In this document: positions 1-64,000 of the stretch, piece by piece
Position numbering within the stretch: position 1 is the first letter of the stretch
Layout of the letters: the number at the start of each line of letters is the position of its first letter
Assembly: GCF_018977255.1 (NCBI RefSeq)
Contig: NW_024704761.1
Coordinates: 2,294,001-2,358,000, forward strand
Length of the DNA stretch: 64,000 nt
Source: Callorhinchus milii
Taxonomy: Eukaryota
Reading direction: 5' to 3'
The notes under the pieces: generated by a model
The model's database searches: none
What the model saw: only the letters and a program-made list of their open reading frames with translations
What the model was told of the DNA's origin: nothing
Translations under genes and position numbers: made by a program

Positions 1-459
1 AAATTACACAATCCTCTTTGCACATAGAGAGTGTGGTGAGAATGTGGAACTCACTGCCGGAAATTGTGCAATACAAACTTACAGTGGGTCTTTTTAACAA
101 CAACAACTTGCACTTATATAGAACCCTTCACGCCGGACAGTGTCTCAGAGCGCTTAGATCCACAACCTTCTGACTCGGATGGGAGAGTGCTACCACTGAG
201 CCTCCGTGACAGCCTATCTGTGTCCACACAACAGTATTGCATTTTACCTTTTCAACCCGTGGATCCCATGGATGTCCCCCAGTTTGCGCCTCATAGACTC
301 GTCATCGTCCAGGTCCCTGACAATAAACCAAGCACATCAACCTCCTGAGCGTCAATATTCGATAAACTCGAGCTGAGAATTCACGACACGTCCCATATCA
401 CTTAATGTGATCGTAGTTCTATCCCTTAAACAAAAGGGGGTAAAAAAAATAATACTCAC

Positions 460-3331
460 CACATGTCCATGTGGAACTCTGACTTATGGCAATTTGCAAC
501 TTCCCTGGTAACAAACACACACACACACACACACTGGGGTTAGTGGGAACAAAGGCACAAGGCAGCTTCTCTCAAATCCCATGGAAAGGATCGACTACAG
601 GAACAAGATTATACTGAGCTCCACCTGGATAGTTCGAGGTGAACAAAAATCAGTCACTATATATCCCTCATAATCTGAGCCAATAGAAAACTGAGCCCAT
701 AGTTAGGACTTGGAAGGGCCGACTAGTCACTGGGGGGCAGGGAATCCTCCCACTCAGCTCCTGGTAACCCTGCAAACCAATGTTAATCCTGTTAACCCTG
801 CAGACCAAGAGGTCCGAGCCAGATTAGCAGCAGGAAAGCTTGCCAGGCAATGCCGTTTTAGCTGATTAGACGCCAGAAGTTACCCCAAACGCTCACTCTT
901 TGGCCCTCAAACCCTCTTGATACCCTTACCTAACAAACATCTATCCACCTCACTCCTGGAAAGCAGTGACATCTAAACAGCTCACAATCCTTTTCCGCTT
1001 GTGTCTACATGCTCTTGTGTCAGGGTTTGTGACTTTGCTAAAGATACGACCATGTTGGTTCCTCTCCATCTCTCGGTGTCAATATAATCTGTCCCTGAGC
1101 TGCCTGCTCTGTCCTCCCCTGTCTCTGACAAGCTCTGCTCCGCTCCACTCACAGTTGGAAGGTTTCATTCCAAATGGGATTCAGCGTTTGTATCTTCACT
1201 TCTGTTCGTTTAATTTGATCCTCGGGGATGGAATCCTTCACCACGGCTTTCTGCCGTCTCCGAGGCAGGGGACTGTCCCCTCTGTGCACATCTTCGTCCT
1301 GCTGTTCTTCACCACCGCAACACCCAACAGACAGTAGGGGTCACTGAAGCCTGCAGAGGGGACACGGTTTATACAGTGACCCACATGGCGACACACACAG
1401 CGATACTCATGGTCCACACTTGATAGTAAATCCTGTGCAGATGTATCAAATATAAGGATTATTATTCTATCACCCTTCAGCCTCCTCCACTCCAATAGGA
1501 AGATTCCTAAACTCTCCAGCCGCTGTTTATAGATATAATCTCCGGGATCATCCTTGTGAACCTACGCTGCCCCCTCTCATCGTTCTAATCCCTGTCTGGC
1601 CTTAAAACTGCTCCACAATGTCCCAGTCGCAGGAATAACACATTCATTGTCACTTTGCTTTTCGATTGTTCTGGATGTTGGGATAGCAGCGATGATTGTC
1701 CCACAGCGACAGGAACTAGAAACACTCACCAGTTGCATCTTTGGCCAAAAGACCCTTCGCTTCCTTCACCATAACCTTCAGAAAGGTGGCCGGCCACTGT
1801 GAGAGAAGCAACGAGAGAGAGTGAGAGAGAGAGAATGAGAACCATCTCACACACCTGTGATGTCAGCACAGGAACCTTAGTGTGTGAGAGAGTGTCCCAC
1901 TCCCACTAGAAAATATTCTCTCACTGGAACACTCTGCTAGTATCAGCCTGGCTCACTGTAAAGAGCATCAGTAAAGGGGGGAAGGGGAGGGAGGGGAAAC
2001 AGGAGTTGGGCCACGTAAGTGGGTCATGACAGTTTGGGTTCCAACACTGTCCATGAGTTCAGGATGGAGAGAACGCGTGCGAGACATTAACCAGCAACTC
2101 CAAAAGGTAAGATAATTTGTGTGCTTACCTTCAGCTGTCTGACCCTGTTCAGGACGAGCCTATGCTCCTCTGTGTCCTTGGCAAACACCTGCGGACACAC
2201 AAAGCACACAGAATAGCTCCACCTTCACTTACAAAACACAGTCACTGCACTTTACAGTACTTTATATCCTGTGAAGCTCTTTGAGATGTTTTGATGACAT
2301 AATAAGGTGCAGTGATGATTACTAATCACTTTTAAAGCCCTCCTCCCTACCTCTACAATCTCTCAACACTATACGAACCTGTCCACTCCCTCAGATCAGG
2401 GCTACTGGCCAGCTCCATATTCCCCACCATTGGCGGTCGGGCCTCAGCGTTTCTGCCCCCACCCTCTCAAACTCCATCCCACAGCCCCTCCACCTCATCT
2501 CCTCCTTCAAAGCCTGTCTCAAGACCCTCCTCTTTGCCCGTGCATTCAGCCACACTCCCATTGCCCCAAGCCCTCTTGATTCCAACCCCCAGTTTGGGTG
2601 CAAACTTTTAACTGTCAGGGCCTTGGGACATCCTCCTAATGTGAAGGGCGCTGTGTAAATGCAACTTGTCGGTTATTGTTGTTAATCAGGAGACCACCAT
2701 GGTGCAGGTTCAGTCTGGGCAGTGAGGCTGCAGGTACTCACATCCTGAAGGTACTGGAGGAGCTGGCTCTCCTCGCGGCTCCGCCCCCCTGGTGGCTTCC
2801 CCACCCGATGGACAAACGTGTAGAGAACTTCTTCATACAACAAGTCCAGCTGTAGAGAAGCAAAGAAACTCCAGAACTTGTCACTCAGCAGAGAGACAGA
2901 GTGAACATTCCAGCCTGGCTTCTCCACAACATCACATGCACATAAACCAAGTCCTCGCTCACACACAACAGCCGGCATTGAAGTGATAACGTTGTTATCA
3001 GCTATTGGGGAGAACAGGTGTAACACATACACACACATGGCTCTGTATCTCAGTGACTGAGAGAAAGTTTAATAAAACTGAGTGTTATCAATGTGTATCT
3101 GCTGCACATGGGATGTTGTGTCAGAGAGAGGGTATGTGTGTGAGAGAGTGTGAGAGAAAGAGGGAGACGGAGACAGCACTCCAAGAAGCCGTCCGCCGTA
3201 ATTTAAAGGGCGCTATATGAATGCAAGTTGTTGTTGTTATGCAATGTGCACACTCAGACCTTTACCTCTTCTTTGCTGAATTGGGACATGCTGCTGTGAC
3301 CTCTCACAGGAACGTCAGACACTGGTTCCAT
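460..3331 (-). CDS. UNC13D: Munc13-4 (unc-13 homolog D), 5' exons only; gene continues beyond the left edge; one exon is frameshifted as given
   Basis: GT-AG exons 3331-3266 (MEPVSDV..FSKEE), 2849-2742 ([24 protein letters not shown]), 2188-2129 ([20 protein letters not shown]), 1796-1730 (..[17 protein letters not shown]), 1350-1153 ([10 protein letters not shown] / [23 protein letters not shown]) and 504-460 (..EFHMDMW). These match the Munc13-4 N-terminus and C2A domain; it lies next to WBP2 as in other vertebrates. The true start is uncertain. Confidence 0.92.
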
Positions 3332-4560
3332 CTGTACAAGAGTTTTACACTCATCAGTTATACAAACTGGTCAATTCATACATAATTAATACAATCACCT
3401 CTCAGGGCAGGTGATGGCCTCAACATGGCCTCAAACTCAGCTTCTCAGAGCCACAAACATGTTTTTGGTCAGCCGGGTGTCTGACACATGTGGAAACCCA
3501 TCACCGTGCTTAAAAGTATCCAAACCAAACAGAATTCCATGTCTCCCACCTACATGTACGACACTCAGGCATTTCACCCAGAGTAACTATTGGGAGGAGA
3601 CAAAGTGGCGGTGGTGGGTCAGGCAGAAAATGAATCAGGAAAGTGCAGTCCCCTACAAAAGCCTGAAAGAACCTTTCATCTCTTTAATAGTTGTAATACA
3701 TTGGCCTTGTTCTGATAAGCATCTTTTTAACGCAAGGAAATTCAGATCGCTTCAGACGCAGGTTTTTTTCATCCATTTACTTCACCCTCGAGAGTACCAT
3801 CTCCCTCCCTCCCCCCCATTACAGTATCAAGCTGTTTAAAGATTAGTCTTGGCCTCAACCACCTTTCCTGGTAGCTCGGTTCCAGTCGTAGAGATTAGTT
3901 TAGATATTCCAGCAGCACTGCAACTTCCTGCACCCGCCCCACCGCCCAGACACTCACGGCCTGGTTCATGTCCCCCATCATCGGCAGCCGGGCTTTCAGC
4001 CATTCTACCTCTCTCTGCTCTCAAAAACTGCCTCCACACCCCTCCCTCAGTCAAATTAGTGGCTGCTACAAAGTGTTAATCAACCTCCGCATTTCAAAGT
4101 GTTGTTGGCCAACCTGCAGCTGCCGATGGAGACAGCATTGATTCCCCCTCACGGGCTACAGTTACTGCACTTTCCTGAAGTAAAAAGGCCATAAAGCACC
4201 ACAATCGCACAAGGAACTGTTAGATCTGCTGATTAGACCGCACAGAAGGTTAGAACATAAGAATTTGCCAGGCAAAAGAAGACCAAGGTCCATCTAGTTC
4301 GCTTTCCACCATCCTAGCAGTTACTTGAAACTCCCAAATTATATACTGTATCCTGACATAATAAGAACATAGGTTAGAAATAAACTCAGTTATTTGGTGA
4401 CATACTGAAGAGCTGTGCTGAGATGATTCTTCCCTGTGGCTCACAGAATCGCACTCAAACAAACATAGCTATGTGGGTGATCTTTTGATTATCAGCCGTT
4501 TCCTTCTAGTCACTGTTCTCACATTCCACTCATTACCCAAATCGTCAAAGTGATACTTAC

Positions 4561-4740
4561 GTTGATGTCTGTTCGTCTACCGGTAAGGAAAGCATGATTC
4601 ACAGCAGCAAATGGCGAGTTGAGGGTCTGAGTCTCACGGCTGTTCAGCAAATGCTTCTTTCTAACTTGTGGCACTTCTTCAGCACAGAGGAAACCACAAG
4701 TTTATCTTTGCTTAATCGTTCAACAGCAAAGGAAGTCTTG
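4561..4740 (-). promoter_or_regulatory. Putative UNC13D first (non-coding) exon/promoter with ETS and RUNX motifs
   Basis: Perfect donor (GTAAGT on - strand, 4555-4560); GAGGAA 4687-4692 abutting AACCACA (RUNX) 4692-4698; GGAAGT 4731-4736. Confidence 0.35.
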
Positions 4741-6869
4741 TACCTCTGCAGTCCCCAGCTTTAGCAACAAGTTGTCAGCACGTCACTTTACAGTGGCTTT
4801 ACAGAACCAAGTGACTTTCAGACACAGAAATACTGGAAATCCACAGCAGGTGGATGAGCATCTGGAAGAGAAAATTAGTTTCACAAGATCTAGAAGAAGG
4901 TCCTTCAGCCCATCTGATCTCATTCCTCCAGAACATCCACTTTACCATCTTCCCATTACGGAATCAAGCCGGTTTTAAATGAGCCTCAGTGTCCTGGCCT
5001 CAGTACCCTTCCTGATATACCCTCCAGGGCCTTGGGAAGTCCTCCCGATGTGAAAGACGCTTAAACCAATGTAATTTTGTTGTTGGTAACTTAGTCTAGT
5101 CGTCAATTACGCTCTGGGTAACAACAACCTGCAGTTATATATAGTGCCCCTCAGTGCCCCTCACTCAGAGTAGCGTCCCAGAGTGCTTGACAGTGGTGGA
5201 GCACGGAGCCGGGGGAAGATGACCATAGGCCCAGTCGAAGAGGAAGGTTTCAGGCACGATCTGAAGATGAATTAACTGTTTATCCAATTTATAAAAATGA
5301 CTAGTGCAAAAGAAATCTAAGCAGTTTTTGGTAGGAATCTCAATGGGACTCAGGGGCACGTACTTAGGTGATTCTACAATTTATAAAGACAACTTGGGCG
5401 AGTTTTACTGTATCAGCAGCACAGCTGCCTCAGTATTACAGTTTACACACTCAGTGATTCAAGCACATCCAACAGGCACTGGAGATTGCTCAATTCGTAC
5501 TTCCTGCACTTTCTTGAGCTCAACCACTGCTTTTCACGTGGCATTTTGTGGGCAGATTATATATATATATTATATACATAACACAATTTACATTTATATG
5601 GCACCTTTCATATCAAGACATCTCAGAGCAAATTGGAGGGACTCCAGGATGAATTTGCAGTGCGATAGAATGCCTGAAAGCCCTGCCCACCCGACAGTGG
5701 GGCTGGATTAACCGATATACCAGGTAAACCATGGTTTAGTGGCGGGCGTTGAAAGAAAATTTTGATGCAGACAGTGTTGATGAAATTACGCATTTTCTGT
5801 ATTTCATATCACGTATTAAATGTGAGAAAACTCCACGAGAAATGGAGAACTGTGCTGAATGAATTCTTCACATCAATGGGAGCACTCAGTTGCACATGGA
5901 GGGTGGTGGTGGGGGGGGTGGGGGCTGAAATCCAGTCTGCATCACTGGACATGATATTAGTTAATATATTCTCAAGATGTGTATAAAAAGATACCAACAA
6001 GTCCAGGCCACAAATGGTTTGAAGCAACTCAGTGTCATTCCAGCCAATTTTATTTCGATCAACAATACATTATCATATATTATTTAATAAATAATTTGAT
6101 GCAATTGATATAATTAGATTTTGGTGCAACTTGCATGTGTATCCCTCCTCTTTTTGAATAGTGCCTTGGGATCTTTAACATTCACCTGAACAGGCAGATG
6201 GGACCTCAGCTTAACGGCTCATCCGAAGGACAATGCAACACCGCCCCCGGCGCTGCATTGGATCGTGAGCTTAGAATGCGATTCCAAGTTCCGACGTGCA
6301 GTTTGAACCCACAACCTTCTGACTCAAGAGGCGAGAGAGCTAGCCCGGAGCCAGGCTGAAGCATGAGATGTAATTATCAAGCAACAAAGTTCTTTAAATA
6401 AAGAGAGCTTGGGATCATGACAAAAGACGTGGGAGGTCAACAACACAAACATCCTTTATCAACAGAGCCTCGTTAGTAATACAGCACTGAAGTTAACATC
6501 CCATCATTGGTCCTCCTCTGCCCAAAATAAATTGGTCGCAGTTCATCGTTCTCTTCACTATGTACAACCCTGCCATTCTCTTATTGACGTGCAGAGAAAG
6601 AGCGAGCATGTTCCTCGCTGCTCTCCCGTGTGGGGTCGGGTGCTAAGATGAAGTCCGGATTTCATGGGCCGATGTTCGTGCCCTCTGCGGAACTCACGTA
6701 TTCAGTCTCAACAGCTCAGCAGACAATAGAGAAGCATGGAAAGCCAATGAGGGGTAATGTCTGTACATTCACTGATTCTGCTTGGTAATGTGTGGGGCAA
6801 TACAGAGCCTCCTGCAGCTGTTGGACGGGTATAGATAGGGCAATGCAGAGTGGGCATCTTGCTGTATGC

Positions 6870-9800
6870 TCACTGATTCTGGTTGGGATGACTTGGAGGC
6901 AAGGTACTGCTTGGGTCCTCACTGTGTGGTCGTTGATTTTGGTCAGAAGGCGAGTATGGAGGCGGCTGTTCCTGTTCAGAAAGAGAAAGCCTGGCAATCA
7001 AATTACTAAACAAAAATATTCCAAACTCCACGGGCAGAAATTCTACCTCGGTCTAGATTTACTCTGTTCGTGTGGCATTTTATAGCGCTCAGAATAGAGA
7101 AAATTGCTGAATTCAGTCTTGACTTTAAACACTTGAGGAACAACAGAAGAATTTAAATGCGTCAAATTCTGGACACTCTGAAATGCTACAAAAATGGAGT
7201 AACTCAAACCCAGGTGCAATCTCTCCTCGCACACTGCCAACTATCCAAATGACGAGAGATATCCAAAAGTAAGTTGTTCACGTGACAAGATGCATTGGGT
7301 CAATCGTGGATAGAGGCAGATGTAGATGATAGTTTGTTTCAGTATTTGTCAAACAACATTTGCGACCAACAGAGAGAAAGCTATGTATTGGTCTGGTCCC
7401 TGGCTTACCCTGGGAGCTGGGGCACAGCTGGGATTGTAGCCGCTCGCTGCTGCTTCTGCAGCCTTCATCTCTGCCAGAAACAAACCAAAGTTAACAGCAC
7501 ATTCCAGCAACACAAACCTTCAACCAGCTGTGGAACATGGCTTCTTACTGCAAATATCTACCAGCATAATCCTTATTTCATCACATTCACACCTCACTGG
7601 GAACCTTGCTGATTTTCTAGGCGTGCCGAGGCTAATTATAGTGGCTAAACCTCAGGGTTACAGGGCACTGCTGATAGCAGCTCAGCCAGCTTGGCTCATC
7701 GGCAGAACTTGAAAGGGAGGACTGGTCACTGTAGACAGGGACGTTTCCCATTCAGCTCCTGTTGACCTTGTAAGTGTCCTGACTGGACAACCAGACAACT
7801 GGGAAAGACTGCCAACACACAAGCTGGAGTCCTCAAGCCTTGGCTCTTGCTTTCCCGAATTAGGCAAACGGGATGTAGAGAGAAAGTGTACCTTACGCTC
7901 CAAAAATATCTCTGGAATTTCCATGTATCAGTGGGATGCATGGAACTCTCAAAGTTTTTTGGGGATACTCTTAAGCATGATGGTGGTTTTCAGCAGGTGT
8001 CCAACAGCTGGTTGACTAAATAAAATCCTTACATTTGTCCAAGTTTAGGTGTCGGCATGGCCCACTGGCCAACGACAAATAGATTTATTACTTACCTGCA
8101 GGGGTGCTTGGCATCTGCGTACATGCACTTGGAAAAGCCATTGGTCCTGGATAAGGCGGAGGAGGAGGCAGATAGCGTATGGCATCATCCATTGGAGGTG
8201 GCCCCGGGTAAAATCCAACTGTGAAAGTTAGAGCAGAAGTTTGATATTATAAAACAATCAACACACGCCAAGTGTTTCCATTTGTAGCCTGCACACCACA
8301 GGTACATCTAATAATAATAATACTCCTTGCACTTGTTATAGCGCCTTATCATGTCTTCTAGATGTCTCAAAGCACATCATATGTAGGTAAGTTTCCTTAT
8401 TCCACACGCTTCTATTTACCTAGCGAATAGATCGCCACGTGATGAGGTGTTGTATCAAATGCAAGGATTATTATAATTATTATATAGAGTCCTCAGTGAG
8501 ATACTTGTGAACACATATGCAGGATCCCATTTGATTCCATTGATGACCTGGTTGGAAGATAGATTGCAATTTTCAAACTGGTAAACTATACGATTTGTGA
8601 AATTTGTTACCTCTTTCTTAGAGACAGTCGTGAACTCACTTGGAGGAGGAGGATAGTTTGTGGAAAGTGGTATGGGATATATTCCAGAATCCGTAGATGG
8701 TGTATAACTGTAAGCAGCACCTGCCATAAAACTGTATGTGTCACCTGGATTTTCACCTCTGGAGGCTGTAAAAAACAGCAAGTAATTAATTATTCAGAGT
8801 AGACAATGAGGGTAAAATAATTAGTGTGGGGGAAAAACTCTGTCCCACTGTTCACCCACAGCACCGCCAAGGCACCAATCAAGCGCACCAGCTAATCTGC
8901 CCCTTCAAGTACTGCCACCAAAGCCAAGCTCTGCCTTGGAGTACTGCAGATCCCCTGCACTAACAAGGCTGGATTCTGGCATTCTGTTGCCAGGCACATT
9001 CAACTGAGGGAGCAAGGTGGAGAAGTTAGGACACCAGGAGAAACTCTCTTTTCGAATAATGCAATGGAATTGCTAACATCCACCTAATCAGGCCAAGTGA
9101 GGCCTCGGTTTAACATCCCATTTGAAGGCCGGCATCTCTGACAGTGCAGCACACCCCTGAATTGCAGATCCCAACGTGGGGCTTGAACCCACAACCTTCT
9201 GACTCAGACGGGTGAGTGCCATCAACTGAGCCAGGCTAATAATAACTTGTATTTATCTAGCGCCTTTCAGGGTAGGGTAGTGTCTCGCAACACTTCAAAA
9301 TGGTAACATACCCTGCGATGCTATCTGCAACATCCTCTGTCCAAATTCAATTGCTCCACCACTGGTAAATGTAAGTTTAAATGTTGCTGATCCTTCCCAG
9401 CCTCCTGTGGGAGAAGAGAGGGTTAAGATGGAACAGAATACAACATTCTTAAATCTCTTACTAGAAAGGGTGTAAGAGGAAAGAATGCTGAATTTTATTT
9501 TGGAAAGATAAAATAATGGCCTCCTTCACCCTGTCTTGTGGATCTTGTGAACATGCAATACTTTACCATTAATTGCTGTTACAGCCGAGTACATAACTGC
9601 ACTCATAACTGTAAAATTCACTTGTATAATTCACTCCCAAACACTAATTTCTGCTATAGGATTACAGCATATTATTATTATTAGCATATTATATTTGTTC
9701 GCCCACAAATATACAGTCAATTCACTTTGCAGTGTGTTCTGTGAAGCGCTTTGGGACGTCCTCCCGACGTGAAAAGCGCTATATCAAATGCAAGGATTAT

Positions 9801-12341
9801 TATTATTATTATTATTACAGAGTGCGAGTTGGAGGGTGCCACCCTGCCAAACACTCCCTTTTACCCTGCACATACCTCCTGATTCAGCATTAATTGTCCC
9901 TTTGATGTAGTTAGCACCCAGCATTGGCTGCTTGACCTCACAACCCTTCATCCGGTAAAATGGCATTGTGAAGGACTTCAGTGCCTCTCTCATATCCTTT
10001 GTCACAAAGACCACCTGCAAATAACAGATACAGTGAGGAGTCACTATGACGAACAGAATGGGGAACGGATGCAACATGCAGGTCCAAGAGATTGCTCACA
10101 CTGTCCAAGCGATTTTAAAACTAGATTTGGCAGATTATAGCCAGTGTTCTAACCAATAATCCCCCAAATAAAATTGGTCACTCACTTCATGGCTGTTTGT
10201 GGGACACTGCTGTGCACAAACTGGTGCTGCATTTCACCCACAAAATATACCTTACGATATATCCTGTAAAACCCTTAGAGACATCTTGACGATGTGATAA
10301 GGCGCCATATCAAATCCAGGGATTATTATTGTTATAAAGGCATGTATTACACAGGTATGACCTGTTAAAATGTATATGGGGAGAAATTATCTTTCCTCCA
10401 TGCTTAAGTCTGCTCAGTATTCATCATGACATAGTCAAATTGGCTACAGATATTCGCTAAAGCTCCTGCCTACTGCTTCTGTGGGAAATTGTTCATTCTC
10501 TCTCCCCTTTGATCAGCAATCACTTGCACTACGAACCTCGGTGCCTCCATTGTAACTTGTACAATGTAGGAAATCTATTGTCTCTTTTAGAAAGGAAACC
10601 TTAGTGGGACTGACAAACAAGGCTTTTGTCTCCAGCACTTACTTGATACAACATCAGGTAAACGCTTCCTTTCTTTGAGCCTTTGAAGATATCTGGCATG
10701 TTGTCCATGTCACCGAATGAGAGTTCCACATGATCATATGACATCAGCACACTGTGAATACAAGGGAAAGCAGATTTCATTGACATGGGCCCAACCACAT
10801 TTGCCGCTCCAGCAGAAATGGTCAATCGATCATTGCTCTGGCAAGGCTTGGGTTGCTGTGAAGAATGGGGGTTTCTCCGGGCGTCCAGGCCCACAAGCCC
10901 CCAAATCAAATTGATCATTCGTTTGACGGCTGTTTGCCGTACAGCTGCGGTGCGCAAATCGGCTGCCGCGGTCGCCCACAAAACACAGCCGCTCCACTTT
11001 GCAGTCAATCCCATGGGAAGCGCTCTCGAGACGTCCTCCCGACACAGCAGGAAGTATACCAAACCCGAGGATCACTGTCGTTACGGGAGTCTGGCCGAGA
11101 AACATCACGGCGTACGTTCGCCCACAACAACACAGAACCAGTTCACTTTACAGCGTATCCCGCGAAGGGCTTTTGAGACGTCCCGAAGACGCGAGAAGTC
11201 GCTGTGCCAAACGCGAGGCTTCTTATTCGTGTTGTGTTCATATGTCACGTTCGCTCGGCCGGTCCCGTTCTCGCTGTCTGTCGCTGTGACCGGAGGCGGT
11301 ACCTGAGCTGCCGTCCGGTCTCCCCGTTCACATCCGAGGAGGTTTGAAAAATTGTCCTCAAGAGCATCTGTTGCCCGTAGTTCTTCCCCGATTTCCCTCA
11401 CACATTCTCAGTCGCTGCCATCAAACCCCCGGCGTCCTGTCCACTCTCGTTCCATTTATCTCTTTAACCCCCTCCTTCCTCCCTCCCTCCCTCCACTCAC
11501 CCCCCAAACCCCCTCCTCTCCCCCCCAACTCCTCTCCCCCCCAACTCCTCTCCCCCTCAATCCCCCCTCCTCTCCTCTCCCCCAAACCCCCTCCTCTCCC
11601 CCCATTCCTCCCTCCTCTCCCCCCATCCCCCCTCTCCCCCCAAGCCCCCCTCCTCCCCCCCACCCACCCCCCCCCACTCCCCCCCTCCTCTCCCCCCACC
11701 CCACCTCCTCTCCCCCTCACCCCCCAAACCCCCCTCCTCTCCCCCCAAAGCCCCCCACCCCCACCCCCCAAACCCCCTCCTCTCCCCCCAAATTCCCTCC
11801 TCTTCCCCCCCAACGCCCCCCATCCTCCCCTTCACCCCCCATCCCCCCCCTCCTTCTCTCCCCCAAAACCCCCTCCTCTCTCCCACGGGAGTGGAGTGAG
11901 TGAGTGAGTGAGTGAGGGAGTGAGTGGGTGAGTGAGTGAGTGGGTGAGTGAGTGGGTGAGTGAGTGAGTGAGTGAGTGAGTGGGTGAGGGAGTGTGTGAG
12001 GGAGTGAGTGTGTGAGGGAGTGAGTGGGTGAGTGAGTGAGTGAGTGGGTGAGGGAGTGTGTGAGGGAGTGAGTGGGTGAGGGGGTGTGTGAGGGAGTGAG
12101 TGTGTGAGGGAGTGGGTGAGGGAGTGAGTGTGTGAGGGAGTGAGTGGGTGAGGGAGTGAGTGAGTGAGTGGGTGAGTGAGGGAGTGAGTGTGTGAGTGAG
12201 TGTGTGAGGGAGTGAGTGAGTGAGTGTGTGAGGGAGTGAGTGGGTGAGTGTGTGAGGGGGTGGGTGAGGGGGTGTGTGAGGGGGTGGGGGGGCCCTCGGG
12301 TACCTGGAGCCGCTGAGCTGTGGGGGGCAGTTGACCGCCAT
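6870..12341 (-). CDS. WBP2: WW domain-binding protein 2 (GRAM domain + PPxY motifs), 8 coding exons
   Basis: Exons 12341-12304 ([12 protein letters not shown]), 10751-10643 ([19 protein letters not shown]), 10014-9876 (..[21 protein letters not shown]), 9404-9312 ([24 protein letters not shown]), 8765-8640, 8218-8096 ([10 protein letters not shown]), 7470-7409 (KAAEAAAS), 6971-6870 ([11 protein letters not shown]). All phases are compatible. Confidence 0.95.
11460..12290. repeat. Low-complexity tract in WBP2 intron 1: C/T-rich block (11460-11880) then degenerate (GAGT/GTGA)n (11890-12290)
   Basis: Seen directly; it is the source of the spurious Pro-, Gly- and THS-rich ORFs. Confidence 0.9.
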
Positions 12342-13737
12342 TCCTCCCCTCCCGCTGCCCGGAAGCTTCTGGAGGTGTGACCGCGTTTAAAGGGACAGCG
12401 CCGTCACTCGCCCTTAAAGGGGCAGCGACCGCCGCGTCCTCTCGGCTCAACGGCCTCTCACCCACCGACATGAGATGCCAAGAGCCACACACACCCACAC
12501 ACACACACAGAGCCCGGAACCAAACCCCCGCCGCCCCGAGCGATGGGTATTCGCTTCTCAAAAGGGAGAATATTCATTCTTGCTGGAGGCGGGTGGGGCG
12601 ATGGGCGATGGGCGGTGGGCGGTGGTGGTTGGCAGGGGACAGGGGTGGGGGGCGGGGGGCGAGGGGTGTAAGCGGAGGCTCCTCAGAGCTGAACTGGCTC
12701 CAAGGTGACGTTGTTTGGCCACGGATTGCCGGAATCGAGCCAACCGGCCCTCGGCGGAGGTCTCATTAGTCCCGGTTCCTGAGCCGGAAGGGTCCGCAGT
12801 ATTCCAGGGCACTCACTGCTGATGACAGCCCAGCCGCCGGCCCGGCCCATTGGCAGGATCTAGAAGGGCTGACCAGGGAGGGCGGGGAGTCAGCCCGCTC
12901 AGCTCCTGTTGACCCTGCAAGCCAAGCCCTAATGGGTAGGCTGGTCCTTGCTGGACGAGCAGCGGGAGAGCTTGACAGACTGCGCTCTCAATGGCAAGCA
13001 ATGCAGTTTTAGCTGATTGGACTCCAGCAGTTACCCCAACGCACACTCCCGGGTTCCCTAAGCCTTGGCTCTTGCCAACCTGCACCTAATACTCTCTGGA
13101 AATCTGTAAGCAGGATGATTCCCTCCTGAGTTGCAGTTTGGTTATCGGGATAAGTGTTGTCATGGAATTTGGTTGTGGCGGGAAGCTTTGTGGAGGGAGC
13201 GGCTTTGCTGGGAAGAGAGGCCTGGGCTGTTGTGGGCAAACAGCTGGCACACCCGCACCTCCCTAGTTTGAGAACATCTGGCCTAACATGGGGTTGAACC
13301 CCCAACTTTCTAACTCAAGAGGTGAGAGTGCTGCCAACTGAGTCAAGGTTTATAATTTTAACTTACAACGGGGAAGCATTTTATCTTCTGCTCCACTCCT
13401 TTTTTGTGATGTAAGGTAAAATTCATCCATTTGTCCATTCATTCATATTTGTGAATTTAGTTGCTCACAAGCCCCTCAGCAGATAAGCAAAATTGTCACT
13501 TGTATTTTACGCAGTTAGCTCATTGAATGATTGCATTTTACAAAACTGAAAGCATTTATAAATAATAGGCATCTTATTTCAAATTATTGCACAAAAATGT
13601 TTCATAGGGATGTCACTGTACCATTAAAGGAGAAAAAGAAAGTCACTGGAAAGTGTTTACTCAGCACTGAAGAATTGATTTATTTTAAAACAGATAAAGT
13701 TACATCCATAGAGGGTGCGATCTATATCAGGAGACTA

Positions 13738-16519
13738 TTACAGATCACTGATGGGTTTGTGTGGCCAGAAGGGATATTTCTCTTTGTCCAGTTTGGTTTC
13801 AGGGAAAGCCTCATTCAGATCCTCAATAGTCATCTGATCAAATGGAATCATGTTTCTTAATTTTTCCAGCTGAAATAGAAGAAAAGAATATTGAAATGGC
13901 ACAACCAAGTATATTGGTAGATTAAGTTGCCATGGACAACAGGCACTGACTACTTTTTTTTTATGTAAACCTCTCTAGCAAAGACAAGAATGTGTTCCTC
14001 AAAGAGCTGGGACTAGACAGACAAACTATGATGCCCTTTTCTGATCTTGTACACTTGTCACCTGACTCAGTGGTAGCATTCTTGCCTCTGAGTCAGAAGG
14101 TTGTGGGTTCAAGCTCCACATTAGGACTTGGAACTCATATAAATCTATGCTGACACCTCAATGCAGTTCTGGGTGTGTGTTGCATTGCTGGAGATGCCAA
14201 CCTTCGGATGAGACATTAAACCGAGGTTCCATCTGCCATGGTGCGACTCGAAAAGCGAAGGCAGTTTCTCTCTCCTGGTCGACAATTCCAGATAAAATCA
14301 CTCTTTTGCTTCACAGCTGTTTGTGGGACATAATTGTGTGCAAATTGGCTTCCACATTTTACAGTATATTCTATGAAGCACTTTCAGCCGTTCCGCCCAA
14401 CATGAAAGACACTCTACCAATTTGTGAGGATTATTACGAACCTCCAGCAGGGAGAGTTGATGGAGAATAAAAAAATCTCTCTGTACTTAGGCTTTCGCTA
14501 AACTGCTGTTTGGGGAGCATCAGCTATGTTCCCTTACCTCCTTCTCATACCCGACAATCCGCTCCTTGGAAGCCTGGATATAGACTTGAGCACTCTTATT
14601 CTGTTGGATAGAAGGATCACAGTTTAATCACACTGAGCGCCAGTTATGTGAAAGAACTTTTTTTTAAAAAAATCAGACGGTCACAAAGATTTATTACTCA
14701 CTGCCTCTTGTTCCTGAACATTAATCGGCTCAGTGTATTTGTCAACCGGCATTGGAATCTTTAAAGCATTGAACTGTTGGAAGTGGAAAAAACAAAATAA
14801 AACCATCCATAGCACAGTGGGTCAGGTCTGCCAAACTTCTAGTTTTGTACAATTATCTTATGGAGTAGTTTATCAATATTGGTTAGCTTTGTCTGACTAG
14901 GGAATCGGCACCATGAGGTTTATGAGTCAAAATTTGCCAAACAAATGCAGTGCACGCCACTTAATTGCATACCAGATAATTGCATATTCAATTTAAATGC
15001 AGAGCAATTTCTGGACAGATGGCCTCTGTGCATGAGAATTCTCCATCAGAAAATTCACTATTTGTTTGAATGGTATTACACTCCGTTCAAATGCATTTTA
15101 GATAATTTTTGCATAATTCACTTAATGGCATGAAACACAGCTTTCATTCGCACATGAATAATTAGCTCAGATAGAGAATGACAGGAAGAGAACTGGAGTG
15201 GAAGGTATAAGGAGAGGCAACACGAAGAGGGGCAGCAGAGGCAGTGAAAGGAAGGGGGCCCACTAATAAGCTTTGGGTAATTGCAGACTCTGTGTAATCG
15301 CATGACAACTGTCCGGTCCCAACTCCATGCAATTATATGGCGTGCACTGTACACACATCGTTCCAAAATACTGAAAATCCGTTAAGATTTACATAAACAT
15401 TCTGGTAAGATGCACCTGAGCTGCATGCGGCTTAGGAGCAACACCAAAACCTTTCCCCAGTGCTACGAACTGATGTGGGATAGAGAACGAGGAAACTGCC
15501 CAATTGTAAAGGTGCGACTGGTGTTTGTGCAGCAGTCAGAATCCATTACCTTCTTTTCAAAGTCATCCACCAAGCCCGGCTTAGCAACAGCATTCTTGTA
15601 ATAGCTCCAGTCAATGGTAGCTGGCTTCTCAGGTAGGGAGGCCAATCTGTCAGGAAACAGCAACATGAACAACTGAGAGGGGCAACTCTTTTCCCCCTGC
15701 TCCCCAAAACCAGAGAATTTCAAGTATGGAATTCATTTCATAAAAGCTTCTGAGAATTCCAATTTTTCTTGTTATATTTTATTGGCCAATTTAATTTTTT
15801 TTAAAATTGTGGGGCACAATATGGGATATTCATTGGCTGAGTAGGAACTTATCACCCAATAAGACACAAAATACACACAATCATCACTTTACATTGCATC
15901 CTGTGAAGCGCTTTGTGACATCTCAACGTGATAAGGCACTAGATCAAACGCAAGGATAACAACAACTTGCATTTATACAGTGCCTTTTGCGCAGGGTAGT
16001 GTGTCAGAGCATTTAACAGTGGAGGAGGTGTCATCACCTGAAGGCACTGAAAAGAGCCAAAGTCTGGAATTATAATAATGCTTGCATTTGACTTCTCCAA
16101 TATTCTTGCATTAATCTTGTTACCAAGAGGTGAACATATAACATTCACCATCCAGATGCTCCACAGAGAAAATAATATAAGCTCATGCATTGAACTACTG
16201 TCCTACATTTTCACTAAATGATCAGATTCACTGAATACAGCTGTCAGACAGTGATCAACAAAAGAATCCTCAGCCATCAGCAACGCCCTCCCAATGCACT
16301 GCAACTTATATTAAGCAATATTCTGTTACTCAGCATTCAGTTAGCGTACAACAATACACCTGTGCGAGATACGTGCTGAGACATGGGGTCCACTAACCTG
16401 GCTGCCAGGGCATCACTTTTGGTTTTCAGTGCGATAAACATGGCTTTCTGGCCTGGTGGGACTCGCTCAGCAAACGCGAGCCAGTCAATGGCTTTTAGAC
16501 TAACTTTTCTGGCTGACAT
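13738..16519 (-). CDS. ATP5PD: ATP synthase peripheral stalk subunit d, 5 coding exons
   Basis: Exons 16519-16398 ([22 protein letters not shown]), 15646-15550 ([17 protein letters not shown]), 14773-14702 ([14 protein letters not shown]), 14600-14538, 13869-13738 (..[36 protein letters not shown]). Probable non-coding exon 1 donor at ~17288. Confidence 0.97.
14063..14435 (+). mobile_element. Second, older tRNA-headed DeuSINE family (SacSINE1-like); other copies ~6150-6360(-), ~9050-9240(-), ~34800-35250(+), ~57427-57650(+)
   Basis: Head GCTCAGTGGTAGCA..CTGAGTCAGAAGGTTGTGGGTTCAAG, body GGATGAGACATTAAACCGAGG, Deu core. Confidence 0.7.
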
Positions 16520-17279
16520 CTTGAGTCTGCAAGACAGAATATGAATGGCCTTGTTATGCAAATGACATCATTGGTTGTTTGTGGAATCTTGTGCACAAAA
16601 TGTTCGCCTATAAGAATCCTTCCATTTGACATCCCACCACCACCACCACCACAACAACTTACATTTATATACAGTAAACCTCAATAAGTCGTATCAGTTT
16701 TGTGGGCGAAACGCAGCAGCCAATTGCGCACAACAACAACAACAACAACAAGATTACATTTGCATAGCGCGCCTTTCACGTCGGGAGGACGTCCCAAGAC
16801 GTACAGCAGCGTCCCACAAACAGTCGTGGGTTGAGCGGCCAAGCATTACTATCATTACTTTTTATTATTTTTTGAAGGGATTATTACTACTCCCGGGAAA
16901 AGCGATCCGGCCAAACGACTTAACGGCCGGGTTCCGACTTACTGCCGCGTAAACAGAGGCGTGCGGGCGGACTAAGGAAACTTGACCAACGTTTCGTTGC
17001 CCCCACTCTCGCCGGCCCGGGAATCGAACCCGGGTCCTACTCAGTGCCAGTTGCTCCAGTCTCCCCCCCCGGGTGCCGACCCCCGCTGCCCACCCTCCAG
17101 TCACCTTGACAGCTGTCCTCGAGTCCGAGGGGTCAACACCGCGGGGGGGGGGGGCACTGTCTTCCAAACTGCGGCCAATAAAACCGACCGCCTTCGTCAA
17201 CAGATCCCTTCGCTTTGTGGGGCTGTCACGGCACAGAGGGGGTGGGGGTGGGGGGGGTGGGTGTCAGAGGCCGGAGCCG

Positions 17280-17435
17280 CGGCCTTACCTACCGGGGGAG
17301 CGGCCACCGACCGGTGTCTCCTCCTGACCAAGGGCGGCAAGATGGCGGAGCGGAAGCGGAAATGGCTCCGAACGTCCCGCCGGAAGTCGCTCGCGCACGC
17401 GCGCGCGCGCGTGAGTTTCCGCAAATGGCGGCGTG
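17280..17435. promoter_or_regulatory. Bidirectional CpG-island promoter shared by ATP5PD and KCTD2
   Basis: CpG-rich; YY1 (CAAGATGGCGG ~17338, AAATGGCGG ~17423), ETS/GABP (CGGAAG twice) and NRF1-like CGCGCACGCGCG between divergent genes. Confidence 0.8.
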
Positions 17436-20400
17436 ATGGCGGAGCTGGCGAGCTCCGGGACTCCCGGTGGTCACGGACACGGACACGGCTCCTCCCCCTC
17501 CCCCTCCCCCGGGCCCGGGCCCGGCGACAAACCCGCCAACAAGTGGGTGCGGCTCAATGTGGGCGGAACTTACTTCATCAGCACCAAACAGACCCTGTGC
17601 CGCGACCCCAAGTCCTTCCTGGGCCGACTGTGCCAGGAGGACCCGGACCTGGCCTCCGACAAGGTACCCCTCCCCCTACTGCCCCTCCCTCACCCCTCCC
17701 CCCACTGCCCCTCCCTCACCCCTCCCCCCCTCCCCTCCCTCACCCCTCCCCCCTGCCCCCACTCCCTCCCTCCCCTCCCACACCTCCCCACTCCCCTCCC
17801 TCACCCTCCCCCACTGCCCCCCCTCACCCCTCCCCTCACTCCCCCTCCCTCACCCTCCCCCACTCCGTCCCTCACCCTCCCCCCACTGCCCTCCCCCCTC
17901 CCCCACTGCCCCTCCCTCACCCTCCCCCACTCCCCCCCTCCCCCTCCCCCCACTGCCCCTCCCTCATCCCTCCACCCACTCCCCTCCCTCCCCCCACTGC
18001 CCTCCCCTCACTCCCCTCCCTCACCCCTCCCCCCACTGCCCCCCTCACCCCTCCCCCACTGCCCCTCCCTCACCCCCCCCTCCCCCACTGCCCCTCCCTC
18101 GCCCTCCCCCACTGCCCCTCCCTCACCCCTCCCCCACTCCCCTCCCTCACCCCTCCCCCCACTGCCCCTCCCTCGCCCCTCCCCCCTGCCCCTCCCTCAC
18201 CCCTCCCCCCACTCCCCTCCCTCACCCCTCCCCCCACTGCCCCTCCCTCGCCCCTCCCCCCTGCCCCTCCCTCACTCCTCCCCCCACTGCCCCTCCCTCA
18301 CTCCTCCCCCACTGCCCCTCCCTCACCCCTCCCCCACTCCCGTCCCTCACCCCTCCCCCACTGCCCCTCCCCCTCCCCCCACTTCCCCTCCCTCATCCCT
18401 CCACCCACTCCCCTCCCTCCCCCCTCCCCCACTGCCCCTCCCTCCCCCCTCCCCCCCACTGCCCCTCCCTCACCCCTCCCCCCACTGCCCTCCCTCCCCC
18501 CACTGCCCCTCCCTCACCCCTCCCCCCACTGCCCCTCCCTCACCCCTCCCCCCACTGCCCCTCCCTCACCCCCCCTCTCACTCCCCTCCCTCACCCCTCC
18601 CCCACTGCCCCTCCCTCACCCCTCCCCCACTGCCCCTCCCTCATCCCCCACCCACTCCCCTCCCTCCCCCCACTGCCCCTCCCTCCCCCCTCCCCCACTG
18701 CCCCTCCCTCACCCCTCCTCCCACTGCCCTTCCCTCCCTCTTTTTTTTCTCTTGTGGTTTATTCTGTTTTCATGTATTTTCAGGATGACACCGGTGCCTA
18801 TCTCATAGACCGAGACCCAACATATTTTGGGCCAATCCTAAACTACCTGCGACATGGGAAACTGATCATTAACAAGGACTTGGCTGAGGAGGGTGAGAGC
18901 TGAAACCTGCTCCAAGTGTTCAAATGTAACCCCAACACACATTGACATGGACTTGCATTAGAAAATTGACGTGCACTTGGATAAGAATGGTAACCCAGAC
19001 TGGTGAGAGCATTAACACGGACCTGTGATAGACTCAATCATTAACCCTGACACGGATTGGATGATTAGGCATGTTGTGGACTACAACATTAAGCTTGACA
19101 ATGACGCCCCCGCTTGATGGTTCAGCAAGCTTATCCTGATTCCCCCCCCTCCTCCCGCCAGCTCGGTTCCAAATCCCTGACTGTCCAGCGCCTTGGGACG
19201 TCCTGATGTGAAAGGCGCTATACAAATGCAATATGTTGTGAACATTTGTCTGAATATATCTGTCACTGGAATATTCTGAACAGTATGAACACATTTTTGA
19301 AACAGTGCCTGTCCTCCAGGCTTGCTGATGTCTCCTGCTTCTTGGTTTGTTTAGGATTGCCTGCCTACAATGTAAGAGAACTGGTTTCAGAGAGAGAAGT
19401 TCATCCCACAAGACTGTGTCAGGACTCTTAATGTTTGGCGTAGGAAATCATTCAGCTTAGTATTTAGCTGCTGCGGAGAACATCATGCAAGTTCCAAAGC
19501 TATACAGTGGTTTACCTGCATGAGTTGAATGTTTGATGGAGATGTGGTAGAAATTATTTCAGGATTTGGATTTATCCAGAAACTTGAGAAAAGGAGACAA
19601 CAAACAACTTCCTTCTTGAGAGGAAGCATTCCGTGAAATACTCTGAGACGTTAGCTCACATGAAGGACACTATAATAAATGCAAATGTTGTTGAAAGGCT
19701 TACAGGGTAACTTGACACAACCAGTCATTGCCACCATTTGCTTTAATTGCTAGAACATTGGAGCGAAAGATGGAGAAGGTGTCGTATTTCCAACTAAATT
19801 GGATTCAAGGTTACAGTTCATGGGCTGAAAATCAGAGGTTGCCAGGAGTTTGCATCCAGAAGGTTCAGACAAATATTTAAGATTATGTACTGATGTTTCT
19901 GTTTTCCCAGGAGTACTAGAGGAGGCAGAGTTCTACAACATCGTCTCACTCGTTCGATTAGTCAAGGAACGAATCCGAGACCTTGAGAACAGAACCTCAC
20001 AGGTAATTTGCTCTTGTATTCCAATGCCTCCGGTTTCATTATGAGGGCTTCAGGAAGCACTAGGTTGAACGTCTTTGTAATTATTAGTGCACTAGCATTT
20101 GCCTTCAAAATACAAAGTCATGACTTTACAGTAAATCATGTGAAGTACTTTAAGACTTCATCCCGATGCCAGCATTTTTATTATTGTAGTGATGTCACTG
20201 CAATGATGGAAGGCAGGATTGTACAAGCACGTTTGTATTTGATTCTGTATTGCTATGATTACCATTAGTCTCTGACTGAGGGCGTTTCCGCTTGTTTTAT
20301 TCAATGATAAGATTTTTTTAGTGTGTTAAAAGTGTAAATGTTTACTCCGCAGGGTCCAGTCAAACATGTTTACCGTGTGCTGCAGTGCCAGGAAGAGGAG

Positions 20401-21522
20401 CTTACCCAGATGGTCTCCACAATGTCAGATGGTTGGAAATTTGAACAGGTATGTTGCCTTCTTTCTCACACAATGTAATTCACTCATTATTAAAGTAGAG
20501 AAGTCTTCCCTTTGTCAACCTGAAGGCCCGATTATGAGCATTGATGCAAAACTATTGTCATCATGTAATGAATTGCACCTTGTTTGTATGTGTGTGTCAG
20601 CCTTTTTCTTTCGACTGGGGCACGGTGGGATACACAGGCTCCCTCTGGTACATTTCCCAAGTGGCATAACTCACGTGTAAGCATTGACAATGAGTGTTGC
20701 CCATCTGGGTATTTGTCTGTGGGGATGTTGTAGCCAATTTTGTCGTCACCGGAGCACACAGATAGTCTGTAACCACCTCTTGAGAATACTAAGCAGAACC
20801 CATCACCAGTCACAATAAAGCATCATTGTGTTGGTCCTATTACCAGTCCATGGCTGATCTCAAAGGTTATAACAATAATCTTTACATTTGATAGAGCACC
20901 TTATCACGTCTTAGGGACGTCTTGCGCACTTTGTTGAGCTTCATTTCCAAGTATTTGTATTCTCATTTAAATGATTTTGTGTTGTTTCAGCTCATTAGCA
21001 TTGGATCCTCATATAACTATGGCAATGAAGATCAGGCTGAATTCCTCTGTGTCGTCTCCAGGGAGCTGAATAACTCAACCAATGGGATTGTCATCGAGCC
21101 TAGTGAAAAAGCCAAGGTATTTTCTTGTGCTCTCCACTGATTGCTCAAACTCTCTCTCTCTCTATCTCATGCTCTTGTTTACACCCTCTGTCTCCCACGT
21201 AACAATCTCCAAACTTCCATTAGGACTTTAATCTTTTGAAGAGACTGGTCGGGTACTCCTCTCAGCATCTTTTAGGTATGAACTGAGTGTAACTTGCATA
21301 TAATAGTCATCAATAGCCTAAGAAATGGTTCATTAGCTTTGGTTTGCAAAAGTGGCTTTATAACAGAACATATCTGACATTGCTTGTGTACAATTGTAGA
21401 ATAAGCTAGGGATTCAACACAAAATATTAATTGTGTGATGTGTGATTCAAGTGAACACGTTTACAAATGCTGATTGCTTTCTTTTTCAACAGATTCTCCA
21501 AGAGCGAGGCTCCAGGATGTGA
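17436..21522 (+). CDS. KCTD2: BTB/POZ domain protein KCTD2, 6 coding exons
   Basis: Exons 17436-17663 (..[26 protein letters not shown]), 18784-18892 ([27 protein letters not shown]), 19911-20002, 20353-20448 ([28 protein letters not shown]), 20991-21116, 21493-21522 (ILQERGSRM*). AATAAA at 22081. The head-to-head arrangement with ATP5PD favours KCTD2 over KCTD5/17. Confidence 0.95.
17664..18740. repeat. C-rich minisatellite (unit ~CCCTCCCTCACCCCTCCCCCCACTGC) filling KCTD2 intron 1
   Basis: About 1.07 kb of degenerate tandem units between the exon 1 donor and the exon 2 polypyrimidine tract. Confidence 0.92.
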
Positions 21523-22699
21523 ATTCCCTGGAGCGGAATCAGTGTTTACATTCCATCCCTTGAGGAGAAGTTACCTTCTGTCAGAGACAACCAATGTTTG
21601 CTCCACTCCAATGTCAGTCAGCCTTCAGACAGCTCTCAAACCACTGGGAGTAATTAACTAAGGAATCTTAACTTCTCTGCCTTTCAGTTGAGGCCTGAGG
21701 AAGACGGCACAACACTTACTTAATATTTTGAAATTAATTGTAAAGCTGCCAAATTTCCTGTTTGTGTATTAAAACGACGCATTTAAATGCCTTCACTAGA
21801 CTTGCGTGTTTGGCTTTTGCCTCACCGATTGGGAAAGCAGAAGCGTGGTCTGTCGTGTCATTGACGCGAGACAAAGTGTTTGATGTGAGAATTCCTTTTC
21901 GTGCTTTAGTGCTCTCTGTGCATGATTTCTTTGGTTGCTGTGATGTAATTATTAGGTAAACTCTTATTTAAATGAAGTGCTGGAATTGTGGTTGATGTGA
22001 GTTTTGATCATTTGTTTCTAGTCATTGTTTAAGATGTGATGTAACGATTCCACCACTTTACAGACTTTCCCCCAACTGATAATAAAAGCGTGGTTGGTTC
22101 CTGCACACACGAGAATGTGGCTGAATGCGCTCTGGCTTTATTTTGCTTGTTCACATTGGATTAAACATATCTTTTAATGTTTCTATTATCTGAAGTCTTT
22201 GTGCGTGAAGCAAACGGCGTTCATCACAACATAAAAATGTCATGTCGTTTACACTGAAGACATTTACACCGTCAGTCACGGCATTCGTGTCCTGGCTACC
22301 GCCCCCCCACCTGAGCTACTTTACCCCATAATGCCCCCACGCCTGTCCTTGACGCTGCATTACTAAGTCTCAAGAGCCTCCTCTTCGACTGCCTTCGGCC
22401 ACCCAACTGCCCTCCACCCCTCCTCATGCCAACCCCCTGGGAAGTTGAAGTATTCACCTTTTTCTGTCTGGTGCTGATTGCTCGCTGCAACTTGTCCAAT
22501 TGGCTGCTGCCTCAGCCTACACAACACAGTCACTACACTACACTTTGTAGTAAATGCTGTGAAGTACTTTTGAGACGTGCTGCTGGTACGGAAGGTGCTT
22601 CAGGCCGGACAGGTCACTGCTCACTGTGGCCGCCCAGCAAACATCACACTGTCTGCACCCACAGCAGAGCTGCATTACAGCACTCAGATGTCCAGGAAT

Positions 22700-23035
22700 A
22701 AATGGGGGAAGTGTGGGGGGAGGGGGGGAATGTGTATGGGGGTGTGTGTATGGAGGGGTGTGCATGTATGTGTGGGGGAGTGTGTGGGGGGGGGGGAGTG
22801 TGTGTGGGGGGGGAGTGGGTGTGTGGGGGGGAGTGGGAGTGTGTGGGGGGGGGGGGGAGTGTGTGTGGGGGGGAGTGTGTGGGGGGGGAGTGGGAGTGTG
22901 TGTGGGGGGGAGTGTGTGTGTGTGGGGGAGTGGGAGTGTGTGTGTGTGGGGGAGTGTGTGTGTGTGGGCGGAGCGTGTGTTTGTGGGCGGAGCGTGTGTT
23001 TGTGGGCGGAGCGTGTGTTTGTGGGCGTGGCTGCG
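22700..23035. repeat. G/T-rich tandem repeat ending in three GTGGGCGGAGCGTGTGTTT units
   Basis: Seen directly, upstream of the tRNA gene. Confidence 0.85.
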
Positions 23036-23117
23036 ATCGGCCTTGGGGGGGGCGGGGCCTGGGCGGGTGACGCTGACGGTAGGGGTGTAAGTGCGGCTGC
23101 GCGGCTGCTGGCAGCGA

Positions 23118-23190
23118 GACCGCGTGGCCTAATGGATAAGGCGTCCGACTTCGGATCGGAAGATTGAGGGTTCGAGTCCCTTCGTGGTCG
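23118..23190 (+). tRNA. tRNA-Arg(TCG), intronless, 73 nt
   Basis: GACCGCG/CGTGGTC acceptor stem, A box TGGCCTAATGG, anticodon arm TCCGA-CTTCGGA-TCGGA, B box GGTTCGAGTCC, oligo-T terminator ~23207-23214. Confidence 0.97.
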
Positions 23191-23584
23191 CAGCGTTGTG
23201 TGTGTATTTTTTTTCTTGTTCTCTGCTGCCCCCCACACACACACACACACACAGAGAGAGAGAGAATATTTTTTAAAAAAAGACAAGTATATCGTTTCAG
23301 TATTTTTATTACTAATTGTCAAGCGCAGCGTATTTTACTGACGGTTCGGGAACCCGCACCGGGACCTCGATTCTGCTCCTCTTCTTCCCGACGTCCCGCC
23401 TCCAGGCGACATGGCCGGCGCCGCCCGGTCGGGCTCTCGGCACCGCCGCGTTTCCGCTCATCCGTCGCGAGAATAACCCTTTGCGTTTGACGCAGCGCCG
23501 CGTCACGGCTTCCGGGACGGCTCGAAGCCCTTCGCCGGGTACGCTGTAAAGTGTGTATACTGCACGGCTGTTTGCGGGGCATTG

Positions 23585-23850
23585 AATTCCCGGCAGAGGG
23601 CGAGACCTCGGGCAAGTTTCCTTACTCCGCACAGAGCCTAATAACAATCCCTCCAAAACCAAAACAATAATAAATTGGTCATTTTCAATCCACGACTGTT
23701 TGTGGGACATTGCTGTGCGCAATTGGCTGCCGCGTTCGCCCACAAATATACAGTCAATTCACTTTACAGTGTGTTCTGTGAAGCGCTTTGGGACGTCCTC
23801 CCGACGTGAAAAGCGCTATATCAAATGCAAGGATTATTATTATTATTATT
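23585..23850 (+). mobile_element. Deu-domain SINE, internally deleted subfamily
   Basis: Deu core TGTGGGACATTGCTGTGCGCAATTGGCTGCC, L2-like tail GTGAAAAGCGCTATATCAAATGCAAG and (ATT)n. Confidence 0.8.
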
Positions 23851-25328
23851 ATATTGCTTGGCCTACATTGGCCGCTTTGCAAATGCGGTCACTGCAGTTC
23901 ACGAGGGGTACGCTGCGAAATTGCTTCGAGCGCCTCGGATGAGCGCAAACCCCTTCGCCGCCAAATGTCGACAAGAACGGAAGTCAACCAATAAATACAT
24001 ACTCCTCGGCTCGTGTCCACAACGCCTTCTGTCCTGCGGACCTGACCTCGTCAACACCCCTCCACCCCCTCGCAACCACCAGCAGAGCTTATTCACGAAC
24101 AGCTGGCGTCGGAAAATGCCGGTACCAGCGTTGTACTTACGCTTTGGCGGGAATGCCGGCTTCCCAGACCGGATCCCTCCCCCATTTGTCTGGCAGCTGC
24201 GGTTTTAGTGCAATTTACTGGTAATCGATACAACCTATTCACTATATTGAGTGCAGGTCTGAGCCCTCAGTAGGTGATGGTAGGTACCAGCAACTCCCTG
24301 GTGGGAAACGCAGCTCAGCACGAAGTGCGTGAGAGCATTGCCACCGTCTTCCTGCCCACAGCTCGGGCGCACGTTCCCTTCCCGCTGATCGATGTTTCCA
24401 CCAGTTTGAGGTGTGGAGCTTGGGCAGCAGCTGCAAACCAATCAAGGTGGATTCCCGTGTCGGCCAGAGCCCTCCCTCCCTGCAGCCGCTTCCCATTTAC
24501 CACAAATCCACCTCACTGCTTGACAAATGGGCTGGAGGCAGCATCTGGCCTCCTCCTCGTCCCCCCCCCGAGTCCTCCACTTCACCCTCGGCGGCCGTGC
24601 CTTCAGCCACTACGCCCCGAGGATCTGGAACTCCCTCCCTCACTCCCTTTCGTCTCGCCCCCTCTCATCCTACTTTCAGGTCCCTACAGAAAACCTTTCT
24701 TTTCGACCGCGCCTTTGGTCACCTTACTCCCCCTCCCCCCGGCTCGGCCCCGGGATCCGTTACTGTGAAGCGCTCTAAGACACCGTCCGGCGTGGAGAGC
24801 GCTGTATAATCCAAGTTGTTGTTGTTGTCTCCACTGGATCCCAGGAGCTCAGAATCATGAAGGAGAAATGTTTGAATACAAGTCTTATTACCGCCCCCAC
24901 CCCGATTAACCTGCTTAGGGACCTTGTTGTTCTTGAAGAGAGACGAGAACGACCAGGTGTATCTGCATACCTTATATGTATCATGCTGCAGGAGCTACCG
25001 AACCCAAGGATTATTATTGTACCTGGTTCTGGGGAGAGAGTGCACATTCACTTCCATGTGTAGGTGGCAAACATATGTGGACTCTCAGCCTGGTTTGGAC
25101 ATGATTAAAACACAGTGGTGGGTGTGTTTGTTGGGACACCTGATGACCGAATAAAGTCCTTGAATGACAGGATCCATGTCAATCACACTGATAAATACCT
25201 TTTATGACACATTAAAGTATACAACAACAACATGGCTCATCAGAGATTTACATGAACTTTAGTAATCCTCTTTGTTCTGTAGGAAAGGCCAATTGAAGGG
25301 AAGAGTTTTTCCTCGTGCCTTGGTCTCT

Positions 25329-27438
25329 TCAGTCCAGATCCACCCGTCGGTCCCGCTTGACAGACGAGTGTATTTTCTTCTGCCTGAGTCGCTCCCTTTG
25401 CATGTTCTCCACCCTGGAATCACCAGAATCTCAATCAGTATCATTAATGATTATTAATAAAGTGTGTAGTGTAGTGGAGTCCCGCGTTTGGTATCCATAA
25501 ACCGTGAATAGGTTTGCCTGAACCCGTGTAGGCGGCCGACCCCTTTCGCTGGTTCCCACATAAAGAAAGTCGGGTCAACGCCAACAACACTCTCTGTTTT
25601 TGCTGCCCCATCCCCCAAAGTTTAAAATCTTTCCTCACTTTTAAAGCCCTCAACGGGCTTTCTCCTCATTTCTAAAACCTTATCAACCCGACTTTTCCCT
25701 CTGCTCAGCAGGAACTGACCTACTTCACGTCCCCCGCCTCGCCTGTCCCACTATCGGTGATTGTGCTTTTTGCCCCAGCATCACCTCATTCGCCGCAGCT
25801 CTGCGTCCTCTTTGGAAGGTTGGGTGGGTTTCCGGCTGGCCTCCGCAACTATATCCCTGATCTTCTGCAGACAATCAGCGAGGTTCCTCATCTGGTACCT
25901 GCTGACCTCTGAGCTCACCCTCAGCTCCCCCGACCGGTTGATTCTGTTTTTTTGCTAAAGAAAGGAAATGGTTGTAAAGACAAAGATGCTTATATTTCAT
26001 GGCAAACTTGAATCATAGAATCCTACAGCACAGAAGGAGGCCATTCGGCCCATCGTGCTGTAGGAGCTACCAACTAGTCCCACTCCCTTGCTCTTACCCC
26101 CGTAACCCTGCAATTTTTTTTTAATTGTCAAGTAAATATTCAATTCCTTTTGAAAGTTATTATTAAATTTGCTTCCACCACTGTTTTGCACATTGTAAAA
26201 TCTTGTGTTTGGGATCCATAAAGTAACAGGGCTGACTCTTCACTCACAAGAAGTTGGTTGTTTATTTCTGTGCTGGGAGCTAAAATGGCCAAACTTTAGG
26301 TCAGGAGGCCGTTGCCTGCAGTACGTAGCAAAAGTGATGTTTGCGACGATATAATAACTTTTAGTGTGAAAAGCCGGTGATCAGCCCAGGTCAGCTGTGC
26401 CACGTCAGTGAATGGGATCCACAGTGTAAATGTAGCATTGACCAATCTCCCCAGGATCCTTTTCACTGGACATCAAACTTCTGTTGTTGCAATACCTTAC
26501 CTGGGAAATAATACTCTGCCGGACATCCTCAGGGATCCAGTCTGCAGTCGCTACATGAAACCTGACCATGGCCTTTGAGTTTACTGTTTAAGAAATAAAA
26601 CAAATTTCAGCCTGGCAGGAAAACCAGAAAAGCATTACGCTGTAAAATTGCAGAAACATTTGCCAAAAATTGCAGGGAAATTTGACAAATTTTACATTAT
26701 ATTGTGGGGAGTTGATTGGTGTTATTGAGTAGACAGTTGGCAGTAATGTGCGGAGCCCTGGGGTCGAGCAAACTGTACTTTTACAGCTTTTTAACAGAGG
26801 GTGTCTGTTTTAACAGATTCCACGGAAAAATTACGGCCACACTTTTCTCTTGGCCCAGATGATAACCCAGCCCGTACTGAACATTCTGAATGCAGCAGGC
26901 AGTTTGCAAACAGCAATGCCGCCCATCAACAACAACAACTTGGATTTATATAGCACCATCACGCCAGACGGCGTCTCACACAGCCATGAGCTCCCTACTT
27001 CGCACAGTGTAAACATTTTATCTGGCTCAGGGAGCAGGGAGGACAATTTGCGGAACATGGCTCAGTGGCAGGGGCGAGGCTGGACGTACAGAAGACACGA
27101 ATGAACAATTGTATTACCTTTGTTTACATTCTGACCACCTGGACCACTGCTTCTGCAGTATGTTACTGTCAGGCGATCTACAAAAGAAAGCACATGGTAA
27201 GGGAAGTCTTATCATCAGCCTCGCTGCACACATATCCCCTCAATGTAAAGCTGTGCACACACTGAGGCTGTCCAGAGGAACGCACAGGGGGCTTCATCCC
27301 ATTTATGTTAAGGCTAGTTTAGATACTGAATAACTTCCTTGTTTAAAGATCTATCTCTGCACAAATGATTGCGGGAGGGGGGGGGCCATACATACCGACA
27401 GGAACGTCTGTGCCTCGATCATTCTTTTGAGATTCTGT
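25329..27438 (-). CDS. MRPL58: Mitochondrial peptidyl-tRNA hydrolase ICT1/mL62, exons 2-6
   Basis: Exons 27438-27396, 27177-27118 ([22 protein letters not shown] motif), 26583-26501 ([18 protein letters not shown]), 25954-25785 ([26 protein letters not shown]), 25413-25329 (..[22 protein letters not shown]). Confidence 0.95.
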
Positions 27439-27913
27439 CTGTGAATTTGAAAGAGATGCCATGTTAACTAGGAACGGTTCTGAACACCCACACTAAACTC
27501 TGTATCCCGATCCCACCAGTCCTTGCCAGGCTCCACTGGCTCCCTTTCACCGAACGGATCAATTTCAAGAGCCTCACTCCCCGACCCCACTATCCGTTGC
27601 CTCCACTTGACCTGCTCTGGGACGCTATTCTGTGTTAGGGGCGCTATATAAATGCAAGGTCGTTGTTCAGGTGGATGTTAAAGATCCCACTGCGCTATTC
27701 AAAATGAGTTTCTCTCTCCTGGTATCCCGGCCAGTATTCAATCCCCCAGATAAAACTGGGTCACTAATTTAGTTGCTATTTGTGGGTTCACAAATTCCAG
27801 GCAGAGGGCGAAACCTTGGGAAAGTTTCCTTACTCCACACAGAGCCTAATAATAATCCCTCCAAAACAAAACAACAATAAATTGGTCATTTTCAATCTAC
27901 GACTGTTTGTGGG

Positions 27914-27938
27914 NNNNNNNNNNNNNNNNNNNNNNNNN
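27914..27938. other. Assembly gap (25 N)
   Basis: Run of exactly 25 N, which looks like a placeholder size. Confidence 0.99.
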
Positions 27939-28606
27939 AGCTCCCCTCTCGACTCTCTACCCCCTCCTCGCTCCCTCCCTTCCCTCCCCTCACCCTGACC
28001 ATCTCCCCCCCTGCTCGGGTCCTGACCCAACTGTCCAGCGCCTTGGGACGTCCTCCCGACGTGAAAGGCGCTCTATAAATGCAATCTTGTTGTTGCCGTC
28101 AACACTTCACCATTGCCTTGGGACGTCATCCTGACGTGACAGGAGCTACACAAATGTAATTTTGTATTGTACTTCATCCGCTCGCCTCCCCTTCGTGAAT
28201 GAGGTCTTTTGAGTGCGAGTGTGGGGAAAGTGTCCCGCCATCATCTGATCATGGTCCACTCCACCAGGTGTCACTAGAGGGTGAGACTTGTTTCTCTTCT
28301 GTAGCCTCAGGAAGGCGTTCCCTACCATTTCCCCTTTCGTGAGATCAGTTCCTTTAGCAACAGTGCCACAGGTACTCTCACCACCGAGCCAGGAGGATGT
28401 GGGTTCAAGCCCCACATGGGGGGGGGGGGGGAGTTGAGTTAGAACCCTGTACAGTGTATGCTGACTGTGCAGTGGGCGCCATGTTGGTAAGGACCCAGGG
28501 GGAGGGGGGGCGCCATATTGGTGAGGGCCGGGGAGTGGGAGTCGCCATGTTGGTGAGGGCGGTGGCGGGTCGCCATGTTGGTGAGGGCCGGGCCGGGCCG
28601 GGCGTC

Positions 28607-28750
28607 ATGTTGCGGAGCGCGGCCCGGTGGTTGAGCGCCGGGGCTCGGGGCCTCGGGCTGACGGCCGGGCGTTCGCACGGCGGGTACCGCAGCGTGTACA
28701 GCCTGGACCGCCTGTACCCGAAGAGTGGGGGGGAGAGCGCATTTCGAGAG
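28607..28750 (+). CDS. MRPL58: MRPL58 exon 1 (mitochondrial presequence), inverted relative to exons 2-6
   Basis: MLRSAARWLSAGARGLGLTAGRSHGGYRSVYSLDRLYPKSGGESAFRE|GTGCGC; YRSVYSLDRLYP resembles the ICT1 motif FKSIYSLDKLYP; phase-0 donor fits the phase-0 acceptor at 27438; CpG island. Confidence 0.88.
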
Positions 28751-29576
28751 GTGCGCGACCGGAGCCCGGGCCTTGCGTCACCTTCTCCGGCAGCCGCGGA
28801 GGCTCGGTTTTGGGGCCGACACTTGAGCGCCGGGAGTCGGGCACAGGCCGCGGGGCAGCGTGACTGACACTCGCGTTGCCCCCCCCCCGACCCCCTCCTC
28901 CACAAGATCCTGGGGTTCTCGGACAACGACAACAGCTTGTATTTATATAGCGCCCCCTCAGGCAGGGCAGGGCAGGGAAGCGCCCCAGAGCGCCTCTAAC
29001 ACCTGGGTGGGCTCTGGCCAACTCGAACCCCCAGTCCTCTCCCTCTATTCCAGGTGATGGACATCCAACCATCACGGTCGTTCGGTCAGAAGCCGCTCAG
29101 GATCGGCCCGAGATGAACGTCCGGTGCCGACCCGGTCCGGTCCGGAGACGCTTAATAATAATCACCGTCGTAATAGTCTTATGGTGAAGCGCCCTGGGGC
29201 GCTCCGCTGGGCGAGGGGCGCCACGTCCACGCGAGTTGTTGCCGGCTTCCCGTTCGGTACCGCGCCTTATCACGTCGTCGAGGCGCCTCAAAGGCGCTTC
29301 GCAAGGTGTGCGAGCAAAGTGATGTGTTTGCATCACTCCGGGACCCCCACCCCGTGCGAAGGGCACGATCTCAACGCAAGTTGCTGTTGCTGCTGAGCGT
29401 ACTGTACTTCTGGCGGCCAATTTGCATACAGCAATAATAATAATAATAATCCTTGCATTTGATATAGCGCTTTTCACGTCGGGAGGACGTCCCAAAGCGC
29501 TTCACAGAACACACTGTAAAGTGAATTGACTGTATATTTGTGGGCGAACGCGGCAGCCAATTGCGCACAGCAATGT

Positions 29577-29915
29577 GGGCAGGACTGGCAGGACTGGTAG
29601 GCGAGGGCAGGCAGCGCAGGGAGGGAGGGGAGGGGCTGCAGGGGAGGGAGGGCAGGGCTGGCAGAGGGAGGTCAGGGCAGGCAGGGAGGGAGGGCAGGGC
29701 AGGGCTGGCAGGGGAGGGGAGGGCAGGGCTGGCAGGGGAGGGGAGGGCAGGGCTGGCAGGGGAGGGGAGGGCTGGCAGGGGAGGGGAGGGCAGGGCTGGC
29801 AGGGAGAGGGAGGGCTGCAGGGAGGGAGGGCTGGCAGGGAGGGGAGGGCAGGGAGGCGGAAGGCGCAGGAGGGCTGGCAGGGGAGGGGAGGGCGAGCAGG
29901 ACAGGACAGGGCGGA
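29577..29915. repeat. Purine-rich tandem repeat (GGGCAGGGCTGGCAGGGGAGGGGA)n
   Basis: Seen directly; begins exactly at the inferred right inversion breakpoint. Confidence 0.85.
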
Positions 29916-30134
29916 ATGCGAGGAATCTTTGGCACAGGTAAAAGCGTAAACAGCCATAAATCAGCCACTCATTCCCATGGCATCAAAGCCACTGTTCCCC
30001 CAAACAAGAAGGAATGTAACCCTTTCAGGCTCGTCAGCCCACTGCATAATAATAATAATAATAATAATAATCATCATCATCATCATCACGAAGGTGATAA
30101 TCCACGCATTTGATACAGCATCTTCCAGACTTCA

Positions 30135-30680
30135 TCAACAACAACAACAACATTGCATTTATAGAGCGCCTTTCACATCGGGAGGACGTCCCAAGGCACT
30201 GGACAGTTGGGTCGGGACCCGAGCCTTGGGGGGAGATGGTCAGGGGGAGGGGAGGGAAGGGAGGGGGCAGGGAGGGGGGAGATGGTCAGGGTGAGGGGAG
30301 GGAAGGGAGGGAGCGAGGAGGGGGGGTGGTCAGGGTGAGGGAGGGAAGGGAGGGAGCGAGGAGGGGGGAGATGGTCAGGGTGAGGGGAGCGAAGGGAGGG
30401 AGCGAGGAGATGGTCAGGGTGAGGGGAGGGAAGGGAGGGAGCGAGGAGGGGGTAGAGAGTCGAGAGTGGAGCTGAAGGCTGAAGGTCAAAGAGAAAGGTC
30501 TTGAGACCGGCCTTGAAGGAGGAAAGGGAGGAAGCGGCGAAGGCACTGGGGATGGACATCCAGAGCCTCGGGGCTGAGAGGCTGAAGGCCACCGATAGTA
30601 GGGCGGTTGGGGCGGGGGATGTGGAGCAGACCGGAGCCAGAGGAACGGAGGGTACGGGCAGGTAAGTTGGGGGAATCAAA
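30135..30680 (-). mobile_element. L2-clade LINE 3' fragment with an expanded internal tandem repeat
   Basis: Encodes FSLSAPRLW..SFKAGLKTFLF (L2 ORF2 C-terminus), then 3' UTR and (TTG)n tail; near-identical inverted partner at 27939-28095. Confidence 0.8.
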
Positions 30681-31447
30681 CACCTTCGGGGTATGTACTG
30701 CAGAGTCCGGCGACTGCATGTGTTGCGGGCGAAACCGTCCCCGCGCACGGCCGCGGATCGAGTGACCGGATTATTATTTTGGGTTTATGTTTTTTTTTGA
30801 AGGGGCTTTGTTACCGCCCGGAAAAGCGATCCGTCGATCAATCAACAACCGGCTCCTGCTTACTGTTAGGTAAATGGAGGCGGGCGGAAGGGAAAACTGG
30901 CCTAAGGTTACGCCCTTCCCCGGGGGAATCGAACCCGGGTCCTCTCGCTTCCTAACCACTAACGCTCAGGACACTTAGTGACTGACTAAGTCTCTCAGTG
31001 ACTCAGTCTCTCAGTGACTGTAAGCCGCTCCACACTCAATTTCTGGTTCGCACAAATATTGCCTGAGAGAATAATCCTCGCATTTAATGCAGCGCCTTAT
31101 CGGGTCTCCGAGACGTCTCAAAGCGCATCACAGGACACACTGTAAAGTGGAGTGACTGCCTGTTTTGTTCGCCGTACGGGTGAAAGGTGACAAAAAGGTA
31201 TTACCAGCGAATTCCGAGCTTTGACTGTGTGTGTCCAGAGTGACGTCGGTCACTGGTGCCCAGTGTTCGGGGGGAACGAGTCACAGCTGTTGTTTGGAGG
31301 GAGACTACCGGGGACCAATCCCTGTAGTGGATGCTTCTCTCACAGATAAATCCCAGGCACAAAAGATGCTGTTCTGAAGCAGGATTTAGACACCATTCTG
31401 TGGGGATTGGCCTTAGAGCTGCCTTGGGCTGGCAGCCCGCAGTGGAG

Positions 31448-34400
31448 ATGGCTGCCGCCAGGGTCAGGGACCAGTCTAGATGCTTCCTATGCGGAACCGC
31501 AATGGAAATCCGGTCCGTGATTACGTCAACGCTGGGAGAGGACAGCGAGCTGTGTCCTGACTGTGGTCTGCCCCTCCTGTGTGCAGTCACGGCGGAGGTG
31601 GAGCGACCAGAACGCTCAGGCGTCCAGCCCGGGGCGAGTGTGTCCCAGAGTTCTGCCATGTGTCCCGTTAACAGCCACTGGGATGTGGCCGGTGATGAGA
31701 AGCCCTGGAGGACAACTGGCTGGCCACGCACAAGGGAGGACGCCGATTGTTTGAGGAGCTTTGACAGGCAGCCTCGTCAGACGCCAGGTTTTCCTGCCGC
31801 TGACCTGGCCAGAGATGGCTTCTCCTCCGCGGGCTTCGGCGACGAAGCTCAGAGGTGCGGGTGTGGGGACGGTTTGAGGACCCGGAGACCAGGTGACCGG
31901 CTGACGTCAGAGCGTTGGAGGCTTTTCCCCGCCGGCGTGTCTGTCTCCCACAAGCAGAGAGCCGGGAGCATTCCCCCCCGCGGCCCCGACACCGTGGACG
32001 GGCAGCTGCTGAGCCAGCTGCAGAGGTTGGGCCTGGAGGAGCTGCCCGTCGACCGGGCCAACAACCCCGCCATGGGGACGGAGGAGGCCAGGCTGAGCAC
32101 CTTCCAGAACTGGCCAAACGTGGCAGCTGTTGAGCCCCGAACGTTGGCGAGAGCTGGTTTCTTTTACACAGGTACACCTTCCCATCGCGGCGTCCCACAC
32201 CGTACCCCCGCATTCCCCCAACTCTGACCCACGTCCCCAGCCATCTCCAGCGCAGTCGCTTACATTTGACGAAAAGCAGACACATTCATACATTCATTGC
32301 TCCATCTTCACATGTCCACTCCCTCCTACTCCAGCCCTCGCACCCCCCCCCCCCACTCCCCTTCTCCCTCGCCCCCCCCGCTCCCTCACTCCCCCTTTCC
32401 CTCACCCTCCACACTCCACCTCTCCCACGCCGGCCCCCCCCCACCCCACTCCCCCAGCCCCAAATGCCCCTCCCTCCTCTCCCCCACCATCACGGGAAAG
32501 CGCACATTTGCTGAGGTGCAGCTGTAGCCACCCCAGCACCCAGCAATCACACTGCGCTGCCCCTCACGGGGTCGGGGGTGGGGGGTGGGCTGAGCTGCCT
32601 CGCCATGTCTGGGATGCTGTCATTTGCTGAGTCCTGTGACACCCATGTTGTGGGAATCTCTGAGCTCGAGATAAACTCAGTGGAATCAGATGGAACCTAT
32701 GAAAAGCAAATGAGTGCTGCTCGTGAGCAGCGAACCTTCTGCCCTTTGTCTCTGTGAATTGCTGACAGGCAGCGGCTGGCGGAGCCTGAATAGAAAGTGT
32801 TTAGAGCAGAAAATGTGGGTTGGACACACAGCCACAATCAGCCCCGGCCTCAGATTCCCCACCACACGCACAGCTACCCCAACACAACAGCTTGCATTTA
32901 TATAGCGCTGTTTACACGGGGTAGGGTCTTGTAACTAAGAATTGATTCGGGAGTTTGTACATCTCTAACACAGGCCAGGGCAGTGTGTACTCCCCTTTCA
33001 GGCCTCTCGCTCTCTCTCTGCCTCAACATTGTATTATCAAACACAGGAGGCTGAGCAGGAGACATTGCTAAATCAACTGATTTAGATCCCAGACATTGTA
33101 CTGCGTGCAACGAGTCGCTGGGCGGTGAGGTTTGGCATCATCTGCCGGGAAAAACATAAATGTGACTGAAACCATCTCTGTGCACAGGACACCGGGACAA
33201 TGTCAAATGCTTCTACTGTGACGGTGGATTACGCAACTGGGAATCGGGGGACGATCCTTGGATGGAGCATGCAAAATGGTTCCCACGGTACTAACAGTAT
33301 TGCCTGCTCCCCCTCCCCAACCCCGCTTGCCCCCCCCCGCGCTTGTCCTGCTCCCCGCCTCTCCCCCCGCCCTGCCCTCTCCCCCCGCCCCACGCCCAAG
33401 TCCTAGCCCCTGACTGTTCAGCGCCTTGACGTGAAAGGCGCTTTACAAATGTAATGTATTGTATGTGTTGTCTTCCTGCTGTATCGCTCACTGGTGCCTT
33501 GGGTTTGCAGGTGTGACTACCTGCTGCAGGCGAGAGGCAGCGAGTATGTGTGCAGTGTGCAGCAGCTACACGCCGACATCCTGCAGTCAGTGGTGAGTGG
33601 AATGTTCTGGAATGTTGCCTGCTGTGTTCTGGCGGTTGCTGTGTTGCGGAGCTGACACGTGCCTTTGTACAGTTTCAGGGCCGCTTGCAGATCCAGTCGC
33701 AGAGACCTTCCACACAAGGTTTGCTCTCAATGTTCCGTTTTATGTCTACCAACACCCAGTGTTTACAACCGCCACATTCAGACCATCACGTCTCTGTTGC
33801 AGGAGTCAGTCTAATAGCACGCACGCACTCACTCACTCACTCACTCACTCTTTGCCCATCCTTCAACAGTCACCCCAACTGGGCTGTGATCTTAACGGCT
33901 CTAATGTGTGATGGTCTGGCGGGCCAGGCTGGGAGATACAAGCTATTTTCCAGAGAGACTCATGCATGATTGGAGAAGTTCCAGGTGGGGCATTGCCTCA
34001 CTTACATAAGAACATAAGAAATGCGAGACCAACAAAAGACCAAGGTCCACCGAGTTCACCATCGCTTACCAATAAGAATTAATTCCGGGGCTGGGGCTGT
34101 GCTCGGGCGTGGCCGTGCAGGGGCGGGGCTATTCTTGGGGGTGCGTGACCGTGCACACAGGGAGAATTGATCTTCCTGTGCTGTGAGCCAGTGCAGACTC
34201 GATGGGCTGAATGGCCTCTTTCCACACTATAAATTTCAGTTTCCCTGCTCCTCTCCAGACTGTGGAGTCGATACTTTATCCGTTCACTTCTTGCACAGAC
34301 GGTGAATGAGGACTTGGCCGAAGCACACCTCAAGGCACCAGGAAAGTGGGAGACGAACAGTGTCGGCAGATTGTTGTTTCGCTCACCTCTTTCTCGCTGG

Positions 34401-35851
34401 TGGAAACACTTTGAGAAGAGAGTGAGAGAACGAAACAGGAAAGAGGGTCAGGTGTTACATAAAACACTTACATAAAACTGTCTCTTTCCAGAGGCAGTTG
34501 GTAATCAGGAGCTGGATCCTCGCATGCAATCTGCTGTGGTGCAGAGTGCTCTGCAGATGGGGTTTGACCACAGTTTGGTAGAGAGTTTGGTTGATAGCAA
34601 GTATCTGCTGACTGGGTCACAGTACATCTCCATCACTGACCTTCTGTCTGATCTGTTAGGAGCTGAAGAGGAAGAAAGAGAGAGGAGGGAGGAGACCAGA
34701 GGTAAAAAAAAACAAATCATTTTTTGAGTTTTATTTTTGAATTGTTTTTACTACATTAAGGTGTTTTCTGGATGAGCCAAGCATTTTAATATTTAGGTAG
34801 CAGCCTGGCTCAGTTGTAGCGTTCTTATCCCTGAGTCAGAAAGTTGTTGTGGGTTCAAGCCCCATCTTGGGATTTCAAATTTGAATTCACTTTACAGTCT
34901 ATTCTGTGAAGCGCTTTGAGACGTCGAGAAGATGTGAAAAGCGCTATATCAAATGCAAGGATTATTATTATTATTATTGAATTACACCGTGTAAGATGGT
35001 GCTCCTCTGCAGTGCTGTGGGTGTGCAGCATTGTTGGAGGGGCCGTCCTTCAGATGAGGGTTTCTCCCCTGTCCTGGCCAACAACCCCCCAAGTGAAATT
35101 GGTTATTCACCAATTGGCTGTTTGTGGGACACTGCTGTGCGCAACTGGCTCCCGTGTTTTACCCACAAAATACACAGTCAAAAAACTTTACAGTATATCC
35201 TGAGACGACACGATGATGTGATAAGGCTCTTTATCAAAATGCAACAGTTATGATTATATATAGAACAAATGTAAAATATAAGAAGTCGACTGGCTGGGGT
35301 TTGGGGCACATCCCCTGATGCTTTTCAATTGTTTTCCAGGTGTCGTTCAGAGGCCAAGCGAATCAGCCCAAACTGGAGCAGAGCGGAGAGAGACGACCCC
35401 CACACAGAGAGGTGATCAGAGCATTGAGCACACGAGAAAGAGTCTTCTTAGTCATCATCAGTTACATTGTGGGTTGACCAAAGACTAAATCCTTCTATTT
35501 GATACACATTGTCACCATGTACCCAAAGGCTTCATAAGAGTTCAAAGAGTATTGGAGGTGAACAGGGTGAGGGCTTCCAGCCTACATTGAATGAAAGAAT
35601 ACACCAGCGTCAGAGGCCATTCAGACTGGATTAATACTCGGTCTTTTTTCTTCCTAGGTCTGAGTGCTGAAGAACAACTGCGTCGGCTGAAGGAAGAACG
35701 GACCTGTAAAGTGTGCATGGACAAGGAGGTTTCCATTGTCTTCATACCTTGTGGACATCTGGTTGTGTGCGGAGACTGTGCTCCTAACCTCAGGAGGTGC
35801 CCTATATGTCGAGCTCTCATTCGAGGCAGTGTTCGAGCCTTCATGTCCTAA
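31448..35851 (+). CDS. BIRC7: BIRC7 (Livin/ML-IAP)-like inhibitor of apoptosis: degenerate BIR + intact BIR + UBA-like + RING
   Basis: Exon 1 to 32171 ([22 protein letters not shown]), 33188-33287 ([30 protein letters not shown]), 33511-33592 (CDYL..), 34259-34301, 34492-34701 ([16 protein letters not shown]), 35340-35411, 35658-35851 ([49 protein letters not shown]). No CARD. Start codon uncertain (in-frame ATGs ~31448, ~31502, ~31658). AATAAA ~36443. The IAP call is firm; orthology to BIRC7 is less so. Confidence 0.8.
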
Positions 35852-37304
35852 CTCTGTAACTCGCTCTACTGTAAATTCTGAAGTTCCTAGTTTGAAAGCA
35901 GACCATTCTGTCCCTTTGGAGGGTGGGTGGTGTGTATTGCAATATATTGATGCCCCAAGGAGTAGTGACATTGATTATCCACTCACTTCACTTCTCAATC
36001 TCTACTGCATCATTGTGGGGAACAGCCCAAACACTTCCCAGTCAAACCATCTACAAAAACAAGGGAGCTTTGGGCCTGGACTATTCTCAAGCACTTCCTC
36101 AGAGTGACCTGGCTTCAGAGCAGCTTCGGTCCTTTTGGCTTGAGATGGTTAGTGACTCAGAGAGAAAATGAACAGAGTTTGAACTTTGCTATTTGTTCTG
36201 AATCTGTAGCTCATTGTGTCACACCTGCCTTGTTTCCTGGATGATGGTGGCACTGTTTTGTGACCACATGGTTCTGCCTGCATTTAAGTTCTGTCGGAAG
36301 GAGGGAATTGCTATTTACCAGCGTGTTATAGAGAGCAACGTTTTCGGCGCCAGCTACTCAGCGGGCCTGGAGACGGCCGAAGAGTGGAGCCATTTATACA
36401 ATAAAGCCTTAGACTCGGTTTCTCTGTGAAATAACTGCCCGCAATAAACCGTTCAGTAATTACAGTCTTACGATCTGTCACTTTTCCTACCATTGATTCT
36501 GCCCGCTTGTCAGACATTAAAACCTGGATGAATGCCAACTTCCTCCAGTTGAATATGGATAATCCAGAAGCCATCCTCCTTAGCCTTGTCAATGTCTTGT
36601 CACTCGTGGGTCCGACCCCCTTAACCTCCCTGGCCTCAGACTTACTGAACCTCAGCTGTCCTTCCTAGCTCACACTGGTCCCTTCATTTGCCTCAATGCC
36701 CCACCGTTTTCTTCTCCTCCGCCACCTGGCCCACCTCCGACCATACTTCACATGTGTCCGGATCACCCCAATCCTTGCCAGGTTCTACTGGCTCCCTGTA
36801 GCATAGCAGATCGATTCTCACAGTCATCTGCAAAACACTTCATGCCGTAGCACCTCCTTACATTTCTAATCTGCTCTGACCCCCACACACCTTGTCCCCA
36901 CACCCTTCACTCAGCCAGCTCTGGACATCTGCATGTCCTTCAAGCCCTTCGCTCCACAATCGGCGGCTGTGCTTTCAGCCTCAAAGCTCTTTAATTGCTT
37001 CTTCACTAAAATCTAATCACTTTTGAATATGCAGTTACTGATACGCAGTTTCCACTATCTCTCTGAGCGGTCATAGAAACAGCAGGAGGTCATTCAGCTC
37101 CTCAAGCCTGTTCCGCCATTCTGTAGGATCATGGTTGATCTGTACCTCAAGTCCAATTACCTGACCTTGACCCTGACCTAACAAATAGGTCAGAGTATTA
37201 AGGGATACATCTCTTTCACATGTTCACCATGTCCTGATTAGTTTCCCCTTCTGGCCCTAAATCTCTTTTGTAGAGCTTTGTGGTTATGCCAAACCTATTT
37301 GCAT

Positions 37305-38030
37305 TCAGGGGGTTAGGAGGTCGCAGAGGTGGGGTGGGGTGAGGCTATGGAGGGCTTTGTATGTGATGACCAGGATCTTGAACTGGATCCTCTGAAGGAT
37401 AGGGAACCAGTGGAGTCAGACGAGAGTGGGGGAGATGGGGTCACAGAGTTTGGTGCGGGAGAGGACATGGGCTGCAGAGTTCTGGATTATCTGCAGCCAG
37501 GTCCGCGAAGATTGAGTAAAGAGGAGAGGGGGTGTATGAGGATGGAGTGGTCGACAGTGTTGAAGGCGGTAGAGAGGCGAGGAAGACAAGGAGGCAGAGG
37601 GAGCCCTGATCACAGATGTTCAGAATGTCATTAGTGACTTTGACCAGAGCTGTTTCCGTGCTGTGGGCAGCGCGGAATCCGGATTGGAGGAGTTCAAAGA
37701 GGAATGGCGAGAGAGAAAGGAGCGGAGCCGGGACGCAACGACTCGTTCCATTTGGAGAGGAATGGGAGGTTAGAGATGGGGCGGGAGCTGGAGAGGAGGG
37801 ATGGATCCAGGGAAGGTGTTTTTAAGATGGGGGTGATGACAGCTGTTTTTAGGGGGGTGGGAACTGAACCGGTGCACAAGGAGAGGTTGATGACATCGGA
37901 CAGGAGAGGGGCCAGAAGGTGGAGCTGGGAGACGAGGAGAGAGGTGGGGATGGGATCGAGGGAGCGGGTGGTGGGTTTGAGTTTGCGGACAGTCGTGGTG
38001 AGGGAGGAGGGAGGGATAGGGTCGAAGGAT
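37305..38030 (-). mobile_element. L2-clade LINE, fragmented ORF2/RT
   Basis: Minus-strand peptides LKTAVITPILKTPSLDPS..RPISNLPFLSK and [12 protein letters not shown]. Confidence 0.8.
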
Positions 38031-38449
38031 TACATCTTTGTGATGGATTTTCCCACAGGCCCCAATTTATATTTCGAGGATACAGTGTTGCATTGGTAGA
38101 GAAGTTTCACAATAATGTTTGAAAACACGTTCAGACAAGAGGAAACAAACTTGTTAGTTGGCAGGATAGGATTTGCCACATTGAAACCACCAATTTTGCT
38201 GATGGGTGTTTTGGAATATTTTCTATTTTTCTTTAAATAAAAAAGAAAGTAAGCCAATAAAATTCTAGCAACTCGATCTTCGAGAAGGTTTGTTCCAGTA
38301 TTGGTGGTTGCAATGTGGTAATTTACGGTACTGTAAACCATTACAGTTATTGTACGAAATGGCCATTGATTTGCTCAGGTCCTTCCTGGACTTCTAACCT
38401 TGTGAATTTATCTCCAGTTTGCGCTTTTACTTTACTGGGAGAAGCAGCT

Positions 38450-41400
38450 ATGTTTGAGAATAAAGTCTTGCAGGCTTGGGACTATGTTGTTTTTGGAGTT
38501 ATGCTGGCTGTATCAGCTGCAATCGGAGTTTTTTATGCTGCTAAAAATGGGAAAGGAACTACTGAAGAGTTCTTGGTGGGAAACCGGTCAGTACAAAACT
38601 GAAGTTCAACGAGTAATAATACTAGTCCTTGCATTTGATATAGCGTCTTATCACAACAACAATAAAATTAAATTTATAGAGCGCCTTTCACGTCGGGAGG
38701 ACGGGCCAAAGCGCTGAACAGTCAGGTGTCGGGGCCCGAGCATGGGGGAGGGGTGGAGTAGGGGTGAGGGATGGCTGAGAGGTGGGAGGGAGACCAAAGG
38801 CACGGTCAAAGAGAAGGGTCTTGAGACCGGCGTTGAAGGAGGCGAGGGAGGAAGCGAGGCAAAGGGACCGTGGGATGGAGTTCCAGAGTGTGGGGGCAGA
38901 GAGGATGAAAGACCGGCCACCGATGGTAGGGCGGGTCGGGCACGAGACACGGAGCAACTGGAGCCCGATGAACGGAGGGAGCGGGCAGGTTGGTAGGGAG
39001 TCAGCAGATCAGAGAGGTAGGAGGGGGCAAGGCCATGGACGGCCTTAAAATTGAGGACGAGGATCTTGAACTCGATCCTCTGGGGGATGGGGAGCCAGTG
39101 GAGTTGGGCGGGGGTGGGAGCGATGGGGTTACGGAGCCTGGTGTGCGAGAGTACACGAGCTGCAGAGTCTTCTATACGTATCAAAGAGCATCACAGAATA
39201 TACTTTAAAGTGAATTGACTATACTTTGTGGGTGAAACAAAATGCAAATTAACCATATTATATATATTTATTCCTTTTGGATGTTTGAATGTGATTTAGT
39301 TATTTGAAAAGAAATGCCGCTGCTTTCATTTGCAGTCCTTGTTGTTACCTAATAATATATAATAATCCTTGCATTTGATGCAGCGCCTTATCACGTTGTC
39401 GAAACATTTTTGTTGTTGTTTCAAAGTGAGTCACAGGATGTACTATAAAGTGTTTTTTTTCTTACAGGAAAATCTCTGCATACCCAATTGCTCTTTCATT
39501 GGCATCCAGTTTTCTGTCTGCTATTACTGGTACGTGGATTTTATTGGCTTATTCACAATCAAAATAGTAACATGAGTCAAACTCTCCACTATTCATTACC
39601 TATTTCAATCCAGTGTTCCTTCTCAAATTTATCCAATACATTACAATTTGGTGACTCCAGTTAAGTGAATGCAAGTTGTAGACCTACTTTCAGCTCTGTA
39701 CTTTTCAGGGAACTTTTGGGAGTCAATTTAGAAAAATTGCCAAAAAATGTTGTTGGAAAGCTTTGTTTTTGGGACAGTTCGTCATGATTTACCCCAATAT
39801 CTTAACGTGCAATATTTACAATCGTTAAAATCTAGCTGGTGGGTGAACAATTAACAACAGGAATTGTAGACAATAATTGTACAAAATAGTATACGTTTAC
39901 AGAAGAAACAAAGTAGATACCGGTGTTTGTTGATTTAACTATCTGTATCTGGTTTAACTGAAAACTATCTTTATGGGCAAGCTTGTTTTTATAACATTGT
40001 ACCTTTGTACCAACCATAAATTTGGACCTTAAAAAACAATAGTGTTTTTCCTCTGAATATATTTTAGTAATAATAATCCGTGCAATTAATATTGGGCTTT
40101 TACATTGGGAGGACGTCTCAAAACCTTTCATAGGATTTACTCTACTATGTAGTGACTGTGCATTTTGTAGCCTTCAATAAACGCTGAATAAAATTTGCTC
40201 TAATGTTAAAATGTGAAAGAAATGCCTCTCTTAAGTTGTTTTCTTCTGATTCTCATTACAGTGATTGGAGTTCCTACAGAGATTTACACATATGGAATAA
40301 TGATTGTGTTGCACAACATTTGCTCTCTTTTTACAATGGTAGTAACCTCCCTCATCTACATCCCTCTATTTTACAGACTGAACTTGATTAGCACTTATGA
40401 GGTAAAATATTTTTAAATTTCCTGTTACTCCTTCCATGTTTTGATCTCGTTTATTCTTTCTCTAACCCCAACTTGAACTTGTATGGTACCACTCTTGTAG
40501 GATTATGTCTTGGTGACATCATCCGCAGACATGGGGTCAACTTCCACATGTATGCGGATGACACCCAACTCTATCTTTCTGCCTCCAGCCTCAACTCCAG
40601 GACCATCCTGACAACTGTCTGTCGGACATCAAGTCCTGGATGAGGGCAAACTTCCTACAGTTGAATGTGAACAAGACTGAGGCCCTCCTGATTGTCTCGC
40701 GCCAGCGCCTCAGCACCTCAGGCTCTGGCAGCATCACCCTCCATGGTTGCTCACTACAACTCACCAGTCAGTCAGGATCCTGGGTGTCGTGTTCGACCCT
40801 CAACTGTCTTTTCTCCCCCACATTCAAGCCATGATCCGCTCTGCCTTCCCTCACCTCCGTAACATCGCCTGACTCCGCCACTATCTCACCCCTCAGGCCA
40901 CTGAAACTCGTGTTCATGCCTTCATCACCTCCAGGCTCGACTATGCAAACCCCCTGCGTGTCGGCCTTCCCAACTCCTCCCTCCACACACTGCAGATAAT
41001 CCAGAACTCTGCAGCCCGTGTCCTCTCCCGCACCAAACTCCGTGACCCCATCTCTCCCACTCTCGCCCGACTCCACTGGTTCCCTATCCTTCAGAGGATC
41101 CAGTTCAAGATCTTGGTCCTCCTTAGCCTCCTCCAAGTCCCGCCTCAAGACCCTCCTCTTCGACCCAGCCATTGGCCATCCCCTTTCCCCTCCACTCCCT
41201 TACTCCCCCAACTCCAGCTCGGGTCTGAAATGCTGTTCTCTGTTCAGCGCCTTGGGACGTCCTCCCGACATGAAAGGCGCTATACAAATGTAATCTTGTT
41301 GTTGTTGTTGATTATGTCTCAATGTGCTTTATAGAGACATTGAGACGTTGTGGTTCCCCAATCAGGGTAGGAAGGTGATTGGGTTGAGGATATTGCCCAC

Positions 41401-44400
41401 CTTCCTTTACATGTTTAGTTTTCCTTATTTTAAGGACAAAATGATGGACTCTTTATAATTTTCTCCATAAACATTGAACAAGTTTTGAATCAAGACATTA
41501 CTACATTCCTATAGCAACATAGTACCAACTCCATCTAATTGGATCACATAAGAGGTGCATTTTCCTGTTGTTTTCTTACAGTACCTTAATAGAAGATTTG
41601 GGAATTTCGTCAGGTACCAAGCTGTTGGTTGTTTCTTGTTGTATATGGTAAGTTCGAAGAAAGATTTATAAAAATTTTAGATGTTCCCTATGCTTCTGGG
41701 ACACACATCTAGTGGATTTTTGTGGCTTTAAACTGATCAATTCAATGTTTCATTAGCATCCACATTTTGAATGAACTCCACTACATTTTATAATCTCTCT
41801 GCTGTGATCCATACATTGAATGACAAGATTTGTTATCAGTGACTAGGCTCCAAGGTGACATGTTTGGCAGCAGAAAGTCAGGTCGAGCCAGTCCTCTGTG
41901 ACGGTCTTTAATCTGGTTTCTGAGCCAGGTGGATCTGCAGCATTCCAGGGCACTGCTGATGACAGCACAGCCCAGCCTGGCTCATCAGCGGGACTTGGAA
42001 GGGCAGACCAGTCACTGGGGGCAGGGAATCCTCCTACTCAGCTCCTTTAATCCTACAATCCAAAGCCCTAACAGGCAGGGTGGTTGTAAATGGACAAACA
42101 GCAGGAAAGCTTGGCAGACAGCGCTCTCAATGGCAAACTATGCTGGTTAGACTCCAGCAGTTACCATAACGCACACTCTGGGGTCCCCAAACCATGGATC
42201 TTGCCAACCTGCACTTAATACTCTCCAGAGTTAGGTAAGTAAGATGCTTCCCTCTCGGGAGCAAGTGGGCATTCCATTCCAATAAACATCTCTGGGATTT
42301 CCAATTGAAGGTGGAATGCAAGGAATTCTCGGATACTCTTAAGCACGGTGATGTGTTTCCGCATGTGCCAGATACCTGGCTGAACCAAAAATCCTTATCA
42401 GTTACTAATATAATTTAATGACTCGCAATGACAAGCTGGAAATGAGCATAGGATTCACTCTCTAGGTTTCCCTTCCTCTTACAGTCAAGCATTAAGATTG
42501 AAATTGGTAAATTGCTACCTTTGGAATAGTGTTTGGGTGTAGCAAAGGAGGGTGTGTGTGCATGTTATTATTTTACTTGTAATCTATTAATTATTGAGAT
42601 GGCGGTTTCCATCAAACGACCAAATTGCAGTGTTGTTCTGAGGATGGGCTTCACTATAATCCACTCTAGATCATCATTAATATGTTGTATTGTTTTTTTT
42701 TCCTAGTTTTTTTATCTTGGGATTGTCACCTACATACCCGCCCTAGCACTAAGTGAAGGTAAGCTGGGAACATTCTCAGTATGCTGCCATAGTAGTTACT
42801 GTTCAAAGCTACTGTAACGAGGGGTTTCTGCTCATTTCCACAGAATTAGATTTCCATCCCGTGCTTTGCTAAGAAGTTTGGTTTGACGAAACAAGTTATT
42901 CATTGTGGTTTTAAAAACAGGTCATAAAGTATGTGTTATGAATAATTAAGACACCCGGATCAAAGGGCATGTACATCAGAATCTTCCAAGAAAATCAGAG
43001 AAGAAGTATGTGAGGCTGTGGTTAATTACTGCATTGATGAGTTTTATAAATACTGATGCTCCACCTCGATGACATATTTTTATCATGATTCGATACGTTC
43101 GTTTTTCAGGAATGATTGATCAATCAAAGGTAACTTGATGATACATACCGCAATGGTACCCCAAATCCAGTATGTACCATCAGCTTATCTTTTCTTATCT
43201 CATCTCAGCAAGTAGCGCTTGAATTTGTAACCTGCTACTTGTGGCATTGTAGTTTTCCAATAATTTTCTCTTTTTCAGTTACAGGCTTAAACTTGTGGAT
43301 ATCCATCATAACAACAGGGCTTGTGTGTGCACTATATACAACACTGGTAAGGGAACGCTGTCTAAGTGTTCAGTCGAGTTACTAGTAATAGTTGAAAATA
43401 CGCTGTCTCAAATGCAAGAATTATTATTATTTTACGATTATTACGGGCATCTATTTTGTATCATACATATCATCTGTCATACATAAGGTATAGTTTACCA
43501 GCTGAGTGAATACCCTGCTGTATATTGTCATTTGGATACCAGTATCAGACCTTAATTAGAACTTTTATTGGTGTTTCTAATTTCTCCCCAGGGTGGCATT
43601 AAAGCTGTTGTGTGGACAGATGTTGTCCAGATATGTGTGATGATGGCTGGACTTGTGGCATTGTTTATTCAGGGAACTATTCATGTTGGAGGATTTGGAA
43701 AGGTCTGGAGCATTGCAGAGAGTGGCGGTCGCCTAAATTTTTTTGAGTGAGTAGTTTTGACACAGGGGTCCCTGGCCTGCTCCACGTTCCCTGTCTGACC
43801 CGCTCCACCATCAGTGGTCGGGCCTTCAGCCTCTCTGCCCCCATCCTTTGGAACTCCATCCCACAGTCCCTTCTCTTCGCTCCCTCCCTTGCCTCCTTCA
43901 AAGCATGTCTTAAGACCCTCCTCTTCCACCGTGTCTTCAGTCAAACTCCTTTCTCTGCCCTCCACGCCTCCTGATCCCAACCCCCATCTCGGGTTCAGAT
44001 CCCTGACTGGCCAGTGCGTTTGGATGTCTTCCTAACGTGAAAGGCGCTGTGTAAATGTAATTTGTTGTTGTTGTTGCCCCTTATTTCTTAATGGCATACT
44101 TTTGCACCTTTTCTATCTCGTGCCTAAAAATCTACAGTATATGGTTTTAGGACATGACATGTCAAGCGACTGCCAGGATGGTGGAAGGTGAATTGGATGG
44201 ACCTCGGTCTTCGTTCGCCAGCAAATTATTCTGTTCTTATGGAGCATTTTTCTTCCAGCTTTGATCCTGACCCTAGAAGAAGACTTACATTTTGGACCAT
44301 ATTAATTGGAGGGACATTTTCATGGGTGACAATATATGGTTGCAACCAAGCACAGGTACAAAGATATCTGGCCTGCAAGAGTGAAAAAGAGGCAATAAAG

Positions 44401-47400
44401 TAAGTTAACACCATATTTGATGATTCACTGTCATTACATTGAACATCTCCAAAGCTTTGCGAGGTTCTGGCAAAAGACCCTTCATGATTTAAACCTTTTT
44501 GTCTTCTATGATTTTTCTTTATCCCTGCCTGTCCGGTGCCTTGGGATGTCCTCCCGACGTGAACAATGACAACAAGATTACACTTGTATAGCGGCTTTCA
44601 CATCAGGAGGACGTCCCAAGGCGCTAAACATATGTAATTTGTTGTTGTTGTTATTATGGGGACATCGTAATACAGGCATGATGTATTAGAACGTGTGATA
44701 TATCTCATAAGAATGTGACTAGTTATAATGTTAATTGCAACATTGGCATTTGAATTCTGTGTGTGTGATCTCCCAAGTGCTCAGGTATGCAACTCCTGCA
44801 TAAATGCAAGTTGTTGTTGTTGTTTTGATCCTGTTTTCTGCAGTTACCAACTTTTTTTTCTCTCTCTTAACAGAGCTGTCTTACTGAACTGGCTTGGAAG
44901 CATTATAGTGACAATCCCTGCTTGTCTTTGTGGATTGGTTATGTATGCTGTGTATGAAACCTGTGATCCATTGATGACAAAAAGAATTAGCAACCCCAAT
45001 CAAGTAAGTTTTTTAAAACATTTTTTTTGAAAACTTTCATCATTTAAAATAAAAGATCTGTTTGGAATACATTTGCTACATTCTTGGTATTTCAGAGCGT
45101 CCAGAATTTGGAAAAATTTGTCCCTCACCTCTGTAACATCGCCTGACTCTGCCACTATCTCACCCCTCAGGCCGCTGAAACTCTTGTTCATGCCTTCATC
45201 ACCTCTAGGCTCGACTGTGCAAACACTCTACTTGTCGGCCTTCCCAACTCCTCCCTCCACAGATGCAGATAATCCAGAACTAACTCTACAGCCCGTGTTC
45301 TCTCACACACCAAACTCTGTGACCCCATCTCCCCCACTCTCGTCCGACTCCATTGGCTCCCTATCCTTCAGAGGATCCAGTTCAAGATCCTGGTCCTCAC
45401 CTACAAAGCCCTCCATGGCCTCGCCCCACCCTACCTCTGCGACCTCCTAACCCCCTACCAACCCGCCCGTTCCCTCCACTCAACCGACTCCGGAAAACAA
45501 CATGTTGAAGACTTTAAACACATTTCGCCCACAAAATGCGCAGTCAATTCACTTTACAGTATACTCTGTGAAGCGCTTTGAGACGTCTCCAAGATGTGAT
45601 GAGGCGCTATATCAAATGCAAGGATTATTATTATTTTTATGATGATGATTATTATTATTATGATTAAAAAATGCCAATCCAATTAATTTGTTTTACTTGT
45701 AATCTTTCTAAAGATGACTCCATTGTTGGTTATGGATATTCTTTCTCAAACCCCCGGAATCCCTGGCCTTTTTGTGGCGTGTGCATTCAGTGGTACACTG
45801 AGGTACAGAAACATATTGTTTGAGATACAGTGCGTTAGAACGTGCAAGTTAGAACAGCAAGACTTCCCATTCAGCGCGTCGCTACCTCACTTTACCTTTG
45901 TAAACCACTTGTGTTGATGACCTGATGCGAGCGGAAAGTTGAGGTTTAATCCCATTTCTTTTGGCTTTAAATGTTGCTTTGGAGAGAATGTAGTCAAATT
46001 GAGATTGTGTAACATTCCTCATGTAATCTTCTCAGAAGTATGTTTTACATTTAGAAGGATCTTAAAGAATATGTATATATATATATATATTATATATACC
46101 TGCACACAAACAAATGAAAGGATCATTGATATCAGGAAAACACTCAGCTGATAATCGCAGTGTCAAAGTGATACATCATTATTTAGTATCTATGAAAGCA
46201 TATTTTTAAAATATTAAATAAAGCCGGTGGAAGCAGATTCGATAACAGCTTTCAGAGGGGAATTGGATAGGTACTTAAAAAGGAAATATTTGCAAGGCTA
46301 TGAGAGTAAGAGCGAGGGAGTGGGATTAGTTTAGCTCTTTCAAAGAGCCAGCGCAGGCACGATGGGCCGAATGGCTGTAACATTCCCTGGTTCTATGAAA
46401 TTATATTATGGAATCGCAAGAATATCGGATTCTGTGGTACTTGTGCGTAAGATTACTTTTGTTTTCCTTGTACACAGCACAGTGTCATCGGGAATTAATG
46501 CCATGGCTGCAGTTGTGGTTGAAGATATATTCAAAGCAAAATGGAAACCTTGGAATTACATTTCTAATGACAAGAAGACACTGATCTCAAAATTCCTAGG
46601 TTACTTTTTAACTTATAAGACACTTTTCCTCTTCATGTATGCGCTATATACATATATATTGGTGATGGAAGGGGTGGGAGGGGTGGGCGGTGCATATTTA
46701 CTGGTATATTTCCTATTGAGTTTATTTCAGTGGAAGGTTTAAAATTATATCTTATTTTGCAAGCTTTTGAGTCTTTGCTAACCATTGTATAGTTATATTT
46801 TAGCCATGACGTTTGGACTTGCTACAATAGGCCTGGCCGGGGTAGCATCTACTTTACAAGGAAATATAATGCAGGTAAACACAAGTCTGCTATTTGTAAA
46901 ATTCTTCTAGTTTGTACCATTTAAAAATAAATAAGTTGCAAACAGTAATGTGGTTTATGTTCCTGGTGTTGTATCTTTTATCTTCTACACAGGCATCACA
47001 AACCGTTCTAGGTTTAATTCAGGGACCAACATTAGGTGTATTCACTTTAGCAGCTTTGTTTCCAAGGAGCAATAGCAAGGTGAGGTTTCACATATACTGT
47101 GGTAAAATCCTTTTACAAGCTCATTTTCAGGGTCTGGTACTTTAGTATTTTATGTTAATGTTTGAAAAAACTTGACAGAATCAGGCTATTCTTGCTTTTG
47201 TTGTTCATTTTTTATTGAGGGGAATAATCCCTTCCAAAATATTAATTTGGGTCACTCACTCCGGGACTGTTTGTGGGACACTGTTGTGCGCAATTGCTGC
47301 CGCGTTTCGACCACAAAACATACAGTCTCTACACTTCACAGTATATTCTGTGAAGCGCTTTGAGACGTCTCGTGATAAGGTGCTGTATCAAATCAAGGAT

Positions 47401-50400
47401 TATTATTATTGTTAACTGCTGTGATACATCCTCCCGATGGATGCAAAATGTAAATCGTGTTGAAAATTGTCTCCTAGCCTTTCCTTTTCCGCTAAGATTA
47501 TTTGGTGCTTTGATATAGATTGTCGGCCAACTTAATTTCTACTGTATTGAGAAACAGCATCTAACAAATATAAAAAGTGGCTATGGGATTAGGAGAGGGG
47601 CATTCTATTTGTTGAGCTTGCTCTGACTATTTATACTTGTTATATTTTGTATTTTTATACATTAGTCAACAATATACTGTATTACCTTTCATTTCTTTTT
47701 TTCCTCGAAGGGAGCACTTGTAGGCATGTTTGTCGGTTTAGCGCTTTCTTTGTGGTTAGGGATTGGGGCACAAATCTACCCACCTGTCACCAGATTTGCA
47801 AGGCAACTCAACATATCTTCAATAGGTTGCCTGCAGCCTAATGCCACCATCTCGACCCCAGTGAATGGATCATCCCTGGTCACAACCACGATAGCATCCG
47901 AAGCACAGGAAGGGATGTAAGTCATTCAGCAACGTAGGACTCACATCTTACATTCAATTCACATTTTTTTTTTAAAAAAAGAGTTTAAAAACGCAATAGA
48001 ATGCAGTGACCTTCTGCTGTTTAAAATATAGAACAGCAAACAAACTCAGTAATGTGAATATCCAATAGTTCATTCAAATTAATTACAATTGTATAGCGCC
48101 TTTCACGTCTGGAGGACATCCCAAGGCGTTGGATAGTCAGGGATTTGGCCACACAGGGCCTCAAAGGCGAGGACGAGGATTTTGAACTCTATCTTCTGGG
48201 GGATGGGGAGCCAGTGGAGCCGCGCGAATACAATAACATAGGATCACGGAACACGTGTGATGCAGAGCAGATCACACCTTATTCTAAAAGAAGATAAGAT
48301 AATTGAAGTCTTTGAAAATATGTCGCGCTGGCCTAAAACAGACCCAATCTGGATCGGAACTGCAAAACTCCGTCAGCAGTAATTGATCTTTTATTCAGCT
48401 GAATCCACATTTAATTGACTTAGAATTTTGACGCCTTTCCCGATTTTCGAAGGCTATTACTAGCAAAAATATAAACTCTGTTAATGGGCCAGATCAATCG
48501 TTGTATATACTTTTTTTTATTGCATTGACGAGTGACTTAACTTTCATCGAGATGAACAGTTAAGCTGCCTATTTGATAAATATATGCTAGGTTAGGAACA
48601 CAAGTTCACAGTGCATTAAGAAATTACTATAACTGTATGTTCTATCAAGAGGGTCCCATTTGTCCCCTGAAACTAGAATTGTGCTTTTTGAAAATATTGT
48701 TTTTTTTAGTTTCTTTGGTCAGGAGGATTTATTCTATTGAATGATACGATGCTGTTCCTTGTTTCTCCCACCAGAAGGCATGCTCGAGAAGGCTGGAATG
48801 GGAGCTTCGCCCACACATGTCTTGTTGCCCTGTTTTGTGGAACTTTTCTTTTATCAAAATATTATTATTAACTTGTCCTGATCCATGCCCCATCTTCAAA
48901 GGAATGTATCTAGCCAGGAATTCACAGGAAAACATTTTGTTTGTTTTGCCTACAAAATACACAGTCTGCACTTTACAGTGTATCCTGTGAAGCGCTTTGA
49001 GATGTCTCGAAGACGTGATATGGCGCTGTATCAAATGCAGGGATCATTATTATTGATTGATTGATCGATTGATTGTTTTCACCCGCAAAAAAATAAAGAT
49101 AATATTGTTTAGGCACAATGTGGCACTATTAATTGACTGGACCATACAGTTTGATGTAGTCCCAGAATAAAATTGTTTGTTTAATAGGGACACAAAACGA
49201 CTCAATCTGGAAACTTAACCTTAATTACTTTCTTTTGTATTTTAGATCCAGCATCATGAAAAATTTCTACTCCTTATCCTTTATGTACTATTGCCTAATT
49301 GGTTGCCTGTGTACAATTTTAGTAGGTTTAATGGTCAGCTTTTGTACGGGTAAGTAAAATGATATTACAAATAGTGACTAGAAAAATCCTATCACAAAAC
49401 TGAATCAATGAGGTTGAAAAAGCCCTTGAATAACATAACTACTGAAAAAAACTCGTCATCTGTAACAACTTCTATACAGGAATTATATCAAAGTCACACA
49501 GTTTAGTCTCGCAGAAGCAAAGAGAGGCAACTATTGAAGGTATACTTATGCCTTAGCATAATGCCACTAAGATGGGAATCTCAACAAAGCCAGTTTCATT
49601 TTTTATTTTAAAAAAAGACCTTGGGATATTTTATAAGAAATTAAAACATATGATGAAATCTTGAGAAAATAGCATATTTTCACATACGGATGTATTTTGG
49701 TCTATGTACTTTTGCCAGAGTGGCACAAAAGACCAACAGAGATTTAAATCGATGTAAATTATGAAATATGAATACTGCAATGCAAATTTTTAGGTCTCTT
49801 TCTGAATAAAGTTTACTTATATTTTAGTCATTGTGTTGCTAGGTACCCACAAAATGTCTTAGCAACATTTCCTCCAACTGTTTGACTTAAATTTTATATC
49901 TGCTATGGTTAGTTCACTTTCACTGCTAACTCTGAACTCAATATTATAGGAGGAGCTAAAGATGTGGATCCAACTCTCATTGCTCCGATAATAAAGAACT
50001 TTTCCATGGCCCTTTTGAGGGAAGAACAAACCCCTCCATTACCTGAATCAGTAAGATTATGTTTCACTTCAACTTAACATGTGGTCATCGTGTAGAGTCC
50101 CGTAACTTAATGGTTAGAGCGCTCGCCTCTCAAGCGAGAGGACCTGGGTTCGATTCCCGGGCAGGGCGAAATGTTGGGCAAGTTTCCTTACTCCACACAC
50201 CTCTGCTTACCTAGCAGTAAGTAGGAACCCGCTTGTTAGTTAATTGTCGGAACGGTTTTCCGCGGGGGTAATAATCCCTTAAAAAGATAAAGAAAAATAA
50301 TAATAATTTGGACACTCAATCCATGACTGCTGTGCGCAATTGGCTGGAGAGTATTACTAATATAACCACTTTGTATATAGAGATATACATACACAAATTT

Positions 50401-51034
50401 TAGACTCTCTCAGTACTTAAAATTTCCTTTATAAGGTTGATTATTTTTGCTGGTTCTCAGCTGAATTGTTGGGAGAGTTGTCTATAGAATTTAGAAGAGT
50501 AAAATTCAGCCTCCACACAGCGCAAACGACTCATGGAAGCCACATGTGAGAGCTGCTAAACATCCTTTAGTCCTTGCACTTTATGGGTAACTTAGTAAGA
50601 TTTTATTTCAGGAGAAGTAACTTCATTTTGTTGAAGCAACACACATTGAGCAAGAATGAGATCTTGAGAGTTCAAGCACTGATGTGAGTTAAAGAATAAT
50701 TATAGGAATAGAGAACACTGGTTTGAAATTAAAAAGCAGCATTTTTTTCCGTCAGAGAAAAGTTGATAGCTTCAGTAAACACATTAGCATGTCTCACAGT
50801 TTATAAATCTATTTCTTCAGTACATGTTTCACCATACAACAACAAATTGTATTTACATATAATAACACCCCTCACATAGTCCCATACTCAAAAATGTCCA
50901 AAATAATGTTCAAGGTTACTTACATTCAATGATATTTGTCACATTTACAGAATGAAAATACGTTGCTGAATTTGGTGGACAATCATTTCGAACTGTTGGA
51001 GCCAGTGAGGTTAAAGCATAAGATAAGTTTATAA
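38450..51034 (+). CDS. Sodium-coupled monocarboxylate transporter-like (SLC5A8/SLC5A12/SLC5A5 group), copy 1
   Basis: Exons 38450-38586, 39468-39529, 40262-40401, 41582-41647, 42707-42758, 43279-43346, 43592-43746 ([11 protein letters not shown]), 44259-44399 ([11 protein letters not shown]), 44874-45003, 45714-45802 ([14 protein letters not shown]), 46478-46599, 46804-46874, 46993-47079, 47711-47916, 49246-49349, 49950-50050 and probably 50951-51034. Frame open throughout; the terminal exon is uncertain. Confidence 0.9.
38650..39175 (-). mobile_element. L2-clade LINE 3' end in SLC5 copy 1 intron 1
   Basis: [28 protein letters not shown] peptide plus the shared 3' tail. Confidence 0.85.
40500..41310 (+). 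mobile_element. L2-clade LINE with RT YADD region and 3' tail
   Basis: [11 protein letters not shown] at ~40543-40575, [15 protein letters not shown], tail ending (TTG)n. Confidence 0.88.
41925..42400 (+). repeat. Unclassified dispersed repeat, longest copy; others at ~700-895, ~7660-8030, ~12795-13130
   Basis: Shared blocks GGGCACTGCTGAT, GACTTGGAAGGGC, GTCACTGGGGGCAGGGAATCCTCC, CAGGAAAGCTTG, GACTCCAGCAGTTACC, CTTGCCAACCTGCAC. Confidence 0.7.
45115..45490 (+). mobile_element. L2-clade LINE fragment
   Basis: Highly similar to the 40850-41120 portion of the L2 copy above. Confidence 0.8.
50095..50345 (+). mobile_element. tRNA-headed SINE, 3'-truncated
   Basis: A/B boxes (TAACTTAATGG, GGTTCGATTCC) run directly into the SINE body GGGCAAGTTTCCTTACTCC. 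Confidence 0.8.
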
Positions 51035-52497
51035 ACTGTGAAATATCCTTTAAAAGAGCTGACGCAGACACCATGGGCCGAATGGCCTCCTTCTGTGCTG
51101 TATAATTCTATGATTCTATGAGATATGCTGTGCAAAACTAACTAATATGTAGTGATTTTTTCTTTGAGAAATGCTGACTGTTGAGTCATTACATTTATTT
51201 GAAATGGAAATTAAAACAAAACTTCCAGAAGGATTTTGAAAGTCAATAGTGAGGATTGTAAGATTTATATAAAATGTAAGAATCTCTAACCAGTTCTCTA
51301 AATGGACGAATATATTGATTGTACTAATCCAGTTAATTGATTGTGAATAAATAGTGAAACTGTTTAACAAGGAGTATGTCTCTTCTTTTAACATGGTGTC
51401 AGACTGAACTGAGCCCATAGCATGGGTATAAAGTAAAGAAAAGGTTATCTTTACAACAACAACAGAAATAAATGATGTTTACACAGCGCCTTTCATGTCG
51501 GGAGGACATCCCAAAGCGCTGGACATTCAGGGATTTGGACCTGAGCTGGGGTTGGGATTGGGAGGGAATTGCAATGATTTACAATGATGATGAAGTAAAC
51601 ATTGTGCATCTGGAACACCAAAGAATGGACGATAACATGTATTCACCAACCAAAGCTCTTGAAACTGGCAGACAATTGCCAAGAACACCGGGTGAAGTTT
51701 GACACAAGGTTTGAAATCTTTCCAAAGCAACAGGCAGGACCGCAAGAGAATCACAGTGCTGCTGAAAACGGATGGGATAGAGTCAATAGAACTAGAATTC
51801 AGCTGAGAAACGTGACATAACGTTAAGTATTAAAGATGACTGAGGGCCATCAGTTGTGGCGAAGAGAACATAATAATCAAAAGGTTTGAATTTGGAATAA
51901 GACGACAAACAAGAAGTGAAAACCTCGACACCTATTACAGGGCGCTGGGGTTCTGAACCATTCTTGTGAGTTCAGGGAATTAAGGGATGACATGGTGAGA
52001 GATAATCTGACAATAAGAATCTGGGAGCCGATTATCAGGAAAAAACTGTTAATAGAAAAACACGAGTGAGCAACAGAAAATTGTGACGTTATAACATGCA
52101 AACCATTGCCAGGCCAGATGCCATGAAGATGGAAATGGACACATGGTCGTGTATCATAAAGGATGAAATGGGATATTGTTATCAAAGGGACCTGAACAAA
52201 TTCATGAGAAACCTTCGAAGGGGAAACGGCTGGAGTGGAAAGAAGTGTGGTTAAGGCACTTGATTGACAATTGGCACAGCATCAAAACCGGAATGGACTT
52301 GCATTAAAAGTGGTGACCACTCAGCGGGAGTAAGAGGTTTGTGAATAACTAGTGAAACAGATTAAAGGTGTATATCTCTTGACTGGAAACAGACTGTGAA
52401 ACAGAACTGACACAGCAGAGTACAGTAAGTGAAAATGCCTTTATGAAATAACAGTTACACATTTAAAGGTAAAATTATTTCCAAAATACTCTCCCAC

Positions 52498-53404
52498 TAG
52501 GTGGGAGAGTAAGCTCTGAGGATGATGCAAAAAGATTGCAACGGGATATCGATAGGCAAGGCGAGTAGGTAGCAAATGGAATTTAATGTGGGGAAGTGTG
52601 AAGTTATTCACCTAGCTAGAAAAAATAGAAAAACAGATTATTTTCTAGAGGGGGAGAGATTAGATAGTGTTAGTGTTCAGAGGGATTTGGGTGTCCTTGT
52701 ACACCAGTCTCAAAAAGTTAGTTTGCAGGTGCAGCAGCAACTAAGAAGGCGAACGACACGTTTGCGTTCATTGCAAAAGGTTTAGAGTACAAGAGTAGGG
52801 AAGTCTTGCTGCAACTGTATAGGGCCTTGGTGAGACCGCACCGAGAGGATTGTGTGCAGTTTTGGTCCTTATTTAAAAAAGGACATACTTGCACTCGAGG
52901 GGCTGCAGCGTAGATTCACTCGGTTAGTTCCTGGGATGAGGTGACTGACCTATGAGGAGAGGCTGAATAAACTGGGGCTGTATTCTCTATAGTACAGAAG
53001 AATTAGGGGAGATCTTATTGAAAATTATACGATTCTTAAAGGGCTGATAAAGTAGACACTGAGGGTCTGTTTCCCCGGTGGGAGAATCTATAACCAGGGG
53101 TCACAGTCTTAAAATTAAGGGTCAGCCTTTTAGAACAGAGTTGAGGAAACATTTCTTCACTCAGAGGGCAGTGAATTTATGGAATTCACTCCCCCAGAAG
53201 GCTGTAGATGTCAGTCCTTGAACATTCCCAAGGCTGAGACTGATAGATTTTTAAAAAATAGAGGAATTAGGGGATATGGGGAGAGGGCGGGTAATTAGAG
53301 TTAGGTCAGAAGATCAGCCATGATCTTATCGAATGGCGGGGCACAGGCTCGAGGGGCCGAATGGCCGACTCCTGCTCCTAATTCTTATGTTCTTATGTTC
53401 TTAT
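52498..53404 (+). mobile_element. CR1-clade LINE, 5'-truncated, degenerate ORF2 end and 3' UTR
   Basis: MEFNVGKCEVIH..VQRDLGVLV peptide, hairpin region GGCCGAATGGCC and (TTCTTATG)n tail; stops and frameshifts present. Confidence 0.9.
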
Positions 53405-54196
53405 TCAACAACACTAATCTGATCAGAGAAATATGAACACATTCATTTGCTCGCACAATCTTACTTCAGCAAGGTGAGAGATTAAAAGCCAAGCTATTGA
53501 ATATTTAAGTTTAAAACACAGTGCAAAAGTTATGGTCTGATAAAAGTTATTTAGTACAGTACCTCTGAATATTCCCAATAATTAAATAGCATATTTTTAT
53601 ATGGTTTGTTGAAAGTAATTTCAACTACGTTTTCAGGCCATGATAAAGATTCAATACAAATACAGTATAAAAAAAGGGGTGATAACTTTCTTTGACAATG
53701 GTATTAAAACTTCATAGAGGTAAAATTTGTGTTGATATTGAGTATGGGGGCTTCCAGTTATTTAGTTTATTATATATATATTTATGAAGGATCTAGGAAA
53801 AGAATATGTGTATGTATACACTGTATATATATATATATCCTCTATTAAAGAAAACAGTAGCTAGTGCATTGATGTATATTTTGAATACTTTTAACTGGCT
53901 TTAGGATAAGAACAGCAACAATTTGCATTTATGTAGTGTCCTGCATACACGATAGTGCCCCAGAGCAAAGATAACACCTGACAGGCAAATCGGGACTATT
54001 GAATCCTATTTAACCACAAGGTTATAAAGCCAATAGAGTAACTATCATATTTCCATTGCAAGAAGTGAGCAGTCACATGTCTTTTGATGGATGTGTTATT
54101 CTTGGATTGGTGACCTCCTTTTCCCCTTTGAAGGTCACTCATGAATTCTTTTCGTTCAGTGCTTTTCTAATTTTGATCTGAATTGGAGAAGCGACT

Positions 54197-57100
54197 ATGT
54201 CTGAAAGCAAAGTTTTTCAAGCCTGGGATTATGCCGTGTTTAGTTGCATGCTGGTTATATCTGCCGGAATTGGGGTTTTTTTCGCTCTAAAACCTGGAGG
54301 AACTGGAACTACTGAAGAGTTTCTTGTAGGAAACAGGTAAGTCCAAAACTATAATTGTAAGCAAAATAGAGATTTTACTTAAAGCTTGTAATTAACCTAA
54401 AAAATCACTTTCATATTTCAGTTCTATATAAGGAAACAATTGATTTTTACAATTACAAAAATTCTTGTAATTGCAAAGGGAAAGGTCCTACATTTAGCTT
54501 TTTGTCTGTGTTATCTTTTTTCAATTGGGATGGACAATTGGTCTTAATATCTCCCGAGTTAGTTAGAGAGGGACAATATTTGATGAGGTTTTCCAAAGAA
54601 AAGAAAATTAGATCCCTCAGTCCACGACTGTTTGTGGGACACTGCTGTGCGCAATTGGCTGCCATGTTTCGCCCACAAAATACCCATTCACTACACTTTA
54701 CTGTATGTCATGTGAAGCGCTTTGTGACAGCTCAATGACGTGATAAGATACGATATCAAATGCAAGGATTATTATTAGTATTTTCATTAATACTTTTTGG
54801 CAAGCTGGTTGCCCCCTTATCTCCCAGTTGGTGTCTTTGTATGAATAGTAGGGGAGGATAGGCGATTCAATGTGATTTGCTCAGTGGTTGAGTACCTGGT
54901 TAGGTTAACTGCCACATTCAGATAGGAAAAATAACCCCCAGATAAAGTAACTGAGGGCTGACTGCATTCATGCAACTAACTTAGCAAAAGTATTCCCTTT
55001 AAAGAGAGGAGGTAAATGGTCCAACCCAAAGGGAAAGTTAATGGGGGGGGAAAAAAATGACTTCTGTTTGTTTTAGGCAGATGTCTGCTTTCCCGATTGC
55101 TCTTTCGTTGGCATCCAGTTTCCTGTCGGCTATTACTGGTAGGTGGATTTTGTACATTTGCTCAGATTTGTCAGAAAAAATGACATCAGGGATGGATAAA
55201 TCATTAAATCAATTTATGGAACATTGCTGTCTTTGCCTACAAGAATACGCAGTTACTACACTTTACAGTAAATCCCGCGAAGCACTTTGAGACGTCCTCC
55301 CGACATGAAAAGCACTTTATTGAATGCAAGGATTTATCACGATTGATTAGTTTTACCAGCGAAATACTAAAAAATTCCCACCTTTCTTAGTTTCTTCTGA
55401 TGGAGTGCTGTTAAGTTCATGGGAACATTACAGATGGAAATCGTATCTGTGCCACTGAACTTCCTTTTTAGTGCCATTCAGTCTTCAGGATCAAAATGAA
55501 TAGACTGAAATACTACGGATAGAACACAATTTATTCAGGACAAGAACCTTTGTATTCTTACAATAACATGCCAATTTTTGACTGGTTAAGAAAACTTACA
55601 GTATATTTAAAATGGTTGAATTGTAGAACATGGATGAGCAATTAACAGATAGCTATTTGCACTGTTGAGAAGTTTTGGAGTTTGGGCTGCAAAAGTACTA
55701 GAAAAACTACAAATTAACAGAAGCAACAATGTAAATGGTGTTGGAGCTGGTATTTCAGTATTCCCGAATTGCCAACTTAATGGTTCGTGTTAATGTTAAG
55801 AAAAGGACCTTTGCACCAGTCACACCATTGCATTGCCTCGTATTATTCTGCCCTGGGGTAACATGAGGTAAAAAGCAGCATTCACAACCAAAATTTGCTG
55901 CGTTAAGTATGATTTCTGTGTTAGCCTTAAATTTGGGCAATTTCTCTTTCTGATTGCAGGCAGTGTTTTGTTTTCAACCGGTTCTTTACTAAGAAAAGGC
56001 ACGAAAAGTGCAAGTTGATTAATAACTTACTAGGTAATTAGGGAAGCCTTTCAGCCTATTTGATCTCCAGAATATCCACGATAGTGTCTTCCCATCGCCA
56101 CATCGAGCATTTTTAAATGAGTCCAGCACCCTGACCTGAGCCACACTTCCCAACAACCTGTTCCAATTATCAATAACTCTTTGTCGTCTGTCCTGAAATT
56201 CCCCAGAGCATCTCTAAACCTACCTTCCTTGTCCTACTGACTCGGTGCATCTGAAAGTGCTAAATAAAGTCTAGATTCTAACCTGATTAAGTATTATTAT
56301 AAAAGAGTTACATTAATCTCATGTGCTTCAGAAATGTTGCTCTTACCTTACTCATCAGAGATATCTCTGATTGTTGTTACAGTGATTGGAAGTCCTGCAG
56401 AGGTGTACACATTTGGATCGATGGTTCTGTTGTACATCTTCTCTTCTTTAATTACCATGATAATAACCTGTGTGATCTATTTACCACTCTTCTACAGGCT
56501 GAACATTCTTAGCACGTATGAGGTAATGGAAAAAAAANGTCTTCTTTTCTCTTTGCTATTGGGAATGGGGAGCCAATAGAGCCAAGAGAGATTGGGTTGA
56601 TTGACTCACAGAGCCTTTTATGAGAGAGGACATGGGCTACAGAGTTCTGTATAGTCTGTTGCTGGCATAGGGAAGAGCTGGGGGTGGTGGGGTGGGGGGA
56701 GTCCAGTGAGCAAAGTAAAACCTGCACATGATTGTGTCAGTCGCACTTCTCAAGGAACTTCTCAAAAAGAATTCTTAATTGAGAGTAAATTGTATAAGTA
56801 AAATTAATAGTGTTTAATTTTCCTGTGTTTTTTTCCCTACAGTATCTAAGTAGAAGATTTAATAATCTAGTGAGGTATCAAGCAGTGTGCTGTTTCTTGT
56901 TGTATATGGTAAGTTTAAAGAGAGTTTTTTTTAAAAAAAATCTTAGATGTCACCTATCTTAATTCTACATCAATATCTAATGTCTGAGCTTTTGTGTCCT
57001 TGATGGAGTTTAAATTGAACTGTATTGGCACATTCCTTGTATTCGAACATTTGTGATGTCTTTTGCAAAATATGAGAGTAAATTCATAAATATGTCGTAC

Positions 57101-60100
57101 TATTTTGAAGATCTTTCTCTGTCAGAAATGCTCCTCGACTCATCTGTACATAAGGTGCTGTTTTATTCTTTTCTAGTTCATTTATCTTGGCATTGTCACC
57201 TACACACCTGCATTAGCATTAAGTAAAGGTAAGTTGGGCATTTTTGAATGACAGTTATTTTATTATTTGAATACTTGTAGATATTCTACATTTAAATTTT
57301 GGAAAACCTTTAGACTGTGCAAAGCAGGAGATTGATACACAGGTTAGAAGACACGGAATAGGGAAGGCATGTTGGAAGTAGAATGGGAATTACCTGAACT
57401 GAACAAATAATGGGCAGCTGTATGTGTCAGGCTGGCTCAGTTGGTAGCATCGTCGCCTCTGTGTCGGAAAGTTGTGGGTTCAAGCCCCACATTGAGACTT
57501 TGAACTCACAATCCAGGCTGTGCTTGTCGTCCAGCTTCCAGATTTGCCTACAGAATACATGGTCACTACTCATTGCAGTAAAACCTGTGAAGTGCTTTGA
57601 GAAATGTTCCTGACGTGAAAGGCGCTATATCAAAATGCAGGGATGATTATTACGTGAAGCGTTACATGGAAGGAGGTCACTAGCAGGCTGCCTTAGGGGT
57701 CAGTGTTTGGACCAAAGTTATTTACATTTTACGTGAACAATTTCAAATGGGAATAGAAACCAAGTTGTCTACATTTTCTGATGGCACCAGACTGGGTGTT
57801 TGAATAACAGTGAAAAAAACGTAACAACAAGCCACATACATAATATTAGAAGAGCAAATATAATATAATAATAATCCTTGCATTTGATACAGCACATCGT
57901 TGAGACTCAAAGCGCTTCACAGAATACACTGTAAAGCGAATTGACTGTGTGTTTTGTGGGCGAAACGCGGCAGCCAATTACGCACAGCAGCGTCCCCACA
58001 AACAACCGTGGATTGAGTGACCAAATTATTATTTTTTTGTTGAAAGGATTATCAAATTTAAATTTAGGTTTAACACAGAGAGTGGTGAATATGTCCAATG
58101 GATTACCCAGCAAGGAAGATAGAGGAAGATATTGAGCCGCAAGGAAAATAGAATAGTGTGTAACAATAGTTTTTTCCAGTTCTGTGTTTTCCTGTGTAAT
58201 GCTGTATGACGAGTTCTTCTCATTCCCACCAGCATAAATGTGTTATCTCTTTATCTTTCAAATCATGTTCTCTAGTCAATTATCATTCAATCATCTATTC
58301 ATAATATTAACTGTTTTCATCCATTGATTCTTTTTCAGTTACGGGCTTAAATTTATGGATATCCGTGTTATCAACTGGCCTCGTGTGTACATTATACACA
58401 TCAATAGTAAGAAAACTCACTCTGAATGTTTATTAGAGTTAGTAAAATCCGCTGAGAACTGCATCAATCATGCATTGATATCTGCAATTATATTCCCTAT
58501 TCCTGACAAATACCCTTTGGGTGTATTTCATCACAAACACTGTACTTTGGGTCTGACGGTTTTGGTGATAAGGTGTCTCTGTATAATCGATTATTGATAA
58601 ACACACGACTTATTTTATGGAAAAATACAGTATTTGCCTCGTGAATTCAATTGGATCATAAAGTCTAAAAATGTTTATCTTTGCAAATGATTGCACCACA
58701 GAAAATCAGCTGTGGCTCTGTACTCGAAATTGCTTTACAATCTAGTTCAGGTACTTATTATTATTATATTATCATCATTATTATTACTTGCCAATGAGTA
58801 ACACGTAAGAGAGACTGCAAGCACTGGAGAAAACTGAAGGTGAAAAGCAGAGACGTCAGGAAAATGAATTGTGAGATTTTAAACAGGCAACAAAACGTTA
58901 GTGAAATGTTGTGATATTCCATTCACGTTGGTGAAATGTTACACCTTACAGCAAACGCACACAATTTCCATCTTCCCGATATAATAGCCTGTCACAGCCA
59001 GGAAAACTGCTGAGTCTTTGTTTCTAAATGCGAGAGTTTGTATTACACTGAATCGTATTTTATGTTGATTTCATTCTCGCCGGTCAATCATCATGCACAA
59101 AAATCATTTGATCAGATATGAGGGGTGTTATAAAGAATATAAAGCAAAAAATCCACCTTAAATACCACTCGTTGTGGGATTTACCAAAGGCAGCCCTGAA
59201 ATAAAGTAGATGGCTTATGAACTGTTTATCATGAACTCTTTATTAGCTGCCAAGCAGAATTGTCACATCTAAGAAAGAAAGTAGATTGGTCATATACAAC
59301 AACAAGATTACATTTGTACAGCGTCTTTCATGTCAGGAGGATGTCCCAAGGCGCTGAGTAAATATGCAAGGTACACAATAGCAACTGTGAGTGAAACACA
59401 CAGTGTGTAATGATTGCTCATTAGCCCTCACTCACCACCTCTCATTTCCATGTGGATTGTAAGAATGTTATTTCTAGTTGTGATTTCTCCTCAGGGCGGC
59501 ATCAAAGCTGTTGTATGGACAGATGTCTTTCAAATCTGTGTGATGGTGGCTGGACTGCTTGCTGTGCTGATTCAGGGGTCCATCCACGTTGGGGGCTTTG
59601 GAAAGGTTTGGAGTATTGCACAGAAAGGTGGTCGCCTCAATTTTTTTGAGTGAGTAGATGTCGCTGCTGTGGGTGTAGAAGATTCAGTTACTGTAGTTTG
59701 TCATTGTAATTACAATCTTTCCCTCTTTACCTGCTGTACACAGACATTGCAATCTTCTTTTACTAAAGGCAAGGAAACTCGCTCCCAGATTGCTGATGTG
59801 AGACAAACACCAGGACATAGCAAAGGAACAGTGCCTGTTGAGTCACAATGAGTTTATTCCTCCGTCCCTCCCTCCCTCGGGAAAAGTTTGGAGGCAGCAA
59901 TGACTATTTTAGAGAACCCTTCTTTGTGTGTAATATATAACTTTGTGGACAGTTTTATTCAAGTTTATTTTTAAAGTATTAATTCTGTGTCTAACGTGAC
60001 AAACCAGTTACCTGAGCCGCCCTCAACTACTCTTCCTGGCAATCAGTTCCAGTGGTTAATTACCCTCTGGGTAAAGAGAAACTTCCTGGTGTCTGTCCTG

Positions 60101-63100
60101 AAATTATTCTTATGTCCTCTCGTTTTATTGATATAAAAAAATACTAATAGTAATTTGGTTACTCAATCCACAACTGTTTGTGGGACATTGCTGTGCGCAA
60201 TTGGCTGCCACGTTTTGCCCCAAAATATACAGTCATAAGGTGCTATATTAAATGCAAGGATTATTATTACTAGGGGCTTGGATTGGAATACATCTTGCCC
60301 CTTTTTCTAACAAGAAATTAAAACAACATTTAAGGGAGAGATTTAGGAGCAGGTCACTTATATGATGTACCTTATACTGATATACTCTAAGATGCTACTC
60401 TGCATGGCGGGTGCTATATAAGTGCAAGATGTTGTCGTTGTTGTTGATGTAATAGAAGCTGCAAGAATTAAAATAAAAAGTAATGTACAAAGTACTTACA
60501 ACAAGAGCTGTGCAAAAGAAGAAATCATTTTGCATTTAGTTAGAAGAATTATTCTCTTTCAGCTTTGATTTTGACCCAAGAAAAAGGCACACATTTTGGT
60601 CCATATTGATTGGAGGGACCTTTGCATGGACTGCAATTTACTGTTGTAACCAAGCACAGATACAACGCTACCTGGCCTGCAAGAGCGAAAGAGAGGCCAG
60701 AAAGTAAGTTAACATGATGCATAAAAAAATCAATTAGTATTTTAAATTAACAGTTTTACAATGAATGAAAACAAATTGTGAGCCAATCAGTTTATGAACC
60801 TGAACATATTCAATTCACATTTTAGTCCACAATGCACTCTTGGAATGTGTAGCACATCTGTTAGGCCAGAGGCCAGGGCGAAACCTTAGGTAAGTTTCCT
60901 TACTCCACACGCCTCTGTTTACCCAGCAGTAAGTAGGAACCCGGTTGATAGTCGATTGGCAGATCGCTTTTCCGGGCATAATAATACCTTCAAATATTAA
61001 TAATAATAATAACTTGGTCACTTAATCCACAAACGTTTGTGGGACGCTGCTGTGCACATTTGGCTGCCGTGTTTTGCCCACAGAATGTACAGTCAATTCA
61101 CTTTACAGTATATTCTGTGTCAAAGGCGCGATAAGACGTTATATCAAATGCAAGGATCGGCTGACGTGTTCGGAAACTCTTCCATTTTTATTCTGAATCT
61201 GTCATCCTGCTTTGTGAATTTACAAATCAGTTTTTTTTTTGCTTAACAGGGCTATCATCCTCAACTGGTTTGGTATGTGTATGGTGACAATCACAGCCTG
61301 TTTCTGTGGCTTGGTTATGTATGCTGTTTATGAAACCTGTGACCCTTTAATGTCAAACAGAATCAACGATCCCAACCAGGTAAGTATTATTTAGCTCTGT
61401 GATCAAAGTTTTGTTCAATAAATACAGTATTGCAAAATTCCAGTGATTAACACAGTGTTGCAAGTGGGAAATGTGTTTTCTAATCATTTACTTGGTTTTC
61501 ACATCTCCCCAAAGTTGGCACCGTTACTGGTTTTGGATATCTTTTCTGAATTACCTGGAATTTCGGGATTGTTTGTCGCGAGTGCATTCAGTGGCACACT
61601 GAGGTATGTAACGCCATTCATTAAGATACAGTACAAGAGCATCAACGGGAATGTTTGACAATACTAAGACCTCAATAAAAGAAGTTTGGAATTAATCATT
61701 TTTTGTTGAAAAAGCAACAATATCATCCAATTTTGACTTATGCTTAAATGCTGTTGTTTTTCTTGCACACAGCACTGTCTCCTCTGGCATCAATTCTATG
61801 TCTGCAGTCGTTATGGAAGATTTTATCAGCACTTCCTGGAAGCCTTGGAAGTACCTGTCGAGAAGCAAGAAAACATTGATCTCAAAACTCCTAGGTTCAA
61901 CTTGTAATACATATCATCTAAACAGCAAATAGAGCAGCTTAAATGTTGCGGACACATTTGGATGGTTCGATGCACAACTTTTGTTTGGTTTTGAGAATGA
62001 AGACCTTTCTTGGAGCCCTGTAGCTTAGTGGTTAGAGAACTTGCCTCGCAAGTGAGAGGACCTGTGATTGATTCCCGGGCGGGGCGAATCATTACTCAAA
62101 TTTCCTTACTCCGCACGCCTCTGTTTACCGAGCAGTAAGTAGGAACCTAGTTATTAGTCGATTGGCAGATCGCTTTACCGGGGGTAATAATCCCTCCAAA
62201 AAAAATTAATAATTTGGTCACTGAGTCCACAGCTGTTTGTGGGGACGCTGCTGTGCTCAATTGGCTGCTGTGTTTCACCCACAAAATATACAGTCAATTC
62301 ACTTTACAGTATATTCTGTGAAGCGCTTTGAGACGTCTCGAAGATGTGATAAGGCGCTATAATCAAATGCAAGGATTATTGTAGGATTATTTTTTAAATT
62401 GCTTCGGTTACAGTGTGAAGTTCAGAATGGTATTTTACCGAAATAATCAGCCTCTCCTAATTCTTGTTCTGTCGTTATATTTAGTGGTGTTTTTCGGATT
62501 TACATCAATAGGGCTGGCTGGGGTCGCTTCTCTCTTACATGGAAATGTAATGCAGGTAAACACAAATCCTACGTTTTTATATTTGTACATTTATTTAAAA
62601 AAAAGTTGGGATAAAAACATGATTATGTTCCAGCTCATGTAACGATATTCTCTTTGTTGTACCCAGATATCTCGAAGTGTTGATGGCTTACTGCTTGGAC
62701 CCCTAATCGGTGCATTTACTCTTGCAGCTTTATGTCCAAGGAGCAACAGCAAAGTAAGGTCTTTTAGACATTGAAGTCACAATGAAAAACATTTCGAAGC
62801 TAGTTTTAAGTGATATTATTTCATATTTGAAATAAGCTTTTTTTTAGAGGGGGCCTTGTAATTATAGTTCCCATCACACAGAGGATACAGTTCAAGATTC
62901 TGGTTGTCACCTTCAAAACTCCCCCTACCTCTGCGACCTCCTAACCCCCTGTTTGCTCCCTCCGCTCAGCGGGCTCCAGCCTGCTTCACGTTCCCCGCCT
63001 CATTTGCCCCACTATTGGTGGGTGGGCCTTCTGCCACTCTGCCCCCACCCTCTAGAACGCCATCCCACCAAGATTAGGAGACAACTGCAGTGAACAAAGA

Positions 63101-63568
63101 GAAATAGTAATTGATTGGTTTATGCACCGATTTAACAGGTCCTTAAAATAATTATTTTTCTTCTTTTATCTCAGGGAACATTTGTGGGTGTGCTTGTTGG
63201 TTTAATCCTTTCCTTGTGGTTAGGAATTGGTTCTCAAATCTACCGACCTTCCGATAGATTCACAGAAACACTTACGTTCTCAATAGCAGGCTGCGTGCAA
63301 GCTAACGTCACCACCTCAAGCTCTGTAAATATAACAGCTCTGATGACAACTATAACTTCTGTAAAACAGGAACAAGAGTAAGCCATTCAGTCACTCTCTC
63401 CAGAGCTAAACAAAAATGTACCAAATATAGAAGACTTACTGTTAATAGTTTGTTTCTATTTTAGGTTCAGCATTTTGGATAATATTTACTCCTTATCCTA
63501 CGCGTACTACACGCCAGTCGGTTGCCTGAGTACAATTTTTGTGGGTTTAATCGTCAGTGTATTGACCG
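54197..63568 (+). CDS. Sodium-coupled monocarboxylate transporter-like, copy 2 (tandem paralog; 3' exons beyond the window)
   Basis: Exons 54197-54336, 55077-55138, 56383-56522, 56843-56908, 57177-57228, 58339-58406, 59495-59649, 60563-60703, 61250-61379, 61515-61603, 61773-61894, 62485-62555, 62667-62753, 63175-63377, 63465-63568. Same exon sizes and phases as copy 1 (two exons differ by one codon); frame open. Confidence 0.9.
62012..62381 (+). mobile_element. Near full-length tRNA-derived Deu-domain SINE (dominant family; many partial copies across the window)
   Basis: tRNA-like head GTAGCTTAGTGGTTAGAG..GATTCCCGGGC, Deu core GCTGTGCTCAATTGGCTGC, tail GTGAAGCGCTTTGAGACGTC..ATCAAATGCAAGGATTATT. 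Confidence 0.85.
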
Positions 63569-64000
63569 GTAAGTAAAACAAATAATATAATATGAAAGCC
63601 AGATAAAGGAACTGGTGGCCACAGTTAATGCTTTGTATGGTGTTTGCTACACTTTGCTATTTGAGATTGGCAGTGATACCACATTGCTCCTGAGGTCACA
63701 TAACTATCTTTCTAACACTGTAGAAAAAAGTGTCTCTATCATTTTACTGAAACCAGGGCATGAAATGATAACAATTCAAAATGCGTCTAGCAACGACACT
63801 GTCATCACTTACCAATTTTATAAACACGCCCCAGTCTGATACCATATTCAGACAATGAGCGGGACAGTTTTTGTTTCCTAGTGTAGCATAAAGTTTCACA
63901 ACGGTTTCATTTAAGTAAGAAATTACAGGAATATTAATTCCGAAAAGCAGATTTTCAGTTGCCATTAATGAACAATTCTTTTTTTTTTGCATTATATAAT

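What the first reader, a model, noticed from the sequence alone, without database searches (positions are those of the whole stretch)
25329..29576. MRPL58/ICT1 is split across strands; a bisected SINE fixes the inversion breakpoints
Seen: exons 2-6 are on the minus strand (27438-25329), but the phase-compatible exon 1 and its CpG promoter are on the plus strand (28607-28750), pointing away from them. The SINE left of the gap stops at ...GACTGTTTGTGGG (27913). Its exact continuation ACATTGCTGTGCGCAATTGG... reads on the minus strand from 29576 to ~29432, as judged against the intact sister copy at 23585-23850. Flipping 27939-29576 restores both the SINE and the gene. Inference: most likely a mis-oriented contig at the 25-N gap, since ICT1 is essential in mammalian cells. 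The right junction has no Ns, so a real heterozygous inversion or trans-splicing is not excluded.
Basis: partly seen in the sequence, partly recalled or inferred. Interest (0 to 1): 0.7.

Follow-up and report, generated by a model that had tools for sequence, protein, structure and literature searches.

The report
Flipped MRPL58 exon is assembly error
In this elephant-shark sequence the first exon of the mitochondrial ribosome gene MRPL58 is printed backwards beside a sequencing gap, but it is most likely an ordinary gene with 1.6 kb written the wrong way round during assembly: a public transcript assembly joins that exon to the next one, and turning the piece round rejoins a cut repeat to the exact base.

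Summary
Exon 1 of MRPL58/ICT1 (28607-28750, +) faces away from exons 2-6 (27438-25329, -). Joined, they give a 194-aa protein identical to a public ICT1 record, and one probable-RNA contig makes the exon 1-2 joint at full depth. A young SINE is cut at 27913|29576 with no base lost. Refinement: the block to turn is probably 27914-29576, with the 25 N. That puts the gap between a cut L2 repeat and a G-rich minisatellite, and explains why the right junction has no N. A second 25-N gap 162 kb away shows a mirror-image fault, with exactly 2,000 flank bases copied inverted; 8 other gaps surveyed did not show it. No DNA contig bridges either junction, so a private inversion (about 4%) or trans-splicing (about 1%) is not formally excluded. 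Best reading: a gap-filling orientation error (about 94%). This scan earlier noted a flipped gene beside a gap in the same genome (SPRY1); I confirmed a 25-N gap there but not the same geometry.

The parts
25329..25413 (-). MRPL58/ICT1 exon 6 (coding part, to the stop codon)
   Evidence: joined to exon 5 in contigs of X5 and X7
25785..25954 (-). exon 5
   Evidence: weak RF-1 match below the curated cut-off
26501..26583 (-). exon 4
27118..27177 (-). exon 3, with the GGQ motif
   Evidence: RF-1 PF00472 E 1.1e-5, below the whole-protein cut-off
27396..27438 (-). exon 2
27664..27792 (+). older SINE-like host element into which the young SINE is inserted; its likely continuation lies on the minus strand just left of 29433
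   Evidence: three other copies compared by eye
27793..27913 (+). 5' half of the young SINE, cut at the gap
27914..27938 (.). 25 N; inferred to belong at the other end of the block, before 29577
   Evidence: placement inferred
27939..29576 (.). 1,638-bp piece printed in reverse (61% GC, CpG observed/expected 0.84)
27939..28095 (+). 3' end of an L2-like repeat (family name recalled), cut at the gap; its usual upstream part does not follow after the turn
28440..28606 (+). GC- and CpG-rich region upstream of exon 1 (promoter inferred), with a length-variable GGGCC run before the ATG
   Evidence: (table 4)
28607..28750 (+). exon 1 (48 codons, phase 0, GT donor), with the YSLDK-type motif YRSVYSLDRLYP
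29433..29576 (-). 3' half and tail of the young SINE
29577..29912 (.). G-rich minisatellite (76% GC) that starts exactly at the N-free junction; inferred true contig end
23585..23850 (+). intact sister SINE used as the ruler

Best explanation
MRPL58 is most likely an ordinary six-exon gene on the minus strand, and the printed split is likely an assembly error in which a 1,638-base extension and its 25 N (27914-29576) were written reverse-complemented. Inferred steps: a contig ended inside a very high-copy SINE at 27913; a gap-filling step extended it through the rest of the SINE, intron 1, the GC-rich exon 1 and promoter, and into an L2 repeat, without reaching the next contig, which begins in a G-rich minisatellite at 29577; the block 'extension + residual gap' was then pasted in backwards. 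The true order would be 27913, then 29576 down to 27939, then a gap, then 29577, with a 1,301-bp intron 1 spliced in cis. Shown: exon structure, SINE abutment, transcript joint, identical protein record, a related fault at a second gap. Inferred: that the DNA is co-linear in the animal, and which program step made the error.
For: (1) Contig 18 of run X5 (RNA by guess, 538 letters, depth 758.5) holds 28593-28748 on one strand and goes on at 27440 on the other, then exons 2-6; with 2 letters fitting either side this is the predicted GT-AG joint (1 of 2 probable-RNA runs laid). (2) The six exons translate to a protein identical at 194 of 194 residues to P0001, a predicted ICT1 record; human ICT1 chains match over residues 26-194, across the exon 1-2 boundary, E 1.4e-69. 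(3) The SINE halves abut exactly. 18 of the 19 closest relatives of the left half that I fetched go on with the right half at 118-136 of 136 identities; L007 matches 119/121 and 136/136. The restored 24-letter joint occurs 45 times in 1.864 Mb, the printed right joint once (itself), the two other possible joints never. (4) The turn also seems to rejoin an older host element around the SINE. (5) The N-free junction lies exactly at the start of a G-rich minisatellite, and the cut L2 copy is not continued there: sequence is missing there, not inside the SINE. (6) At C20:2159624 another 25-N gap has exactly 2,000 bases of its right flank copied inverted on the left (99.5%, 9 gap columns), followed by 2.37 kb that continues the repeat cut at the gap; its far junction has no N and lies at the end of a G-rich minisatellite. 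A round 2,000-base flank points to software. (7) Gap fillers extend one flank and leave a smaller gap; 25 or more N defines a gap in PBJelly (PMC3504050, passages). (8) P0002, seen on a contig of the same length as C20, begins with nine extra residues that need one GGGCC unit fewer than the window has, so its exon 1 was likely taken from a transcript, not from this DNA.
Against: No DNA contig among the pieces listed bridges 27913 to 29576; unique contigs stop at the SINE on both sides (27834/27840 and 29424), so co-linearity is not shown directly. In run X7 the contig runs from exon 2 into 101 bases of intron 1 and not to exon 1, which X7 does not cover. The fault is not general: the strict test was positive at 1 of 10 gaps (4 had a flank in a repeat), an inverted flank copy was seen at 1 of 10, and 8 of 10 showed neither. 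The second gap keeps a duplicated flank and this one does not. PBJelly's paper speaks of 1-kb flanks, not 2 kb, so the tool is not identified. The transcripts may come from other individuals than the assembled one.
Confidence: 0.94

Rival explanations
1. A real 1.6-kb inversion, private to or heterozygous in the sequenced animal, knocks out one allele; the transcripts come from the normal allele or from other animals.
For: The right junction has no N. No contig bridges the restored joint. Loss of ict1 is viable in zebrafish (PMC12319706, abstract). Inverted related L2 copies lie at 27939-28095 and 30142-30473.
Against: An assembly gap would have to fall exactly on one breakpoint. The L2 copies do not sit at the breakpoints that restore the SINE, and recombination between inverted copies leaves whole chimeric copies, not halves (established knowledge). 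After the turn the L2 copy is still cut. A software-like fault of the same geometry lies 162 kb away.
Confidence: 0.04
2. The arrangement is real and fixed, and the mRNA is made by trans-splicing of exon 1 (plus strand) to exons 2-6 (minus strand) from a bidirectional CpG promoter, as with the opposite-strand exons of Drosophila mod(mdg4).
For: The joint in X5 is, read literally, between opposite strands. X7 has a contig that runs from exon 2 into intron 1. As printed, the CpG region lies between the two parts and could fire both ways (sequence; inference).
Against: The joint lies in one contig of the same depth as the other four joints, as cis-splicing predicts (contig depth is a flat mean, so this is weak). 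Trans-splicing gives no reason for a SINE cut to the base at a gap. It is described as rare in vertebrates (PMC4824033, passages).
Confidence: 0.01
3. An assembly error of another kind: a separate small contig turned round by a scaffolder or by hand, with the right junction closed or trimmed later.
For: Same evidence for an error as in the best explanation; short-range orientation errors are a known class (10.1101/668921, start of abstract in the listing).
Against: Does not explain the base-exact abutment together with a single gap on the wrong side, nor the 2,000-base flank copy at the second gap. For the biology it makes no difference.
Confidence: 0.01

Closest known systems
Vertebrate MRPL58/ICT1 (mL62), RF-1 family peptidyl-tRNA hydrolase of the mitoribosome; records P0001 (XP_007886948.1) and P0002 (XP_007886949.2, UniRef V9LCL9); PDB 3j7y chain p
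   Same: 194 of 194 residues identical to P0001; GGQ motif in exon 3; YSLDK-type motif in exon 1 at 11 of 12 positions of the consensus in PMC12319706 section 19; E 1.4e-69 to the human chain
   Different: Nothing in the protein. Only the printed orientation of exon 1 differs.
Gap-filling by flank extension and 'overfilled' gaps (PBJelly, PMC3504050, passages read; DENTIST benchmark, PMC8848313, passages read)
   Same: One flank is extended and a residual gap is left; 25 N is the smallest gap that PBJelly counts; local errors at filled gaps are reported. That it writes residual gaps as 25 N is recalled, not from a call.
   Different: The passages seen do not describe an extension written in reverse with its gap, and name 1-kb flanks. 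Two searches listed no paper whose title or abstract start describes this fault; full texts were not read through.
Intragenic trans-splicing of Drosophila mod(mdg4) (PMC13490949, PMC12692577, search listing only; PMC4824033, passages)
   Same: Exons that cannot be joined in cis as printed appear in one mRNA.
   Different: There the layout is real DNA with independent promoters and many alternative exons; here the strand change lies at an N gap and cuts a repeat to the base.

Membership tests
MRPL58/ICT1 (mL62) | RF-1 domain with GGQ motif | tested here: met
   exon 3 matches PF00472 positions 12-29, E 1.1e-5, exon 5 positions 40-85, each below the whole-protein cut-off; P0001 carries PF00472
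MRPL58/ICT1 (mL62) | N-terminal YSLDK motif that binds the large subunit | tested here: met
   YRSVYSLDRLYP in exon 1 against F/Y-K-S-X-Y-S-L-D-K/R-L-Y-P (PMC12319706 section 19)
MRPL58/ICT1 (mL62) | full-length similarity to solved ICT1 chains | tested here: met
Assembly orientation error at a gap | strand change coincides with an N gap | tested here: met
Assembly orientation error at a gap | turning the block restores independent features | tested here: met
   gene, young SINE, probably the host element
Assembly orientation error at a gap | genomic reads support the turned order and not the printed one | tested here: inconclusive
   only short-read contigs are held; they break at the SINE and do not cover 29584-29615
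Assembly orientation error at a gap | same fault at other gaps of the assembly | tested here: inconclusive
   related fault at 1 of 9 other gaps in 1.864 Mb, with a duplicated flank; direct duplication at 1 more; SPRY1 gap shows a direct duplication, flip test blank
Real inversion by recombination between inverted repeats | homologous inverted repeats at both breakpoints | tested here: not met
   one break lies inside a single SINE, the other between an L2 copy and a minisatellite
mod(mdg4)-type trans-splicing | non-co-linear exons shown to be real in genomic DNA | tested here: inconclusive
   no contig bridges either junction
mod(mdg4)-type trans-splicing | separate promoter and precursor for the acceptor exons | not testable with these tools
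   contigs cannot show starts or strands; no raw reads were listed

The most novel reading that the evidence does not exclude
The layout is real and a vertebrate housekeeping gene makes all its mRNA by trans-splicing between opposite strands from one bidirectional CpG promoter, after an inversion that cut a young SINE.
Probability: 0.01. Interest if true: 0.9.

Novelty: not a real feature. Interest (0 to 1): 0.08.

Why it matters
As biology it does not: the gene and its protein look normal. As a caution it does. In this assembly small inversions and inverted duplications that touch a 25-N gap may be software products even when their far junction has no N, so an N-free junction is no argument for a real rearrangement here. 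GC-rich first exons and promoters are likely victims, which can spoil gene models and promoter studies in a species much used for early-vertebrate comparisons. If the rival were true, it would be a constitutive opposite-strand trans-splicing case in a vertebrate.

Tried and rejected
1. Direct test of the printed right junction: four DNA-like runs of one study (X1-X4) laid on 29548-29660 at 90% likeness. No contig goes more than 6 bases past 29576, but 29584-29615 has no cover in any run, so this is no evidence either way. 2. No listed holder is on record as RNA; X5 and X7 are RNA by guess, though their contigs skip all introns. No raw or long reads were listed. 3. I suspected that the halves come from different SINE copies, because the left is 92.6% and the right 100% like the sister. 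Rejected: other copies match both halves at 98-100%. 4. I considered recombination between the inverted L2 copies at 27939 and 30473. Rejected: it would not rejoin the SINE, and the family is very abundant (depth). 5. A loose flip test was positive at 2 of 10 gaps but also at 63 of 150 controls, so it was dropped for the strict test (1 of 10; 25 of 600 controls). The second gap fails the strict test, probably because its flank is duplicated, and rests on the alignment. 6. No alternative exon 1 is evident on the minus strand between exon 2 and the gap (three-frame translation read by eye); on the plus strand exon 1 unspliced stops after 86 codons. 7. A search of G000 with 28560-29400 scored 40 of 209 candidates and found no second copy, only repeat fragments. 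8. SPRY1 lead: 25-N gap at C1:842924-842948 with a 3.3-kb direct duplication (98.2%); flip test blank; same geometry not shown. 9. A word search of earlier findings for this fault returned nothing. Supplements of the papers were not opened; they could hold descriptions of gap-filler faults.

Full report
What is there. The window lies at G000:C20:2294001-2358000. Protein records that match it are labelled Callorhinchus milii. It holds one run of 25 N at 27914-27938 and one single N. Exons 2-6 of MRPL58/ICT1 lie on the minus strand from 27438 to 25329 and exon 1 on the plus strand at 28607-28750. All five introns are GT-AG, the phases fit, and the joined frame is 194 codons. The translation is identical at 194 of 194 residues to P0001, a predicted ICT1 record, which was the only hit among 56 candidates for exon 1. 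It matches solved human ICT1 chains over residues 26-194 (E 1.4e-69). Exon 1 carries YRSVYSLDRLYP, 11 of 12 positions of the ribosome-binding consensus in PMC12319706 (section 19 read). So this is the true exon 1. A search of G000 with 28560-29400 found no second copy (40 of 209 candidates scored).

The cut SINE. 27793-27913 aligns to the sister copy at 23585-23706 and 29576-29433 (minus) to 23707-23850, with no overlap and no loss. The halves differ in identity to the sister (92.6% and 100%), which raised the doubt that they are parts of different copies. I fetched 19 of the 39 other matches listed for the left half: 18 of 19 go on with the right half at 118-136 of 136 identities, and L007 matches 119/121 and 136/136. 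The halves fit one young element. In 1.864 Mb of G000 the restored 24-letter joint occurs 45 times, the printed right joint only at its own place. A strict test for 'repeat cut here and resumed on the other strand within 15 kb' is positive at this gap, at exactly 1,638 bases, and at 25 of 600 control positions. The young SINE sits in an older related element, whose expected continuation seems to follow the SINE's tail on the minus strand (three copies compared by eye).

Transcripts. Twenty runs of 7 studies hold part of the stretch, all as contigs; none is on record as RNA. I laid two DNA-like and two RNA-like runs. In X5 one contig of 538 letters, depth 758.5, holds 28593-28748 and then changes strand at 27440, with two letters fitting either side, and goes on through exons 2-6. 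This is the predicted exon 1-2 splice joint. In X7 the contig joins exons 2-6 but runs on from exon 2 into 101 bases of intron 1; X7 has no cover on exon 1. A second record, P0002, has nine more N-terminal residues; in the window the matching ATG at 28575 is out of frame and would be in frame with one GGGCC unit fewer, while X1 and X2 have one unit more. Its exon 1 therefore likely comes from a transcript of another allele (inference).

Genomic junctions. The DNA contigs cannot settle the order. Unique pieces stop at the SINE on both sides (27834 and 27840; 29424), and loose ends at 27913, 27939 and 29576 come from the repeat families at large (most rows were not shown). On 29548-29660 no contig of X1-X4 passes 29582, but 29584-29615 is uncovered in all four, so the printed junction is neither supported nor refuted.

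Which block to turn. That leaves 25 N inside a SINE that lacks nothing, and butts the L2-like copy cut at 27939 against a G-rich minisatellite that starts exactly at 29577. The L2 copy's usual upstream part, seen in the copy at 30474 onward, does not follow there; that joint occurs nowhere in the survey. If the N are turned with the piece (27914-29576), the SINE is whole, intron 1 is 1,301 bases, and the gap lies between a cut repeat and a 76%-GC minisatellite, where sequence is missing and where contigs tend to end.

A second case. I fetched 1.8 Mb more of G000: 10 gaps in 1.864 Mb with the window, all of 25 N. At C20:2159624, 162 kb away, exactly 2,000 bases of the right flank recur inverted to the left of the gap (99.5%, 9 gap columns), followed by 2.37 kb that continues the repeat cut at the gap's right edge. 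The far junction has no N and lies at the end of a G-rich minisatellite. This is the mirror image of the MRPL58 case, except that the flank was not trimmed. At C29:2076502 about 2,025 bases of flank are duplicated in direct orientation. The other seven gaps showed nothing; only 4 of the 10 had a flank in a repeat, so most could not be tested. I found a 25-N gap 4.6 kb from the Sprouty domain with a 3.3-kb direct duplication, but could not show the same geometry.

Mechanism. Gap fillers extend a flank with long reads and, where they cannot close the gap, keep the extension and shrink the gap; PBJelly counts 25 or more N as a gap and uses reference flanks as seeds (PMC3504050, passages). An extension trimmed at the contig end abuts it to the base. 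If 'extension + gap' is written in reverse, the N fall next to the contig that was extended and the start of the extension is glued without N to the other contig. That is the pattern seen. The step is inferred; I have no record of how this assembly was made, the paper names 1-kb flanks, and the listings of two searches showed no title or abstract start that describes this fault.

Rivals. A private or heterozygous inversion remains possible (about 4%), because no read bridges a junction and ict1 loss is viable in zebrafish (PMC12319706, abstract). It needs an assembly gap exactly on a breakpoint and lacks repeats at both ends. Constitutive trans-splicing (about 1%) fits the literal joint, but does not explain the cut SINE and is described as rare in vertebrates (PMC4824033, passages; mod(mdg4) papers seen in the listing only).

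Verdict. Observation confirmed; first reading supported and refined. Not a real feature, with about 95% for an assembly error of some kind. Interest 0.08, as a caution for this assembly.

Noticed in passing
G000:C20:2155255-2161648 (L031): 25-N gap at 2159624-2159648 with exactly 2,000 bases of the right flank copied inverted on the left, then 2.37 kb that appears to be a reversed extension; far junction without N at the end of a G-rich minisatellite.
   Followed up: yes
G000:C29:2070101-2079400 (L112): 25-N gap at 2076502 with 2,025 bases of the left flank repeated directly on the right (97.7%) and a further 596-base direct copy: likely false duplication.
   Followed up: partly
G000:C1:836934-848500 (L211, L212): SPRY1 (name from recalled N-terminus and PF05210) lies beside a 25-N gap at 842924-842948 with a 3.3-kb direct duplication across it (98.2%).
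   Followed up: partly
G000:C30:3222077 (L167): A LINE-like repeat appears to run straight across this 25-N gap in the same orientation with little or nothing missing (read by eye, family consensus recalled).
   Followed up: no
window 28575-28606: GGGCC run between an upstream ATG (28575) and the main ATG varies in length: one unit more in X1 and X2, one unit fewer implied by P0002. It shifts the frame of the upstream ATG; in-frame ATGs also lie at 28481 and 28547, the first behind no tested stop check.
   Followed up: partly
window 23118-23191 (+) and 50097-50168 (+): tRNA-Arg(TCG) and tRNA-Glu(CTC) called by ARAGORN; a tRNA-Arg gene near ICT1 and KCTD2 is recalled from the human locus.
   Followed up: no
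window 31328-32224 (+): Open frame with BIR domain matches (PF00653, E 5.5e-12): an inhibitor-of-apoptosis gene that would lie head to head with MRPL58 after the turn.
   Followed up: no
window 17415-17560 (+): Exon that reads like the start of a KCTD2/5/17 BTB domain (name recalled; the Pfam scan did not hit it, probably wrong frame).
   Followed up: no
G000:C225:2127-53847: At least 18 copies of the SINE's 5' half at 94% identity, many about 1.17 kb apart: a tandem array that carries the element.
   Followed up: no
1.864 Mb survey of C20, C28, C29, C30: 18 single N, several at the end of A or T runs: likely one-base placeholders.
   Followed up: no
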